This document shows, piece after piece, positions 1-64,000 of a stretch of DNA of 64,000 bases. A program made the translations under genes and the position numbers. This stretch comes from Archaeoglobi archaeon JdFR-42 (GTDB taxonomy: Archaea > Halobacteriota > Archaeoglobi > Archaeoglobales > JdFR-42), in NCBI GenBank assembly GCA_002010305.1, contig MTND01000018.1, forward strand, positions 69,795 through 133,794, given 5' to 3'. Every line of letters begins with the position of its first letter. The stretch's first letter is position 1. The notes under the pieces are model-generated. The model made no database searches. It saw nothing but the letters and a program-made list of their open reading frames with translations, and was not told the DNA's origin.

Positions 1-122
1 CTACCATCGATAAAATGCCTCCCCATGTCAATGGGTAACCCACCCCCCACAAGCACGGCAACATTGTTAGGGATATATGCCGGAAGCATGAGCCATATTG
101 CAGATAGAACCAAAGTAAGCAT
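1..122 (-). CDS. carS: CDP-archaeol synthase, N-terminal fragment (gene runs off the window edge)
   Basis: Not in the ORF track because it is truncated. Minus-strand ATG at 122. My translation [40 protein letters not shown] resembles the conserved PAY.PN...GGG.P.D.G N-terminus of CarS/UPF0290. Confidence 0.6.
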
Positions 123-227
123 CCTACTATGATTCGAAACATATATATAAATCCTTAACCATTTCACTCAAGAAATGAACGACATTTTAATATATTATAA
201 TAAGGTGATAACTTATAGGAGGGTACT

Positions 228-1787
228 ATGGCTCTAAAAACCAATGAAATCATACTCCCATCCAAAACTCGATCTTTGTGCCCGGAGTGCAAAAGCATCA
301 TAGAAGCCAACATATACGAAGAAAATGGAAGGGTAATGATCGATAAAGAATGCAAGGTTCATGGATATTTTAAAGACGTTTACTGGGGTGACGTGGGACT
401 TTTCAAGAAGGCTAGCCGTTTTCAGGCAAAAGGTAAGAAGTTATTGAACCCAAACATAGAGAAAGAGAATCCTGTCTGTCCCACTGATTGCGGGTTGTGC
501 AGAACTCATCTCAACCATTCAGCATTAACAAACATAGTGTTGACCAACAGATGCGATTTGTCATGCTGGTACTGCTTTTTTTACGCAAAAAAAGCTGGTT
601 ATATTTACGAGCCAACCATAGAGCAAATTAGACAGATGGTTAGACTCATTAAAAGCGAAAAGCCTGTCCCTGGAAATGCCGTACAGCTAACTGGAGGGGA
701 GCCAACACTCAGAGAAGATCTTATAGACATCATAAAAATGATAAAGGAGGAGGGAATTGACCATATTCAGCTCAATACAAATGGAATTAGGATTTCTCAA
801 GATCTCGAATTTACAAAAAAAGTTAGAGAGGCTGGGGTTAACACTCTATATCTGAGTTTTGATGGCACCACTTCCGAGACCAATAAGAAAAACCACTGGG
901 AGATACCGGGAGTGCTGGAAAACTGCAGAAAAGCCAATCTGGGAATTGTCCTTGTTCCCACGATTCTCAATACCGTTAATGATCATGAAGCGGGTAACAT
1001 TATCCGTTTTGGATTTGAAAACATCGATATAATTCGATCAGTAAATTTCCAGCCGGTCTCTCTGGTTGGGAGAATGACCAAGAAAGAGAGGGAGAAATTC
1101 AGGATCACCATCCCTGATCTGATAAAAAGAATCGAGGACCAGATGGATGGGGAAATAGGAAGGGAGGATTTTTACCCGGTACCGTGTGTAAGCCCCATAA
1201 CCCAGTTTGTAGAGGCGGTGACTGGTAGACCGCAGTATGAACTCTCTATACACTTCGCATGTGGCATGGCCACCTATGTATTCAAAGAAGGAGACAGACT
1301 GATACCCATAACTCGGTTCGTTGATGTTGAAGGACTTTTTGAATTTCTTAGAGAAGCTTCAGAGGAGATTAAAAAGGGACGAAGCAGGTTCATTGTAGGG
1401 GCAAAACTTTTACTGAATCTAAGAAAATTCATAGACAAAGACAAACAACCGGGAGAATTCAACTTCGCGAAAATAATCTACGATGTGCTTATCAAACATG
1501 ACTACCACTCTCTCGGACAGTTCCATCTCAAAAGCTTATTCATCGGAATGATGCATTTCCAGGATCTCTACAACTATGACATTAACAGGGTGATGAGATG
1601 CGATATACACTATGCCACCCCTGACGGAAGAATCATACCTTTCTGTGCTTTTAATGTGATACCCGAATGGTACCGTGATAAAATCCAGACAGAATATGGA
1701 ATCCCAATTGAAGAATGGGAAAAACAGACTGGTAGGAGTTTGAAAGATGACTTTTACATCAGGAAGAAGGTAACTGCCCGTATGTAG
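228..1787 (+). CDS. Radical SAM enzyme with N-terminal Zn-ribbon, MJ0619-like family (as I recall, the family containing archaeal tetraether lipid synthase Tes/GDGT-MAS)
   Basis: CPEC...C..H Zn-ribbon at the N-terminus. CDLSCWYC is a CxxxCxxC radical SAM triad. GGEPTL motif present. 519 aa. GGAGGG at 218-223 lies just upstream of the ATG. Confidence 0.7.
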   Translation: MALKTNEIILPSKTRSLCPECKSIIEANIYEENGRVMIDKECKVHGYFKDVYWGDVGLFKKASRFQAKGKKLLNPNIEKENPVCPTDCGLCRTHLNHSALTNIVLTNRCDLSCWYCFFYAKKAGYIYEPTIEQIRQMVRLIKSEKPVPGNAVQLTGGEPTLREDLIDIIKMIKEEGIDHIQLNTNGIRISQDLEFTKKVREAGVNTLYLSFDGTTSETNKKNHWEIPGVLENCRKANLGIVLVPTILNTVNDHEAGNIIRFGFENIDIIRSVNFQPVSLVGRMTKKEREKFRITIPDLIKRIEDQMDGEIGREDFYPVPCVSPITQFVEAVTGRPQYELSIHFACGMATYVFKEGDRLIPITRFVDVEGLFEFLREASEEIKKGRSRFIVGAKLLLNLRKFIDKDKQPGEFNFAKIIYDVLIKHDYHSLGQFHLKSLFIGMMHFQDLYNYDINRVMRCDIHYATPDGRIIPFCAFNVIPEWYRDKIQTEYGIPIEEWEKQTGRSLKDDFYIRKKVTARM

Positions 1788-1908
1788 ATTCTCCAATCTC
1801 CATTTTTTCTAATGTACCTGTTTCAATTCTTCGAGTGTATTTTCGGATTGAAATCAAAATATGGTAAATATTAAATAAACCCTCTCCATTCCGAATCTGG
1901 GTGACAGG

Positions 1909-2430
1909 TTGAAGATCAGGCCTACAATAATCATATACACTGGAAGTGGGAAGGGTAAGACGACAGCATCTCTCGGACTCGCTTTCCGATCTTTCGGTCA
2001 TGATATGAAGGTAGTAGTAATACAGTTTCTTAAAGGCATGAAAGAGGTGGGAGAATTTAAAGCAGCCAGACTGCTCCCAGAAAATTTTAAGATATACCAA
2101 TTTGGAAGTGGAAAGTTTTTTAAACCTGGAGATCGCCCTCGTAAAGATGTTAGATTTTCAAAAAAAGGTTTAGAATTCGCTAAAAAGTTGATTACAGAGG
2201 ATAGAGTTGATGTTCTGGTGTTGGATGAAATAAACGTGGCTATCTCCTTGGGTTTGCTTGATGAGGAGGATGTACTTAATTTCCTCAACTCTATAGATCG
2301 CGATATCATCGTTGTATTGACTGGTCGAAATGCCCCAAGAAGAATAATCGACATTGCAGATATCGCCACAGAAATGGTTGAACTCAAATACATGATGGAT
2401 AAAAAACCAAGAAAAGGTGTCGAAATCTAA
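1909..2430 (+). CDS. cobO: Cob(I)yrinic acid a,c-diamide adenosyltransferase (CobO/BtuR family)
   Basis: IIIYTGSGKGKTTASLGLAFRSFGH...VVVIQFLKG P-loop signature typical of the CobA/CobO/BtuR family. TTG start with GGGTGA 4 nt upstream. Confidence 0.75.
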   Translation: MKIRPTIIIYTGSGKGKTTASLGLAFRSFGHDMKVVVIQFLKGMKEVGEFKAARLLPENFKIYQFGSGKFFKPGDRPRKDVRFSKKGLEFAKKLITEDRVDVLVLDEINVAISLGLLDEEDVLNFLNSIDRDIIVVLTGRNAPRRIIDIADIATEMVELKYMMDKKPRKGVEI

Positions 2431-2548
2431 CCTGTAACTCAATTTCTTGAAATAAGCAAAGATTTGTGATGTCAAGCATATCTGCCTATCTTCTTGAAGA
2501 TATATATCTAGAGATACAGTTTTATCTTTTCGCAGCATGGAATAAAGT

Positions 2549-3928
2549 ATGAAATTCAGAAAAGAAGAGGATTTTCTTGGAGAAGTTAAAATACCTTCCC
2601 ATGCTTATTATGGGGTCCAGACAGCAAGAGCTATGGAGAGCTTTTCGATTTCCGGATTGTGGTTCCCAAGAGAATTCATTCGCAGCCAAGGAATAGTAAA
2701 AAAGGCTGCCGCTATAGCCAATATGAAGTTAGGGAAACTAGAAAAGACTATAGGAAATGCAATTATACAGGCTTGTGACGATGTTATTGAAGGGAAACTG
2801 GATGATCAGTTTCCTCTCGATGTATTTCAGGCTGGTGCCGGAACTTCTCAGAATATGAATGTAAATGAGGTGATAGCTAATCGGGCTATTGAAATCCTTG
2901 GAGGCGATAAAGGAGATTATAGCCTTATCCACCCTAATGACCATGTTAATATGAGCCAGAGCACCAATGATACCTTTCATGTAGCCATGAATATTACGAT
3001 TTTTGAAAGCCTCTATAACAAGCTGTTTCCTGCATGTGAAAGACTCATCCATGTCTTTTCATCAAAAGCAAAGGAATTCTCAAAGGATATAAAAACCGGG
3101 CGAACTCATCTGATGGATGCTGTACCGATTACCCTCGGACAGGAATTCTCTGGATACGCTGCCACATTGCAAGAAAACTACAGAAATCTACGAATTTCGT
3201 CTAATTCACTTTTAGAGCTTAATTTCGGAGGTACTGCCGTAGGGACAGGATTAAATGCTCCAAAGGAATTTTCAGAAATAGCCATTCGTGAGATCAACCA
3301 TATGACTGGACTGGACTTTAAAAAGGCAGATAACTTCTTCAAAGTAACACAGAATACTCTTGGAGCTATGCGGGTTAGTTCTGGCCTGAGAGAGATCGCA
3401 CTGAGTCTGATAAAAATCTCCAACGATATAAGACTCCTTGCATCAGGTCCAAGAACGGGTATAGGGGAGATAACTCTTCCAGAAGTCCAGCCTGGCTCGT
3501 CTATAATGCCAGGAAAGATAAATCCAGTAATAGCGGAGATGGTTAACATGGTGTGTTTTCAAGTATGCGGAAATGATACTGCTGTATCTATGGCATATCA
3601 GTCAGCTCAGCTGGAATTGAACGTTTTTATGCCTGTTATTGCCCATGACATCCTCTTTTCTATTCACATCCTATCCAAAGCCATAGACACTCTCAATGAG
3701 AAATGTATATCTGGAATACAGGCCAATTCTGAAAGATGTCGTGAACTCGCTGAGAAGAGTCTATCTCTCGTGACAATCCTTTCTCCTTATATAGGATACC
3801 ATAAAGCTGCAGAAATAGCAAGAAGGGCATATATAACTGGCAAAACCATTAAAGAGGTTCTCGTAGAAGATGGAGTTATGAATTCTGAAAAGGCAGAAAA
3901 ACTCCTCGACCCATATAGTATGGTATAG
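2549..3928 (+). CDS. aspA: Aspartate ammonia-lyase (class II fumarase/aspartase family)
   Basis: GSSIMPGKINP lyase-1 signature. The N-terminus EEDFLGEVKIPSHAYYGVQTARAMESFSISG resembles AspA more than FumC. Confidence 0.8.
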   Translation: MKFRKEEDFLGEVKIPSHAYYGVQTARAMESFSISGLWFPREFIRSQGIVKKAAAIANMKLGKLEKTIGNAIIQACDDVIEGKLDDQFPLDVFQAGAGTSQNMNVNEVIANRAIEILGGDKGDYSLIHPNDHVNMSQSTNDTFHVAMNITIFESLYNKLFPACERLIHVFSSKAKEFSKDIKTGRTHLMDAVPITLGQEFSGYAATLQENYRNLRISSNSLLELNFGGTAVGTGLNAPKEFSEIAIREINHMTGLDFKKADNFFKVTQNTLGAMRVSSGLREIALSLIKISNDIRLLASGPRTGIGEITLPEVQPGSSIMPGKINPVIAEMVNMVCFQVCGNDTAVSMAYQSAQLELNVFMPVIAHDILFSIHILSKAIDTLNEKCISGIQANSERCRELAEKSLSLVTILSPYIGYHKAAEIARRAYITGKTIKEVLVEDGVMNSEKAEKLLDPYSMV

Positions 3929-3930
3929 GG

Positions 3931-4113
3931 CTACTCCATCTCATTCTGGATTTGGGTCTTCGGAGGGATCTGCCATGCTTGACCTTCCGGTGAAACGATG
4001 ATGCCGCATCCACAATCTTCACATCGATAATACTTGTTGTCCCCCTTATCCGTCCCCAGTAATGTCAACCTTCTATGAGGGCATTCAACCTTCATTACAA
4101 GTAATGATGGCAT
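3931..4113 (-). CDS. Small Zn-ribbon protein (hypothetical)
   Basis: 60 aa with CPH...CEDCGC cysteine/histidine pairs. Fits the gap between flanking genes. Confidence 0.4.
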   Translation of the reverse strand: MPSLLVMKVECPHRRLTLLGTDKGDNKYYRCEDCGCGIIVSPEGQAWQIPPKTQIQNEME

Positions 4114-4150
4114 TAACCTATAAATAACTGCATGGTCATTTATCAGTGAT

Positions 4151-4993
4151 ATGGATATTGAAAATCAGCTCATTTCAGAGATTAAAAGATGGAAACAACG
4201 ACTAGAAATACGGATGAGCAATGTACTTGAAAAAGAGATACATGGAATGGATTTCATAAAGAATATCCAGGCCTATCTCGCAGACACAGATTATTTTATG
4301 AATAAGAAGGACCTTATAAGGGCTTTCGAATGCGTGATCTGGGCATGGGCATGGTATGAAATTGGTGAAGAGCATAGTCTTCTGAAACACAATGGCAAAG
4401 TCCAAAAACGGTGGAGATCATTCAAACGAGAGGCATATGATAAATACCGCAATGCAGTCAATTCTGGAAAGGTTGATAAAGGGATAATCCCGATTCTGGA
4501 TGGATTTAATAGGTATCCTGAATTCGTAACTCTTTCAAGTTGCGAGGGTAGAATAACAGTACTGGACGTTGAAAAATTTGGAGATAAACACGGATCGATC
4601 CTTCTAGGAAAATGGCACTTCCCTGTGTCGTGGGAAGAGGTATATCGCACTCTCCAGCAATGTACCAGAGAAGGATGGTTGCGGGTAGAGGGGCCCATAT
4701 TCCACATCGCTGCAAATTCATTGAGTAAAGCCAAGTTGCTTGTCGAAATGGGGCTTAATGCTGGATTTAAAAGAACATCCATAATAGGTATATCCTCATG
4801 GAAGGCTGTTGTAGAGATCAGCACCACTGAAATTATGGAAGTGCCTCTCGTAAAAAATGGTAGTCTTATTGTCCCTGAATCCTATATTTCTATTGTAGTA
4901 GAACAGGCCAACTTAAAACTGGAAAGGTCGAAAGAAAAATTAAGTCGTTTGGTCAAAGAACTCCATCATTATTGTAATCATGAGAAAGATTAA
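4151..4993 (+). CDS. taw3: tRNA wyosine-derivative methyltransferase Taw3/TYW3 with an N-terminal DUF357-like extension
   Basis: LSSCEGRI (TYW3 S.CSGR-type motif), LGKWHFPV and WLRVEGPIFHIAA in the C-terminal 190 aa. The first ~80 aa (DLIRAFECVIWAWAWYEIGE) resemble the DUF357 helical domain. Confidence 0.65.
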   Translation: MDIENQLISEIKRWKQRLEIRMSNVLEKEIHGMDFIKNIQAYLADTDYFMNKKDLIRAFECVIWAWAWYEIGEEHSLLKHNGKVQKRWRSFKREAYDKYRNAVNSGKVDKGIIPILDGFNRYPEFVTLSSCEGRITVLDVEKFGDKHGSILLGKWHFPVSWEEVYRTLQQCTREGWLRVEGPIFHIAANSLSKAKLLVEMGLNAGFKRTSIIGISSWKAVVEISTTEIMEVPLVKNGSLIVPESYISIVVEQANLKLERSKEKLSRLVKELHHYCNHEKD

Positions 4994-5024
4994 AATACTT
5001 TGGTAACTGAATACATAAAGTACG

Positions 5025-5897
5025 ATGAATACAAAAGGAGAACTCAGTTTAGATGTAGTAATTGGACTCTCAATATTCATGATCGCCTTCATCTTTGTGG
5101 CCCAGTACATCCCATCTATTTTTGTAGTGGAGAATGAGGAACTGAGTTTGTATCCTCTTGCCTACCGGACCTCAGCTATTCTTGCCGAAGATAGTGGGTT
5201 TTGGAACAATGGGAGTGCCAATGGCACAGATTGGGAAAATCACCTCAATGTGGATTTAAGGATAGGATTATCTGGAGGAGGAGCGAACGTTTTGAGTGTA
5301 GAAAAGATAGCAGCCTTTAATGATTTCTACAACAATTATGGATATGAGTCTGTAAGAAGAGCCCTAGGTCTTGAAACACCTACTAGACAGTACGACTATA
5401 ATATCTCACTCCAGCTATTTGCCAGCAATAGCGGGCAGGTGAATTACGCCAGAAACCAATCCGGACCTTTGCTTCTCGTAGGAAATCCAGTCCCAGATAT
5501 AGGAAAAGTAGCAAGATATGAGAGAATAGTGGCCTACGATAACCTGACTGCAATAGCTTCCATTTCCAGCAATATTGGAACCCCAAGCACCACTGTTAAC
5601 ACTTTTAATGTGACTCCCCCCATTGGTGCTTTTATTATTGTGGTGGAAGATAGAAACACTAACCAGACAGCTAGTGAACCCTGGATGAATGTCAAGGTAA
5701 ACGGAAATCTGGTAATAAACGTCTCAGGAAACGCTACCATCACCACTTTCGATATTACGGATTATGTAAACGGATATTCTGAAACAGTGTATGTGTGGAT
5801 ACAGAGCCATAACATCCAAGGATATGTTGTTGTTACGGACGGAGGGGAGTATGTGGGAGGGAGACTTGGTGCCAAGCTCGTCGTTATCCTGTGGTAA
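5025..5897 (+). CDS. Surface protein with archaeal type IV pilin-like (class III) signal peptide
   Basis: The N-terminus MNTKG/ELSLDVVIGLSIFMIAFIFVAQ has a short charged leader, a Gly, then a hydrophobic helix. Many N-x-S/T sequons. First gene of an overlapping six-gene operon. Confidence 0.6.
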   Translation: MNTKGELSLDVVIGLSIFMIAFIFVAQYIPSIFVVENEELSLYPLAYRTSAILAEDSGFWNNGSANGTDWENHLNVDLRIGLSGGGANVLSVEKIAAFNDFYNNYGYESVRRALGLETPTRQYDYNISLQLFASNSGQVNYARNQSGPLLLVGNPVPDIGKVARYERIVAYDNLTAIASISSNIGTPSTTVNTFNVTPPIGAFIIVVEDRNTNQTASEPWMNVKVNGNLVINVSGNATITTFDITDYVNGYSETVYVWIQSHNIQGYVVVTDGGEYVGGRLGAKLVVILW

Positions 5898-6432
5898 CAG
5901 CAGATCAAAGGATAGAGGCCAAGCTTTCACTCTTGAAGGTGTGATAGCAGGAGTTCTTATACTGGTCGTAGCATATTTCCTGTTTCAAAGCACACTGATT
6001 GTATCACCCCTTTCAGGGGATATAGTGGATGTCCAGATCAGGCAATATGGACTGGATGCCCTCAACATCTTGAGTAACCCTCAGTCAGATGCCAATGATA
6101 CTCTTGAAAACTCTATTGCCAAACTCAACAGTTCAGTATATCCCACAGAACTACTTAACAGCTTGGATACCATTCTCCCAGATAACCTGGAATACAATCT
6201 AGAAATAGCCTATTTCAATATTACCACTAATCAGACTGGTATCTATCCAATCACAAATAAAAGCAATCCTCCAGACACAGTTACGGCTACTAAAATTATT
6301 GTTTTGAGAAATGGTCAGCTTGTCTCAGATTCTCCATTTAAAGTACCTGTTAATTACACCGATATTGAGAGTGTCAGCAATAGTGAGTTTCCAGTGGTTC
6401 TGGAGGTGAGACTGATACTATGGCGCATATGA
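5851..6432 (+). CDS. Pilin-like protein with class III signal peptide
   Basis: SKDRG/QAFTLEGVIAGVLILVVAYFLF motif. The track ORF starts at 5791 inside the previous gene. ATG 5851, TTG 5866 and GTG 5869 are all candidate starts, so the start is uncertain. Confidence 0.5.
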   Translation: MWEGDLVPSSSLSCGNSRSKDRGQAFTLEGVIAGVLILVVAYFLFQSTLIVSPLSGDIVDVQIRQYGLDALNILSNPQSDANDTLENSIAKLNSSVYPTELLNSLDTILPDNLEYNLEIAYFNITTNQTGIYPITNKSNPPDTVTATKIIVLRNGQLVSDSPFKVPVNYTDIESVSNSEFPVVLEVRLILWRI

Positions 6433-6854
6433 AATCTATGAGTACCAAGAAATTCACAGATGATGAAAATGGGCAAATCCTGATAATTATGGCTCTGCTA
6501 ATATCAGTCCTACTTGCTGGTCTATCCCTGTTATATACCCAGAATTTGCTGGCAGGGACCGAATCTGCATTAACTCAGCTTAATTTTCCAAAGAACGAGA
6601 TACGAGATTTAAACAGGATTGTGGAGGAGCAACTGGTATACTATGCAATTAATAACCCTGAGAATTTTCTGACATATGTCAGAGAACTGGATAAGCAGAT
6701 AACAATGATGTATGCCCTCCATGGCGCTTATGCAGATATAGATGTTTACGATGTTAAAACAAACATCAACGGAGATATCACCTCTTTTTCGGTGAAAATC
6801 ATTTTCAGTAACGCGGTGGTAGATTATGAACACACCAGACAGATTGTCATCTGA
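6420..6854 (+). CDS. Pilin-like protein with class III signal peptide
   Basis: DDENG/QILIIMALLISVLLAGLSLLY N-terminus. Overlaps the upstream gene by 13 nt and the downstream gene by 29 nt. Confidence 0.55.
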   Translation: MAHMKSMSTKKFTDDENGQILIIMALLISVLLAGLSLLYTQNLLAGTESALTQLNFPKNEIRDLNRIVEEQLVYYAINNPENFLTYVRELDKQITMMYALHGAYADIDVYDVKTNINGDITSFSVKIIFSNAVVDYEHTRQIVI

Positions 6855-9204
6855 TGAGAGGGGTGTCTCAATAATTCTTGAATACATCCTGATAATCGGA
6901 ATACTGGCAGTTTTCATGGGGGTGATAGTACTTCAGTTAAACGATATTTTTATAGAAACTCCCACAAGGGTAGCAATGAAAAACCAGTTTCAGGACATAG
7001 GTAATCAGATTGCGACCAAGCTGACCGATATATCCTTGATCGCACCCGATAACGGGTACATCAGAGCCAAGGTGTACATGCCATACGCCATAGGAGACTA
7101 CGATTATCGGGCTGAATTCACTTACATTGGGGGGGACTACGTCCTGAAAATTGAATCAGATAAGCTCAATAAGATTGAATACGTCCCTCTGAATAACTTG
7201 GCTCTTCAGATTATCCCTATGGGTTATACAATCAGCCTGAAAAAAGATCACGAACTCATATACACCAGTTCAACCCATCTCAAACCCACGGCTGTAGCTT
7301 TGGCTTATCCCACCAAGGTAGAAGTTGGCACCAACGTTACGTTCGACATGACTTATTCCACTGGAGAAGGAGACATTTGGTATCAGTGGGATTTTGGAGA
7401 TGGAAACTCAGCAAATGGACAGTATGACTCTGACAATCCTTCCAACTCTCTGGAAGATCATTCATATAATGTGGCAGGAAACTACACTGCAACACTGACA
7501 GTCTGGGATGCTCTTGGATATTCCGATACAGACTCGATCAATATAACAGTCCTACCATCTACTCCTGATCCCTTCCTTCATGCGGATAAATTTGTAACCC
7601 CTGATACAACTGAGCCGAACAACCCTGTTAGAATAACCCTGTATATCAGAGGTGGAGGGATAGTCTCAACAGCCCGAAATATCAGCGTGATACATGTCAC
7701 AGATGTTTCCGGTAGCATGGATCCAGATTATTATGGAGATAACGGGTATACACTATACACATCCAACAGTGGAACCGCAATTCCATCCAAATGGGAATCT
7801 AACATAACAGTAGACGGCAGTTTTTCAAGTCTTACAGTTATGGCATACTCAAACAATGGCAAAGATGTCGATCTATGGGTTAAATCTCCAGACGGCGATT
7901 TTGCAAGGGCCCAGTATCTTATAACCAACGGAGAGTTGTATTATGTGCAGAATCCTGTCGAGGGGGAATGGACGATCGCTGTGGTAGCGGATTATCCAAC
8001 AGACAGCGATACAGTCAATGTGGATGTAGAGAAGAACGGCTATTTCTGGGGATGGTGGTATATCTCAGGAACCCTTGTATCATCTTCAAGCTTCGTTCTT
8101 AATGGAAATGCCACCACGTTCAATCTCCAAATTCCATCTGTAGAGAATCTGAAAATTGAGGCCACTCCGGTGAACGGTAGCAAGGTACTTCACCTGTGGG
8201 TAGAGAAAGGCGCAACTCGTTATGGGCCTTACTCAGGCGCTTACGAAGAATCCAATGGTGGAGGGAATTATACAGCTTACGTTGTGGCTGATTTCCCCTA
8301 TGGAACTCAGGACTTTTACCTCTACACATCTATAGCCAAAATCGACGCTGCAAAGATCACAGCTAAAACCTTTAACGGATTTTTGAGGGGGAGCGATCAG
8401 GTTGGTGTAGTCTCGTTTGGTGGAACGGGAGGTAGTGGCAGGACGCCTAGAATAACTTTAGACCAGCCTCTGACCAATGATACCAATCAGGCAAATTCAA
8501 GTATAGATGGCCTGTGGGCTTATGGTGGAACCCCACTTGGAGGAGGTATAAAAACTGCCAGGGAAGAACTTGTTGCCAACACAACAGCAGGAAACATTCC
8601 CGTGATGATTATTCTGTCAGATGGAAACCCCACTATTACCTCCAGTGGGCAACCTTCTGAAACTTTGGCCATTCAGGAAGCTCTTGACGAAGCAAATGTC
8701 ACCAAACAGACAACTATCAACAATGAATCCATACTCATATACACCATTGGATTTGGACCAGATGCTAACGCAACATTATTGAAAGAGATAGCAAGTTCAC
8801 CCAATAATTACTATTTTGCTGCTACTTCTGAAGAGTTACAAAGCATATATGAACAGATTGCTAGAGAGTTAAGAGAGAAGGCTGCTCAGAATGTTACTGT
8901 AACAGATGTGCTTCCACCCGATGTAATACTTTCTGAGACACCTTCTGGAGCAAATGTCACCTACAGCAACGGGACGACTATAATTAGATGGGAAATACCA
9001 TCTATCCGGATTAACGAAACATGGACTGTGAGTTTTCTTGTCACTCCAACTTCAGCATCAGTAACAGAAACAAATGTCCCAAATGCGTCCAATGTAACTT
9101 TTCTACCTTTTCCTTTTGTAGGAGTGAACTTCACCACAATATACTTACCCCCTGGAGAGATTAACGTGACAAGCCTAGGAGCCAAAAAGGTTGAGCTACA
9201 ATGA
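6826..9204 (+). CDS. Large pilin-like adhesin candidate: class III signal peptide, PKD domain, and a vWA domain carrying an inserted beta-sandwich pair
   Basis: DERG/VSIILEYILIIGILAVFMGVIVL N-terminus. PKD signature WDFGDGNSANG...HSYNVAGNYTATLTVWD. vWA MIDAS DVSGSM at 7702-7719. The rest of the vWA fold follows later (KIDAAKITAKTF...VGVVSFGG...GGTPLGGGI...ILSDGNPT...IYTIGFG). The C-terminus is dense in N-x-S/T sequons. Confidence 0.7.
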   Translation: MNTPDRLSSDERGVSIILEYILIIGILAVFMGVIVLQLNDIFIETPTRVAMKNQFQDIGNQIATKLTDISLIAPDNGYIRAKVYMPYAIGDYDYRAEFTYIGGDYVLKIESDKLNKIEYVPLNNLALQIIPMGYTISLKKDHELIYTSSTHLKPTAVALAYPTKVEVGTNVTFDMTYSTGEGDIWYQWDFGDGNSANGQYDSDNPSNSLEDHSYNVAGNYTATLTVWDALGYSDTDSINITVLPSTPDPFLHADKFVTPDTTEPNNPVRITLYIRGGGIVSTARNISVIHVTDVSGSMDPDYYGDNGYTLYTSNSGTAIPSKWESNITVDGSFSSLTVMAYSNNGKDVDLWVKSPDGDFARAQYLITNGELYYVQNPVEGEWTIAVVADYPTDSDTVNVDVEKNGYFWGWWYISGTLVSSSSFVLNGNATTFNLQIPSVENLKIEATPVNGSKVLHLWVEKGATRYGPYSGAYEESNGGGNYTAYVVADFPYGTQDFYLYTSIAKIDAAKITAKTFNGFLRGSDQVGVVSFGGTGGSGRTPRITLDQPLTNDTNQANSSIDGLWAYGGTPLGGGIKTAREELVANTTAGNIPVMIILSDGNPTITSSGQPSETLAIQEALDEANVTKQTTINNESILIYTIGFGPDANATLLKEIASSPNNYYFAATSEELQSIYEQIARELREKAAQNVTVTDVLPPDVILSETPSGANVTYSNGTTIIRWEIPSIRINETWTVSFLVTPTSASVTETNVPNASNVTFLPFPFVGVNFTTIYLPPGEINVTSLGAKKVELQ

Positions 9205-9920
9205 GATCTAATGAAATGAGAGTTGGAAAAAGAGGGAATCTGGGTGTTTCTGAAGTAGTGGGAAATATTTTCGTGATAGCGATCCTCATAGCCGGTACTT
9301 CCATCCTGCTGGTTTATGGTTTTCCAACCATAGACGAGAATAAAAATAAGATACGGATGAGAAATATCGTATCTCAGATGTCTATTGTTAATGAGCAGAT
9401 TGCCAAAGTTTACATGGACGTTGCCCCAACAACCACTATCAGGATAGCTCTTTCTGATGGCTCCATTGTCATCTCTAATGGAAATAATTTTCTTGTTAGA
9501 GTGTATGATCCCGGAGGAGGGTTGATACATGAGATTAATGACTCAATGGGCAAAATAGAGTACACATACCGCTCCAATAGGGGTGTCTTTGAAAATGGAG
9601 GTGTGTGGGTGGATGACTTACTTGTCACTCCTCCAAGAATCACAGTGGATAATGGATCGATTACCATGGCCCTTATTAAGATACAGGGAAGCGGTTCAGC
9701 AGGAGGTAAAGGATTTGCGGACCTTACTGTGAGATATAACTCTTCCCAGATAAACAGATTTGAGACCTCTGGATATGTCGAGATAACATTTACATCAGAT
9801 TATGCCGATAAATGGAGTGAGTTTTTCCAGAGCATCAATGCCACTGTAAACGGAAATACGGCACGTTTAAACTTTACCAGGCTGATCATAGCAGAATATA
9901 CGGTAAACATAGAGGTATAA
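9201..9920 (+). CDS. Archaeal type IV pilin N-terminal domain protein (paralog A)
   Basis: GNLG/VSEVVGNIFVIAILIAGTSILLVYG matches the archaeal Pilin_N pattern (AVSxVIG + hydrophobic helix). ATGA overlap with the upstream gene. Shares FENGGVW...KIQG...GF.DL.V..NSS...FE..GYV....TSDYA..W..(F/Y)F blocks with the next gene. Confidence 0.65.
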   Translation: MRSNEMRVGKRGNLGVSEVVGNIFVIAILIAGTSILLVYGFPTIDENKNKIRMRNIVSQMSIVNEQIAKVYMDVAPTTTIRIALSDGSIVISNGNNFLVRVYDPGGGLIHEINDSMGKIEYTYRSNRGVFENGGVWVDDLLVTPPRITVDNGSITMALIKIQGSGSAGGKGFADLTVRYNSSQINRFETSGYVEITFTSDYADKWSEFFQSINATVNGNTARLNFTRLIIAEYTVNIEV

Positions 9921-9921
9921 C

Positions 9922-10725
9922 ATGGAAGAGGATGAAAAATCGTCGGAACTGAAGAAATTCATTTATTCTGAACTGGCTGTATCAGAAATACTAGGCTATA
10001 TAATGGTTCTAGGACTCATTATAGCTGCAATTTCTCTCGTATTTGTTCAAACTTCTTCTATGGCTTCTGATGCCCAAGATGTTGTCAAGTACAGGAGTAT
10101 GGTACAAGGATTCAGAAAGATCCAGAATGTGGTTGATTACACTGCCTATATGAACAACCCTGAGAAAAGTATCCGAATTCTAATGAACGAAGGGAGGATT
10201 TACATCGACCACGACAATAATATTAGCCTTGAGATCAGGAGCAACAACACTACACAATACCTTTATGAAAGCGACATGGGAGTTATCGAATATGCTTACC
10301 AGAACTATGTGATTGGTTTCGAGAACGGAGGGGTCTGGATGAGGGAACTGAACCAAACTTCTATGATTTTCGAACCGAGGATATTCATATACAAAAAGAG
10401 TATTAACAATGAGACTGTTGTGTTCGTAGCCCTTGTAAAAATCCAAGGAGACGATTTCATAGCTGGAAACGGATTTGTCGACCTTTCAGTATTATTCAAC
10501 TCCTCTGAAACCAGGATATTTGAGGGTGGTGGGTACGTTAATATGGATATTACTTCTGACTACGCTTCCGCCTGGGAAGATTATTTCGAGACCATGAGGG
10601 GATACACTAACAACACAGTATTACAGACTGGACTTAACGGCAGCACCGTTACGGCCCAGATATATTTCGACAGACTGATTTTAACTATCTATTCACTGGA
10701 TGTGCAAATCAGTCTTCAAACATGA
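9922..10725 (+). CDS. Archaeal type IV pilin N-terminal domain protein (paralog B)
   Basis: SELA/VSEILGYIMVLGLIIAAISLVF N-terminus. Collinear similarity to 9201..9920. Confidence 0.65.
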   Translation: MEEDEKSSELKKFIYSELAVSEILGYIMVLGLIIAAISLVFVQTSSMASDAQDVVKYRSMVQGFRKIQNVVDYTAYMNNPEKSIRILMNEGRIYIDHDNNISLEIRSNNTTQYLYESDMGVIEYAYQNYVIGFENGGVWMRELNQTSMIFEPRIFIYKKSINNETVVFVALVKIQGDDFIAGNGFVDLSVLFNSSETRIFEGGGYVNMDITSDYASAWEDYFETMRGYTNNTVLQTGLNGSTVTAQIYFDRLILTIYSLDVQISLQT

Positions 10726-10745
10726 GATTGGAAAAGGTATCTACT

Positions 10746-12449
10746 TCACGACTCAGACTTAATATCTGATACCTTCTCAACGATCTTCCCTACAAAATCG
10801 AAATTCAGATTCAGGGCTAAAAGAGCTACTCGGGTAACAAGTCTTGAATCTACACCAGTATTTAGCTGGGAACGTATAAGGATCGGCAACAGCTCTTCTT
10901 TTGGTTCTTTGTTTTGAACGGTTCCATAGGCTTTTATTACTGTGATGACCCCATCTACTAGTTCATTGGTTATTTCGACATCAAACTTATCGAAGTTTTT
11001 AAGCAAGCTCATAGCTAGATCTGCATCAAGGATGTCGTCAAAAATCAGCTTGTGCAGTGCAAATTCGTACTTCAACAATTCCTTTGCTTTTTTTATGTGA
11101 TCCCTTCCAAACTTGGGAAAATCCAAAATAATACAGTTTCTGATATCTATATACAAGGAATTGTTAGTAACCTCGTAAGCGCTGTCTGCGATCAGATTAA
11201 TGGCATTGAGAGGGGTATCATCATCCACCTTATTCAGTTCTTGTTCTCTAGCATACTTCACCATAAGGAAGAGCGGGAGCTTGAGAAGATCATCCTTATC
11301 GTATTCATCAATTATCTCCATCCATTCCTCAAAATCTTCCTCTGTCAATCGTTCTTTCAGTGCCTTCTCATATTCCCTTAATCTATCTTCATACTCTCTC
11401 TCCCTAGATTTCTTTCGGAACATAATATTGTGAATAGCTTTCAATAATGTAGTTATTATCAGATCTTTCTCAGGAACCCCTGTTTCAGAAATCAGGGACA
11501 TGGCAGAGATAAGATGATTGACTACGAACATATCTCCCGCGAGGATCTGATACACAACTCGTGTCACGGATATTATAAACTCCATAATAAAATCTACAGT
11601 CATGGAAAATTTTTGGGTATATAAAATTTCGAGATCTCTAAAGCGTTTTGCTACTTCTTTGAGATTAACTTCATAGCATTCTTCAATATGTTCCATTATT
11701 TTTTTCGCTTTAGGATGATCGAGATCCACAATGGGCAACCATGCGCTCATGATCTGAATCTCAAATTTAATTTTCTCCACCAGATTCTCAACATCATCGT
11801 TTCCAAAATCTGGGGCAGGGCAGAATTTTTTCACACCTATCAGATTATATAGATGCTCAAGATAACTATCTGTGAAAGAGCGCGCCATGATCCTGCGATC
11901 TGCAAATATGTCTTTAAGAGTTAAGATGGTTTTTTTAAGCACATCTTTCATTATATCTTGGGAGTCTTTCACCGGAAGTTCCTCTGCCAGAGCTTTAACC
12001 ACATTGTATACCTTCTCTACTCCGATTTCTATATCTCTGTCAATCCCTGCTTTTCTGTGGATTGCATGCATAATCTCATGGGCAAAGAGACCTTCAAGAG
12101 CTTTTTTGTTAGCTTTGAGATAAGATCCATCTCCAGATACAAAAATAAAGACGAAATCCACATCATCTACATCGAAAGAGAAGGGTACACCACTCTTTGC
12201 ATACTCTGAGAGTTCATCAAGCATATTCCCAGATAAACCTGTTTCTCTCAATTTTTTCAAGGCATAATCTGTAGTTTCACAGATAAAAACCCTGAGGTCC
12301 ATCTGTTCAAGTTCTTCAAATTTTTCTGTTACAGAGTCAAGTATCTGATGATAATACAGTTCCTCCGCCTCATAAAGCTCAAGAATTTCTTCGAGTTTTT
12401 CTGTAGACTCTTTTGGTCTCTCAGAAGTCTCAATGATCAACCGATACAT
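10746..12449 (-). CDS. Hypothetical acidic, largely helical protein with an HExxH motif (possible zincin-like domain)
   Basis: 567-aa ORF with no hydrophobic segments seen. AHEIMHAIH follows a beta-rich segment DVDFVFIFVSGDGSYL. I do not recognise the family. Confidence 0.5.
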   Translation of the reverse strand: MYRLIIETSERPKESTEKLEEILELYEAEELYYHQILDSVTEKFEELEQMDLRVFICETTDYALKKLRETGLSGNMLDELSEYAKSGVPFSFDVDDVDFVFIFVSGDGSYLKANKKALEGLFAHEIMHAIHRKAGIDRDIEIGVEKVYNVVKALAEELPVKDSQDIMKDVLKKTILTLKDIFADRRIMARSFTDSYLEHLYNLIGVKKFCPAPDFGNDDVENLVEKIKFEIQIMSAWLPIVDLDHPKAKKIMEHIEECYEVNLKEVAKRFRDLEILYTQKFSMTVDFIMEFIISVTRVVYQILAGDMFVVNHLISAMSLISETGVPEKDLIITTLLKAIHNIMFRKKSREREYEDRLREYEKALKERLTEEDFEEWMEIIDEYDKDDLLKLPLFLMVKYAREQELNKVDDDTPLNAINLIADSAYEVTNNSLYIDIRNCIILDFPKFGRDHIKKAKELLKYEFALHKLIFDDILDADLAMSLLKNFDKFDVEITNELVDGVITVIKAYGTVQNKEPKEELLPILIRSQLNTGVDSRLVTRVALLALNLNFDFVGKIVEKVSDIKSES

Positions 12450-12815
12450 TACATTTTTTACTCTTTTGCAACCATATAAATAATTATTTCATGAATAATA
12501 ATAGGGCCATTTATCTCTAACTCGAGTTTATAGTAGTTTCACAGAACTTTACAACTGTTAAACATAGTGGATTTACTGCCCACACCACCTCCACAAGTTT
12601 CAATAGTAAATGAGAGAATCTACACAACACATACTTGAATACACACCCAATCAGAAATTGTCTTCACGTGCCATGACCGGCATATAGTGGTAGTAAAGTT
12701 TTTAGAATACTGCGAGAATTGTAACAAGAGATTGTAGCCCTATCAAAAAATTATCCATAGCTTTTTCCAGCCATTCACTCACCACAGAGAACGACCGCAA
12801 TATTTATGTACCGTT

Positions 12816-13040
12816 ATGTATCTAATTATGATACGTTGTAAAATGAAAACTCTGTGGAAGATTATAGCGTGGGTTTCTATAATATGTGGATTAGTCTCAT
12901 ACTTTATAGCGTGGGGTGTCATGTTTACAGGATCTGTTTTATGGGACGTTCCAACCGAATTCTGGTTTTATGACGCCATAGCTGCCAGTATATTCGGAGT
13001 TTTCTTTCTGGTGTATGCTATATATACAGATCGAAAATAA
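12816..13040 (+). CDS. Small two-TM membrane protein (hypothetical)
   Basis: Two hydrophobic helices (IIAWVSIICGLVSYFIAWGVMF and AIAASIFGVFFLVYAIY). The start is more likely MKTLWK at 12843. Lies in an otherwise non-coding AT-rich stretch. Confidence 0.35.
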   Translation: MYLIMIRCKMKTLWKIIAWVSIICGLVSYFIAWGVMFTGSVLWDVPTEFWFYDAIAASIFGVFFLVYAIYTDRK

Positions 13041-13284
13041 AGAAGGTAAATGAATTGCATTGCAAGTCTATTATAATATAACTCCCGTTTTTCCTAGCAG
13101 TTAATCGTTCCATAGTCTTTTCACATAAACTATAAAGGACTAGGATAACATAGATAAATATGATCAAAATTACGTTTATCTTCATTTTTGAATATATTGT
13201 ATACAGTATTAGATAAAAAGATTATCGAAATATGTGGTTTTCTGTCAAAGATAGGACATTATAATATTATAATCAGTAAAAAAG

Positions 13285-13356
13285 CGGGCTCGCCGAGATT
13301 CGAACTCGGGTCGGCGGGTCCGAAGCCCGCAAGGATATCCTCTACCCCACGAGCCC
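13285..13356 (-). tRNA. tRNA-Arg (anticodon TCG)
   Basis: Hand-folded from the reverse complement GGGCTCG-TG-...-GCGGG-CTTCGGA-CCCGC-...-CCGAG-TTCGAAT-CTCGG-CGAGCCC-G. Gives a cloverleaf with a 7-bp acceptor stem. No encoded CCA. Confidence 0.85.
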
Positions 13357-13587
13357 ACACCTCTTGCTAGATCAGACATAAATCCAGAGGTTAAGGGTTA
13401 TAAGTATTATGGTAAAAAAAGAGAAAAAAGGAAAAAGGGACGACTGGAGGGGAGGTCTCTTAAACTGTTAATACTTACAAGAGTTATAAAAATACTTTTG
13501 GTGTGGAGCGAAACTAATAATTTTTTGAGTAGTAATGAAAGATGGAAACCACAAACCTTTATTACATCATTTCCACATTTTTCTCTT

Positions 13588-14175
13588 GTGAAATTTGAGG
13601 CCGTACTTTTCGACCTAGATGGAACATTGGTGGAGTTAAATCTTAACTTTGATGCAATTCGTGAGGCTCTTGGTATCAAAGAGAGATTTATCCTAGAGGC
13701 CATTCAGAATATGAATGAACCAGATCGCTCATATGCTATTGAAAAACTTAAGAACATGGAAATTTCATCAGCTTTTTCAGCAAAGTTGAATCCAGGGGTA
13801 AAAGAACTCCTAGAGTATCTTAAAAACAGAAAAATTAAAACTGGCATAGTTACAAGAAACTGCAGAGAGTCTGTTGAAATAATACTGAAGCGCTTTAAAA
13901 TCCATGTAGACTGCATAATTTCAAGGGAAGATGCTCCTCCAAAGCCGTCACCAGAGCCTATTAAATTGGCCCTCAACTACTTGAAAATCTCCCCCAATAA
14001 CGCTCTATATATAGGAGACTTTTTTTTTGACATAGAAGCGGGTCATAAAGCTGGGACAAAAACTGTTTTACTACTGCATGAACGGAACAGAGCGTATTCA
14101 AGCCAAGCAGATTACGTCGTCAATTCTTTATTAGAGCTGATTGATATCCTTGAAAAAGAGAATCTCTCAGGTTAA
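13588..14175 (+). CDS. HAD-superfamily phosphatase (phosphoglycolate phosphatase-like)
   Basis: AVLFDLDGTLVE (DxDGT motif I), GIVTRN (motif II) and YIGDFFFDIEAGHKAG (motif IV). The track ORF begins at 13498. I prefer GTG 13588 (VKFEAVLFDLDG) because the first 30 codons look non-coding. Confidence 0.7.
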   Translation: MKFEAVLFDLDGTLVELNLNFDAIREALGIKERFILEAIQNMNEPDRSYAIEKLKNMEISSAFSAKLNPGVKELLEYLKNRKIKTGIVTRNCRESVEIILKRFKIHVDCIISREDAPPKPSPEPIKLALNYLKISPNNALYIGDFFFDIEAGHKAGTKTVLLLHERNRAYSSQADYVVNSLLELIDILEKENLSG

Positions 14176-14283
14176 ATCTACAAGAGAGGTATTTACTGAC
14201 GTTTTTCACACTCTATATCGGAACAACGAAGATCATAAAAAAGTCAAAAGAATTAAAAACATCAAATCTAGAAAGCTTTGAAA

Positions 14284-15645
14284 TCACTGGAGAAATTCTT
14301 TTTCCCACTCTTTCAAATACTTGCTACTCTGAGATACATCTACGAAAAGGCCTTCTACTCTCTCAATTTCTGCTTTAGTTACCTTGGGATTACCATTCAA
14401 CCCTGCAATTTCTGCGGCTGGAGCCAACAGCTGGGTAGCATACCGGAGGCTAGTTTTTCCTCCGATATCAGTGAGATAATCGAGGGCATCCTCTTCAATT
14501 TCGATGTCACTTTCCATAGCCCGTATTTTCAAGATCTCTTTTATCTCGTCTCTGCTGTAAAGTTCTGTGGTTATGATCAGAAGCCTATCCAGCAAATCAA
14601 GCGGGATTCCATGAGGACTTGTAATATCCGTCCCTCTTATTCTCGCATAACCCCTGTTACTGGCAAGAATAATTATTGGGGACAATTCTGATTCCATAGC
14701 TCTATTCATGAACGAGAATAGCTCAATGTCCATGAGATGAGTTTCATCGATAAATAGGACTCCCGGAAGAAGCTCGGCTCGACCTTCCTCTACCCATGAT
14801 TTGACTTGCTCATCCACCGCTTGTCGTACCTCATTATCGATTTCTCTGCTGGTATCTGCGAAAATAGAAAGCAATCCAGGTCTTCGTGCGTTAGCTTCAT
14901 CGAGGTCATGAAGAGTCACAGTATAAACGAATTCCTTCTCCTTCTCAACCTTCCCATCTGGAACCGGAACTATATCTCTGCTATCAAGATCATAGCTCTT
15001 TTCACCTCTTCCAGATCTTCCCAGTCTCGCTACTCTTGCTGATTCTCTGTCAATCATGATGACATCTCCAACAGAGATACCATCCTGCATGAATTGCATG
15101 GCTACTCTTCCACTCACTGTAAAGCTCTTTTTCTCTTCGGTTGTTGCTAAAGTAAGAGTTGCAGAATCTGGCACTTTCATAGAGGGATTATAGGGATGAG
15201 GTACCATGTTGTAATCCAGGCCCACCACTTCTCCTTCCAGTACTTTTCGCACGCTTTTTAATCTCACTCCTATGGCTTTCCTCATTGCTTGGATGAGAAC
15301 TTCAGTCTTTTTCATTTCAGCACTATAACATTCTGACGCACTCAACTGCACAAAAGGTAAATCCTTACCAAGTTCTTTGCTTATGGCAACCGCAATGGCG
15401 GTTTTTCCAGTTCCTGGAGGACCCGCTATCAGAATGCCTCTTCCACCCATCTTACCTCCTTTTATCAGACGAACAATTGCTCCCGCTGCCTCTCTCGCTC
15501 GTTTCTGGCCAACCAGTCCATCCGCCACATCTATGGCTCTGAGATCCTCATCAAGACCGAGTCCCCTGATATGGGAATGGGCTCCAACTCTTTCGAATTT
15601 CCTGGTAACCTCCTGTATCTCGGAAATATCTTCAATCATATCCAT
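14284..15645 (-). CDS. RuvB-like AAA+ ATPase (TIP49/Pontin-Reptin family)
   Basis: N-terminal RVGAHSHIRGLGLD, Walker A GPPGTGKTAIA, Walker B LFIDETH, and an inserted OB-like domain between them. 453 aa. Confidence 0.85.
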   Translation of the reverse strand: MDMIEDISEIQEVTRKFERVGAHSHIRGLGLDEDLRAIDVADGLVGQKRAREAAGAIVRLIKGGKMGGRGILIAGPPGTGKTAIAVAISKELGKDLPFVQLSASECYSAEMKKTEVLIQAMRKAIGVRLKSVRKVLEGEVVGLDYNMVPHPYNPSMKVPDSATLTLATTEEKKSFTVSGRVAMQFMQDGISVGDVIMIDRESARVARLGRSGRGEKSYDLDSRDIVPVPDGKVEKEKEFVYTVTLHDLDEANARRPGLLSIFADTSREIDNEVRQAVDEQVKSWVEEGRAELLPGVLFIDETHLMDIELFSFMNRAMESELSPIIILASNRGYARIRGTDITSPHGIPLDLLDRLLIITTELYSRDEIKEILKIRAMESDIEIEEDALDYLTDIGGKTSLRYATQLLAPAAEIAGLNGNPKVTKAEIERVEGLFVDVSQSSKYLKEWEKEFLQ

Positions 15646-15660
15646 CCCCCCTGATATACT

Positions 15661-17457
15661 CTAAAAGACTATGTATAGTTTCCTGCCTTTTTCCATATTT
15701 TCGGCCAAAATTTTTCCAAGCTCTTTATCCTTGCGCACCCGTATATATCCTTTACTGCTGACAGTAGGACTGAACAAATAGGTCCCATCTACATATAAAT
15801 CCACCGTTTTCTTTTCCAGACCAAGAGCCTGAATTATATAGTATCTGGCAGTCTCATCCACCATGGCTTCAATCTTATTCTCACGTTTTAGCTCTCTAAC
15901 ATCTATTTTTATCCCAAACTCCTTCTCAATGGCTGTGATATTACTACCCTTTCTCCCAAGAATACGAGGGATTTCGTTTTCTGGAACCATAACAATAGCC
16001 TTCCTATCCGATATCAACTCTACTTTCGCCTCAGAAACATATTTCCTGACTACCTGTTCAAGGGATTTTTCAATAACGCCATAGGACTTTTTCCTTTCTT
16101 TTTTCTTCACGGGCATCACGATGATTTCCTCGCCATAAGTGTAAATCTCAAACTTCACCTCTTTGTCCTCAAAGGTCCTGACTTCTATAACTGGCCTCGA
16201 AAGGTCTTCTTCATACATTCCATAAGGGACTTTAACGGTAAACTCAAGTTCGTAAACTTCAGCCACTTTTCCAGCTTCGATAAACACTATGGTATCCACC
16301 ACCTGTGGTATGACTCCCAGTTCAACCCTACCGAGCATCCGCTGGATGGCATCGATGGGACGAGTAGCATGCATTACACCTATCATCCCTACTCCTGCTA
16401 GCCTCATATCCGCAAAAATTTGGAAGTCCGATGTCTTTCTTACTTCATCATAGATGGTATAATCAGGCCTCACCAACAACAAAATATCAGCCGTAAGGGC
16501 CATATTTCCTTCAAGAGGAGAATACTGAGTTATTTCATCTTTCACTATCAGATCCCTCGGAGACTCCATAGTTTTTACAATATATCCTTGACCCAGAAGA
16601 TACTCTGCAAGACTTGCAGCGAAAGTAGACTTTCCGGCTCCCGGGGGCCCAGCAATCAGGATACCTCTCTGAGTTTCAATGAATCGTTTCTTCAACTCCT
16701 CGCTGAGGTTGTATTCATCCAGTGACACTTTTGCCACTGGTCTCACGGCAGTAATTTCAAGACCGTCTGAAAATGGAGGTCTGGCTATAGCTATCCTCAG
16801 CTCCTTAAGTTGCACCACCGTCACTCCAAGACGTTCAATTTCTATAAAACAGTCAGGATTCTGTCTCGCTGCTTCAAGGATTTCCTGGGCCATCTCCCTT
16901 AACTCTCTTTCTCTGCATGGAGATTCCCTGACCTTCACCAACTTTAAAGCACCGAGTTTCCCTTTTTTAGCAAGAGGTGGAACGCTCTCTTTCAGGTGAA
17001 CTGACATGGTCTCAGGATCAAAGAAGTCCCAGATTTTTATCCTATAAGGATCAAGCCTTTCCTGTTTAACAAACAAGACTTCTATTCCCTTCGAAGAAGC
17101 GACATCAGCCTGAACTCGATCACTCGTAACCAGTATAGCCCCTTCATCAATTGCCACCTTTCGGATTTTGTCATCAATAGCACCTGCTTTTGAAAGCTGG
17201 ATCTCTTCCATCGTTGGTCGCTCTCCTACAAATTTAAGCTCTATAAACCCATCTTTTGCATATTCCTGGAGTTGCTTTACTTCGTTAATCCCCACCATGC
17301 CTGTTTCTCTACCATAGTTAGCCTGGCTTTCTAGCTCAGCAATTACAGATTCTGGAACGATTACAGTTCCCCGGATGGTACCCTCCTCAACCAGAGGAGT
17401 TGCTCTGCCATCCACCAGAACACTTGTATCAATTACATATCTCAATTTATTATTCAC
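15661..17457 (-). CDS. PIN domain / PilT-like ATPase / KH domain protein (PINA-type)
   Basis: N-terminal PIN-like [11 protein letters not shown], Walker [12 protein letters not shown], and C-terminal [22 protein letters not shown]. Confidence 0.8.
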
Positions 17458-17475
17458 ATTTCATCACCATGAATT

Positions 17476-17823
17476 TTATTTATGTTCATACATTTCACCA
17501 ATTATTTCACCTTCAATATTTCTGAAAAAACAGGAGTAATGCCCTGTATGACAAGCTGCATTTATCTGTTCAACCAGCAAAAGTAACGCATCTCTGTCAC
17601 AGTCCACCCGTATTTCCTTCACCTTCTGAACATTCCCGGATGTTTCACCTTTTTTCCATAACTTCTCTCTACTCCTACTCCAGTAGTGGGCATATCCGGT
17701 TTTCAGTGTCATCTCAAAGGCCTCTTCATTCATGTAGGCCATCATAAGTACCTCTTTGGATTTGGAATCCTGCACCACAACTGGTATCAATCCATTTACC
17801 TTTTCCCAGTTCAATCTGAGCAT
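17476..17823 (-). CDS. hisI: Phosphoribosyl-AMP cyclohydrolase
   Basis: LIPVVVQD...[11 protein letters not shown]...[18 protein letters not shown]...[10 protein letters not shown]...[10 protein letters not shown]. Confidence 0.9.
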
Positions 17824-17913
17824 TGATGAAGTAATATTTTACAAACATTTATAAATTATCCCCGAAAAGATAATACCTGTATTGGTGCATGCATCAATTG
17901 GATACATCGAGAG

Positions 17914-18645
17914 GTGTGGAAATTGGCAGAGTATATCTCCACTGGGATTCAAACCCTGGACACTCTCCTAGGGGGTGGATATCAGACAGGGAACATATTT
18001 CTTCTTCTAGAAGAACCTGGAGCGGGAGGTGCAGTTTTCGGATATCATTTCATAGCTTCAAATACACTTCCTTCAGATAAAAGACCTTTGTTCATTTCTA
18101 CCAACTCCACTGCCGAAGAAATATGGGAAAAACTCCATGAGATTAACAGAAATCTCACGAAAGAGTCTGTTCAGGTGGTTGATCTATTCGCTCAGCGGTT
18201 CCCTACTCTTCTCTCAAAATCAGGTACCTCTCTATCTGCAGCAGAGTACCTTAGGAGCGGGTATGACCCGCTTAATCACACCAAATCAGTTATCAACAGA
18301 GGGTCCTTTACGAAATGTGTTATTGACTCCCTGTCTTATTTTATCCTGAACTACAAATTCGATGAAATCATAGAATTCATAGAATTCTGTTCAATGGTTG
18401 TTCGTAAAAATGATAGCGTCATTTTGATGACTATGGGAAAAGGTATGCATGACCCGAGAACTGAAACTGCCATTATGTACGAAGTTGACGGAGTTTTTGA
18501 GATGGCGGTTCATGAAAAAGAGACCGGACTTGAACGAACGGTCAAATTCAGAAAAATGCCGGGCCTTAAAATACCTAAAGAAATAATCAGATATGACCTG
18601 AGCGAAAAAGGAATTAAAATGGATATGCTACGAAGGGTGCTTTGA
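17914..18645 (+). CDS. RecA/KaiC-superfamily domain protein with a degenerate Walker A
   Basis: ISTGIQTLDTLLGGGYQTGNIFLLLEEPGAGGAVF follows the RadA/KaiC N-terminal pattern. The GxxGxGK(T/S) P-loop is replaced by GAGGAVF, with no Lys-Thr. GTG start. Confidence 0.6.
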   Translation: MWKLAEYISTGIQTLDTLLGGGYQTGNIFLLLEEPGAGGAVFGYHFIASNTLPSDKRPLFISTNSTAEEIWEKLHEINRNLTKESVQVVDLFAQRFPTLLSKSGTSLSAAEYLRSGYDPLNHTKSVINRGSFTKCVIDSLSYFILNYKFDEIIEFIEFCSMVVRKNDSVILMTMGKGMHDPRTETAIMYEVDGVFEMAVHEKETGLERTVKFRKMPGLKIPKEIIRYDLSEKGIKMDMLRRVL

Positions 18646-18646
18646 G

Positions 18647-19150
18647 GTGCCCTACTATTCAATCCTCGAAGGTATCATCCGCATAGACCACATAGAAGAG
18701 CTTCTCGCTCAAATAAGATCTCTCGAGAAGGAATTTGGCGTCACTATCCAGTTTGTAAATGCAGATCTGATTGCGGGGCATAAACATCTAGAAGTCGCTG
18801 TAGAAAAGGCCATCAAAAATTTCTCCAAAAATCCAATTTCATCCACTCTTGGAATGGAGATTCTTCTGTATGTATCAGCCCAAAGGCAGATACAAAAGGC
18901 CCTGAACTTTGGCCTACATACTGGACTAAATCGGGTGGGAATTGTCGTCATTCCTCCTTCAAAACACATCGAAGATTCGATAAGGAATATGTTATCCGAA
19001 GAACAGGTCCTAGACTTCATACCAGAAAAGGAGGAAGATATTATCAACGCCTTTAACCTAACTGAAAGCGAGGTGTCCATTGCTGGGAAAGAGAGAATAC
19101 CCGATCTGGTAGTGGAACGAGTGATCCTCTTCAGCCTTTCCAAGAAGTGA
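18647..19150 (+). CDS. cgi121: KEOPS complex subunit Cgi121
   Basis: 167 aa. IQFVNADLIAGHKHLEVAVEKAIKNF...GMEILLYVSAQRQIQKAL is typical of archaeal Cgi121. GTG start directly after the upstream stop. Confidence 0.7.
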   Translation: MPYYSILEGIIRIDHIEELLAQIRSLEKEFGVTIQFVNADLIAGHKHLEVAVEKAIKNFSKNPISSTLGMEILLYVSAQRQIQKALNFGLHTGLNRVGIVVIPPSKHIEDSIRNMLSEEQVLDFIPEKEEDIINAFNLTESEVSIAGKERIPDLVVERVILFSLSKK

Positions 19151-19170
19151 AACATTACATATATCTGTTC

Positions 19171-20529
19171 TTATGCCTTTTTCTTTTTCAAAAACTTCTC
19201 ACCAGTCCATCCACTTTCGGGACCTCTGGCGAAAGAGTATTTTAGAAGCATTGGGGTTATCATGGTGGTAACAAATGACATCACAACTGCAATTACATAT
19301 ATCTCCTGAGTAACAACTCCATATGAAAGTCCATAGTATGCTACAATCAATCCAACCTCACCTCTCGGGATCATGCCAAATCCTACTCTGGAAGAGCCTG
19401 TTTTATTGAATCCACCCACATATGCTGCTATAGCACACCCTACATACTTACCAAGGATCGCAAATATTACAATCAGCAATCCAAGCTCAGCTATGGTTGG
19501 TATCTTTCTGACATCAACAAGCATCCCCATTACAACAAAGAAAATCGGAACCAGAAATTCATAAATTGGCCTTAACCTCTGGGCAAGAAATTCTTTATGA
19601 GCAGAGGATGACAGAGCTAGGCCAGCTGCATATGCTCCAATTATCATAGCCAGTCCTAACAAGTAGGCCACATATGAAATAAAAAGTCCAAAAGAGATAG
19701 CGACTGCCAGCTGACTACCAGGACCTTTAAACAGATGAAGGAATTGAGAGATTTTATCAGAAAATTTCAAACCGAAGAACAATAGCACTACCCAGAATAC
19801 TATAGCTTTGATCACAACTACCGAGATCTCCCATGTACTCATCGGTGCGCCATTAACGCCTGCGATGGCAATAACAATAGCAAGGACGATTATGCCCAGT
19901 ACATCATCGATCACTGCAGCACTCAAAATGGTGGTGCCTTCCTCTGTGTTCAACTTCCCCATGTCCTGCAAAACTCTTGCAGTAATTCCAACGCTGGTTG
20001 CAGTCATCATAGCTCCAGTAAACAAAGCAGTTCCATAGGCATAGGGTCCTTTATAGAAAAACTCTATTGTGTAAAAACCGAGAAAAAAGGGCAGAACTAT
20101 TCCAGCAAATCCAACCAATCCTCCAACCTTGCCGAATTTTATGAACTTCTCGAAATCGGTTTCTATACCTACCAGAAACAGTAGCAAGATAACTCCAATA
20201 TTGGCAATCATATCTATCTCCGGCGAGACCGGAATTGGACCGGTTGTTACTGGATAAAACCCAAACAGAGGGCCAAAAGCAAAAGGACTTAAAATTATAC
20301 CAGCAATTAGCTCACCGAGAACCTCTGGCTGTTTAAAATATCTCTCAACTATATCTCCAAATATTTTAGCCGCAAACAACATTACGGCAAGATTTAATAT
20401 TATCTGAGGAATTATCTCTGTAGATGGTGCAGACATCGCATGGTTGTACCTGAATAATTTATAAATTCTTTTTGGTTTATCTTTTATCCTTCCTTGGAGA
20501 TGGATGACATTGTCAACTAATGTTGACAA
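19171..20529 (-). CDS. Cation:proton antiporter (CPA2, Kef/NapA type)
   Basis: About 12 hydrophobic segments. N-terminal LAVMLFAAKIFGDIVERYFKQPEVLGELIAGIILSP. The start is possibly the internal ATG at 20436 (MSAPSTEI). Confidence 0.75.
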   Translation of the reverse strand: MSTLVDNVIHLQGRIKDKPKRIYKLFRYNHAMSAPSTEIIPQIILNLAVMLFAAKIFGDIVERYFKQPEVLGELIAGIILSPFAFGPLFGFYPVTTGPIPVSPEIDMIANIGVILLLFLVGIETDFEKFIKFGKVGGLVGFAGIVLPFFLGFYTIEFFYKGPYAYGTALFTGAMMTATSVGITARVLQDMGKLNTEEGTTILSAAVIDDVLGIIVLAIVIAIAGVNGAPMSTWEISVVVIKAIVFWVVLLFFGLKFSDKISQFLHLFKGPGSQLAVAISFGLFISYVAYLLGLAMIIGAYAAGLALSSSAHKEFLAQRLRPIYEFLVPIFFVVMGMLVDVRKIPTIAELGLLIVIFAILGKYVGCAIAAYVGGFNKTGSSRVGFGMIPRGEVGLIVAYYGLSYGVVTQEIYVIAVVMSFVTTMITPMLLKYSFARGPESGWTGEKFLKKKKA

Positions 20530-20578
20530 ATTGTAAAACTATATTTTACAACCAACACAAATGTAGAGGGGCCTAAAC

Positions 20579-21976
20579 TCATTGAATCTTTTCAAGTTCG
20601 AATTCCGAATGGAGAACTTTTACAGCTTTTTCTGCATCCCTCGTACTTACCACGAATGAAATGTTGTATTCAGAGCAGCCCTGACTTATCATGATTACAT
20701 TGATCTTATTTCTGCCCATGGCAGAGAAAACTTTTCCCGCCACCCCAGGAGTGCCAGCCATTCCTGCACCCACAATGGCGATGACAGCGATGTCTTCGAT
20801 GGTGTTTACTTCCAGATAATCATTATTTATCGATTTTAGAACTCTGTATCCCCTGGCTAGATCCTCTCGAGCAACTACGATGGAACAGTTAAGCTCAGAA
20901 GACCCCTGGCTAACCATTACAATGCCTACTCCATTATCCGCAAGCAACTTAAAGGTCTCAGCCAAGATACTTGCAAAGTCCACACCAGCTCCACCGATAT
21001 TGATGAGACCTACTTTATCAATAAGAGTTATGGCCTTAACTACATCCTCCTTTGCCCTGATCTCCCGTACAATTCTTGTTCCTTCACCATCTGGATTAAA
21101 AGTATTTTTAACTCTTACAGGAATATTTTTCCGAATTGCAGGCTCAAGAGCCCTGGGATGGAGAATTTTAGCTCCGAAATAAGATAGTTCCATTGCTTCT
21201 CTGTAAGATAACTCTCTGATGACCCTAGCTTCTTTAACGATTTTTGGATCAGAAGTCATAATCCCATCTACTTCCTTCCAGAGCCAGATTTCGTCAGCAT
21301 CCACTCCTGCCCCAATTAACGTAGCAGTGTAATCACTACCACCTCGTCCCAAAGTGGTTATGGCACCACTTTCTGTTTCTCCTATAAATCCACATATAAC
21401 GGGAACCATTTTTTTGATCTGCATCAGAGGCTGAATGCGAGTCCTTATCTTCTCTTCCACACCTATTAATGGTCTGGCTCTACCAAAATTCTCATCCGTA
21501 ATAATCCCGGCATTTCCTCCTGTAATCGCTAAAGAATCTATCCCCAGAGAGCATATGGCTCCTGATACTATTGGAGCTGCGAGTCTTTCTCCAAAGGAGA
21601 GAATATAATCCTTTGATCTTGATGAAAGCTCACCCAAATAGGCGATTCCAAGAAGTACTTTTTCAAGTTCATCATGTCTTTGATCTATTTCTACAAGGGT
21701 TCTCTCAAGTATATCCTCATCACCGATAGCTTTTCTACATGCTTCATGATGACGTTCTGTCATAGAGGCTATGAACTCTTTAACCAGAGTGGTTTTTCCA
21801 CTCTCAACTAATCTCATAGATACATCAATTAAACTGTCAGTTACACCGGCCATTGCCGATGTTACAACTGCTATCTCATATCCCCTCTCGTAAAAATGCT
21901 TCACTAGACTGGCCACGTGCCCGATGGCGTCTCCATCTTTTACTGAAGTTCCTCCAAACTTCATTACTACTCGCAT
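20579..21976 (-). CDS. lysC: Aspartate kinase with C-terminal ACT domains
   Basis: MRVVMKFGGTSV start chosen at 21976 (the track ORF extends to 22045). GRGGSDYTA motif. Tandem ACT-like C-terminus. Confidence 0.9.
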   Translation of the reverse strand: MRVVMKFGGTSVKDGDAIGHVASLVKHFYERGYEIAVVTSAMAGVTDSLIDVSMRLVESGKTTLVKEFIASMTERHHEACRKAIGDEDILERTLVEIDQRHDELEKVLLGIAYLGELSSRSKDYILSFGERLAAPIVSGAICSLGIDSLAITGGNAGIITDENFGRARPLIGVEEKIRTRIQPLMQIKKMVPVICGFIGETESGAITTLGRGGSDYTATLIGAGVDADEIWLWKEVDGIMTSDPKIVKEARVIRELSYREAMELSYFGAKILHPRALEPAIRKNIPVRVKNTFNPDGEGTRIVREIRAKEDVVKAITLIDKVGLINIGGAGVDFASILAETFKLLADNGVGIVMVSQGSSELNCSIVVAREDLARGYRVLKSINNDYLEVNTIEDIAVIAIVGAGMAGTPGVAGKVFSAMGRNKINVIMISQGCSEYNISFVVSTRDAEKAVKVLHSEFELEKIQ

Positions 21977-22052
21977 TTTAAAGGCCACACGTAATACCAT
22001 TATAAAAATTTTTTCTAACAAGCATGAAGAGGGTGGTTTTTTCACCGGACTT

Positions 22053-23039
22053 TCAGTCTATTCTCACATCCTCTACTGAAATGCCCTCTTCCACCACTTC
22101 TCCAACCACTCTTCCATCTATAATCTTTTTAATATCCCTAACTTCGTTCTCAGATAAAATTATGGCAAAACCCATTCCCATGTTAAAGGTACGGTACATC
22201 TCTTTTATGTCCACATTTCCCTCATCCATCAGGAAATTAAAGATTTCATGGGGCTTCAAAGGATCATAAATGTTATAACCAACATTTTTCAGACGCTTAA
22301 GTTTGAGCAATCCACTTCCCGTGATATGAGCCAATCCATGTACCTCGACTTTTTTTATTACCTCAAGGATCTCCAGGTAGATTCTTGTTGGTTTCAACAG
22401 CTCATCTCCAAGAGTGTGATTCCCAAACGGCTCAGAATAATCAAGTCCTGCCTTATCAACAATCTTTCGTGCTAATGTCAGACCATTGCTGTGTATCCCA
22501 CTACTCGGCACTCCATAAATCACATCCCCTATCTCTATCTTCTCTCCAGTGATAATCTTTTCTTTATTCACAACTCCTACAGCGGTCCCTGCTAGATCAA
22601 AACCTCGGATAATCTCTGGCAAAGTAGCAGTTTCTCCACCCACTAAGGTGACATTTGCCAGTCTACACCCCTCTTCCAGTCCCACCGCTATCTGAGCAAG
22701 AATTTCTTTATCCGGATCTTCAATAGCAATATAATCTACAAAAGCCACAGGTTCTGCCCCGATGGCAAATAAGTCATTAACATTCATCGCTACACAATCT
22801 ATCCCTACTGTGGTCCAGTTTCTCATAGCAGATGCAACAAGAACTTTCGAGCCGACACCATCTGTAGTTAACGCTAAAGCAAAAGAGCCCATATCGATTA
22901 CTCCTGCATAATGTCCTGTAAGAATTGGTTTTCCGATCCCTGTGCGTGAAAATCTAATTTTATCTTTCAAAGCCCGTATAGCCTGTTCTTCTTTCCTAAT
23001 ATCGACTCCAGCTTTTGCATAATCCATTTTTTCTGTCAT
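22053..23039 (-). CDS. purM: Phosphoribosylformylglycinamidine cyclo-ligase (AIR synthetase)
   Basis: [10 protein letters not shown]-terminus, TTDGVGSK, and GGETATLPE motifs. Confidence 0.9.
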
Positions 23040-23319
23040 CGATTGAAATGGGAATCATAGATAGAAATAACTTGCGATACCTGTCCTACGAGATGGATTT
23101 AATATATCAATCTTTTTTATTCATCCCCTCAATCTCTTCTATGCGTTTTTAGTTCTGGTTTCCACTCTATAGTTGAAAAGATCTCTGGAGATCGTACTGT
23201 TCTAGAGAGTCTTCTGGATGAGAGGGCAACAAGGAGATACAAAGAGATAGTCAGATCATTGCTAATAACACTAATGTGTTAGAGGTTAAACGAGAATTTT
23301 ACTTTCAATATTTAGGGTT

Positions 23320-23340
23320 TTGTAAGTCGTAGACTTACAA
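23320..23340. promoter_or_regulatory. Perfect 9-bp inverted repeat TTGTAAGTC-GTA-GACTTACAA
   Basis: Read directly. The arms at 23320-23328 and 23332-23340 are exact reverse complements. Lies ~100 nt upstream of the 23438 ORF. Confidence 0.4.
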
Positions 23341-23349
23341 TTTGTCAGC

Positions 23350-23375
23350 TGTAGTTAACAATTGTAGTTGACAAT
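23350..23375. repeat. Tandem 13-mer TGTAGTTAACAAT / TGTAGTTGACAAT
   Basis: Two directly adjacent 13-mers differing at one base. Immediately downstream of the palindrome, in the same 398-nt spacer. Confidence 0.4.
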
Positions 23376-23437
23376 TCTAATCAGCCCTTATTTTAACTTG
23401 CGTTAAGTTATACAGATATAAAAGGATTAAATTTTTA

Positions 23438-24169
23438 TTGCATCCTGATTTTCAACTTGATGTGACAAAGAATCAAACTCTCAGACAAAGGACCCTAAAA
23501 CACATTCAAACAGCTATAGATAAGGGCCTTACCGGAATGTCAGTAACCTGTCAATATTATCCATGCCATCATGAAGGACAGGATTGTACCTGGTGTTTCT
23601 GTCCATTTTATCCCTGTCTGAACTTTGAACTTGGTGGAAACTACACGGAATCGCGCAAAAATGGCAGACTTATCTGGAACTGTTCTGAGTGTACATGGGT
23701 TCATGATCCAGCTATTGCCGAAAGAATTCTAAAACTTCTGAAAAAAGTGACTGACATCCATCTAAAGGACTGGATTTTTTTCTCTGAACTCCATTTTAAC
23801 CTGTTCTATGGCCATCCACCTTCAACAGGAGAACTCAAAATAGAAAAAAAGATTGAGTCTGACTCCTTAATGAGGATCTACAATCTCGGAAAAAGAGTCA
23901 TTGAAACTGGACAATTTGTAAAAATATATCATAAGATACAGTTCAAAACCCCTCCATTGATACTGCTCAACAACTGGAATATCAGTGGAGAATATCTCAC
24001 AAGTAATAGAAGGCCCAAATCTTCGTGGTACAGACTGAACAGTAATATTTACCAATACTGTAGAGGGAGGGCCTTAGTGATCTTTACCCCTTTTAAGGTT
24101 GTGGGAGCTGATGACTCATTTGCGACATCCCTTGACCCTATATCATATATCATGAAAAAATCAGGTTAA
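23438..24169 (+). CDS. Cysteine-rich small domain protein with an uncharacterised C-terminal half
   Basis: CQYYPCHHEGQDCTWCFCPFYPC...WNCSECTWVH matches the archaeal cysteine-rich small domain pattern (YYPCH..GQ.C.FC.CP.YPC). TTG start at 23438 per the track. ATG at 23537 (MSVTCQYYPCH) is an equally plausible start. Confidence 0.6.
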   Translation: MHPDFQLDVTKNQTLRQRTLKHIQTAIDKGLTGMSVTCQYYPCHHEGQDCTWCFCPFYPCLNFELGGNYTESRKNGRLIWNCSECTWVHDPAIAERILKLLKKVTDIHLKDWIFFSELHFNLFYGHPPSTGELKIEKKIESDSLMRIYNLGKRVIETGQFVKIYHKIQFKTPPLILLNNWNISGEYLTSNRRPKSSWYRLNSNIYQYCRGRALVIFTPFKVVGADDSFATSLDPISYIMKKSG

Positions 24170-24302
24170 TATCAAAAGTGTTTTTAATAAAACAGCGCCA
24201 TAAGTCTTGTTCTTCTCATTTCGGCCAGATTCGCTACATATAGTAATACTTAAATAATTAGAAAATCAACTCAAATTCACGCCTTATATCGGAGGGAGTG
24301 AT

Positions 24303-24611
24303 TTGACAGAAGCGTTAAAAGAGATTAACGAAAAAATTAAAGAACTGGCAGACAGTGAGCTATTTCAACTGATGTCAAGGTTTCAGCAATGGTACAGTAG
24401 CAATCCGGCCTTAGGAGGTTACTCCCCTCTGGACCTGAAATTACTCCAGGAACAATTTCCTAAGCTTCTATCGGAAGAAAATCTCAAGAAGCTTGTTGAA
24501 CAGGGATTGTTTATCGTGGAATTCGAGGAGTCCTCCCGTCCAAAACTGAGAATAACAGACAAGGGATGGCAGCTGAAGACGAAAATTGAGGCGCTATCAG
24601 CTGAAATTTAA
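24303..24611 (+). CDS. Hypothetical small protein, possibly winged-helix at the C-terminus
   Basis: TTG start with GGAGGG 6 nt upstream. The C-terminus KLVEQGLFIVEFEESSRPKLRITDKGWQL looks wHTH-like. First gene of the cassette. Confidence 0.5.
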   Translation: MTEALKEINEKIKELADSELFQLMSRFQQWYSSNPALGGYSPLDLKLLQEQFPKLLSEENLKKLVEQGLFIVEFEESSRPKLRITDKGWQLKTKIEALSAEI

Positions 24612-24626
24612 GCTGGAGGTGTTGAT

Positions 24627-25280
24627 TTGAAGACAGAAAAGATAGTTATAAGATATAAAAACGTACTGGATCCACTCGGTGAGACCACTGCAGAACCCAT
24701 TGAACTCAACGACGGCATTGAGACATTGGATGGCAAGGTCATCGGTCTCCTGGACAACGCCAAGCCCAATGCAGATGAGACAGTGAATGCCTTTAAGGAG
24801 TTCCTCTCTCAGCGATACGATGTCAAAGAGTGGATCTACAGGAAGAAGCCACTTGCAGGCAATGTCGCTCCGGAAGAAGTCCTCAGTGAGCTTGCAGAAA
24901 AATGTGACGCTGTGATAACAGCCCATTGTGATTGAGGATCATGCACGGCCTGGACTATCCGAGATGCGCTAATTCTCGAGAGCAAGGGTGTTCCTGTGGC
25001 GACCTTCTGTTCGACCGCGTTTGCTCCCCTCGGGGCTATAGTTGCTGAGGCTCTCGGGCAACCAGATTTGCCCATAAGTGCCCTCAAACATCCCCTTGCG
25101 GGTCTAACCCCCGAGGATATCAGAGAGAGAGTAAGACCGGTTATCGATGACGCCATCGGGATGCTTACCCTTTCAAAAGAAGAGAGAATTAAGCGCTACT
25201 CGGGTAGGCGCTGGGTAGAAGCGCTCCAGGCCGTGTCTATTGAGGCAAAAGTCGGAGAGGAAGAAGAGGAAGAGAAATAA
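24627..25280 (+). CDS. Candidate UGSC-family selenoprotein (single 217-codon frame containing in-frame TGA at 24933-24935)
   Basis: Track ORFs 24627..24935 and 24996..25280 share one frame. No other stop lies between them. Read-through gives ...AVITAHCD-U-GSCTAWTIRDALILESKGVPVATFCSTAF... TTG start with GGAGG 7 nt upstream. Confidence 0.55.
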
Positions 25281-25293
25281 ATGGAGGCATATC

Positions 25294-26517
25294 ATGGCAG
25301 ATGTAAAGTTAACATCAAGGGAATGGAAAGTGGTCGAATCCAAAGTGGCTGAACTTCCTGTAGACGAAGAAGGAAGGCCGATTCTCGAGCTAGAGCCGCC
25401 AATTGACGACATATACAAATTTTTCTACACTAACAGAAGGACTGATGGACTACCTGTTGTCCCACCTACAAAAGAGAGAGTTCTCAAGATGATGAAGTAC
25501 ATAGACAGAGAACCCGACGAAATTCTGGGGTACTTCCCACCGAGGAACTCTGTTGTAACTCCAGAAAAGATTGCCATTAATGCAGTAATGGCTGGCTGCA
25601 TCCCAGGACATTTTCCTGTAGTAATGCATGCAGTGATGGGATTGATACACAAAGCTTACAATCAGCTTGCCACCACTCTGAATATAGAGGGTATCATCAC
25701 TACAACTCACCCTGTGCACCCTCTAACCATCGTTAACGGACCAGTAATTCAAGAATTGACTTTCAACGGTGGTGTCAACTGTTTTGGGCCTGGATGGAGA
25801 ACCAACGCCACAGTCGGCAGGGCCATCTCTCTGTGTATGCTTAACTTGGGAGGAGGGATGGCTGGAATTGTAGATCACGCTACCCATGGGTCTCCCACTA
25901 AATACTCTTTTGTGGTTGCCGAGAATGAAGAAGAGAGCCCGTGGGACCCATTGCACGTGAGACGTGGATACGATAGAGAAGACTCCACCGTAACACTGAT
26001 GGGATTAGAAGGACCCCATAACGTCCAGGACCACCGAAGTGAGACTGGAGAAGACCTATTGCTTTCATATGCAAAAACTGTGTGTGTGGCGGGAATGAAC
26101 CCATCTACTCTTGCATCAGAGCGCTGGGGTAATATACTCATTGTCGTTAGTCCTGAGTATGCAAAAATTATTCACAGGGATGGGTATGACATAGATGACA
26201 TCAGAATGTTCATCTGGGAATATGGTCGACAGGACCAGCAGTTCTTCGAGCAGATAGGATACGAGCTACCTAGAGGGGGGCTGATGCCAGAATGGCCCAA
26301 ATGGGTATGGAACAGGTTTGATGGTGAAGTCCCACCCACAGCGAAGCCTGAGTACATAGAAGTAATTGTTGCTGGAGGGCCAGGTAGACATGGTCTTGTT
26401 ATGCCCAGTTTTGGATGGACTCATGACCTGACTGTTCCATTAACACTGGCAGATGGAACACCAATACGTTCGGTGATGGATTTCAGAAAAGCAAGAAAAG
26501 CCAGAAACCTTGAGTGA
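25294..26517 (+). CDS. Hypothetical conserved-looking protein (408 aa), function unknown
   Basis: ATG 25294 with GGAGG 6 nt upstream (the track ORF starts at 25240 inside the preceding gene). Motifs TDGLPVVPPT and INAVMAGC. I cannot assign a family. Confidence 0.6.
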   Translation: MADVKLTSREWKVVESKVAELPVDEEGRPILELEPPIDDIYKFFYTNRRTDGLPVVPPTKERVLKMMKYIDREPDEILGYFPPRNSVVTPEKIAINAVMAGCIPGHFPVVMHAVMGLIHKAYNQLATTLNIEGIITTTHPVHPLTIVNGPVIQELTFNGGVNCFGPGWRTNATVGRAISLCMLNLGGGMAGIVDHATHGSPTKYSFVVAENEEESPWDPLHVRRGYDREDSTVTLMGLEGPHNVQDHRSETGEDLLLSYAKTVCVAGMNPSTLASERWGNILIVVSPEYAKIIHRDGYDIDDIRMFIWEYGRQDQQFFEQIGYELPRGGLMPEWPKWVWNRFDGEVPPTAKPEYIEVIVAGGPGRHGLVMPSFGWTHDLTVPLTLADGTPIRSVMDFRKARKARNLE

Positions 26518-26530
26518 GAGGTGCTGAAAA

Positions 26531-26695
26531 ATGGCCGATTTACATGAACTGGTAGCGAATGTGAAGGACGAGGATACACGGAAAGCTCTGGAAGAGCTCG
26601 TTAAACAGTTTGAAGAGTTCAAAGAAGAAGTTAGCGTGAGATTCTTCGGTCTTGCCAAGTGGGAGAAGCTCCGCCCTGGAGCACCCAAAATGTAA
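26531..26695 (+). CDS. Unannotated 54-codon ORF (MADLHELVANVKDEDTRKALEELVKQFEEFKEEVSVRFFGLAKWEKLRPGAPKM)
   Basis: Below the ORF-track size cutoff. ATG at 26531 with GAGGTG 7 nt upstream. Follows the 25294 gene by 13 nt and shares its composition. An AT-rich spacer begins right after its TAA. Confidence 0.45.
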   Translation: MADLHELVANVKDEDTRKALEELVKQFEEFKEEVSVRFFGLAKWEKLRPGAPKM

Positions 26696-27078
26696 TTTCT
26701 TTTTTCTTCTTTTTTATAACTAAAAAACTTAAACTCATATTGACCATCAAAAAAGATTTCATATACTCCACATACACCCATAAATTTACCTCAATGAGAT
26801 TTTGTTAGCTGTTCTTAATTTTATATGAGCTCATTATAAATTGTATTGTTAGCTCTACAAGAAACGTGATTTAAAAAACTCTAGCTGACTGATTCTAATG
26901 TCAGATGGCTTTGTTTTCACCTGATGACATTTACAACGCTTTATTGGAGAAAGAATTCTATGAATATCTCACTGTAATCAGGGCAAATAGGTGAGAGAAT
27001 TCCAAATATTCTGTAAGAATTACAATGCAAATTTTAATATCGATATGGCTTTTAATCATAATAACAAATAAACATTGT

Positions 27079-27891
27079 ATGAGAATCCTTGGAGTTGATG
27101 TAGGAGGGACCAAAATCGAGATTACAGGATACGATGAGAAGTTTTACCATATAAAACGAATTCCTTCAAATGAAGACAATCTGAAAAAACTGAACAGCAT
27201 TCTTATCAATGAAGCAGAAGGATTTGGAGCAGAAGCAATAGGAATCGGTATCGCTGGATGGCTGGAGGACAGAAGAGTAGTCAAAGCACCCAACCTGCGG
27301 TACAAGGACTTTCAATTTAACCTTCCTGTTCCTTTCATTCTGGAAAATGATGCCAACTGCTTTGCCTACGGGGTTCAAAAATTAAGATTTCCAGAAATAC
27401 TGTATATGGCTGGCATTACTGTGGGTACAGGCATTGGCATGGGTTTGATTCTGAATGGAAAACTCTTTAGAGGGAGAGGAAAAGCGGGAGAGATTGGACA
27501 TAGTGTTATTCACTCAATCGCAAGAATACCTGATATGTTATGTGTATGCGGTGGTAGAAATCATCTCGAATGTTATTTTTCAGGATGGTCTCTTGAAAAA
27601 AAGTACGACGATTTCAAAAGGGTGATCAAAGAAAACTCAGAACAGATATTCAGAGAAAAAGGATATGAATTGTTTATTCAAGAGGTAACCCATCTAGTGA
27701 CAATTCTTGACCTTGAACTCGTTGCAATAGGAGGTGGCATTGGAAACAAGTTATCGCAAGAGATTGTAAAAAGAGATGTCAATACCATGCTACCTCCTCC
27801 ATTCACATGTCGGGTAGAAATCATTAAGGAAGACGGAATGGTTGCCAAGGGGGCAGCATTGCTTGCCGAAGACATGCTAAATAAGGAGTAA
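27079..27891 (+). CDS. ROK-family sugar kinase (glucokinase-like)
   Basis: MRILGVDVGGTKIE ATP-binding N-terminus (start chosen at 27079). GEIGH motif. CVCGGRNHLEC zinc motif. Confidence 0.8.
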   Translation: MRILGVDVGGTKIEITGYDEKFYHIKRIPSNEDNLKKLNSILINEAEGFGAEAIGIGIAGWLEDRRVVKAPNLRYKDFQFNLPVPFILENDANCFAYGVQKLRFPEILYMAGITVGTGIGMGLILNGKLFRGRGKAGEIGHSVIHSIARIPDMLCVCGGRNHLECYFSGWSLEKKYDDFKRVIKENSEQIFREKGYELFIQEVTHLVTILDLELVAIGGGIGNKLSQEIVKRDVNTMLPPPFTCRVEIIKEDGMVAKGAALLAEDMLNKE

Positions 27892-28208
27892 AGGATGAAG
27901 GGGGTAAAGAATAACTTTGTAGAAAGCACTTTCGACCTCAATACCCTAAGAAGACACCCATGGACAGGTTATCAGTGGTCTAAAACAAAAGTAAAAGGTA
28001 TGGAATGATCTTGAAGTGCATATGTTTTTTATTTCCATGTAAGGTTGACGATACCTTCATGTATTTTTTCAACTTCATCTTTCATAAACGTCTTCATTAA
28101 ATCGATAGATCGGTGCATACTCGAAAGAACTTTTCTAAATAAGGCAAAAGATTCGAATTTGATCTTTTAATCTAAAAACAGTCAAAATAATAGAAGAAAG
28201 AATGGAGT

Positions 28209-28520
28209 CTAACTCTCCAGAACTATTTCTATGTTTACATCCCTCGGTACCTGGATCCTCATCAACTGTCTAAGAGCTCTCTCGTCTGCATCGATATCTA
28301 TCAGCCTCTTGTGGATCCTCATTTCCCAGTGATCAAAGGTCTCACTTCCCTCTCCATCGGGACTTTTTCTGCAAGGCACTACCAGACGCCTTGTTGGAAG
28401 AGGTATCGGCCCCGATATGGAAACCCCTGTTCTCTCAGCTATCTGCTTAATCTGTTGACATATTCCATCCAATTCCCTAGGGGAAACACCTGAGAGCTTG
28501 ATCCTCGCCTTTTGTTTCAT
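28209..28520 (-). CDS. rps10: 30S ribosomal protein S10 (uS10)
   Basis: [11 protein letters not shown]...[13 protein letters not shown]. Start taken at 28520, directly after the EF-1alpha stop. Confidence 0.9.
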
Positions 28521-28521
28521 T

Positions 28522-29793
28522 TTAGTCCCTTGGTACAAGATCTATACACATTCCAGCAGCTATAGTTGTACCCATATCCCTGATGGCGAATCTACCGAGA
28601 TGTGGGATGTCTTTAACCTTTTCAAGCACCATTGGCCTAGTAGGAACCACCTTAACTACTGCAGCATCACCGGTTTTGAGGAACTGGGGGTTCTCTTCTT
28701 TGACCTGTCCGGTCTTGGGGTCCAGTTTCTTCAAAAGTTCCATGAAGGTACACGCCACCTGAGCTGTATGTGCATGAAACACCGGAGTATATCCAACAGT
28801 AATGGCCGTTGGATGCTGAAGGACCACAATCTGAGCGGTAAATTCTTTCACGACAGTTGGTGGTTTTTCTGGATGACCACAAACATCGCCTCTCCGAATG
28901 TCTTTTTTCCCAACGCCTCTCACATTGAAGCCTATATTATCTCCCGGCTCTGCAACCTGAATGGGCTCATGGTGCATCTCAATAGACTTTACTTCTCCGG
29001 ACACTTTTGGTGGTTCAAAGATCACTTTGTCTCCGACTTTCATTCTCCCGGTCTCTACTCTCCCAACTGGTACAGTTCCAATACCCGAAATGGAGTAGAC
29101 ATCTTGGATAGGCACTCTTAACGGTAGGTCTACAGGTTTTTCAGGCTCTTTAAGCTGGTTCAGAGCTTCGAAGAACGTAAAGCCATCATACCAGGGAGTT
29201 CTTTCACTCTTACTCGTTATATTATCTCCATTGTAAGCTGAGGTGGGAATCATTGGTATATCATTAGGCTTGTAACCCACCATCTTAAGAAGGTCAGACA
29301 CCTGTTTCTTCACTTCTTCAAAGCGCTTCTGATCGTAATCCACGGCATCCATTTTGTTAATAGCAACAATCAATTGTCCGATGCCCAGAGTTCTGGATAA
29401 AAATACGTGCTCTTTCGTCTGTGCCATTACCCCATCTGGAGCAGCTACCACAAGAACAGCTGCATCTGCCTGGCTTGCTCCGGTAATCATGTTCTTAACG
29501 AAATCTCTGTGGCCTGGGCAATCCACTATGGTAAAGTAAAACTTGTCTGTTTCGAATTTTCTGTGAGCGACATCGATGGTGATACCCCTTTCTCTCTCTT
29601 CTTTCAGGTGATCCATGACCCATGCAAACTCGAATGTTGCTTTTCCTTTGGCCTCAGCTTCTTTTCTGTACTGTTCGATAATATGTTCTGGAACTTCACC
29701 GGCTTCATACAGAAGCCTGCCTACCAGTGTCGATTTTCCGTGGTCGATGTGACCTATTATTGCCAGGTTGATATGTGGTTTCTGGTCCGACAT
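28522..29793 (-). CDS. tuf: Translation elongation factor aEF-1alpha
   Basis: [24 protein letters not shown] and NKMD GTPase motifs. AGGAGG upstream of ATG 29793. Confidence 0.95.
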
Positions 29794-29837
29794 ACTTATC
29801 ATCCTCCTTACGAGATTTTTTTCCTCATATATATTAT

Positions 29838-32024
29838 TTAGCCAACGTAATCAGTTGGTTTGGGTATTTCAAGTTTTAAACCTTTACGCTTTCTAACATC
29901 CATAACGATATCATTCAGCATTGCTTGAGGTATGGGCTCAAATCCAGCATGCTCTGTAGCCCATAAAGCTCTACCTTCTGTGGCTGAGCGGATATCTCCT
30001 GCGAATCCAAACATCTCTGCAACTGGCGCCTTGGCTTTCAATGTTACCATATCACCTTCAACATTCATGTCCAGAACCTGACCCCGTCTACCCTGAATTT
30101 CTCTGGTTACATTACCCATTAACTCTTGTGGAACAGAAATGAATATGAACTGCATTGGTTCGAGAATTGCTGGTTTGGCGGTTAGAATAGCTGCATGAAT
30201 AGCCTGTCTTACAGCAGGAATCACTTGAGCCGGGCCTCTGTGCACAGCATCCTCATGCAACTTCACATCTACCAGCTTCACTTTGACAGCCTGACATGGT
30301 TCTCTTGCCAGGGGACCATTTTTCATGGCCTCTTTGAAGCCTTCCAGAATCAACTCCATGGTTTCCCTGAGGTATTGTACACCTTTAGTTGCATCTATAA
30401 AGAGATTGCCCTGGAATATTTCTGTAACACCTTTGGCCTCTTCTTTATTTAGACCTGCTTCTTCAAATTTCCTTCGCCTTTCTACTTTATCCATCCTCAT
30501 GGATACTTCGCCGGATTTTATAAGCTCTACAACAGATTCTGGCAGTGGTTCTACCTGAATGTAAAACCTGTTGTGTTTGTTAGGCGATTTGCCTTCTATA
30601 ACTTCTGAAATACCCTGAACGGTTTCTCGATATACCACAATCGGAGGTGAAGTTCTAAGCCTGAGACCTTTATCCCTTTCAATCTTTGCAATCACTACTT
30701 CCAGATGGAGCTCTCCCATCCCAGATATTAGATGCTCACCCGTTTCTTCATTGATCTGCACGTTGAGAGTAGGATCTTCTTTAGAGACCTGCCTGAGAAC
30801 CTCTATAAGCTTTGGTAAATCTTTCATATCATCAGCTTCAACTGCTACAGTAACAACAGGTTCGCTGACATGCCGGATTTCCTCAAAAGGCATCATTTTT
30901 TCGAGGGTGGTGGCAGTACATCCCACATAAGCATCCTTCAGTCCAACTACGGCAGCTATATTGCCTGCTGGAATCTCTTCTACTTCAATCCTGTCTGGAC
31001 CCATGAACACTCCTACTTGCTGGACTCTATTCTTTGCATAAGTGCCACTGATGTATAGCTCTGTCCCTCTCTTTAACATACCTGAGAACAATCTCCCGGT
31101 GGCAACTTCACCCGCGTGGGGATCTATACTAATATCCGTTATCATAAAAGCCACTGGCCCGTTTGGATTGCAGTTAAGCATTGCCATTCCAATTTCAGAT
31201 TCTTTATCTCCCTTCCATATTACTCCAATTCTCTCCTTCTGTGCTTCAGTAGGGCTTGGTAAGTGCCTAACAACCATATCCAAAACGACTTTAAACAGAG
31301 GGGTTTTCCTTGCCAATTCTTCCATATTCCCTGCCTTACAGAGGTCAAACACTTCGTTAAATCCAACACCGGTTTTTTTCATGGCCGGAACTGATATAGC
31401 CCATTTGTAAAGGGCAGAACCAAATGCAACAGTTCCGTTAGATGCATCAAGTTTCCATTCCTGGTACTTTTCCGGCCTCATGGATTTTATGTATTTGTTA
31501 ACCTGATTGATTACCTTGGCCAACCTCATTTGCATTTCCTGTTTATCAACTTCGAGTTCATTGATCAGCCTATCAACTTTGTTAACGAAAAGCACTGGTT
31601 TCACATTCTCTCTTAAAGCCTGCCTCAGAACAGTTTCAGTCTGAGGCATAACACCTTCAACTGCATCAACAACTACCACTGCACCATCTACAGCCCTCAT
31701 GGCTCTTGTCACATCTCCTCCGAAATCAACATGGCCGGGGGTATCAATCAAGTTTATAAGATAATCCTCTCCATCAAACTCATGAACCATGGAAACGTTA
31801 GCTGCATTGATGGTTATGCCCCTAGCCTGTTCCATCTCATCAAAATCCAAGAACAGTTGCCTTCCAGCTAACTCCTCTGATATCATCCCTGCTCCGGCAA
31901 GAAGATTATCGGAGAGGGTGGTTTTTCCGTGATCTATGTGGGCTACTATTCCAATGTTACGTATCTTGTCCGGATAGTTCATCAAATGTTTTACCCGTTC
32001 AACCATTTTCTTGCGTCTTCCCAT
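29838..32024 (-). CDS. fusA: Translation elongation factor aEF-2
   Basis: [27 protein letters not shown] and NKVDR. 728 aa. Confidence 0.95.
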
Positions 32025-32073
32025 ACTCCATTACCTCTGTATTATTTCTTCACCTGGTTTATCTGGCTATCAT

Positions 32074-32688
32074 TTATCGGGCAGCCTTGGCAACCCTTTC
32101 TTTCTCTTCTTTTCTCGATATGGCAAAACTCTTATTATCGTTATTTGCTGCAGCAATGATTTCTTCAGCCAGACATGCTTCAATAGACTTCTTTGACTTA
32201 AAGGCCGCTCTTCTTGCACCCTCAGCAATGTTCATGAGGGCCTGATCCACTCTTCGCTGGGTAGATGTGTCTACCGCTTTTGGAACGGCAATACCACCGT
32301 ATTTGAGCCTTACAATTTCTTCCCTCTGGCCTGCATTCTCAATAGCTTTTATCAAAACTTGAAGGGGATTTTTCTTTGTCTTCTTATGAATGATTTCAAA
32401 AGCTTCCCTTACTATGCTATAGGCTTTCTGCTTTTTTCCGGTATTATGCTCCTTCCGCATCACTTTATTGATCAATCTCTCCACAATAAAAACTTCTTTT
32501 TTGGCAAAAGGAACATTAGCATGTCTCCCACAATTATGGTAAACATATCTTGGAGTAAGATTTATATAATCTGCCATTGCAGCATCTTCAACTACTACTT
32601 CTGTAGGGTCCCATTTTCCGAAAACGAGAACATCTTCTTTCGTAAGACTGTATTTACCCATTTCTTCAGTACTTTCCACAACTTTCAC
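32074..32688 (-). CDS. rps7: 30S ribosomal protein S7 (uS7)
   Basis: Position in the str operon. [16 protein letters not shown]...[10 protein letters not shown]...RRVDQAL. Confidence 0.9.
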
Positions 32689-33113
32689 CTCACTGGTTTG
32701 TCCTTACGTCCTCTGACCAACTCTTCAAGGGATACATTGTTTACCTTGATAACTTGGAACCTCACTCCAGGAATATCTCCCTTAGATTTACCCATAGCAC
32801 CCCCAATCCTTTCGATTACAACCTCGTCATGCTCATCAATGAAATTTATGGCTCCATCTCCAGGACAGAAAGCAGATACCTGCCTTCCATTCTTTATTAG
32901 TTGAACTCTGACACATTTTCGGATAGCAGAATTGGGTTGTTTCGCTTCTACCCCAACTTTTTCTAGAACTATACCCCTTGCCTGAGGTGCACCTTCGAGG
33001 GGGTCAGCCTTTATATTGAGTCTCAATACTCTTCTCGCATATTTCTTGTCCTTCCATCTGAATTTCTTTCTGTCATTTTCCAGTTTTCTTGCCGCAAATA
33101 ATCCTCTTGCCAT
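32685..33113 (-). CDS. rps12: 30S ribosomal protein S12 (uS12)
   Basis: [36 protein letters not shown]. Confidence 0.95.
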
Positions 33114-33119
33114 GAATCA

Positions 33120-33545
33120 TCACCTGATAACTACATCATCAACATCGTGATGTCTGCTCACAAGCACTTTTGCCTTATTTATATTTTTTCCATCTTTTCC
33201 TATAGCGAGTCCCTTATCCTTGAAATCCACGTTAACAATCGCCACTTTTTTACCATTTCTCTCGGTCATGGATACCTTTACCTTGATCGGTTTAAATATA
33301 TTCTCCAGGAACTCAACCACATCATCAGAATGCTCTACTATTTCAATCTTTTTGCCCAGCAATTTCTTAACCCTGTTTATATTCGAGCCACCCCGTCCTA
33401 TTGCGAGTCCCATTTCACCTTTTTTAACCACAAAAATAATCTTGTCATTATCTTCATCAACCACACAATCTTTCACTGAAGCGCCGGTTATAGACTCAAA
33501 TATTGTAAGATATCTGATACCTTCTGTAGACAGCCTGATACCCAT
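33120..33545 (-). CDS. nusA: Archaeal NusA-like transcription termination factor (two KH domains)
   Basis: Two GxxG KH motifs (IGRGGSNINR and IGKDGKNINK). Conserved position between rpl30e and rps12. Confidence 0.85.
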   Translation of the reverse strand: MGIRLSTEGIRYLTIFESITGASVKDCVVDEDNDKIIFVVKKGEMGLAIGRGGSNINRVKKLLGKKIEIVEHSDDVVEFLENIFKPIKVKVSMTERNGKKVAIVNVDFKDKGLAIGKDGKNINKAKVLVSRHHDVDDVVIR

Positions 33546-33554
33546 TAAACCCCC

Positions 33555-33842
33555 TCACTGGATTTGGAGAATTTCTGAATCTCCTGGATCTACTACTGCG
33601 AGGGTTAATACAGAAAAAGGTTTTCCACATGCAGCACCTAGATCAATGTTGGTTCCTTCATACCGATACACCGGAACATCAGAGTTCTCTATCTGTTCTA
33701 GAATATTTCTAGGACAGTTTGAGGCAACAATCACCATTTTGGCCTCTTTACCCCTTAAAGCTTTTAAAGTTTTTTTCGACCCAAGGTATACTTTTCCGTT
33801 CTTAATGGCTTTTCTAATCGCTCTATCTATATCCACACTCAT
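33555..33842 (-). CDS. rpl30e: 50S ribosomal protein L30e (eL30)
   Basis: [33 protein letters not shown]. Confidence 0.9.
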
Positions 33843-34984
33843 TTACTTCTACCTCCCAGTTTCGAGATAAGTTCTACATCACCAGTTCCCAGCTTAATAG
33901 CCTGACCTACAATCACGTTTTCAGTAACTCCAGAAAGGTTATCTGTATCACCCCTGATTGCAGCTTCAAGGAGATGGTTCACCGTAACTTCAAAGGCAGC
34001 CCTCGATAACACGCTAACCTTTTCTCCTGCCACTCCATGTCGCCCTACTTGCTTCACTTCACCATCGTTAGTCATCATATCGGCTACAAGCATAATGTGT
34101 CTGACGTCTACATTTAAACCTTGCTCCTCTAGAGTGTCCAGAGCCTCCTTTATTATTGCATTTCTGGCAGCCTCTATGCCAAGAACTTCGGCTATTTCCA
34201 GAATGTTGTTTGTCGTCGTTCGTCTGTAATCCACACCTTTTACACGCATAACTTTTTTCAGATTTGATCCTTCAGTATAGAGAACATATTCCCCTTCCTC
34301 TTTCCGTATTATGACCCGACGGATCTCTTTTATCCCCTTTATCACAATATCCTTCATCTTTTCCACAGTCTGAAGGAGTTTCCTGTAAGATGGTTCTTTG
34401 GGCGAGAGGTATAACTTGCCATCTTTTTCTTCCACATCAACTTTCAGACTTTTACTCAGTTTTTTCACCAGCTCATCTTTATCCACCTGTTTTCGTTCCA
34501 TCACTTTCTCATCGAGGAAGAGAATGATTTTCATTCCGGTAATATCCACAGATATGTCAGCCAGATCTGTGATGTATGTGGCCTCTATTCTGTTGGCCAC
34601 TTCTCTTGCAAGTTTTCTGTCATTTGAGTAATCGTCCTGAAGGCGTATGGTCATTATCGGAGTGCTCGGGGTTTTCCTCACATCCATGATCTCAATAAGT
34701 CTCGGTAAACCAAGAGTGACGTTGATCTCTGCCACACCTGCATAATGAAAGGTCCTCATGGTCATTTGAGTTCCTGGCTCACCTATTGACTGAGCAGCAA
34801 TAATCCCGGCAGCTTCTCCAGGTTCCATCAGATTGCTAAGATACTCCTCATAGCATCTATCAATTATTTTTTTAAGGGACTTTTTATTGAGATCGAGTTT
34901 TGCCAGTTCTTCTCGTATATCTCTTCTGACGCTTTCAGGGAAAGGGTATTTTTTTAATTCTTTTTCAATTTCTTTGATATCCAT
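33839..34984 (-). CDS. rpoA2: DNA-directed RNA polymerase subunit A''
   Basis: [32 protein letters not shown] 34984 lies 4 nt after the rpoA1 stop. An alternative GTG at 34999 would overlap rpoA1. Confidence 0.9.
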
Positions 34985-34988
34985 ACCA

Positions 34989-37601
34989 CTAACCCCCACT
35001 TAACACTTCCTCTACAATCCGCTTCACATCAATGGCCTTGCCTCGATAACTTTTACTTGGGTCTACACCATCATCTCCGTATCTGAACTGGACCACTGCT
35101 CCTTTGGTGTCCCTAACCGTTCCGTCATACTCTATCTTAAGGTCTTGGAGAGCGTTGATCAATCGCCTTTGCAAATACCCTGACTGAGATGTCCTAACAG
35201 CAGTATCAACCAGACCTTCTCTCCCTCCGACTGCATGGAAAAAGAACTCCAGGGGATTAAGTCCCTTCTTATAGCTAGACCTGACAAAACCACGAGCCTC
35301 TGCTCCAAGCTCTCCTCGCTTGAAATGTGTCAGACTCCTGCCTGAATAACCTCTCTTGATCCTTTCACCTCGAACAGACTGCTGACCCACACACCCCGCC
35401 ATTTGAGTGAGGTTCAGCATGGAGCCTCTCGCTCCAGATATGGCCATTATTACTGCTGAATTATTCAACCCAAGATAATTTCCGGCGATCTTTCCGGCTC
35501 GATCCCTTGCCCTGCCAAGACTTTGCATTATTCTCAGTTCAAGGGTCTCTTCAATAGTTCTTCCAGGCAGTGGATCGAGTTCACCCTTCTTGAAGGCCAT
35601 CACAAGATTTGCTACTTCATTCTTAGCTTCTTCCATCACTTCATCTATCTGCCTGACTGCTTCCGGCGGAATGTCTTCATCATCTATACCAAAACTGAAT
35701 CCCATGTGCATTATAGCCCTGATAGCCAGCCGGGTTGTGTTGTCCAGAAATTCTTTAGCTGCTGCTGTTCCATATTGCCTGACGATCTGATCTATCACCA
35801 AACCTTTGAAGGCTCCAATTGCCTTCTCATCCACAGTTCCATGCTCCAGAACTCCATTTTTAATGACCACATAGGCGTCTATATCACACTCAGTTTCTTT
35901 GCACACATCACAATTACGGCATATCTCCGCCTTAAATGTCATATTCAGGCCTTCTGGTAAAATCAGACTAAAAATCTGTTTTCCAGTCCAGTATTTCACA
36001 CCATCTATTTCATAAGCAGGTTTTGGAAGCTTCTTGACATCAAGTGGTTTTATTATCTCCATAACCTCTTCTTTTGTAAACCTGTTATCTCCTTTGGTCA
36101 GAAGATACAAGCCTGAGATATGATCATGGATACCCCCAATAATTGGACCACCAAATCGTGGTGACAGAATATGTTCCTGAACACTCATTAGAATTTTAGC
36201 CTCTGCCTGGGCTTCAAGAGACTGTGGTACGTGTAGATTCATTTCATCTCCATCAAAATCAGCGTTGTAGGGAGGGCACACCGCAGGATTGAGCCTGAAA
36301 GTTTTATAAGGTAAAACTCTGACTTCATGGGCCATGATACTCATCCTGTGAAGAGATGGCTGTCTGTTAAAGAGTACGACATCCCCGTCCATGAGCTGTC
36401 TTTCCACTACCCATCCTGGTTCAAGTTTCTCTGTAACTTCCTCAGCATTATTTTCTGTTACTTTCACTCTCCGTCCATCCGGCCGGATAACGTAGTTGGC
36501 CTTTGGATGTTCTGTCCTGAGAATGAATTTTCGCGCCTCTTCAAGATTGTACCTGCTTACATACATGGGTACTGTAAGCTCTTCTGCAATGGCTTTGGGC
36601 ACACCTACTTCTCCAATACTCAAATTCGGATCTGGGGATATAACCGTTCTTGCAGAAAAATTAACCCTTTTACCTGACAGGCTTCCCCTGAACCTTCCTT
36701 CTTTACCTTTGAGTCTTTGTGAGAGTGTTTTTAAAGGTCTGCCACTTCTGTGTCTGGCTGGTGGAACTCCTGAGACCTCATTATCCAAATAGGTAGTCAC
36801 ATGATACTGCAACAACTCCCACAGATCCTCAATAATCAACTGAGGGGCTCCCGCTTCTTTGTTCTCCTGGAATCTCTGATTAATCCTTATTATATCCACT
36901 AGCTTATGGGTTAAATCATCTTCACTTCTCTGACCGCTTTCGAGAGTTATTGAAGGACGAGTGTTGACAGGAGGGACTGGCAATACAGTAAGGACCATCC
37001 ATTCCGGACGGGCACTCGCTGGATCCATACCAAAAGCTTTTAGATCCTCATCTGGGATCTTCTCAAGCCTTTCTCTTATATCTATTGGAGTGAGGCGATG
37101 CTCATTCTCATAGTAAAAAGTGGGTTTTTCAAATTTGATGTCTACACGTTGCTCCCCACAGTGAGGGCACTCTTTTGTCTTGGAGCTAATAGCAAATACC
37201 TCTTTTACAAGGTCTTCAATATCTCCTCCAGTCTCTCTTCTCCGCTCTATCTCTTCAACAATCTCGTCCCGTTTTTTATCAGGAAGCAGAATTCTGCCAC
37301 AATTTCTACAGGTAGCATTCAGCAACTTCCCGATTAACTTGGCGTAACCTACATGGATTACAGGAGCGACTAGCTCCACATGACCAAAATGTCCTGGACA
37401 TTCACCAATTTTCCCACCACAGGTTTTACATCTCAGACCAGGATCAATAACCCCCAGCCTCTGATCCATCAACCCCATGTCTATAGGATACCCGTCATCA
37501 TCATAGGTATCAGGAGTAATGATCTTGGCTACACTCATCTTCCTGATTTCTCTGGGGCTTAACAGTTCAAACTTAATACTTCTGATTCGTTTTGGTGCCA
37601 T
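34989..37601 (-). CDS. rpoA1: DNA-directed RNA polymerase subunit A'
   Basis: Zn-binding CKTCGG...CPGHFGH and catalytic [13 protein letters not shown] 37601 is preceded by GGGTGG and follows the rpoB1 stop (the track ORF extends to 37634). Confidence 0.95.
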
Positions 37602-37611
37602 TTTAACCACC

Positions 37612-39474
37612 CTATACCCTGTCCTCGAGTACAAGTCTCGGAGCTATACCCATAGATTTCATCTCGTCAAGAAGGAGCTTAAAAGCATAGCTCATTTCCA
37701 CTGGATAAATGTCTGAATCGTCGTCACATGTCGTGCAGTATGCTGTTTTCCTTTTATTGTCATAGAGTGCCACCATTCCACATCGACTACAGACATAAAC
37801 CTCTACCTTATCCGACTCATCCAGCAACCGGTCTTTTAATGCCAGTGCTGCACCATGACCTATAAGTACATCTCTCTCCATTTCTCCAAACCTGAGACCG
37901 CCTTCTCTCGCCCTACCCTCAGTGGGCTGTCTTGTTAGAACCTGTATGGGACCTCTTGATCGTGCATGAATCTTTGAAGCCACCATGTGGTAAAGTTTCT
38001 GATAATAAATAACTCCAACAAAGATGTCCACCTTGAACTTCCGACCAGTAATACCATCGTACATTACCTCTTTACCTGTGTGGGAGAAACCGTACTTCAA
38101 AAGAGCCTGCCTGAGGTCCTCTTCAACTTCTCCCTGAAAAGCAGTTCCATCTATTCTCCTACCCTCCAAGGAGCCAACCTTGCCACCGATCATTTCAAGA
38201 ACATGACCTACAGTCATTCTGGAGGGTATGGCATGTGGATTGACGATCATATCAGGAACGATACCACTTTCTGTAAAGGGCATATCCTCATGGGGGATTA
38301 TAATCCCTATCACCCCTTTCTGACCATGTCTCGAGGCAAATTTATCTCCAAGCTCTGGTATTCTGAGGTCCCTCACCCGAATTTTAGCTAATTTTGACCC
38401 TCCTTCCGATTCCGTCAGAACCACCATGTCTACAATCCCCTTCTCATTGGAACGCATGTTAACTGAAGTTTCTCTCCTTTTCTGAGGAGTAAGCCCAAAT
38501 TCAGTGGGTTCTTCAAGGAATCTAGGTGGACTGGTTTTTCCTATCAGCACATCGTTGGGGCCAACGTTTGTTTCAGGATGTACCAGCCCATCCTCATCTA
38601 GTCTCGCATAGGCTTCTGCCCCCCTAGCCCCCATGATCTCCCCCCCGGGTATCTCGAATTTGTCTTCCTGTCCTCCTGGATACTTCCTTTCTTCCCCTTC
38701 ATAGGTCCGGAAGAAATGACTTCTTCCCAGGCCCCTATCAATGCTCCCTTTATTTATGATTAGGGCGTCCTCGATGTTGTATCCTTCAAAGGAGAGCACA
38801 GCCACCACGAAGTTCTGACCTGCAGGTCTTTTATCAAATAGAATGGCATCCATGGTGGATGTCTTAACAAGGGGGATTTGGGGATAATGAAGAACATGAC
38901 TTCTTGTGTCCAGTCTGTATCTGAGATTGGAACACGGAAATCCAATAGATTGTTTTATCATCCCTGCGCCCATGGTGTTCCTCGGGCTTGCATTGTGCTC
39001 TGGATACGGGATTGAACCGGTACATATCCCCACAATGAGAGAGGGGTCTATTTCCAGATGGGTATGTTCCTGGGTTAAACTCTCCTCATCTATGGCGATG
39101 AGAGTATTCTCTTCTTCCTCAGCATCTATATACTCGATCACCCCTTCATTGACAAGATCATCGAAAGTTATTTCTCCATTTTTAAGCATTTCCACATGGT
39201 TTTCAGTCAGGAGGGGGGTACCATCTTCCACAACTATTAGAGGGCGCCTCACTCTTCCACGATCTGTATTTATCCTGACTTCATTGGTATCTTCGTAGAA
39301 AACCACATTTATCTGATGAGAGATCTTTCCTCGTCTCCTTAACTCTCGAATATTCTTTGTCAGCTCCTCCCCATTTCTATGGAATCCTACCAAAGCCCCA
39401 TTAACGTACACTTTACAGCTTACGGGTAAAGCTTCAAGGGTTAACTCTTCACCGGCCAATGAATTACTTTTCAT
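37612..39474 (-). CDS. rpoB1: DNA-directed RNA polymerase subunit B' (C-terminal part of split RpoB)
   Basis: [39 protein letters not shown] and C-terminal Zn CSRCG...CTTC. Confidence 0.95.
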
Positions 39475-40952
39475 CAGAACTCCCTCCTTATCGGCTCAAC
39501 TCCCAGATCGAATAGTATATGTCTTACAATATCCTCATCCACTCCTGTCGATACTTCTGCCATTTGAGCAAAATTCTTAACCAGACCACAGTTAGGACCT
39601 TCCGGGGTTTCAGACGGGCAAATTCTTCCCCATTGTGTAGGATGTAGATCTCTTGCTTCAAAATGTGGCTGAGACCTAGACAGAGGGGAGATTACTCTTC
39701 TGAGATGAGATAACACAGAGACATAATTCGTTCTATCTAGGAGCTGGGAAACACCAGTTCTGCCACCCACCCAGTTCCCTGTCGCCATGGGATGCATTAT
39801 TCTTTCAGTCAGTACATCAGCTCTGACGGCCGTTGCAAGAGTTAAATCACGATTCCTTACCTTAGCCCTTTCAAGCTGGTACTTGATATCTTTAGCCAGT
39901 CTGATGAAAGAGACTCTGAAAAGGTCTTCCATCAGATCTCCTGCCAGTTTTAGTCTTTTATTGGCATAATGATCTTTGTCATCTTCTCCTCTTCTACCAA
40001 GGGCCAGTTCAAACACTGCTTCAGCCATTCTTCCTAGGAAAAAAGCTTTAGCACGTCTGTCTTCTTCTTCTGTCCCCAGATGTGGGAGCAAATAATTGTC
40101 AATTACGTAATTGGCCCTTGTTATACGATACTCTCTTGCCTGTCCCGGAGCCACTTTCTTTCCGATCAGCTCAATGGCCTCTTCCTGAGTTTCAACCTCT
40201 GCCATCTCCAAGTTTTCAAGCATGTATTTCAGTATTTCAGGATCGTTGGAAACCATTCCTACTATTTCCTGGTCGCTTTCCACCCCAAGAGCTCTCATCA
40301 ATGTTACAAAGCTTAACCTCTTGGGTATATATGGGAACGATACTTCAAGAAGAGAATCTTTCCCTCTTTCAACAATAACCAGAGCCCGATACCCAAATTT
40401 CTGAGAGAAGACTTTGGCCACTTCGATCCTATCACCATATCGCTCTTCAAACTCAAGGAAAATCTTGTTTGGTGCCAGATCCTCAAGGCTCATCAAAACC
40501 CGCTCACTGCCATTAACTATGAAATATCCTCCCGGATCAAGGGGGTCTTCTCCATATTTGCTCACATCATCAACAGTGTTAAGATTACATCTGGATGACC
40601 GCACCATTATAGGAAGCATACCAATACGTACGGTCTCTTCTTCTTTTTCTTCTCCCTGATCCACCACTGTCCCTGTGAGATACAGAGGGGCAGCATATGT
40701 CAGATTTCTGATTCTGGCCACATGAGGGAAAAGAGTTATCTCAGATCCATCAGCTTCTTTAACTATTGGAGTTCCAACTGATATCTTGCCCAGTTTAACA
40801 TATGTATCAGGTATATCTGTCTCAATTTTTTCCTGCTCATCAATCACACTCTGAAGACCTTTCTCAATGAAGTAGTTGAAGGAATCGAGCTGATGTTTTA
40901 CCAATCGTTCGTGAGTAAAATACGATTTTGCAAGAGCTGCCCTATCCAGCAT
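39474..40952 (-). CDS. rpoB2: DNA-directed RNA polymerase subunit B'' (N-terminal part of split RpoB)
   Basis: [13 protein letters not shown] and [14 protein letters not shown] 40952 with GGTGGTG upstream, after the rpoH stop. 1-nt overlap with rpoB1. Confidence 0.95.
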
Positions 40953-40962
40953 ACGACACCAC

Positions 40963-41196
40963 CTACTCCACAACCACCCTATACACCACAGCCTCTTTCG
41001 CAGTGAGACTGTTTCGCGTTATTTTAATCACATCACCAACTTTTGCACCAATCTCTTTAGCAATTGGGTCCTCTTTACGTATTTTTGGAAGCTGGTGCTT
41101 TTTAATGTTCAGAACGGTTAACACTTTCTCAGCTTCTTCCTTCGAGAGAATCTCATGTTTCGGAACAAGTATATGCTCCTGTAATTTAATCTTCAT
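40963..41196 (-). CDS. rpoH: DNA-directed RNA polymerase subunit H (Rpb5 homolog)
   Basis: HILVPKHEILSKEEAEKVL...LPKIRKEDPIAK. 77 aa. AGGAGG 8 nt upstream of the ATG. Confidence 0.9.
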   Translation of the reverse strand: MKIKLQEHILVPKHEILSKEEAEKVLTVLNIKKHQLPKIRKEDPIAKEIGAKVGDVIKITRNSLTAKEAVVYRVVVE

Positions 41197-41285
41197 TTTT
41201 TTACCTCCTGGCCGAGCTTTCCGGCCTCCTTATATACCCATCCACCATATAATCCATCTATAGCCTCTGTAAAAGGGAAAAATAG

Positions 41286-41359
41286 CGGGCTCGAAGGGAT
41301 TTGAACCCTTGACCACCTGGTTAAAAGCCAGGTGCTCTGCCTGACTGAGCTACGAGCCC
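41286..41359 (-). tRNA. tRNA-Lys (anticodon TTT)
   Basis: Hand-folded from the reverse complement GGGCTCG-TA-GCTC-AGTCAGGC-AGAGC-A-CCTGG-CTTTTAA-CCAGG-TGGTC-AAGGG-TTCAAAT-CCCTT-CGAGCCC-G. Confidence 0.9.
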
Positions 41360-41545
41360 ATAAACCAGTCTGTTTTGCAAACGCCAATTCTTCAAACATA
41401 ATGTGCCTCAAATCTTCTATCTCCAACCCCATTTCATCCGATGGAACGTAAGGATGAGTACCTTCACTAATGAAATTTAAATTTTTCCATCACTCCTACC
41501 CAGTCCATGGCAATAGTTCTTAAACTTTTTGGCCATCCCATCTAC

Positions 41546-42988
41546 TTATCCCTTAGCAACACCCAAAGGAAGTAATCTCGCCACCTTGCTGGAGATTCCA
41601 GCCCTATCCACCACATCCACTACATCATCGCTCAGTTTATAAGCACCTGGTGCCTCTTCAGCCAGCAGCGCATCATGAGTTGCCCTCACGTAGATCCCCC
41701 TCTCAGCAAGAGATCTTTTAACTTCCCTGCCTCGTATCTTCCTTTTCGCTGCCGCTCTGCTCATCACTCTTCCAGATCCATGACAGGTAGAGCCAAAACT
41801 CTGTTCCATAGCCTTTTCAGTTCCCCTTAAAATATATGATGGGGTTCCCATACTACCGGGAATGATAACAGGCTGTCCCGTATCCCTGTAATCTGAAGGA
41901 ACTTCAGTCATTCCAGGTCCAAAGGCTCTTGTTGCACCTTTTCTATGTACACAAACCTTTACTTTTTTACCATCCACTACATACTCCTCAAATTTCGCAA
42001 TATTATGAGCTACATCGTACACAAGATCCATCCCCAGATCATCTTCTGATGCTCTGAATACCTTTTCAAAGGTTTCTCTAACCCAGTGAGATATTATCTG
42101 CCGGTTTGCCCACGCATAATTGGCAGCAGCTGCCATCCCCCCAAAATAATTCTGACCTTCCTCAGATTGAATGGGCGCACATGCCAGTTGTTTGTCAGGC
42201 AATTTGAACCCATACTTTCTCGAAGCCCTTTCCAGTATCATAAGGAAATCTGTACAAATTTGATGCCCTGCTCCCCTACTACCACAGTGAACCATCACCA
42301 CCACATTTCCTTCCTCTAAACCATAAACTCTGGCCGCCTGTTCGTCATAAATTTTATCTACATACTGAACCTCCAAGAAATGGTTACCACTACCAAGGGT
42401 TCCAAGTTGAGGTTTCCCTCTCCCTCTAGCTTTTCTACTCACCACTTCAGGTTTCGCTCCTGAGAGGGCTCCTCCTTCTTCACAATGTTCCAGATCATCA
42501 CTCTTTCCAAAACCAGTCTCAACAGCCCATTTAGCTCCTGATACAAAAATCTCATCAAGCTGGCTGTCAGTTACCCTCAATTTACTCTGGGATCCGACAC
42601 CAGAGGGTACATTGATGAAAAGCTGGTCTATGAGCTCTTTTATTTTATTTCGAACCTCATCAACTTTAAGATTTGTCTTCAAAACTCTCACACCACAATT
42701 GATATCAAAACCCACACCTCCGGGACTTATAATTCCCTCACTTACCTCAAAAGCACCAACTCCACCAATTGGAAAACCATATCCCACATGAACATCAGGC
42801 ATAACCAGCGAGGCCTTTTGAATTCCTAGCATCATGGCAACATTAGCTGCCTGCTCTACAGCCCCTTTTTCCAGGGCGTTCATCATCTTTCTAGAAACGA
42901 AAAACCAGGCTGGAACCCTCATTCCATACTTATGGTTTCTTGGCAACTCCCATAGATAATCATCTATTTTCTTGAAAATGTTCTCCAT
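41546..42988 (-). CDS. rtcB: tRNA-splicing ligase RtcB
   Basis: PDVHVGYGFPIGGV, GFDINCGVR, GSGNHFLE and HCGSRGAGHQ. ATG 42988 is preceded by AGGAGGGTGA. Confidence 0.95.
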   Translation of the reverse strand: MENIFKKIDDYLWELPRNHKYGMRVPAWFFVSRKMMNALEKGAVEQAANVAMMLGIQKASLVMPDVHVGYGFPIGGVGAFEVSEGIISPGGVGFDINCGVRVLKTNLKVDEVRNKIKELIDQLFINVPSGVGSQSKLRVTDSQLDEIFVSGAKWAVETGFGKSDDLEHCEEGGALSGAKPEVVSRKARGRGKPQLGTLGSGNHFLEVQYVDKIYDEQAARVYGLEEGNVVVMVHCGSRGAGHQICTDFLMILERASRKYGFKLPDKQLACAPIQSEEGQNYFGGMAAAANYAWANRQIISHWVRETFEKVFRASEDDLGMDLVYDVAHNIAKFEEYVVDGKKVKVCVHRKGATRAFGPGMTEVPSDYRDTGQPVIIPGSMGTPSYILRGTEKAMEQSFGSTCHGSGRVMSRAAAKRKIRGREVKRSLAERGIYVRATHDALLAEEAPGAYKLSDDVVDVVDRAGISSKVARLLPLGVAKG

Positions 42989-42998
42989 ACTCACCCTC

Positions 42999-43436
42999 CT
43001 AAATATCAATTAGCACATGTGCTCGGAACCTATCATCTACCTGCTCTACTTTAAAATCATGCAGGGTTATGGCCTTAGGAGCCACATCTACCACATCTGG
43101 TGTGATCCTCCCACCTACGACATTGGATTTCAGACGTAGTATGGTTTTACCATCTGATTGTTCGATTTTCTCTATATTAATTTTTTCTACCTCCAGAGGG
43201 ACAAAAAATTCTGCATCAAAATAATACACCAGTTCATTTAACCAAGCGTACAGCAAATCTTCGAGATTCTCTCCTGTTACTTGAATCTCTCTTTTAGTAT
43301 CTTTATTAATTTTATCTACAGATACAAAAGCATATGCAAAGGCTTCAGTTGCGTTTTTAAAAAGCTCTTCTGGAAATCTGCCAAATACTTCAAAGGCAAC
43401 GTCAGCTGTATGGTCTATAAACCTATACTTCTCCAT
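42999..43436 (-). CDS. Archease (RtcB activator)
   Basis: YRFIDHTADVAFEVFG N-terminus. 145 aa. Adjacent to rtcB. Confidence 0.85.
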   Translation of the reverse strand: MEKYRFIDHTADVAFEVFGRFPEELFKNATEAFAYAFVSVDKINKDTKREIQVTGENLEDLLYAWLNELVYYFDAEFFVPLEVEKINIEKIEQSDGKTILRLKSNVVGGRITPDVVDVAPKAITLHDFKVEQVDDRFRAHVLIDI

Positions 43437-43683
43437 CGTACACCATGTCTCTGGTGAACTTCCTTATATACTTTGCCTGAACAGCAGACACAAACAAGGT
43501 ATTTTCACCAATCTTAATCCTGAAATCCGTCTCTTTTGGTTTTTTATACTCCACTGGCAATATCACGGGTCCAGCACATGAAGTACACACCCTGTAATCT
43601 CTGCCTTTATTCTTTATATACTCCACTAGGTCAGGGTCGAGATCGAAAACAAGCTGTTGCATGAATGTGGGTATTACCCCCAC
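43423..43683 (-). CDS. Small hypothetical protein with a CTSCAGP motif
   Basis: 86 aa. Overlaps the archease start by 14 nt, which suggests co-translation. Family not recognised. Confidence 0.5.
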   Translation of the reverse strand: MGVIPTFMQQLVFDLDPDLVEYIKNKGRDYRVCTSCAGPVILPVEYKKPKETDFRIKIGENTLFVSAVQAKYIRKFTRDMVYDGEV

Positions 43684-43721
43684 TAAATAAATCTTGTGGT
43701 TAATTTTATAATATTAATTCA

Positions 43722-44240
43722 TTAAGTATTTGTAACAGGGAATATCCTGCAGGATACCATAGATCTCATCATAACATATAATCCGACAATCATTCCGACT
43801 ATCCCTATCACGAATATGATCCCAGAATATTGTTGAACGAGTAAGATGGAAAAAAACAATCCTCCGGTAAGTAATCCCAGAGAAGATAGAAGTATTAGTA
43901 AGCCAAATAAACATGGTGGGCATCCAACGAAACTGAAGATTCCCGCAAATATTGCGCCCATAAATCCTGCTGCTCCATTTTTTCTGGATTTTCGCAACCT
44001 GAAAGATGGTGCTACAAAAACCACATATAAAGCCAAAAGCAGAGAAAAAGGAAGGTAGATGAAGAAACGGGAAAGAGCTATGAGAACTGAAACTTCCGCA
44101 GAATACCCGAACACAAGACTATATAGATATGCATCAAAAAAAGTCAAAAACGAGTAAACGATAATGAAGGAGGTTAAAAACAGAGTTTTGCTGTTGTATA
44201 CTGTAATTTTTATCAGCTCGGTATATTGACCCATTCTCAT
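43722..44240 (-). CDS. Polytopic membrane protein with an intramembrane GCPPC motif
   Basis: 4-5 hydrophobic helices. FSFVGCPPCLFGLLILL places a CxxC pair inside a helix. Last gene of the copper/Fe-S operon. Confidence 0.55.
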   Translation of the reverse strand: MRMGQYTELIKITVYNSKTLFLTSFIIVYSFLTFFDAYLYSLVFGYSAEVSVLIALSRFFIYLPFSLLLALYVVFVAPSFRLRKSRKNGAAGFMGAIFAGIFSFVGCPPCLFGLLILLSSLGLLTGGLFFSILLVQQYSGIIFVIGIVGMIVGLYVMMRSMVSCRIFPVTNT

Positions 44241-44291
44241 CCATCCAAAATCAAATAAATAAAAAATAATAAAAATTTAAGGAAACACGTC

Positions 44292-44747
44292 TCACTCCAC
44301 TACTATTGTACCGATCATCCCTGAATTCTCATGGAACTTGCATACCAGTTTGTATTCGCCATCCTCATTAAATTTAACCAGCAATGAATCTCCTTTTGAC
44401 AGTGTTTCATCTACCATCTCCCCATGTTCACCCTCTATAATCGTCACTGTATGAGTTCCTTCTTCATCCTTAAACTCAACTACATCTCCTTTATCAACTC
44501 TTAGCTCTGATGGAGAGAACTCAAAGTTCTTCAGATTCACAGTCAGAGACGGTGTCCCTTCCTTTACAACCACCACTTCATCATGGCCTTCTTCCACGTT
44601 TACCTGCACTTCTTCAGTTTTTTTGGAGTTGTCCACACATCCAGAAACCAGCAGTGCTGCCACCAACACTACCAAGATTCCTAATTTGAACACCTTTTTC
44701 ATGTTCCTCATATATTTCACCTCCTGATTCACTTTTTGTATTTTCAC
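44292..44747 (-). CDS. Type 1 (blue) copper cupredoxin, lipoprotein-like
   Basis: Ligand pattern H(THTV)...C-x2-H-x4-M (CKFHENSGM), as in plastocyanin and halocyanin. Signal peptide ends in the lipobox-like LVSGC. The true start is probably MKKVFKLG, a few codons in. Confidence 0.75.
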   Translation of the reverse strand: MKIQKVNQEVKYMRNMKKVFKLGILVVLVAALLVSGCVDNSKKTEEVQVNVEEGHDEVVVVKEGTPSLTVNLKNFEFSPSELRVDKGDVVEFKDEEGTHTVTIIEGEHGEMVDETLSKGDSLLVKFNEDGEYKLVCKFHENSGMIGTIVVE

Positions 44748-44764
44748 ACCTCTTTTCTATCTCC

Positions 44765-45607
44765 TCAAACCCCAAAGGTGAGTCTAACAGCATCTCTTAC
44801 TCCTGGTGCAAGACCAATTGTGATCAAAGCGAATTTGATGAAGTTATTCAGCTCTCCTTCAGACCTGAGCTCCTTGTCAAGATAGTACAATATGGGTATG
44901 AAAATCATAAATTTGAGAAGAAACATAACAAGGCCAGATCCTGTGAGATTAATGGCTAATCTCGGCAAAACATGTTTCTCCCAGTAACCAAAGAAATCTA
45001 TGGCTATGAAAGTAGCAGTTGCATCTGTCATCTGAGCAAAAATCACCATTGAATTGATGGTCGTGGCTAAAGGCGAGTAGATGGCTCGAAACCCATAATA
45101 AAAAGTAAGCGTGAGGACTGATGCAATTCCAAAAACAGCCAGAAGAACTGCTCCATTTATAACATTAAGCCCGGATACCAGTATGAAGATTATAGCAAGA
45201 ACACACACTACACCGATACTTGCATACACCCTTTCATATCTATATCCGCGTCGATTCTTTAGAAAGACTGCGATGGATAAAGCTGTGATAGCCACAAAAA
45301 AGATGAGAAAATAGATGAGGGGTGTAATCAGTAAGTATTTGAAAGGAGGAGCAACTAGCTCTCCATCTTCCACTACCCTCAGAAGAGCTCCTGAGAGGAT
45401 GTAAGGGATGTTCGCCACCACAAAGGTTCTGTCTACTGTTACTTCCATCTTCCTCAGGAGTTTGAAAAGAAAGAGGACGAAGAGAACTAACAGCAATGCC
45501 CACGTAAGGGTATTCACTGGATTGTATCCAGTATCGTAGAGAATTGGATCAATGTAATATTTCTGAAAAAAAGAGGGGAGGGGGAGGAGAAACATAAAAA
45601 GATACAT
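44765..45607 (-). CDS. DUF63-like polytopic membrane protein
   Basis: 280 aa with ~7 hydrophobic helices. The N-terminus QKYYIDPILYDTGYNPVNTLTWAL resembles archaeal DUF63. Its start shares 1 nt with the upstream stop (TGATG). Confidence 0.55.
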   Translation of the reverse strand: MYLFMFLLPLPSFFQKYYIDPILYDTGYNPVNTLTWALLLVLFVLFLFKLLRKMEVTVDRTFVVANIPYILSGALLRVVEDGELVAPPFKYLLITPLIYFLIFFVAITALSIAVFLKNRRGYRYERVYASIGVVCVLAIIFILVSGLNVINGAVLLAVFGIASVLTLTFYYGFRAIYSPLATTINSMVIFAQMTDATATFIAIDFFGYWEKHVLPRLAINLTGSGLVMFLLKFMIFIPILYYLDKELRSEGELNNFIKFALITIGLAPGVRDAVRLTFGV

Positions 45608-46257
45608 CAGGTCACCTCAAGGAAAGCTGCGTCTCCTATCACGAGGAGGCTTTCATCTTTTCCAAGGAGGGGTAAAACACTGTATCTTCCTAGAGGGGTG
45701 TTTTCATCAATCAAAAAGGTGAAGCTTACCATGCCTTCTTCATCTGTGGTTCCTACTTTCTCTGTATAGATTCCACCTTGTGGGGAATAAACGACTATTT
45801 TTGCATACAAACCACCGAAATCTACTTCCTCTTCGTGATCTTCAGCATCCGAATGATCTTCACTATCCTTATGATCCTCCTCATCTAAATGCTCATCCAC
45901 ATTCTGACCTGTGATATGTCCTCTTTCATCTGCTTGGTCTTTATGATCTGCATCTTCATCTACACTCTTTACTTCATCATGCCCTTCATTTGAACTCTCT
46001 TCTTCATCAGCTCTATGATCGTGACCACCATCTCCATGACCTGCGAGAACTTTCAAAGTCACCGTAATTTCTGCTGGTTTTTTAACCACTTTATCCTCCA
46101 GTTCTACCACCGGTGTCACATGAGGTGGCTCTTCCTCAGCCTGCTCTCCTACGACAGATGCATAACCGAAAACCACCACCGCTCCTATGAGTATTAATGA
46201 GAAGAATATTACAGGAGGAAAAGATAGAAAGTCCCTAATTTTACCCATCTCACTCAC
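45607..46257 (-). CDS. Membrane-anchored His/Asp/Glu-rich protein with a beta-sandwich-like C-terminus (putative metal-binding)
   Basis: N-terminal TM helix. A 74-residue stretch (GHGDGGHDH...EDHEEEVD) holds 10 His by my count and is dominated by D/E. The C-terminus YAKIVVYSPQGGIYTEKVGTTDEEGMVSFTF is Ig/CarboxypepD_reg-like. Confidence 0.55.
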   Translation of the reverse strand: MSEMGKIRDFLSFPPVIFFSLILIGAVVVFGYASVVGEQAEEEPPHVTPVVELEDKVVKKPAEITVTLKVLAGHGDGGHDHRADEEESSNEGHDEVKSVDEDADHKDQADERGHITGQNVDEHLDEEDHKDSEDHSDAEDHEEEVDFGGLYAKIVVYSPQGGIYTEKVGTTDEEGMVSFTFLIDENTPLGRYSVLPLLGKDESLLVIGDAAFLEVT

Positions 46258-46660
46258 CTTCCACTATAATTATGCCCCTCATATAATGGTGTATGGGGCT
46301 GCATACCACGGTACATTCAAACATATACACTCCTTCTTCCTTAGGAGTGAACTCGACCACCTTTTTTTCCCCTGGTTCTATCGGCCCAAGATCTATCCCA
46401 AGAGCTTCGCTTTTAAATCCATGAACCACATCCATCCCCTCTACCACCAGTTTCACTGTTTCTCCTTTCTTCACCCGTATCACTCCTGGATCAAAACCAC
46501 CCGATTCCTGTATGTAAGCCCTTATCAGGATTGTATTGGGCTCTCTTTTTTCTGGCATGACATAGTTATCCAGCAACGGAAGGGATACTGTTCCAATTAC
46601 TGCAATAGTAAGCACCAATGCTACAATTTCCCAGAAGATTCCTCTATTCATATATATCAC
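46250..46660 (-). CDS. Membrane-anchored cupredoxin with a CuA-type ligand motif
   Basis: TM anchor followed by VVHGF...x35...C-TVV-C-SPI-H-HY-M. This is H...C-x3-C-x3-H-x2-M, the spacing of the binuclear CuA site in CoxII/NosZ. Confidence 0.65.
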   Translation of the reverse strand: MIYMNRGIFWEIVALVLTIAVIGTVSLPLLDNYVMPEKREPNTILIRAYIQESGGFDPGVIRVKKGETVKLVVEGMDVVHGFKSEALGIDLGPIEPGEKKVVEFTPKEEGVYMFECTVVCSPIHHYMRGIIIVEGE

Positions 46661-48663
46661 CCCGCTACCACCCAGACAAATGCAATGGCTACCAAGATAT
46701 GTAGCAATGCCATGACCGATGTAGCCCTAAAGGCTTTGTCATGTCCTCCAAGCATCTTGCGAGCTATGTTATAAGTAGAATTAATGGCAAGAGCCATCCC
46801 TATTATGGACAGAGATGCTAGCACATATGGCAAAGACTGAGGAATAAACGGATCCCATTTGAACTTAAATCCAAGAAGATTCCAGCCCCATCCGAAAGGA
46901 TCTGAAAAGGCTGTTATCGGATATGCCCAGAATACCAAGAGGATTGCAACGGCGAATGCCGCCCATATGAATACTATGTAAGGGATCAGTGCATAGCTGA
47001 AAGCCAGAAATATATGTTTCGTTGGTTGATCCGTTTTTGCAACTTTTTTTGAGAACCACGAGAAGGTGTAAAATACGGCTGGATAAGCTACAAGTGCTAC
47101 TCCAGCCACCATAATAGCCCACTTAAACCAATTTACTACCCCTTCTACTCCAGGAGTGAGCAACCCAATGCTGGCAAGATTAGCTCCGAAATTAACGCCC
47201 ATATTCCCCCAGTCTCTGATCCAGGAATAAGGACCAAAGAATACCAGAATATAGAAAACTCCCAGAGTAAATCTTATAAAGCCCATCCACGCCTCATCAA
47301 ACTTATTTTTCGCCTTTGCAGCCATGTGTGCTAAATCTTTTCCAATCATCCGTATTTTAACAGTCATGTTATCAAGGGGACAGGATTTCAAACATTCATA
47401 GCACTGCCCACAGTAAGTATTCTCATCGTGGCCTCCTGGATAAAGCTTCCATGGACAACCATATCCTTCTGGACTACCCCGAATGCACTCTTTTGCCTTA
47501 TGTTTATCACAGATACTTTTATCTCTTGCTCGGACACTGTATATGGAAGCATTCGAATCATGTCCTATGTAAGCTCCCGCCGGACATACACTCCTGCAGA
47601 AATTCCGTGGAGGATGCGTTATATACAATATGGTGCCTACAGCAATCAGAACTACAAACAGTAATCCTGATACCACCGGCCGGGTAACCAGCCACGGAAT
47701 TATGAGAGACATGGTGAGAAACAGAAGAGCACCAAGCCACATATTATTCAGACGCTTGGGCCATTTAAGTTTGAGGGCAAACCATTTTCTCACATTATGT
47801 ACTCCACACAGCCTTCTTCTGGCAATCCATTCACCTATTGCAGGAAGGGGGCACACTGTGCACCATGTCCTTCCTGCCAGTAGGATCATAAACTCAACCA
47901 GAGCAAACCATAAAATCCACACCACAGCAATAGAGAAATTCTTGTTCCCAACTGGATTACCAACAAACCCTGCCACGATAACCACTGCAAAAATCAGCAG
48001 GCTAGGCCAGAGTACTGCAAAATGAAATCCTCTCCACTGGAGAATCCGTTTTAAAATCGGACCTATACCTCTCACTCTGAGAAGATCAATTTCTTTTTCA
48101 AGGGAAATCCCAAGCATTTTGTTCTCTGGTCCTCTCCTAACATAAACTAGTGTGAGCATGCCAACGAAGAGAGTTCCAACCAAGTAGGAATAGTATGTAA
48201 AATTGGGGTTTACCTTTATATCACCCACCATAAAAGGATGGAGTGGGCCACAGGTCACAGAACACCTGATTTTAAATTTACCAGGCTTATCGAAAGTTAT
48301 TGGTCCTATCTCAATGATTTTACCCGGTTCGATGACGATCTTCTGATCTACTGGAGATGGAGTATATCCATCAATAAAAAAGCCGTGAGTTACATCTTCA
48401 GAGATTATCCTGAAAATCACCCTATCTCCTTTGTTTACCTCTATTATTTCAGGATCGAATCCAAATTGATATGCTTTAATATATATTACTCTAATATCGT
48501 CAGGATGATTATGGGGGTCATTGAGCCATTCATCCTCAATCGAGCTTTCATCAGCATTTATGACCGGAAGGAAAAATACACTCAAACTCAACATCAATAA
48601 CACAAAGAGGCATATTTTTTTAATTCCACTCATTTGTTTTCTGATTATATTTACTCTGCTCAT
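46657..48663 (-). CDS. Fusion protein: signal peptide + CuA-motif cupredoxin domain + NapH/NosR/CcoG-like polyferredoxin membrane domain
   Basis: Cupredoxin THGF...C-SVT-C-GPL-H-PF-M. Membrane part has RTWCTVCP and RNFCRSVCP (CxxCP pairs typical of NapH/NosR/CcoG), CGQCYECLKSCP ferredoxin motif and CDKHKAKEC...GCPW. More than 10 hydrophobic helices. Start taken at ATG 48663, which forms an ATGA overlap with the upstream stop. Alternative start is MSGIKK at 48633. Confidence 0.7.
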   Translation of the reverse strand: MSRVNIIRKQMSGIKKICLFVLLMLSLSVFFLPVINADESSIEDEWLNDPHNHPDDIRVIYIKAYQFGFDPEIIEVNKGDRVIFRIISEDVTHGFFIDGYTPSPVDQKIVIEPGKIIEIGPITFDKPGKFKIRCSVTCGPLHPFMVGDIKVNPNFTYYSYLVGTLFVGMLTLVYVRRGPENKMLGISLEKEIDLLRVRGIGPILKRILQWRGFHFAVLWPSLLIFAVVIVAGFVGNPVGNKNFSIAVVWILWFALVEFMILLAGRTWCTVCPLPAIGEWIARRRLCGVHNVRKWFALKLKWPKRLNNMWLGALLFLTMSLIIPWLVTRPVVSGLLFVVLIAVGTILYITHPPRNFCRSVCPAGAYIGHDSNASIYSVRARDKSICDKHKAKECIRGSPEGYGCPWKLYPGGHDENTYCGQCYECLKSCPLDNMTVKIRMIGKDLAHMAAKAKNKFDEAWMGFIRFTLGVFYILVFFGPYSWIRDWGNMGVNFGANLASIGLLTPGVEGVVNWFKWAIMVAGVALVAYPAVFYTFSWFSKKVAKTDQPTKHIFLAFSYALIPYIVFIWAAFAVAILLVFWAYPITAFSDPFGWGWNLLGFKFKWDPFIPQSLPYVLASLSIIGMALAINSTYNIARKMLGGHDKAFRATSVMALLHILVAIAFVWVVAG

Positions 48664-49121
48664 TTTTCTTCCTCCATCCGCCTGAATTTGACGCTTTTGA
48701 ATTCCTCCCACAAATACTCTGAAAATTGATACCATATCTCCGCCAGAGTTCCATCACCATTTCTGACATCCTTTCCAGAGGACGATTTTTCGAGCTTTTC
48801 CCAGACAAAAGAGGCCAGTTCTTTTCCAACCTCATGCAATTCATTGGCTTCTGTTACATCTGAAGTAAACCGCCTTCCAGTTCCTTTAAGAACAGAATAG
48901 AGAAACACTGAGCCACTGTAAGCTGTTTCACTCCGTTTATCGAGATCTGATTCCCATGCGGAATACACATATTCAAACACATCGTGAACAGGTCTTGATA
49001 CCTTATCTTTCGAAAGAGTATTTCTTGCACCAAATACGAGCTTGTTCCAATATCTATCCCTAAGCACATCCCGAACTTTTTGAAAGAGTTCCTTCTTTTC
49101 AGCCTCATGTCCGTTTTTCAT
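48660..49121 (-). CDS. Hypothetical soluble protein (153 aa), first gene of the copper/Fe-S operon
   Basis: No TM helix or signal peptide. Its stop overlaps the next gene's start (ATGA). Family not recognised. Confidence 0.5.
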   Translation of the reverse strand: MKNGHEAEKKELFQKVRDVLRDRYWNKLVFGARNTLSKDKVSRPVHDVFEYVYSAWESDLDKRSETAYSGSVFLYSVLKGTGRRFTSDVTEANELHEVGKELASFVWEKLEKSSSGKDVRNGDGTLAEIWYQFSEYLWEEFKSVKFRRMEEEK

Positions 49122-49207
49122 TTTATGCCCCCATTTACCGCAAAACGGGTATTAACCAAGACTGTGCCATGAGTTAATTTTAAAAAAACTACTTAAACAG
49201 GGATACT

Positions 49208-49227
49208 CATTCTCATGAAATGAGAAT
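49208..49227. promoter_or_regulatory. Operator-like palindrome ATTCTCAT-GAA-ATGAGAAT (site 1)
   Basis: Read directly. Perfect 8-bp arms at 49209-49216 and 49220-49227. Lies 87-105 nt upstream of the 49121 start, just distal to the A/T-rich TATA-like stretch at ~49164-49185. Confidence 0.55.
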
Positions 49228-49430
49228 AAACACGTTTATTAGTTAAAGATTAGAAGAAATAAGAGAACTAGATTTACAAGAAGGAGATTACCGTCCTTAT
49301 CCTCTAGAGTAAAACTGATTTATCAAATCCTCCGGGAAAATACTAAACTTTCCTTCTTTTCAGGAATGTTTTGAAGGAAGAGGATTTTCCTTATCTAGCC
49401 TTTTACTTAAAGTAGCAGATACAATAACAA

Positions 49431-49449
49431 CTCTCATTTCATGAGAATG
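49431..49449. promoter_or_regulatory. Operator-like palindrome TCTCAT-TTC-ATGAGA (site 2, inverted copy of site 1)
   Basis: Forward 49432-49449 is the exact reverse complement of 49208-49225 (CATTCTCATGAAATGAGA, 18/18). Lies ~40-58 nt upstream of the regulator gene start. Confidence 0.55.
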
Positions 49450-49489
49450 TCTGATAACACTTTAATACAATGATGTCTCTAACCAGAGA

Positions 49490-49843
49490 TTGTTCATGGA
49501 TGAGACGGAGAAAAGAATTCTTCAGCATCTCTGCAATGTTCATTCGTATAAAATTCTGGTGGCCCTCATGAAACATGAAATGTCTGCCAGTGAATTGAGT
49601 GAACACTGTAATATCCCTCTCCAGACTGTATACAGATTGCTTAAACAGCTTGAGGACGATAAACTCGTCAAAATTATTAGAATGAAACTAGACGATCGTG
49701 GCCACCATTACAGAATATTTAAAGCCAACATCAGCAAAATCCTCGTCATGCTGGATGGAAATGGTCTTGAAGTTAAACTAATTGAAGAGGACAAGGCAGA
49801 TCGTCTTGCCTCTATGTGGAAAAGCCTTAAAGAGGTGAGATAA
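49490..49843 (+). CDS. ArsR/TrmB-like winged helix-turn-helix transcriptional regulator
   Basis: KILVALMKHEMSASELSEHCNIPLQTVYRLLKQLEDDKLVKII is an HTH plus wing pattern. TTG 49490 per the track. ATG at 49496 is more likely the start. Confidence 0.7.
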   Translation: MFMDETEKRILQHLCNVHSYKILVALMKHEMSASELSEHCNIPLQTVYRLLKQLEDDKLVKIIRMKLDDRGHHYRIFKANISKILVMLDGNGLEVKLIEEDKADRLASMWKSLKEVR

Positions 49844-50125
49844 GTGACCCATTCTCCTATGCACATAATACTGATGATATTCAAAATCGTAAGTTTCCTC
49901 ATTGGAGTCTACATAGCCTTATTGAGCTATCGTTCCTACGTTAAAAAATCTGATCCATCTCTTCTATATTTAGGAGCAGGGTTTGCAGTCATTTCATTTG
50001 CTGTTATCATAGAGGGGATTATCTATGAAGTACTCCTTCAAAGCCTAGTCACAGCACATACCATTCAAAGTGTTATGTTTACTGCTGGAATGATCCTCAT
50101 TTATCTCTCTTTACGATCTAGATGA
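49844..50125 (+). CDS. Small three-TM membrane protein co-transcribed with the regulator
   Basis: GTG start immediately after the regulator's TAA. Three hydrophobic helices. 93 aa. Confidence 0.5.
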   Translation: MTHSPMHIILMIFKIVSFLIGVYIALLSYRSYVKKSDPSLLYLGAGFAVISFAVIIEGIIYEVLLQSLVTAHTIQSVMFTAGMILIYLSLRSR

Positions 50126-50127
50126 CA

Positions 50128-51132
50128 TCAAAAGTATCTTTCCAGTTTTTTTGCTACTTCTTCTGGAGTTGAGCTAGCATATCCCTCATCATGGAGCTTC
50201 GTTAGAAAGAAACAGTCATTCCAGTAATACTTATCAAGATTACTCCTCGCAACTATGTCGATTATGGTGGCAAACCCCTGTGGTTCCTTTAACGGTGGAA
50301 TTAGAATGGCAAAGTTAAAAGAATTATAACCAGACTCCTTATACGCTCTCAAAACCCGAGTAATACCTTCTGATAAATTTAAAAATTCTCCTTTACTGAA
50401 ATCTATAAAATTTTTTGGAGATATCCCTGTCACATGGTCGAAGCCTCTAGGAGCGAAGGCTGTAATCCAGGTAAAGATGTCTGTCCTACCAATAAGCCTT
50501 GGTCCATTTTGCTCTTGTTCCACCAGTATCTCCCAGTAACTCCTGCCATACTCCTGATAAAACTTCTTTCCTGCCTCAAAAACTCTTCTATGGTAATCAG
50601 TGGGAATCCCTGAGATCATAACCTGAATATGAGGGTGTACAATGCTGCTACCAGCAGATTTCAGGTAATTCATATTAATACTGGCATAGTTTGCTTTTTC
50701 ATCTACTCTTTTTGCCATGGAAATGTAATCCTGGATTACTTCAAAGGCATCAATGAAATGTTTTGGGGTGAATTCATCTAAAGAGAGATAGTGGGGATTC
50801 GTAATTCTTACAACAAGAGAGTGAGACGAATAGGGAGAAATGTTTGGGAATAGAATAGCCTCTCCTTTTTCAAGCCTTCCTTCTGAAAGGATTCTAGTAT
50901 CCTTCGTTGCTACTTTATAAATATTCTCTGGACAAAAAGGACAAAAACCCTTTTTCTCAACTTCTTCGAGAATATCCGGGTCTTGAGATATGGGGAGTGG
51001 TTTTTTCACTATGCGGGAAGTTTTTTTGGTGAGGGGATCAAACCGGATTTCTATTTCAAGTTCTTCTTCTCTGCCTTCGACTAGATTGAAGAATCTGCTT
51101 CTTTCCCTTTCTATTCTGAATTCGATTGACAT
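50128..51132 (-). CDS. GalT-like HIT-superfamily nucleotidyltransferase (galactose-1-phosphate uridylyltransferase family)
   Basis: CPFCPEN zinc motif and VHPHIQV (H-phi-H-phi-Q active-site motif). Confidence 0.7.
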   Translation of the reverse strand: MSIEFRIERERSRFFNLVEGREEELEIEIRFDPLTKKTSRIVKKPLPISQDPDILEEVEKKGFCPFCPENIYKVATKDTRILSEGRLEKGEAILFPNISPYSSHSLVVRITNPHYLSLDEFTPKHFIDAFEVIQDYISMAKRVDEKANYASINMNYLKSAGSSIVHPHIQVMISGIPTDYHRRVFEAGKKFYQEYGRSYWEILVEQEQNGPRLIGRTDIFTWITAFAPRGFDHVTGISPKNFIDFSKGEFLNLSEGITRVLRAYKESGYNSFNFAILIPPLKEPQGFATIIDIVARSNLDKYYWNDCFFLTKLHDEGYASSTPEEVAKKLERYF

Positions 51133-51281
51133 GGAAATAACCTCACGAACTTAAGGCAATTTCAGGACTGATGCATATGATCTGGGTATTTTATTTAATG
51201 TTATCTTCACTTGTAAATTAAAAAATAAATCTGGCAATATATCATTAACTGTTCAACTATTTCAGATCATATTTAAAATAG

Positions 51282-51353
51282 TGGACCGGTGGGGATTTGA
51301 ACCCCAGGCCTCCACCATGCCAAGGTGGCGATCTACCCCTGATCTACCGGCCC
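51282..51353 (-). tRNA. tRNA-Ala (anticodon GGC)
   Basis: Hand-folded from the reverse complement GGGCCGG-TA-GATC-AGGGGTA-GATC-G-CCACC-TTGGCAT-GGTGG-AGGCC-TGGGG-TTCAAAT-CCCCA-CCGGTCC-A. Has the G3:U70 pair typical of tRNA-Ala. A TTATAT box lies ~31 nt upstream (51379-51384). Confidence 0.9.
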
Positions 51354-51829
51354 GTCCTGTATCCACCACATCCAGAAGATATAATGGATTTCACATGTTA
51401 GATGAAACGAACGGCCTTCAAACCACTTGATAGGGGATTTCAGAGGCGACTACCTCATCTCTCCGAAATTCCGGCATTTAACTTGAAGGTTGTCCTATAT
51501 TTATTTTTTGGTATACTGTTGCTTCGTCCATTTCTCAATCTTCCTTTGGTTTTCAAAAGTTATTCAATGTAATGAACTACATGAGTGTTATATTCTACAC
51601 AGCTTGACAGAAGTACGTAAAATAGTATCAGTGAAATAATAAGAATACGGTATGAGATCGCTTTCTGATGAATTTCCAACATACCGACAACAAGAACCCT
51701 ATAGGGACGGGAGACTCCTCTTGCATTAGCTCATTATGAGCTTTTTTATTGTCAAGGATTACGTTAAGAGACCTTTATTCCCTTCATAGACATCCTAATC
51801 ACATATATTTATGACGTGCCGAACTGGCC

Positions 51830-52261
51830 CTAAACCCGATATTTTCCTCTAATCAAACTCCGATTCTGAGTCAATACTATAGTATTTCTATTCCATTTTT
51901 CCTGAAACAATCTCTCAAATTCTTCAAGCTCTTCCAGTACATCTCTATACTCCACACCATACCTCTCTGCATAATCGATTATATCATCTAGTGAGATTTT
52001 TAGCATCTCAACAATCAGCTCGTATTTATTCTCTAGTTCTATCCTATTCTCAGAAAGTGGATCCAATGGATTTAGAGCATAATAATAAGTAGGTATACCC
52101 TGGAGTTCACATATTTTCTTCAACTCATCTAGTTCAAACCTCATTAAAAGTTCAATCTTCATTTTTTCTAATTTTTTTGCATGCTTATATTTTTTAACTG
52201 CTAAATCTTTCAGGTTTTTTACTTTGCCTTCTACTTTTCTTAGAGAATCGAAAAGCACCAT
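51830..52261 (-). CDS. Hypothetical coiled-coil-rich protein
   Basis: 143-aa ORF isolated between two long AT-rich spacers. K/E-rich heptad-like sequence. No recognisable motif. Confidence 0.4.
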   Translation of the reverse strand: MVLFDSLRKVEGKVKNLKDLAVKKYKHAKKLEKMKIELLMRFELDELKKICELQGIPTYYYALNPLDPLSENRIELENKYELIVEMLKISLDDIIDYAERYGVEYRDVLEELEEFERLFQEKWNRNTIVLTQNRSLIRGKYRV

Positions 52262-52609
52262 AATACCCCCTTCCCCCTGATTCCACTCAATAAGTAAAAC
52301 TCAAGATGACTTTCCTTTATCTCATTAAAAAGTTCCGGCATTCTCTCCTGGGAGATATGGCTAAAATGCTATATAATTCTTCTCCTAATCTATTTTTCAT
52401 TCCTTCTATACTAGCATAACCAATTTTCAAGTTGGGACCAAGGGTATGAGTTAGATGACCATGTCGATGTAATTTGATGAATTGTAAAATATAGCTACAC
52501 TTTCAATGGTAAACGGCTTAACCAACAACCTATCAGGAATTACTCTATAACACATCATTCTACCACTCACAGAAAGACTTAAATTAAATTGATGAGAGTT
52601 GGAGAGAAA

Positions 52610-52993
52610 ATGAAATCAAAATATGATAATTTTTTAAAGCAGGATAGATTTAGAGAGTTGTTAGGTGTTGAGGTAATCGAGATTAGGGATTACTACGCAA
52701 AAGTTAAGGGAGTTGTCAAAAAAGAACATCTCAATTTTTACAACGTATGTCATGGCGCATTTATAACAGCACTAACAGATTTTGCCTTTGCAATTGCCGG
52801 AAATACAGATGGGAAGAAGAGAATGGCCATATATATTAAAACTGAATTCTACAAACCAGTCTTTGAAGGAGATGAACTAATCGCAGAGGCTAAAAGAATA
52901 ACAGGGAATAAAATCGCCTTTTTTGAAGTGAGAGTTCATAGAGAGGATGAGCTTGTTGCAAGGGGAGAGGGGATTGGGTACAGAATGGACTAA
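52610..52993 (+). CDS. Hotdog-fold thioesterase (PaaI/YbdB-like)
   Basis: NFYNVCHGAFITALTDFAFAIAG and ELIAEAKRITGNKIAFFEVRV fit the PaaI-type pattern. ATG 52610 is preceded by GGAG. Confidence 0.7.
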   Translation: MKSKYDNFLKQDRFRELLGVEVIEIRDYYAKVKGVVKKEHLNFYNVCHGAFITALTDFAFAIAGNTDGKKRMAIYIKTEFYKPVFEGDELIAEAKRITGNKIAFFEVRVHREDELVARGEGIGYRMD

Positions 52994-53061
52994 AAACGAA
53001 AAGAGATGACATACATCAAAAAAGGTTAAAAAATGTTAATCGGGGATTTGATAAAACTGAG

Positions 53062-53883
53062 TCAGTAAATTTTCCTTATCTTGCTCCTCATCTTTTCATA
53101 AAAACTCATACCCAGATTAACAAAAAGAGCGGGTGAGTCAGATTTCCCCACAATAACCTTCTGGTTCGGATATATTTTCCTGGAGACTTGACCATCCACA
53201 GCAATTATAGCCTCTCTACTCCTTTTCTCCATGGTAAACTCGATCTTCGAATTACCAGGGAGCACCCATGGTCTTGCACTTAGCTTGAAAGGTGCCATAG
53301 GCACCATTATTATAGAATCCATGGAAGGCTCAACAATAGGCCCTCCTGAACTCATAGCATAAGCAGTTGACCCGGTAGGTGTTGCAAAAATTATGCCATC
53401 TGCCCTGAAATGATCCAGCATCTCTCCATTAACACGAATATTAAAGCTGAGCATCTTTGCAGGTTTGGCGGTTACAATAACCACTTCATTCATAGAGGCT
53501 GGGAAGGTCACATCATCCACCATAACCTCAATTCTAGTGTGCTTTTCAATGGTGAAATCTCCTCTCAAAATTTTCCTCAAAGCTTTTTCCCAGTAGTTTC
53601 CACCAATTTCAGTCAGAAACCCTATGTCCCCGGTATTCACACCAAGTATCGGGACTGGTTCATCCAAGAGATGGAGTGTTCTTAGAATGGTTCCATCCCC
53701 ACCGACAACCACCAAGAGATCTGAATCAGCCAGCCTGAATTTGATCTTTTCTCCCACCAGATGGGATAACTCTCTTGAAACTGTAACCTTAACGCAATCT
53801 TTAAGATACCAGTATATCTGCTCACTTAATTTAAGAGATGCTCTATCTCTCCTCGATATTATCCCAATTCTTTTAACCTTCAT
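53062..53883 (-). CDS. nadK: NAD kinase
   Basis: DLLVVVGGDGTILR GGDGT motif and ADGIIFATPTGSTAYAMSSGGPIV. Confidence 0.9.
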   Translation of the reverse strand: MKVKRIGIISRRDRASLKLSEQIYWYLKDCVKVTVSRELSHLVGEKIKFRLADSDLLVVVGGDGTILRTLHLLDEPVPILGVNTGDIGFLTEIGGNYWEKALRKILRGDFTIEKHTRIEVMVDDVTFPASMNEVVIVTAKPAKMLSFNIRVNGEMLDHFRADGIIFATPTGSTAYAMSSGGPIVEPSMDSIIMVPMAPFKLSARPWVLPGNSKIEFTMEKRSREAIIAVDGQVSRKIYPNQKVIVGKSDSPALFVNLGMSFYEKMRSKIRKIY

Positions 53884-54655
53884 TCAAAGCCTCCACCAGA
53901 GAGTCATGAAGCAACTCATTAGAAGCCACAATATTAATCCTTTCACCTATGGATATGCCGTTATCCACTTCTTGCCCTTTTTCTTTAGATACTTTACCTC
54001 CTGCACTGGATACCATCAGGATTCCGGCTGCCACATCAAAGACTCTCAGAGAATTTCTACAATCTACAAAAGCATCCATCTTACCTTCAGCAACAAGACA
54101 CAACTCAAGAGATGCGCAACCCAGCAAACGAGTTCTTTTTATTCTGTCAACAATTTTCCAGTCATCTCCACCATAATAAATCACATTCGCTCTAGACAGT
54201 TCTCGCTCTCTAGAAACTTTCAGAGGTCTGCCGTTTTTGAAGGCCCCTTCTCTTGTTGCATAATATTCATTTTCCCCACTGAGGTCAAATATATATCCAA
54301 AAAAAATGTCCTTCATGCTATTTGATGTAGAAAAAGCCATTGAAATAGAATAAAACGGTATGTTTCGCAAGGAATTAAAGGTCCCATCGATTGGATCAAG
54401 AGCGAGAACATATTCATAATCATCAGAAATGGGCACTTCTCCTGCTTCTTCACTAATGACTTTAACCGGTAGATCTTTTTCATATAGAATGTCCAGAATG
54501 ACCTCCTCTGCTATCATATCAATCTTTCTTGTGGGAGTTCCATCTGCTCCCATCCTCACCACTGCTTCACCCTCATTTCTTTCCACAAGGTAATCCACCT
54601 CGTATTTCACAAAATGAGATATCTCCCGGGCGATCCTCAGCAGCTCTTTGATCAT
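53873..54655 (-). CDS. Inositol monophosphatase/FBPase-family phosphatase (archaeal NADP phosphatase-like)
   Basis: EEAGE...LALDPIDGTFN and the C-terminal motif VFDVAAG. Overlaps nadK by 11 nt. Confidence 0.8.
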   Translation of the reverse strand: MIKELLRIAREISHFVKYEVDYLVERNEGEAVVRMGADGTPTRKIDMIAEEVILDILYEKDLPVKVISEEAGEVPISDDYEYVLALDPIDGTFNSLRNIPFYSISMAFSTSNSMKDIFFGYIFDLSGENEYYATREGAFKNGRPLKVSRERELSRANVIYYGGDDWKIVDRIKRTRLLGCASLELCLVAEGKMDAFVDCRNSLRVFDVAAGILMVSSAGGKVSKEKGQEVDNGISIGERINIVASNELLHDSLVEALNEG

Positions 54656-54713
54656 CTTTACTGAATAGCATTCTCCCCTATTAAAATTTTATTACATTCC
54701 ATTAAACACGAGT

Positions 54714-56486
54714 TCATTCCTGAGAAACTTTCTCAAGGGGATAATAAAACTCTCCAGTCTCTTTCTGTACTCTATCCAGTCTGGAACCAAGTTTGTTAAC
54801 CCTAGGACGCTTGGTGTCTTCATCTCTCCTAAAAGTTATACCCATATTTCTGAGGAAAAGATTCATTCCCTCTCTCATCTCAAATGGCCCCATCACCCTG
54901 CCGTCTCTACCAGGAGTTCCTGAAAATACAAGCAATCGATCACTCAATAGGTCAATCAGATAAACATCGTGATCCACAACCATGACACTTTTCTCCTGGC
55001 TCAGAGCAAACCTCCGGATTACTTTGGTTGCCATTACTCTCTGCTCCACATCAAGGTGTGCTGATGGTTCATCCAAGAGGTAAAGGTCTGCTTCCCTCAT
55101 CAAACAGGCTGCTATAGCTACTCGTTGCAACTCCCCTCCACTCAAATCCTGAAGGCTGGAATCCATTAGATCTGACAACTGGAGGGGTTTTACAAGTTCT
55201 GTCTGATAATAACTGGACCGGATCATTGGATTGATAGACTCGAGGAAAAGACCTACATTCGTATCGAGATCTGCCTTGATATACTGGGGTTTATATGAGA
55301 CCTTCAATTTAAGGTTCACCTTTCCTGTATCAGGCTCAGTTACACCTGCCAGAACTTTTACGAAAGTGCTTTTCCCTATAGCGTTAGGGCCCACAATGCC
55401 GAGAATTTCTCCTATTCGTATTTCACCACTTGTTGCATGGAGAGTAAAATTGCCATATGATTTTGTGAACTCTCCAAACTTTACGAGAGTTTCCAGCTCT
55501 ACATTTGCTCTTGGAGCAAGAACATTAAACTCAATGGGTTCACTTCTGATTCGTATATTTTCTTCAGGAAGATACCCTTCTAAATATTGATTAATACCAA
55601 CTCGTTCTCCTTTAATTTTAGTAATAACCCCAAATACTCCAGGAGTTCCATAAGCAATATGGACAAAATCCGCCACCATATCTAGGATGGCCAGATCATG
55701 TTCCACAATCAGGATAGGGGCACGTTTTCCGTAATCTTTTATGAGTTTTCCCACTTCAACTCTCTGATAAATATCCAAGTAGGACGAGATTTCATCAAGG
55801 AAATAGAAGTCAGCATTTTTTAACAGAGTTGCAGCTATTGCCACTCTCTGAAGCTCCCCTCCACTGAGGGTTTCTACCGAGTTTTCCATAGCATTTTCCA
55901 ATCCCATTCTTGAGGTTAACTCGTCCATTTCTCCAGTCTCATTAACTTTAGCGAGCAGTTCTTTAACAGTGCCCTTGACAGCTTTTGGAATGGCTTCCAC
56001 ATACTGAGGCTTATGAGAGGCAATAATGTTTCCATCAAACAGTTCTTTCATGTAATTGAGGAGTTCACTTCCAGCAAAATACTCCAATATTTCTTCTTCA
56101 CTGACTTCTTCTTTCCCTAGATTTGGTCTCATAAGTCCACTTAAAATCCGAACTGCAGTGGATTTACCTGTTCCGTTTGGTCCTATTAACCCAACTACGC
56201 TATCTCTTCTTGGCACAGGAAGACCATACAGGACAAATCCATTTTGGCCATAACGATGTATCTCCTTTCCTTCGAGTTGATCTGGCAATCCCACCACAAA
56301 TATAGCACTGAATGGACATTTTTTTACACATATCCCGCATCCAGAACATAGTTCCTCGGAAATAACAGCCTTATCTTCTATTACAATTGTCTCATCTCCA
56401 GTTCTCACCATAGGACAGTATTTAAGACATTCATGAGAGCAACGTTTTGGCTGACATTTTTCTTTTTTAAGAACAGCTATCCTCAT
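54714..56486 (-). CDS. abce1: ABCE1 (RNase L inhibitor homolog), ribosome-recycling ATPase
   Basis: N-terminal Fe-S domain (CPMVRTG...CSGCGICVKKCP). Two ABC cassettes (GPNGTGKST and GPNAIGKST, each with LSGGELQRVAIA). Start MRIAVL at 56486. Confidence 0.95.
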   Translation of the reverse strand: MRIAVLKKEKCQPKRCSHECLKYCPMVRTGDETIVIEDKAVISEELCSGCGICVKKCPFSAIFVVGLPDQLEGKEIHRYGQNGFVLYGLPVPRRDSVVGLIGPNGTGKSTAVRILSGLMRPNLGKEEVSEEEILEYFAGSELLNYMKELFDGNIIASHKPQYVEAIPKAVKGTVKELLAKVNETGEMDELTSRMGLENAMENSVETLSGGELQRVAIAATLLKNADFYFLDEISSYLDIYQRVEVGKLIKDYGKRAPILIVEHDLAILDMVADFVHIAYGTPGVFGVITKIKGERVGINQYLEGYLPEENIRIRSEPIEFNVLAPRANVELETLVKFGEFTKSYGNFTLHATSGEIRIGEILGIVGPNAIGKSTFVKVLAGVTEPDTGKVNLKLKVSYKPQYIKADLDTNVGLFLESINPMIRSSYYQTELVKPLQLSDLMDSSLQDLSGGELQRVAIAACLMREADLYLLDEPSAHLDVEQRVMATKVIRRFALSQEKSVMVVDHDVYLIDLLSDRLLVFSGTPGRDGRVMGPFEMREGMNLFLRNMGITFRRDEDTKRPRVNKLGSRLDRVQKETGEFYYPLEKVSQE

Positions 56487-56500
56487 AGCATCTACCCTTA

Positions 56501-56824
56501 TCAGGGATTTAGTAAAATAACCCAAGAAACATACCAGAGATCAAAGGTTATGAAACCCACATAAAACCAGTCTTTTCCACCCATTTCATCTGTTTTTACT
56601 CCAAACTTGCCAAGGAAATATTTCTGGATATATATGAAAAAGAAAAGAATCAGAATGGCAAAAACGTCCCGTGATCGTTCCTGGCCAGTCAAAGCAAATG
56701 AGATGGCACCAGCAATTATACCAAATACTGATGCAACAAAAGTTTTTATTATTCCTTCTCTATAGCGGATCTTCTTATCGACCTGTTCCTCTGCTTTATT
56801 GTTCCGCTCTTTCTCCTTACTCAT
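56501..56824 (-). CDS. Small two/three-TM membrane protein (hypothetical)
   Basis: 107 aa. Charged N-terminus followed by hydrophobic helices. Overlaps the extended ABCE1 ORF but not the preferred ABCE1 start. Confidence 0.45.
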   Translation of the reverse strand: MSKEKERNNKAEEQVDKKIRYREGIIKTFVASVFGIIAGAISFALTGQERSRDVFAILILFFFIYIQKYFLGKFGVKTDEMGGKDWFYVGFITFDLWYVSWVILLNP

Positions 56825-56875
56825 CTTGAGGGGATGATTACCTTGATATATGTAAACTTTTTCATTCCCTATGCT

Positions 56876-58852
56876 ATGAAAGAATCCATGTCCAACATCG
56901 ACATAAAAGCCATAATGTTTGAGCTTGAATTCTTGTCAGGGGGAAAAATTGAGAAGATCTACCACTACCCTCCGGACGAAATACGGATCCGGATATACGC
57001 AGGAACAAAGGTAGATCTGGTCATTGAAGCAGGAAAACGAATACACCTTACAAAATATCCCCGAATAAGTCCCAGATTCCCCTCTTCCTTCGCCATGCTT
57101 TTGAGAAAGTATATCCAGAATGGGAGAATAGAGAACATAAAGCAGTATGATTTCGACAGAATCGTTGATATAGAAATTTCCCGAAAGGATGCGAAATTCC
57201 ATTTGATATGTGAGCTATTCACTAAGGGTAACCTCATTTTGACCGATGAAAGTGGTATGATAATAATGCCCCTCAAAACATTAACATCCACAACGAGAAG
57301 GGTAAAACAACGAGAAGTATACACCTATCCTCCATCTCAGCCAGATCCTTTCAGCATGGGACTAGATGAACTACGAGATCTACTGAACTCTGAAAAGAGT
57401 ATTGTAAAGATACTGGCCACCAGAACTAACCTTGGGGGGATATATGCAGAAGAAATTTGTTTTAGGGCTGGCGTAGAAAAAACCAGAAAGGGGATTGAAC
57501 TGGATGAGAATGATATCGAGTCCATCTTAAGAGCCATTAATGAAGTATTCACTCCAATTAAATCGGGTGAATTCGATCCTGTAATCATTCTGGACAATGG
57601 CACCATGATCGATGCGCTGCCATTCCCTCTTGAGATATATCGAGATAAGGAGAAGAAGAAATTTCAGGATTTTAATGAAGCATTAGACGAGTATTTCAGC
57701 CGTCATATTCTTGAATCACTGGAAAAACATAGAGAAACAGATGTCGATTCTAGAGTTTTGCGCCTTGAACGGCGACTCGAATCTCAGAAAGAGGCTATGA
57801 AAAAATTTGAAAGAGAAGAGTCCCTTTATCAAAAAAAAGGAGATGCCATATACATACATTATACCTTATTAGAGAGAATACACAACGCGCTGAATGCTGC
57901 CCTCAAACAGAAATCATGGGAGGAGATTGCCCGGATTATAAAAGAAGAAAAGAGCACAGGGAATGAGATACTATCCCTGATTAAAGATATCGATCCCAAA
58001 CAATCCAGTGTCACTGTGGTTATAGATGGTATGGAGTTCATATTGAATCTCAAAAAAACTCTTCACCAGATAGCAGATCAATATTACAAACTTTCCAAGC
58101 GAGCAAGGAAGAAGAAAGAGGGGGTCATTCAAGCTATAAAAAACACAGAAAAAGAGATTGAAAAAGCAAAAGAGAGGATCGTAGAGGAGGTTTCAGTTCC
58201 CACTATCAAGATAAGGAGAAAAGTCAGCTGGTATGAAAAATACAGGTGGTTCAAATCCTCTGAAGGATTTATCGTTATTGGAGGAAGAAACGCATCCATG
58301 AATGAGGAGATCGTCACCAAGAGAATGGAGAAACACGACCTGTTTTTCCATACTCAATATCCGGGAGGCCCTGTGGTGGTGGTGAAAACCGAAGGAAAAG
58401 AGGTAGGAGATAAAACCATATTTGAGGCAGCACAGTTTGCAGTAAGTTATTCTTCCTTATGGAAAGGGGGAGTTTATGAGGGAGAATGTTATTATGTCTC
58501 ACCCCAACAGGTTTCAAAATCCCCAAAATCAGGAGAATATCTCCCCAAGGGCAGTTTCTATATCACTGGAAAAAGGAACTATCTCAGCGTTCCGGTGGGA
58601 GTTGCTGTTGGCGTGAACCTTGAAGAACAAAGAGTTATAGGGGGACCTCCATCAGCTATAGAGAAACATGCAGATTACTTGGTTAAACTCACAATAGGTT
58701 CCACAGGTCACAATGAACTTTCCAGGGCTATATCCAGATATCTGTACTCCATAGCAAAAGACGAGGATAAAATCGCAGTGAACTCTATATGCAAGTTCGA
58801 TAGCATTGCAAAATTCCTTCCACCTGGAAAATCAGATATGGTGGTTAAATGA
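56876..58852 (+). CDS. NFACT-family protein (archaeal Rqc2/NEMF/FbpA homolog)
   Basis: N-terminal NFACT-N pattern (IDIKAIMFELEFLSGGKIEKIY), a long coiled coil, and a C-terminal DUF814-like WFKSSEGFIVIGGRNASMNEEI...HTQYPGGPVVVVK. The start at 56876 is uncertain; 56834 and 56888 are alternatives. Confidence 0.85.
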   Translation: MKESMSNIDIKAIMFELEFLSGGKIEKIYHYPPDEIRIRIYAGTKVDLVIEAGKRIHLTKYPRISPRFPSSFAMLLRKYIQNGRIENIKQYDFDRIVDIEISRKDAKFHLICELFTKGNLILTDESGMIIMPLKTLTSTTRRVKQREVYTYPPSQPDPFSMGLDELRDLLNSEKSIVKILATRTNLGGIYAEEICFRAGVEKTRKGIELDENDIESILRAINEVFTPIKSGEFDPVIILDNGTMIDALPFPLEIYRDKEKKKFQDFNEALDEYFSRHILESLEKHRETDVDSRVLRLERRLESQKEAMKKFEREESLYQKKGDAIYIHYTLLERIHNALNAALKQKSWEEIARIIKEEKSTGNEILSLIKDIDPKQSSVTVVIDGMEFILNLKKTLHQIADQYYKLSKRARKKKEGVIQAIKNTEKEIEKAKERIVEEVSVPTIKIRRKVSWYEKYRWFKSSEGFIVIGGRNASMNEEIVTKRMEKHDLFFHTQYPGGPVVVVKTEGKEVGDKTIFEAAQFAVSYSSLWKGGVYEGECYYVSPQQVSKSPKSGEYLPKGSFYITGKRNYLSVPVGVAVGVNLEEQRVIGGPPSAIEKHADYLVKLTIGSTGHNELSRAISRYLYSIAKDEDKIAVNSICKFDSIAKFLPPGKSDMVVK

Positions 58853-59886
58853 GAGTGTTATCCAGACGGTTAAAAGGCAACTCTGGCGAGATTACTCTCC
58901 TTCCAGAAAACCTCGATGACTTATGGCACCTGAAATACATAATCGAGAAGGGAGATCTGGTTTTCGCTTTAACAAAACGTACCCTTGAAGAGGCTTCTGA
59001 CAAAATACGACCGGATAAAGCTGAGAAAAAGCCTGTCAGACTGGGTGTAAGGGTAGAGAAAGTTGAGTATCACAGGTACGCCAATCGTCTCAGGATTCAT
59101 GGTATTATAGAACATGGAACGGGACAGGGAAATTACCACACTCTGAATATAGATACTGGCAAAGATCTATCCATAATCAAAGAAGAGTGGAAAAGGGAAC
59201 AATTAACCAGAATTGAAGATGCAGTAAAAGCTTCAACACAGCCAAAAATCATTATTGTCACCATAGAGGAGGGTGAGGCTTCCATTGGCATACTTCGTCA
59301 GTTCGGAGTGGAGCAATATTCCACTATTACAATGAGCTATGGGAAACGTGAGGGAAATTATCGGGAAGAATTTTTTGGAGAAGTACTATCACAGATGAAA
59401 AATTTACCTTTCGAATTTGCCATTGTGGCTGGTCCTGGGTTTACTAAAGAGGATTTTTTTCGCTTTCTCAAAGATAGAGATGCTGAAATGGCCTCCAAAG
59501 TTATTATAGAAGATTCCTCTTCCATCGGCACATCTGGATTTCTTGAAGTGCTAAAACGGGGTGCGGTGGAAAGACTTGCTAAAGATGTTAGAATTGCCAA
59601 TGAGGCCAGATATGTCGATAAATTAATGGAAGAAATAGGAAAAGAAGGAAAGGCTGTTTATGGCATTGATGCCGTTAAGAGAGCCCATACATATGGAGCT
59701 ATTGAAACGCTCCTCGTTGTTGATGAGTATCTCAGGAAGGAACGGGAAACATGGGATATTGATGCTATGCTCTTTGAAGTGGAGCGAGCCAGTGGAAGAG
59801 TGGTAATCATGAGTGGTGAATTTGAACCTGGAAAACGGGTTATGGCCCTTGGTGGTATCGCCGCCATTCTCAGATTCAGAATATGA
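58849..59886 (+). CDS. pelA: Pelota (Dom34 homolog), mRNA surveillance/ribosome rescue factor
   Basis: ITLLPENLDDLWHLKYII N-terminus, IVAGPGFTKEDF, and an eRF1-like C-terminus. ATGA overlap with the NFACT gene. Confidence 0.9.
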   Translation: MRVLSRRLKGNSGEITLLPENLDDLWHLKYIIEKGDLVFALTKRTLEEASDKIRPDKAEKKPVRLGVRVEKVEYHRYANRLRIHGIIEHGTGQGNYHTLNIDTGKDLSIIKEEWKREQLTRIEDAVKASTQPKIIIVTIEEGEASIGILRQFGVEQYSTITMSYGKREGNYREEFFGEVLSQMKNLPFEFAIVAGPGFTKEDFFRFLKDRDAEMASKVIIEDSSSIGTSGFLEVLKRGAVERLAKDVRIANEARYVDKLMEEIGKEGKAVYGIDAVKRAHTYGAIETLLVVDEYLRKERETWDIDAMLFEVERASGRVVIMSGEFEPGKRVMALGGIAAILRFRI

Positions 59887-59993
59887 TCATGCTTAATTCA
59901 TAGGTCTTGAATCCAAATCATTCCTGGTTTATAAGATCATGTGTATTCAAAACCCATATCTTTATTATGGTAGGGGTTAACCTGAATGTGGTG

Positions 59994-60692
59994 ATGTGCG
60001 TGAAGATTCAATGGTTGGGACATGCAGCCTTTATGCTGGAAAGTAGTAAAAAAGTGTTAATTGACCCTTTTATTACTGGAAACCCAGTGGCTCCTGTCAC
60101 ACCAGATGAGCTAAACCCGGATCTTATAGTAGTAACCCATGGCCACGGAGATCATCTTGGAGATGCTGTAGGCATATCAAAAAGAACAGGAAGTAAGATA
60201 GTTGGAATTCACGAAGTCTCACAATTTGTAAATGGAAAAGGTGCCCAAGGAATTGGAATGAATATCGGTGGAACAGCAGTGGTAGATGGTGTGCCAATAA
60301 CCATGACTCCAGCCACCCACTCAGCAGATATAGAAGATGAGGGAGAGATGATCTCTGCCGGGAGTCCGGCTGGAGTTATCATTGAAATGGATGGTATCAA
60401 GATCTATCATACCGGAGACACAGGGCTATTTTACGACATGAAACTGATTGGCGATTTGTATGAACCAGATGTTATGCTGTTGCCCATAGGTAGCTGGTAC
60501 ACCATGGGAATAAAAGAGGCGGTGAAGGCCCTTGAACTGGTATCTCCAAAAGTTGCAGTCCCAATGCATTACAACACCTTTGAAGTAATTCAGCAAGATC
60601 CTGAAAAATTCAAAGATCTGGCAGCAGAGCAGGTTCCTGACGTCAGGGTAGTCATTCTGAAACCTGGAGAAGAACTTGTATATCCAGAGTGA
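59994..60692 (+). CDS. UPF0173-type metallo-beta-lactamase fold hydrolase
   Basis: [12 protein letters not shown]...DPFITGNP...[11 protein letters not shown] (HxHxDH). Start is ATG 59994 or GTG 60000. The track ORF from 59907 is likely too long. Confidence 0.8.
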
Positions 60693-61080
60693 ATCGTTCT
60701 TCCCTCTTTCCCCGCTCACACAGGGGCTTCTGGACGGGTTTGCTCAACGAGCCTTACAGCCGCAAGAGATAAACTTTCCCTATTCAACTTTTTTCAATGC
60801 ACCCTCTATCACTTTCATAGCCAGGCACAATAGGTCCGTAGTAGCTCATCACAGGAGTTCAAAAGTCATCTAAGATGTAACAAACCTCTATTGACTTTTT
60901 ATCATAAATCTCCAGCCTTTTACTCCTTTTCCTTTGAGGGACGTAAACCGATAAAAACCAGAAAAGGAGACCAATCAGAGAGGCTCTTCACTTCCAGTGC
61001 TTAAGATCTCTTAAAAGAGAGGTCTGTGACACATCTCCGACAGAGTTAAATATCTTCGAGAAGACCTTTCGGCCAGAGAG

Positions 61081-61569
61081 GTGTGGGCGTTGGATGAGAT
61101 ACTTGAGATACTGGAAAATGACGCAAAAATCAGCCTTGAGAAGCTGGCAGAAATAACAGGATACAGTGAGAGAGAGATTGAAAACTACATAAAAAAGAAA
61201 GAGGATGAAAGGGTCATTCTGGGCTATAAAGCCATTATAGACTGGGAGAAACAGGGTAAAGAGGATGTATACGCCATAATAGATGTAAAAGTAGGCCTGA
61301 ATCGAGAGACCGGGTATAATAACATTGCCAAACGTATTGCAAGATTTTCTGAGGTGCATTCAGTGCGACTTGTTTCAGGAGATTATGACCTTCAGATCGT
61401 AGTCAAGGGAAAAAATATGAAGGAAGTTGCCTTTTTTGTAGCAGAAAAAATCTCCACTCTTCCAGAGGTGAGAGATACCAACACACATTTTGTGTTGAGG
61501 ACATACAAAGAAGAGGGTGTACTGCTTTTCGAGGATGAGGAGGATAGACGCCTTGCAGTAGCTCCGTGA
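61081..61569 (+). CDS. Lrp/AsnC-family transcriptional regulator
   Basis: ILEILENDAKISLEKLAEITGYSEREIENYI HTH plus a RAM-like C-terminal domain. GTG start per the track. Confidence 0.8.
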   Translation: MWALDEILEILENDAKISLEKLAEITGYSEREIENYIKKKEDERVILGYKAIIDWEKQGKEDVYAIIDVKVGLNRETGYNNIAKRIARFSEVHSVRLVSGDYDLQIVVKGKNMKEVAFFVAEKISTLPEVRDTNTHFVLRTYKEEGVLLFEDEEDRRLAVAP

Positions 61570-61585
61570 CACAGGAGGAAGTGAA

Positions 61586-62746
61586 GTGGGGATTCGAATT
61601 AACAAAAAACTTGAAGAGATCCCTCCCTCCGGGATCAGAAAATTTTTTGATCTCATCAGCACCAGAAAAGATATCATCTCTTTGGGGGTAGGTGAACCTG
61701 ATTTTTATACTCCTTGGCACATAAGAGAGTCAATAATATACTCTCTAGAAAAAGGATACACAGCTTATACCTCCAACTGGGGTATATATGAGCTCAGGGA
61801 GGCTATATCCTCTTACTACAAAAAATTCGGCGTGAGTTCGAGTCCCGACGACGTTCTGATAACCACCGGTGTGAGCGAGGGTCTTGATATAACCATTAGA
61901 GGGATTTTGAACCCTGGAGAGAGAGTTATCATCCCTGAACCTTGCTATGTTTCTTACATCCCTTTAGTAAAACTTGCCTATGGAAATCCTGTTCTGGTTC
62001 CAACATCAGAAGAGACTGGCTTTAAAATACATTATGAAGACATTGTTAACCACTCTGATCCACCATCCAAAGCCATAATCCTAGGTTACCCATCCAACCC
62101 CACTGGAGTTACATATTCAAAAAAAGAACTGGAAGAGGTAGCCGATGCGGTAATAGAAAAAGACATGATAGTAATTTCAGATGAAATTTATGCAGAACTC
62201 ACGTATGACAGACGACATGTATCCATAGCTTCCCTGAATGGAATGAGTGAGAGGGTTATCATTCTTAATGGATTCTCCAAGGCCCATGCCATGACTGGGC
62301 TTCGGATTGGCTATGCTATTGCGCCTTCTGATATCATGGAAGCTATGTTGAAGATTCACCAGTACTGTATGTTGTGTGCTCCGGTTTCAGCTCAGATGGG
62401 GGCTATAGAGGCTTTAAAAAATGGCTCAAAGGAAGTAGACAAAATGCGTAATGAATACAACAGGAGGAGGAAGTTCTTTGTTAATCGACTCAATGACTTC
62501 CTTTCATGCCAGATGCCAGAAGGAGCTTTCTATGCATTTCCATCCATCCGTGAAACTGGATTATCTTCTGAAAGCTTCTCAGAAAAACTCTTATCCTATG
62601 GAGTTGCCGTGGTTCCGGGAACAGCTTTTGGGAAAACCGGTGAAGGATATATACGCTGCTCGTATGCAGTCTCCATGGAAAAATTAAAAATCGCTGCAGA
62701 TCGAATGGAGGAATTCATTGGAAGTATTGCAAGGGAAAGAGTATGA
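61586..62746 (+). CDS. Class I/II PLP-dependent aminotransferase (aspartate aminotransferase-like)
   Basis: SNPTG, the FSKAHAMTGLRIGY PLP-lysine motif, and GAFYAFP. Confidence 0.85.
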   Translation: MGIRINKKLEEIPPSGIRKFFDLISTRKDIISLGVGEPDFYTPWHIRESIIYSLEKGYTAYTSNWGIYELREAISSYYKKFGVSSSPDDVLITTGVSEGLDITIRGILNPGERVIIPEPCYVSYIPLVKLAYGNPVLVPTSEETGFKIHYEDIVNHSDPPSKAIILGYPSNPTGVTYSKKELEEVADAVIEKDMIVISDEIYAELTYDRRHVSIASLNGMSERVIILNGFSKAHAMTGLRIGYAIAPSDIMEAMLKIHQYCMLCAPVSAQMGAIEALKNGSKEVDKMRNEYNRRRKFFVNRLNDFLSCQMPEGAFYAFPSIRETGLSSESFSEKLLSYGVAVVPGTAFGKTGEGYIRCSYAVSMEKLKIAADRMEEFIGSIARERV

Positions 62747-63297
62747 AGCCGGCTGTAATCGTTATAGATATGATAAAAGGTAATGAGCCCTACTTTAAAT
62801 CAGACCATAGAAAAATACTACCAAAGATTGAGAAACTACTTGAGTGGTGCCGTGAAAGGGGGATCCCAGTAATATATGCCAATGATAGCTATCTGGAGAA
62901 TGACTGGCTGTTTAATTTTATGGAAAAACATGCTGTTAGGGGTACAGATGAACTTACTGTTGTCGATAGAATATCTCCAAAAAAAGGGGACATAATCATT
63001 GAAAAAAGGCGGTTTTCAGCTTTTTTCCGAACAGATCTCGATATAACACTCAGAGAACTGGGAATCGATACGGTGGTTCTTGCTGGCATCAACACTCATG
63101 TGTGTGTATTATCCACCGCCTTTGATGCAATCAGCCTGGATTTCTACACAATTTTATTGAAAGACTGTTGTGCATCCAGTTGGAAAAGATTACATGAGTT
63201 CGTTGTGAATGATTTTAGAGGACTACCTGCTTTTCGTGTTATGGATAGCGGAGAGTTCATGTCTTTATTTGCCAACAAAGGTAAACCTTCCCTGTGA
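62743..63297 (+). CDS. Isochorismatase-family cysteine hydrolase
   Basis: PAVIVIDM N-terminus, KRRFSAFF, and the GINTHVCVLSTA catalytic Cys motif. ATGA overlap with the aminotransferase gene. Confidence 0.8.
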   Translation: MKPAVIVIDMIKGNEPYFKSDHRKILPKIEKLLEWCRERGIPVIYANDSYLENDWLFNFMEKHAVRGTDELTVVDRISPKKGDIIIEKRRFSAFFRTDLDITLRELGIDTVVLAGINTHVCVLSTAFDAISLDFYTILLKDCCASSWKRLHEFVVNDFRGLPAFRVMDSGEFMSLFANKGKPSL

Positions 63298-63305
63298 ATT
63301 AGCTC

Positions 63306-63962
63306 CTACATACTGGATAGGAGTAACGCAATTTTATCCTGGATCCCGCTCCAGATGAATTCTACTGCTATCGTGGCTAGAAGAATTGCCATAATCCTCG
63401 TTAACACCCTTGTACCACTCATCCCGAGAATTCGATAAATCTGATTGCTGTATTTCTGGGTTAGCCTTACAATAACATAGGTTAGAACGATGCTCACTAG
63501 AATAAGAGATTTTGCTAACCAACCCTCTGCAGAAGTCATCAGAACTATTACTGTGGTTATGGAGCCGGGACCAGTGTAAAGTGGAAGTGCCAGTGGAAAT
63601 ATAGCGAGATCTTCCCTAGTCTGAGCCTCACCTTCTTCTTCCCGTGAATACTTCGTTCTGGGGGGATTGCCAAAAAGCATATCGATGGATATTATCATGA
63701 GCAAGAAACCACCGGCTATTTTCAAACCGCTGAGAGTAACGTTAAACATCTCGAGAATCGCATTTCCACCTATCGCAAACAGTATCAGGATACCACCAGC
63801 ATAAAAACAGGATTTTTTTGAAATCTTTTCTCTAACACTTACTGGCATCCCTTCAGTAAGAGAAATAAATACAGGAACAGTTCCAATGGGATTAACGATA
63901 ACAAAAATAGAGGTAAATACGCCAAGGAAAAAAGGAAACAAATTCAAAATGTCACCCCACAT
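63306..63962 (-). CDS. MarC-family (UPF0056) integral membrane protein
   Basis: FVIVNPIGTVPVFISLTE signature and six hydrophobic segments. Confidence 0.75.
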   Translation of the reverse strand: MWGDILNLFPFFLGVFTSIFVIVNPIGTVPVFISLTEGMPVSVREKISKKSCFYAGGILILFAIGGNAILEMFNVTLSGLKIAGGFLLMIISIDMLFGNPPRTKYSREEEGEAQTREDLAIFPLALPLYTGPGSITTVIVLMTSAEGWLAKSLILVSIVLTYVIVRLTQKYSNQIYRILGMSGTRVLTRIMAILLATIAVEFIWSGIQDKIALLLSSM

Positions 63963-64000
63963 ACAGTCTGTATAAAGCGGTGAGTATACCTACAATCATG

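What the first reader, a model, noticed from the sequence alone, without database searches (positions are those of the whole stretch)
46657..48663. CuA-type cupredoxin domain fused N-terminally to a NapH/NosR/CcoG-like polyferredoxin
Within a single polypeptide I read, in order:
- a signal/anchor helix
- a cupredoxin domain with THGF...(40 residues)...C-SVT-C-GPL-H-PF-M
- a polytopic domain with RTWCTVCP, RNFCRSVCP, CDKHKAKEC...GCPW and CGQCYECLKSCP

The C-x3-C-x3-H-x2-M spacing is that of binuclear CuA sites (CoxII: C-SEL-C-GIN-H-AF-M). The adjacent 136-aa gene (46250..46660) carries the same motif (C-TVV-C-SPI-H-HY-M). A covalent link between a CuA-like centre and a quinol/ferredoxin-facing Fe-S membrane module would be a compact transmembrane electron wire. 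I do not know this architecture from characterised proteins.
Basis: partly seen in the sequence, partly recalled or inferred. Interest (0 to 1): 0.6.

Follow-up and report, generated by a model that had tools for sequence, protein, structure and literature searches.

The report
CuA cupredoxin fused to NapH-like polyferredoxin
An archaeal membrane protein joins an outward-facing two-copper (CuA-type) electron-transfer domain to an inward-facing iron-sulfur module; it belongs to a widespread, biochemically untested family that most likely carries electrons out of the cell to other copper proteins and to respiratory enzymes.

Summary
Gene 46657..48663 (-), 668 aa, encodes in order:
- a signal/anchor helix;
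- an outward-facing cupredoxin with a complete CuA ligand set (H93, C134, C138, H142, M145), homologous to the Thermus ba3 oxidase CuA domain;
- a NapH-like membrane core with all 12 remaining Cys on the cytoplasmic side;
- a family-specific C-terminal 5-helix domain.

The next gene encodes a second, anchored CuA cupredoxin.

The architecture is not unique. At least 517 species genomes carry it, in archaea and bacteria, either fused (59 of 83 loci) or split into adjacent genes (23 of 83). The Archaeoglobus fulgidus homologue (AF0142-AF0144) was noted in 2015 from sequence analysis and transcript levels only.

Neighbouring genes vary. They include type II DMSO-reductase-family molybdoenzymes, clade II NosZ, multihaem cytochromes and CuA-cytochrome c fusions. 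Some members carry a GltD-like NAD(P)H flavoprotein inserted in the cytoplasmic Fe-S loop. One carries cytochrome c in place of the cupredoxin.

Best reading (confidence 0.5): a modular electron-export unit. It resembles NosR or PceC with CuA replacing the FMN domain, and feeds a chain of cupredoxins.

How electrons cross the membrane, the donor, and the final acceptor in this organism remain unknown.

The parts
46657..48663 (-). Fusion gene, 668 aa: signal/anchor helix, CuA cupredoxin, NapH-like polyferredoxin core and a C-terminal 5-helix domain
   Evidence: ORF. ATGA overlap with the upstream gene and a GGAGG ribosome-binding site. Identical 668-aa gene call in GCA_003935005.1. Pfam and NCBIfam hits. 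AlphaFold model pLDDT 92.7.
48556..48621 (-). N-terminal signal or anchor helix (residues 15-36)
   Evidence: Hydropathy peak 2.84, preceded by a K/R-rich N-terminus.
48208..48543 (-). Extracytoplasmic cupredoxin domain (about residues 41-152)
   Evidence: phmmer E 2e-14 to the T. thermophilus ba3 CuA domain. Foldseek rmsd 1.9 A over 100 residues to 2CUA. Net acidic 120-residue loop predicted outside.
48385..48387 (-). First CuA histidine ligand (H93, in THGF)
   Evidence: Invariant in 79 aligned homologues. Aligns with the CuA His of Thermus subunit II.
48229..48264 (-). CuA loop CSVTCGPLHPFM (C134, C138, H142, M145)
   Evidence: The motif is kept in 99 of 111 full-length homologues.
47371..48033 (-). 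NapH-like core: four helices plus the cytoplasmic Cys-rich domain (residues 211-431)
   Evidence: Fer4_5 hit at E 4e-5, above the Pfam cut-off. NapH PRK09477 at E 1e-7 and TIGR02163 at E 8e-7, both far below the family cut-offs.
47848..47862 (-). First Cys motif C-TV-CP (CxxCP) at the cytoplasmic end of a helix
   Evidence: C261 invariant and C258 at least 90% conserved in alignment A1 numbering. Cytoplasmic loop with 9 K+R.
47581..47598 (-). Second Cys motif C-RSV-CP (Cx3CP)
   Evidence: Both Cys invariant. Start of the 105-residue cytoplasmic domain.
47377..47511 (-). Fe-S ligand region: C-x7-C-x9-CP followed by a canonical CxxCxxCxxxCP
   Evidence: All seven Cys are invariant or at least 90% conserved. 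Weak Fer4_9, Fer4_10 and Fer4_16 hits. Site of the GltD-like insertion in the long variants.
46660..47328 (-). Family-specific C-terminal 5-helix domain, with the conserved outside loop SDPFGWGWN
   Evidence: No Pfam hit. 188 representatives among 1.84 billion proteins, and the match runs to the protein's C-terminus in the full-length hits listed. No conserved His.
46250..46660 (-). Second CuA-type cupredoxin, 136 aa, with an N-terminal membrane anchor (VVHGF...CTVVCSPIHHYM)
   Evidence: COX2 and Cupredoxin_1 hits above cut-off, and NosZ CuA domain at E 3e-14. A separate CuA cupredoxin lies within 5 kb in 54 of 83 loci.
48660..49121 (-). Conserved upstream gene, 153 aa: a Cys-free cytoplasmic helical-bundle protein, translationally coupled to the fusion gene
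   Evidence: Directly upstream in 11 archaeal loci. No Pfam or PDB relative. Model pLDDT 86, five main helices, no significant fold match.
45607..46257 (-). Anchored Ig-like (MG2-like) protein, 216 aa, with a 70-residue His/Asp/Glu-rich insert
   Evidence: MG2 hit at E 2e-5, below cut-off. Present in 5 related loci; relatives carry Met-rich segments in place of the His-rich insert.
44765..45607 (-). DUF63 (AliA/AliB family) membrane protein
   Evidence: PF01889 at E 1e-90. The same accession is named AliA_AliB in the precomputed annotation. The AliA/AliB role comes from PMC12462473.
44292..44711 (-). Type-1 (halocyanin/plastocyanin-like) cupredoxin with a lipobox (LVSGC)
   Evidence: Copper-bind hit at E 3e-11 and halocyanin domain at E 9e-11. 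Called as 139 aa in the public annotation. Homologues in 9 loci.
43722..44240 (-). Last gene of the same-strand cluster: a 172-aa four-helix membrane protein with a conserved GCPPC
   Evidence: No Pfam or PDB hit. Found only here and in locus L009.
49211..49225 (.). Palindrome TCTCATGAAATGAGA, about 90 nt upstream of the operon's first gene
   Evidence: The same motif occurs at the equivalent place in L007.
49432..49446 (.). Second palindrome, TCTCATTTCATGAGA, about 45 nt upstream of the divergent regulator gene
   Evidence: two exact sites in 370 bp, against 0.55 sites expected in the whole window at up to one mismatch.
49490..50125 (+). Divergent pair: TrmB/ArsR-like helix-turn-helix protein (117 aa) and DUF7521 membrane protein (93 aa)
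   Evidence: Pfam hits. The same pair stands next to the homologous operon in L007 and L009.

Best explanation
The gene encodes a modular electron-export protein.

**Proposed path.**
1. Iron-sulfur clusters are bound by 11 conserved cysteines on the cytoplasmic face of a NapH-like membrane core. They take electrons from a cytoplasmic reductant. In long relatives this is NAD(P)H, through a built-in GltD-like flavoprotein. Here it is probably reduced ferredoxin or an unidentified partner.
2. The electrons reach the protein's own binuclear CuA centre on the outer face of the membrane.
3. From there they pass to the separately encoded, membrane-anchored CuA cupredoxin.
4. In this organism they go on to a lipid-anchored type-1 copper protein and a still unknown final acceptor.

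Functionally it is the counterpart of NosR, PceC or NapGH, with a CuA domain in place of the FMN-binding domain or NapG.

**Shown here.** Domain identities, ligand conservation, predicted sidedness, fused and split forms, operon structure and the variable partners.

**Inferred.** Metal occupancy, direction of flow, the donor, the acceptor, and how the bilayer is crossed.
For: **CuA domain.** Sequence and fold match to the Thermus CuA domain with all ligands aligned. Ligands are conserved in 99 of 111 homologues.

**NapH-like core.** Family hits. Eleven conserved Cys, all predicted cytoplasmic, with the cupredoxin predicted outside.

**The two halves work together.** Of 83 loci, 59 are fused and 23 have a CuA cupredoxin gene directly upstream of a polyferredoxin of about 470 aa.

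**A second CuA cupredoxin** lies within 5 kb in 54 of 83 loci. In 14 of these it is fused to cytochrome c.

**Adjacent terminal enzymes differ between lineages.**
- Type II DMSO-reductase-family alpha, beta, EB_dh and NarJ genes in 8 loci.
- Clade II NosZ at 732 bits, above the 625-bit cut-off, in L017 and L029.
- Multihaem cytochromes in 16 loci.
- In Ferroglobus placidus the genes neighbour nosZ (PMC4543118).

**The outer domain is interchangeable.** P0228 carries cytochrome c in place of the cupredoxin.

**A cytoplasmic donor module in some members.** Five long members have Fer4_20 plus Pyr_redox_2 (GltD-like, with FAD and NAD(P)H motifs) inserted exactly in the cytoplasmic Fe-S loop. Those with an intact N-terminus keep the CuA motif, and partner cupredoxin genes are present in two of the three loci examined (L090, L091).

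**Redox potentials.** Typical values (CuA about +250 mV, Fe-S clusters far lower) favour flow from inside to outside. This rests on general knowledge, not on a test here.

**Published context.** NapH-like modules with an outer FMN domain are described as modular transmembrane electron-transfer units (PMC8238504).
Against: - No conserved His, Met or Cys lies within the membrane helices, so nothing visible bridges the roughly 30 A between the inner and outer centres.
- I could not read model coordinates to measure distances.
- Only one canonical 4Fe-4S motif is present; the other is C-x7-C-x9-CP.
- No terminal reductase lies in this window.
- Moving electrons outward dissipates membrane potential, which is odd for a respiratory entry point.
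- His-rich and Met-rich partner proteins, copper ATPases and ArsR regulators near some loci point towards copper handling.
- One clade has lost three CuA ligands.
Confidence: 0.5

Rival explanations
1. Menaquinol:cupredoxin oxidoreductase. As proposed for NapH, the membrane part oxidises quinol from the membrane pool near the outer face and passes electrons directly to CuA. The cytoplasmic Fe-S clusters would be a side branch or a regulatory or redox-balancing input, not part of a through-membrane path.
For: - Homology to the NapH quinol dehydrogenase subunit. NapH is regarded as the quinone-interacting subunit (PMC8238504; PMC4543118).
- Strongly conserved, aromatic-rich outside loops (GNxNFS, LVTRP, SDPFGWGWN) and a family-specific 5-helix domain could form a quinol site next to CuA.
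- This reading removes the need for an intramembrane cofactor.
Against: - The GltD-like NAD(P)H module inserted into the cytoplasmic Fe-S loop of some members implies that those clusters carry the electrons.
- All 11 conserved non-cupredoxin Cys are nearly invariant, more than expected for a side branch.
- The scores are far below the NapH family cut-offs.
Confidence: 0.25
2. Copper handling rather than respiration. On this reading it is a CcoG-like cupric reductase or a CuA-maturation device. It would use Fe-S clusters to reduce Cu(II), or to keep the CuA cysteines reduced, so as to supply or detoxify copper for extracytoplasmic copper proteins.
For: - CcoG belongs to the same broad Fer4_5 polyferredoxin group, has two 4Fe-4S clusters and reduces Cu(II) (PMC7558416).
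- ArsR plus CopA lie next to the operon in L007 and L009, and CopB lies 4 kb away in A. fulgidus.
- NosL genes and an ABC-transporter ATPase gene lie nearby in L008.
- TlpA-like redoxin, DsbD and PCYCGC genes recur in bacterial loci.
- Partners and variants carry His-rich or Met-rich stretches.
Against: - The ligand set is that of an electron-transfer CuA centre and is highly conserved.
- The outer domain can be replaced by cytochrome c.
- Co-location with DMSO-reductase-type enzymes, NosZ and multihaem cytochromes suggests electron delivery.
- No CcoG family hit and no FixG_C domain.
- The copper and thiol accessory genes are equally explained as maturation factors for the three cupredoxins.
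Confidence: 0.15
3. Inward flow. The cupredoxins collect electrons from an external or periplasmic donor, such as a nitrite-oxidoreductase-like molybdoenzyme or a metal. The membrane protein then drives them uphill to cytoplasmic Fe-S clusters, ferredoxin or NAD(P)+, using the membrane potential.
For: - The neighbouring type II DMSO-reductase-family enzymes include oxidising members in other organisms (general knowledge; family assignment).
- An unassigned 5-helix domain could in principle couple to ions.
Against: - The thermodynamic gap from CuA to Fe-S or NAD(P)+ is very large (general knowledge).
- No conserved charged residues stand out within the helices of the C-terminal domain.
- NosZ neighbours are reductases.
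- The hosts are mostly anaerobes.
Confidence: 0.05

Closest known systems
[quoted passage not shown] 2015, PMC4543118)
   Same: Orthologous module. It shares 43% identity over 91% of the length (P0061) and is followed by the same small CuA cupredoxin gene. The authors predicted nine helices and cytoplasmic 4Fe-4S sites for AF0143.
   Different: The paper describes AF0142 and AF0143 as separate genes in strain VC-16; the gene is a single 623-aa ORF in strain DSM 8774. The published evidence is transcript levels (up on CO plus sulfate) and sequence analysis only, with no biochemistry. The A. fulgidus locus lacks the Ig-like, AliA/AliB-family, type-1 cupredoxin and GCPPC genes found here.
NosR and PceC/RdhC (NapH-like proteins with an N-terminal extracytoplasmic FMN-binding domain)
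   Same: The layout is the same: an anchor helix, an outer redox domain, then a polytopic core with two Cys-Pro motifs and cytoplasmic Fe-S sites. Both are linked to periplasmic terminal reductases, including NosZ.
   Different: The outer domain is a CuA cupredoxin; no FMN_bind hit was found. The first motif is CxxCP, not Cx3CP. Only one canonical ferredoxin motif is present. There is an extra C-terminal 5-helix domain specific to this family.
NapH (with NapG), the quinol dehydrogenase of periplasmic nitrate reductase
   Same: The four-helix core with its Cys motifs is homologous (PRK09477 at E 1e-7, covering profile positions 93-280 of 286).
   Different: The score is 31 bits against a cut-off of 234. 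There is no NapG partner. The outer acceptor is covalently attached and copper-based. The protein is more than twice the size.
CuA domains of cytochrome oxidase subunit II and nitrous oxide reductase
   Same: Same fold and same H...C-x3-C-x3-H-x2-M ligand set.
   Different: The domain is attached neither to a haem-copper oxidase nor to a CuZ propeller. It is paired with a second free-standing CuA protein, which suggests CuA-to-CuA transfer.
CcoG/FixG cupric reductase
   Same: A membrane polyferredoxin of the Fer4_5 type with cytoplasmic 4Fe-4S clusters and a link to copper. An Ig-like protein is encoded nearby here, whereas CcoG has a C-terminal Ig-like domain.
   Different: No CcoG or FixG_C family hit. 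CcoG has no cupredoxin.
FtrB/FtrD of the FtrABCD iron uptake system
   Same: A periplasmic cupredoxin working with a membrane polyferredoxin (PMC11966278, abstract).
   Different: No P19 or FTR1 permease gene lies in the operon. The CuA ligand set found here is not the copper site I recall being reported for FtrB (from memory, not checked here). The direction proposed for Ftr is inward, with the polyferredoxin as an electron sink.

Membership tests
CuA-type cupredoxin (COX2 / NosZ C-terminal domain) | Cupredoxin beta-sandwich fold | tested here: met
   Foldseek to 2CUA: rmsd 1.9 A over 100 residues, probability 1.00. Model pLDDT above 90 across the domain.
CuA-type cupredoxin (COX2 / NosZ C-terminal domain) | Ligand set His ... 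Cys-x3-Cys-x3-His-x2-Met | tested here: met
   H93, C134, C138, H142 and M145 align with the Thermus ligands. The motif is kept in 99 of 111 homologues.
CuA-type cupredoxin (COX2 / NosZ C-terminal domain) | Extracytoplasmic location | tested here: met
   By prediction only. The domain lies between a signal/anchor helix and a helix followed by a loop with 9 K+R.
CuA-type cupredoxin (COX2 / NosZ C-terminal domain) | Binuclear mixed-valence copper occupancy | not testable with these tools
   Needs UV-visible and EPR spectroscopy of the expressed domain.
CuA-type cupredoxin (COX2 / NosZ C-terminal domain) | Pfam COX2 gathering score | tested here: not met
   The fusion scores 16.7 bits against a cut-off of 22. 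The adjacent 136-aa protein scores 30.6 and passes. The PDB sequence and fold matches are nevertheless significant.
NapH/MauN family (TIGR02163, PRK09477) | Family score cut-off | tested here: not met
   28.8 bits against 213, and 31.1 bits against 234. It is a homologue of the core, not a NapH orthologue.
NapH/MauN family (TIGR02163, PRK09477) | Two Cx3CP motifs after membrane helices | tested here: inconclusive
   One CxxCP (CTVCP) and one Cx3CP (CRSVCP), both conserved and both predicted cytoplasmic.
NapH/MauN family (TIGR02163, PRK09477) | Two C-terminal CxxCxxCxxxCP 4Fe-4S motifs | tested here: not met
   One canonical motif (CGQCYECLKSCP). The other is C-x7-C-x9-CP.
NosR/NirI and PceC/RdhC | Extracytoplasmic FMN-binding domain with the flavinylated Thr motif | tested here: not met
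   No FMN_bind hit in Pfam or NCBIfam at E up to 0.1. A cupredoxin occupies that position.
CcoG/FixG | CcoG family match and a C-terminal Ig-like FixG_C domain | tested here: not met
   Neither appears in the Pfam or NCBIfam hits. The C-terminus is a 5-helix membrane domain.
AF0142-AF0144-type cupredoxin-polyferredoxin family (unnamed) | Full-length homology including the family-specific C-terminal domain | tested here: met
   470 hits, with E = 0 down to about 1e-105 over 84-100% of the length for the full-length hits among the 120 listed. The C-terminal domain match runs to the protein's C-terminus in the full-length hits listed.
AF0142-AF0144-type cupredoxin-polyferredoxin family (unnamed) | Adjacent second CuA cupredoxin gene | tested here: met
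   46250..46660 overlaps the fusion gene's stop by 4 nt. The same arrangement occurs in A. fulgidus and a separate CuA cupredoxin lies within 5 kb in 54 of 83 loci.

The most novel reading that the evidence does not exclude
The family is a haem-free and flavin-free transmembrane electron conduit: Fe-S, then a tethered CuA, then a free-standing CuA cupredoxin. That would be a third biological setting for CuA centres, beyond haem-copper oxidases and N2O reductase. It is widespread in anaerobic archaea (including Asgard lineages) and bacteria, and is driven directly by NAD(P)H in the long variants. The CxxCP and Cx3CP cysteines would bind a cluster at the membrane boundary that makes the crossing possible. 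This could also answer how NapH, NosR and PceC work.
Probability: 0.3. Interest if true: 0.75.

Novelty: new variant of a known kind. Interest (0 to 1): 0.52.

Why it matters
**An open mechanistic question.** NapH-like polyferredoxins (NapH, NosR, PceC, CcoG) are used widely to connect cell metabolism to reactions outside the membrane. How they pass electrons across the membrane is unresolved.

**Why this family is a good handle on it.**
- It carries a built-in, spectroscopically distinctive reporter (purple CuA) on the outer face.
- In some members a defined donor module, an NAD(P)H flavoprotein, sits on the inner face. The path could therefore be followed end to end in one polypeptide.

**New context for CuA.** The family would show CuA centres, including free-standing CuA proteins, acting as general electron carriers in anaerobes. 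Its partners would range from N2O reductase to nitrate-reductase-like molybdoenzymes.

**For this organism.** It marks a seven-gene, copper-rich surface electron chain whose final acceptor is not yet known.

Tried and rejected
- **Locus search with the 79-sequence alignment** failed because no stretch was conserved enough. An 11-sequence alignment worked.
- **Model coordinates are not exposed.** I could not measure CuA to Cys distances or see which Cys group together.
- **Literature searches** for a described cupredoxin-NapH fusion found nothing beyond Hocking 2015. No NosR structure is held.
- **The upstream 153-aa protein** has no Pfam, PDB-sequence or fold match. Only three database homologues were found by word search.
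- **The 172-aa GCPPC protein** has no match.
- **A terminal reductase, oxidase or GltD-like gene elsewhere in the window**: none among the ten other long ORFs I scanned, which look like housekeeping genes or had no Pfam hit; the remaining ORFs were not scanned.
- **Membership of NapH, NosR or CcoG proper** is rejected on family scores and missing domains.
- **FtrABCD** is rejected because no P19 or FTR1 gene lies in the operon.
- **The 195-aa plus-strand ORF 46187..46774** is antisense to the small cupredoxin gene and is taken as spurious.


Full report

Yes. ORF 46657..48735 on the minus strand is uninterrupted. It is an ATG that overlaps the TGA of the upstream gene (ATGA) and sits 8 nt after GGAGG. 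The public annotation of the identical contig (GCA_003935005.1, RSFX01000001.1) calls the same 668-aa product. All quoted motifs are present.

The cupredoxin segment is a genuine homologue of CuA domains:
- phmmer against PDB sequences gives E 2e-14 to the Thermus thermophilus ba3 oxidase subunit II CuA domain, and the His, both Cys, the second His and the Met all align.
- An AlphaFold model built on 79 homologues is confident (pLDDT 92.7, pTM 0.91). Its cupredoxin superposes on 2CUA at 1.9 A over 100 residues.
- Pfam and NCBIfam see COX2, Cupredoxin_1 and NosZ C-terminal similarity at residues 76-177 of the 692-aa ORF, and Fer4_5 and NapH similarity at residues 270-463.

The neighbouring 136-aa gene (46250..46660) is a second CuA-type cupredoxin with its own N-terminal anchor.

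**2. Anatomy and sidedness**

Hydropathy plus the positive-inside rule gives 11 helices.
- Short loops assigned to the cytoplasm carry 3, 9, 9, 4 and 3 Lys+Arg. Short outside loops carry 1, 1, 1, 2 and 0.
- The acidic 120-residue cupredoxin loop is outside.
- All 12 non-cupredoxin Cys are inside.

Eleven of those Cys are invariant or at least 90% conserved across 79 homologues. They are CxxCP after helix 4, Cx3CP after helix 6, then C-x7-C-x9-CP and a canonical CxxCxxCxxxCP. So there is one classical 4Fe-4S motif and one irregular one. Eleven conserved Cys are more than two clusters need.

The last 223 residues form five helices with conserved outside loops (SDPFGWGWN). There is no Pfam hit and no conserved His, so a haem b site is unlikely. 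An exhaustive HMMER search of 1.84 billion representatives with this domain alone found 188 proteins, and in the full-length hits listed the match runs to the protein's C-terminus. It is therefore the signature of this family.

**3. The architecture is widespread, not unique**

A search of 5.8 billion protein clusters returned 470 relatives; most of the 120 listed align over 84-100% of the length, and several sources label them 'polyferredoxin/plastocyanin'. A scan of one genome per species confirmed 517 stretches that encode a relative. These lineages appear among the 80 loci listed:
- Archaea: Archaeoglobi, Hadarchaeota, Thermoplasmatota, Nitrososphaerota/Caldarchaeales, and Heimdall-, Thor- and Promethearchaeota.
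- Bacteria: Chloroflexota, Desulfobacterales, Fidelibacterota, Gemmatimonadota, Acidobacteriota and others.

The best genome matches are 68% (an uncultured archaeon) and 65% ('Archaeoglobus sp. JdFR-37').

The A. fulgidus orthologue (43% identity) is a single 623-aa gene followed by a 126-aa COX2-like gene. Hocking et al. [quoted passage not shown]
- a NapH homologue with nine helices flanked by two oxidase-subunit-II-like genes;
- upregulated on CO plus sulfate;
- next to nosZ in Ferroglobus placidus.

That description rests on sequence analysis and transcript levels only. I found no biochemical characterisation.

**4. Comparative evidence on function**

Across 83 non-redundant loci:
- 59 encode the fusion.
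- 23 encode a CuA cupredoxin gene of about 160 aa directly upstream of a polyferredoxin of about 470 aa. This fused-or-split pattern shows the two parts act together.
- 54 have a further separate CuA cupredoxin within 5 kb. In 14 of these it is fused to a c-type cytochrome domain.

Neighbouring enzymes differ by lineage:
- Tat-exported type II DMSO-reductase-family alpha subunit with Fe-S beta, EB_dh haem-b gamma and NarJ-like chaperone genes in 8 loci.
- Clade II Sec-type NosZ at 732 bits, above its 625-bit cut-off, beside the split module in two Caldarchaeales loci. A NosZ-like gene lies in a Fidelibacterota locus.
- In Desulfobacterales, a five-haem cytochrome of 565 aa, a type-1 cupredoxin, DsbD and a TlpA-like WCxPC redoxin.
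- NosL genes and an ABC-transporter ATPase gene in one deltaproteobacterial locus.

Two architectural variants are the most informative.
- P0228 has a cytochrome c domain where the cupredoxin should be. The outer domain is therefore an exchangeable electron carrier.
- Five long members (920-1248 aa) carry Fer4_20 plus Pyr_redox_2. This is the GltD/NfnB-type NAD(P)H:Fe-S flavoprotein, with recognisable FAD and NAD(P)H glycine motifs. It is inserted precisely between the window protein's C(385)DKHKAK and EC(393) in the cytoplasmic Fe-S loop. The two that carry the cupredoxin domain (P0127, P0163) keep the CuA motif, and partner cupredoxin genes are present in two of the three long-variant loci examined (L090, L091).

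In these long proteins NAD(P)H is evidently the cytoplasmic donor to the same Fe-S region.

**5. Most likely mechanism**

Taken together, the family looks like the NapH-like modular electron-transfer units catalogued by Meheust et al. 2021 (PMC8238504). There, most members carry an N-terminal extracytoplasmic FMN-binding domain (NosR, PceC). Here a CuA cupredoxin takes that place.

I propose this sequence:
1. A cytoplasmic reductant reduces the Fe-S clusters.
2. Electrons reach the tethered CuA outside.
3. They pass to the anchored 136-aa CuA protein.
4. They go on to whatever periplasmic acceptor the lineage encodes.

From general knowledge of potentials, CuA lies near +250 mV and Fe-S clusters much lower, so outward flow is downhill.

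In this window the chain continues to a lipobox-bearing type-1 cupredoxin (44292..44711). No terminal enzyme is encoded in the operon, and none appeared among the ten other long ORFs scanned.

The crossing step itself is not explained. No cofactor ligand is conserved inside the bilayer. The function of the Cys-Pro motifs is unknown even in NapH, NosR and PceC (PMC5928378). I could not read coordinates from the model.

I rate this explanation at 0.5.

**6. Rivals**

| Rival | For | Against | Confidence |
|---|---|---|---|
| NapH-style menaquinol:cupredoxin oxidoreductase, with a quinol site formed by the conserved outer loops and the C-terminal domain | Avoids the crossing problem | Explains the GltD insertion poorly | 0.25 |
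| Copper handling, like the cupric reductase CcoG (PMC7558416) | ArsR-CopA next to the operon in the closest relatives; CopB 4 kb away in A. fulgidus; NosL, TlpA/DsbD and PCYCGC genes; His- or Met-rich stretches in partner proteins | These are equally expected as maturation factors for three cupredoxins; the cytochrome c swap and the respiratory neighbours argue for electron delivery | 0.15 |
| Inward, uphill flow | Some neighbouring enzyme families include oxidising members | Thermodynamically unattractive | 0.05 |

**7. Operon and regulation in this window**

Seven same-strand genes are tightly packed or overlapping between 49121 and 43722:
1. The 153-aa helical protein, conserved upstream in 11 archaeal loci, Cys-free, with no known relative.
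2. The fusion gene.
3. The small CuA protein.
4. An anchored Ig-like protein with a 70-residue His/Asp/Glu-rich insert.
5. A DUF63 (AliA/AliB family) protein.
6. The type-1 cupredoxin lipoprotein.
7. A four-helix GCPPC protein.

Divergently transcribed are a TrmB/ArsR-like regulator gene and a DUF7521 membrane protein gene. This pair is also found beside the operon in L007 and L009. The 370-bp intergenic region holds two perfect TCTCAT-N3-ATGAGA palindromes. The same motif sits at the equivalent place in L007.

**8. Comparison with known families, and novelty**

It works like NosR or PceC, but it is not a member of NosR, NapH or CcoG:
- The family scores are far below the cut-offs.
- The FMN and FixG_C domains are absent.
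- One Cys motif and one ferredoxin motif differ.
- There is an extra C-terminal domain.

It is a member of the unnamed AF0142-AF0144 family. I rate it a new variant of a known kind. It is real, widespread, already visible in databases and mentioned once in the literature, but uncharacterised. Its mechanistic interest lies in pairing CuA with a NapH-like core, and in some members with an NAD(P)H module.

Interest: 0.52.

Noticed in passing
window 49211-49225 and 49432-49446; L007 6904-6918: Two perfect palindromes TCTCAT-N3-ATGAGA lie in the divergent intergenic region between the operon and the TrmB/ArsR-like regulator gene. The same motif occurs at the equivalent position in a related locus. 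This is probably the regulator's operator.
   Followed up: partly
window 44765-45607 and 44292-44711: A DUF63 gene sits directly upstream of the type-1 cupredoxin that carries a lipobox (LVSGC). PF01889 is named AliA_AliB in newer annotation, the family of the archaeal lipoprotein lipidation enzymes. Among 83 related loci, this DUF63 gene occurs only in this window. It may be a dedicated lipidation enzyme for the cupredoxin.
   Followed up: partly
window 43722-44240; L009 11163-11660: A 172-aa four-helix membrane protein has a conserved GCPPC within a helix and a C-terminal SC. It has no Pfam or PDB relative. It might be a thiol-disulfide or copper-passing membrane protein, playing the part that CcdA/DsbD genes play in the bacterial loci.
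   Followed up: partly
window 45607-46257; L006, L007, L009, L011: The anchored Ig-like protein has a 70-residue His/Asp/Glu-rich insert here and in L011. Close relatives have Met-rich segments (KEMRRMMVDML, MKMDYSG) at that position. Both compositions are typical of extracytoplasmic copper binding.
   Followed up: partly
proteins P0020, P0022, P0042-P0054 (Archaeoglobaceae metagenome genomes); L016: A clade of full-length homologues has RDPVPCDALNPF[ED]Y in place of the CuA loop. The first Cys is replaced by Asp, the second His by Asn and the Met by Glu or Asp, while the first His and second Cys are kept. This is either a different metal site or a metal-free domain. In L016 this form still sits next to a molybdoenzyme.
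   Followed up: no
proteins P0126, P0127, P0153, P0159, P0163; loci L089-L091: Long family members carry a GltD/NfnB-like NAD(P)H flavoprotein module inserted in the cytoplasmic Fe-S loop. P0163 and P0143 also have an N-terminal thioredoxin-fold domain. P0063 has two cupredoxin domains. P0228 has cytochrome c plus Met/His-rich stretches in place of the cupredoxin.
   Followed up: partly
L016 2657-3772: In one Archaeoglobaceae locus, the conserved upstream helical protein appears as the C-terminal part of a 371-aa ORF whose N-terminal part has several His-containing membrane helices. This is either a real fusion or two merged gene calls.
   Followed up: no
window 46187-46774 (+): A 195-aa ORF lies antisense to the small cupredoxin gene and the end of the fusion gene. 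It is almost certainly spurious, but it is longer than the real 136-aa gene and displaced it in my length-based ORF filter.
   Followed up: yes
window 10746-12449 (-) and 25240-26517 (+): Two long ORFs (567 and 425 aa) have no Pfam hit at E 1e-5.
   Followed up: no
window 6826-9204 (+): A 792-aa protein with DUF7266, PKD and von Willebrand A domains, probably a surface protein. It is unrelated to the finding.
   Followed up: no
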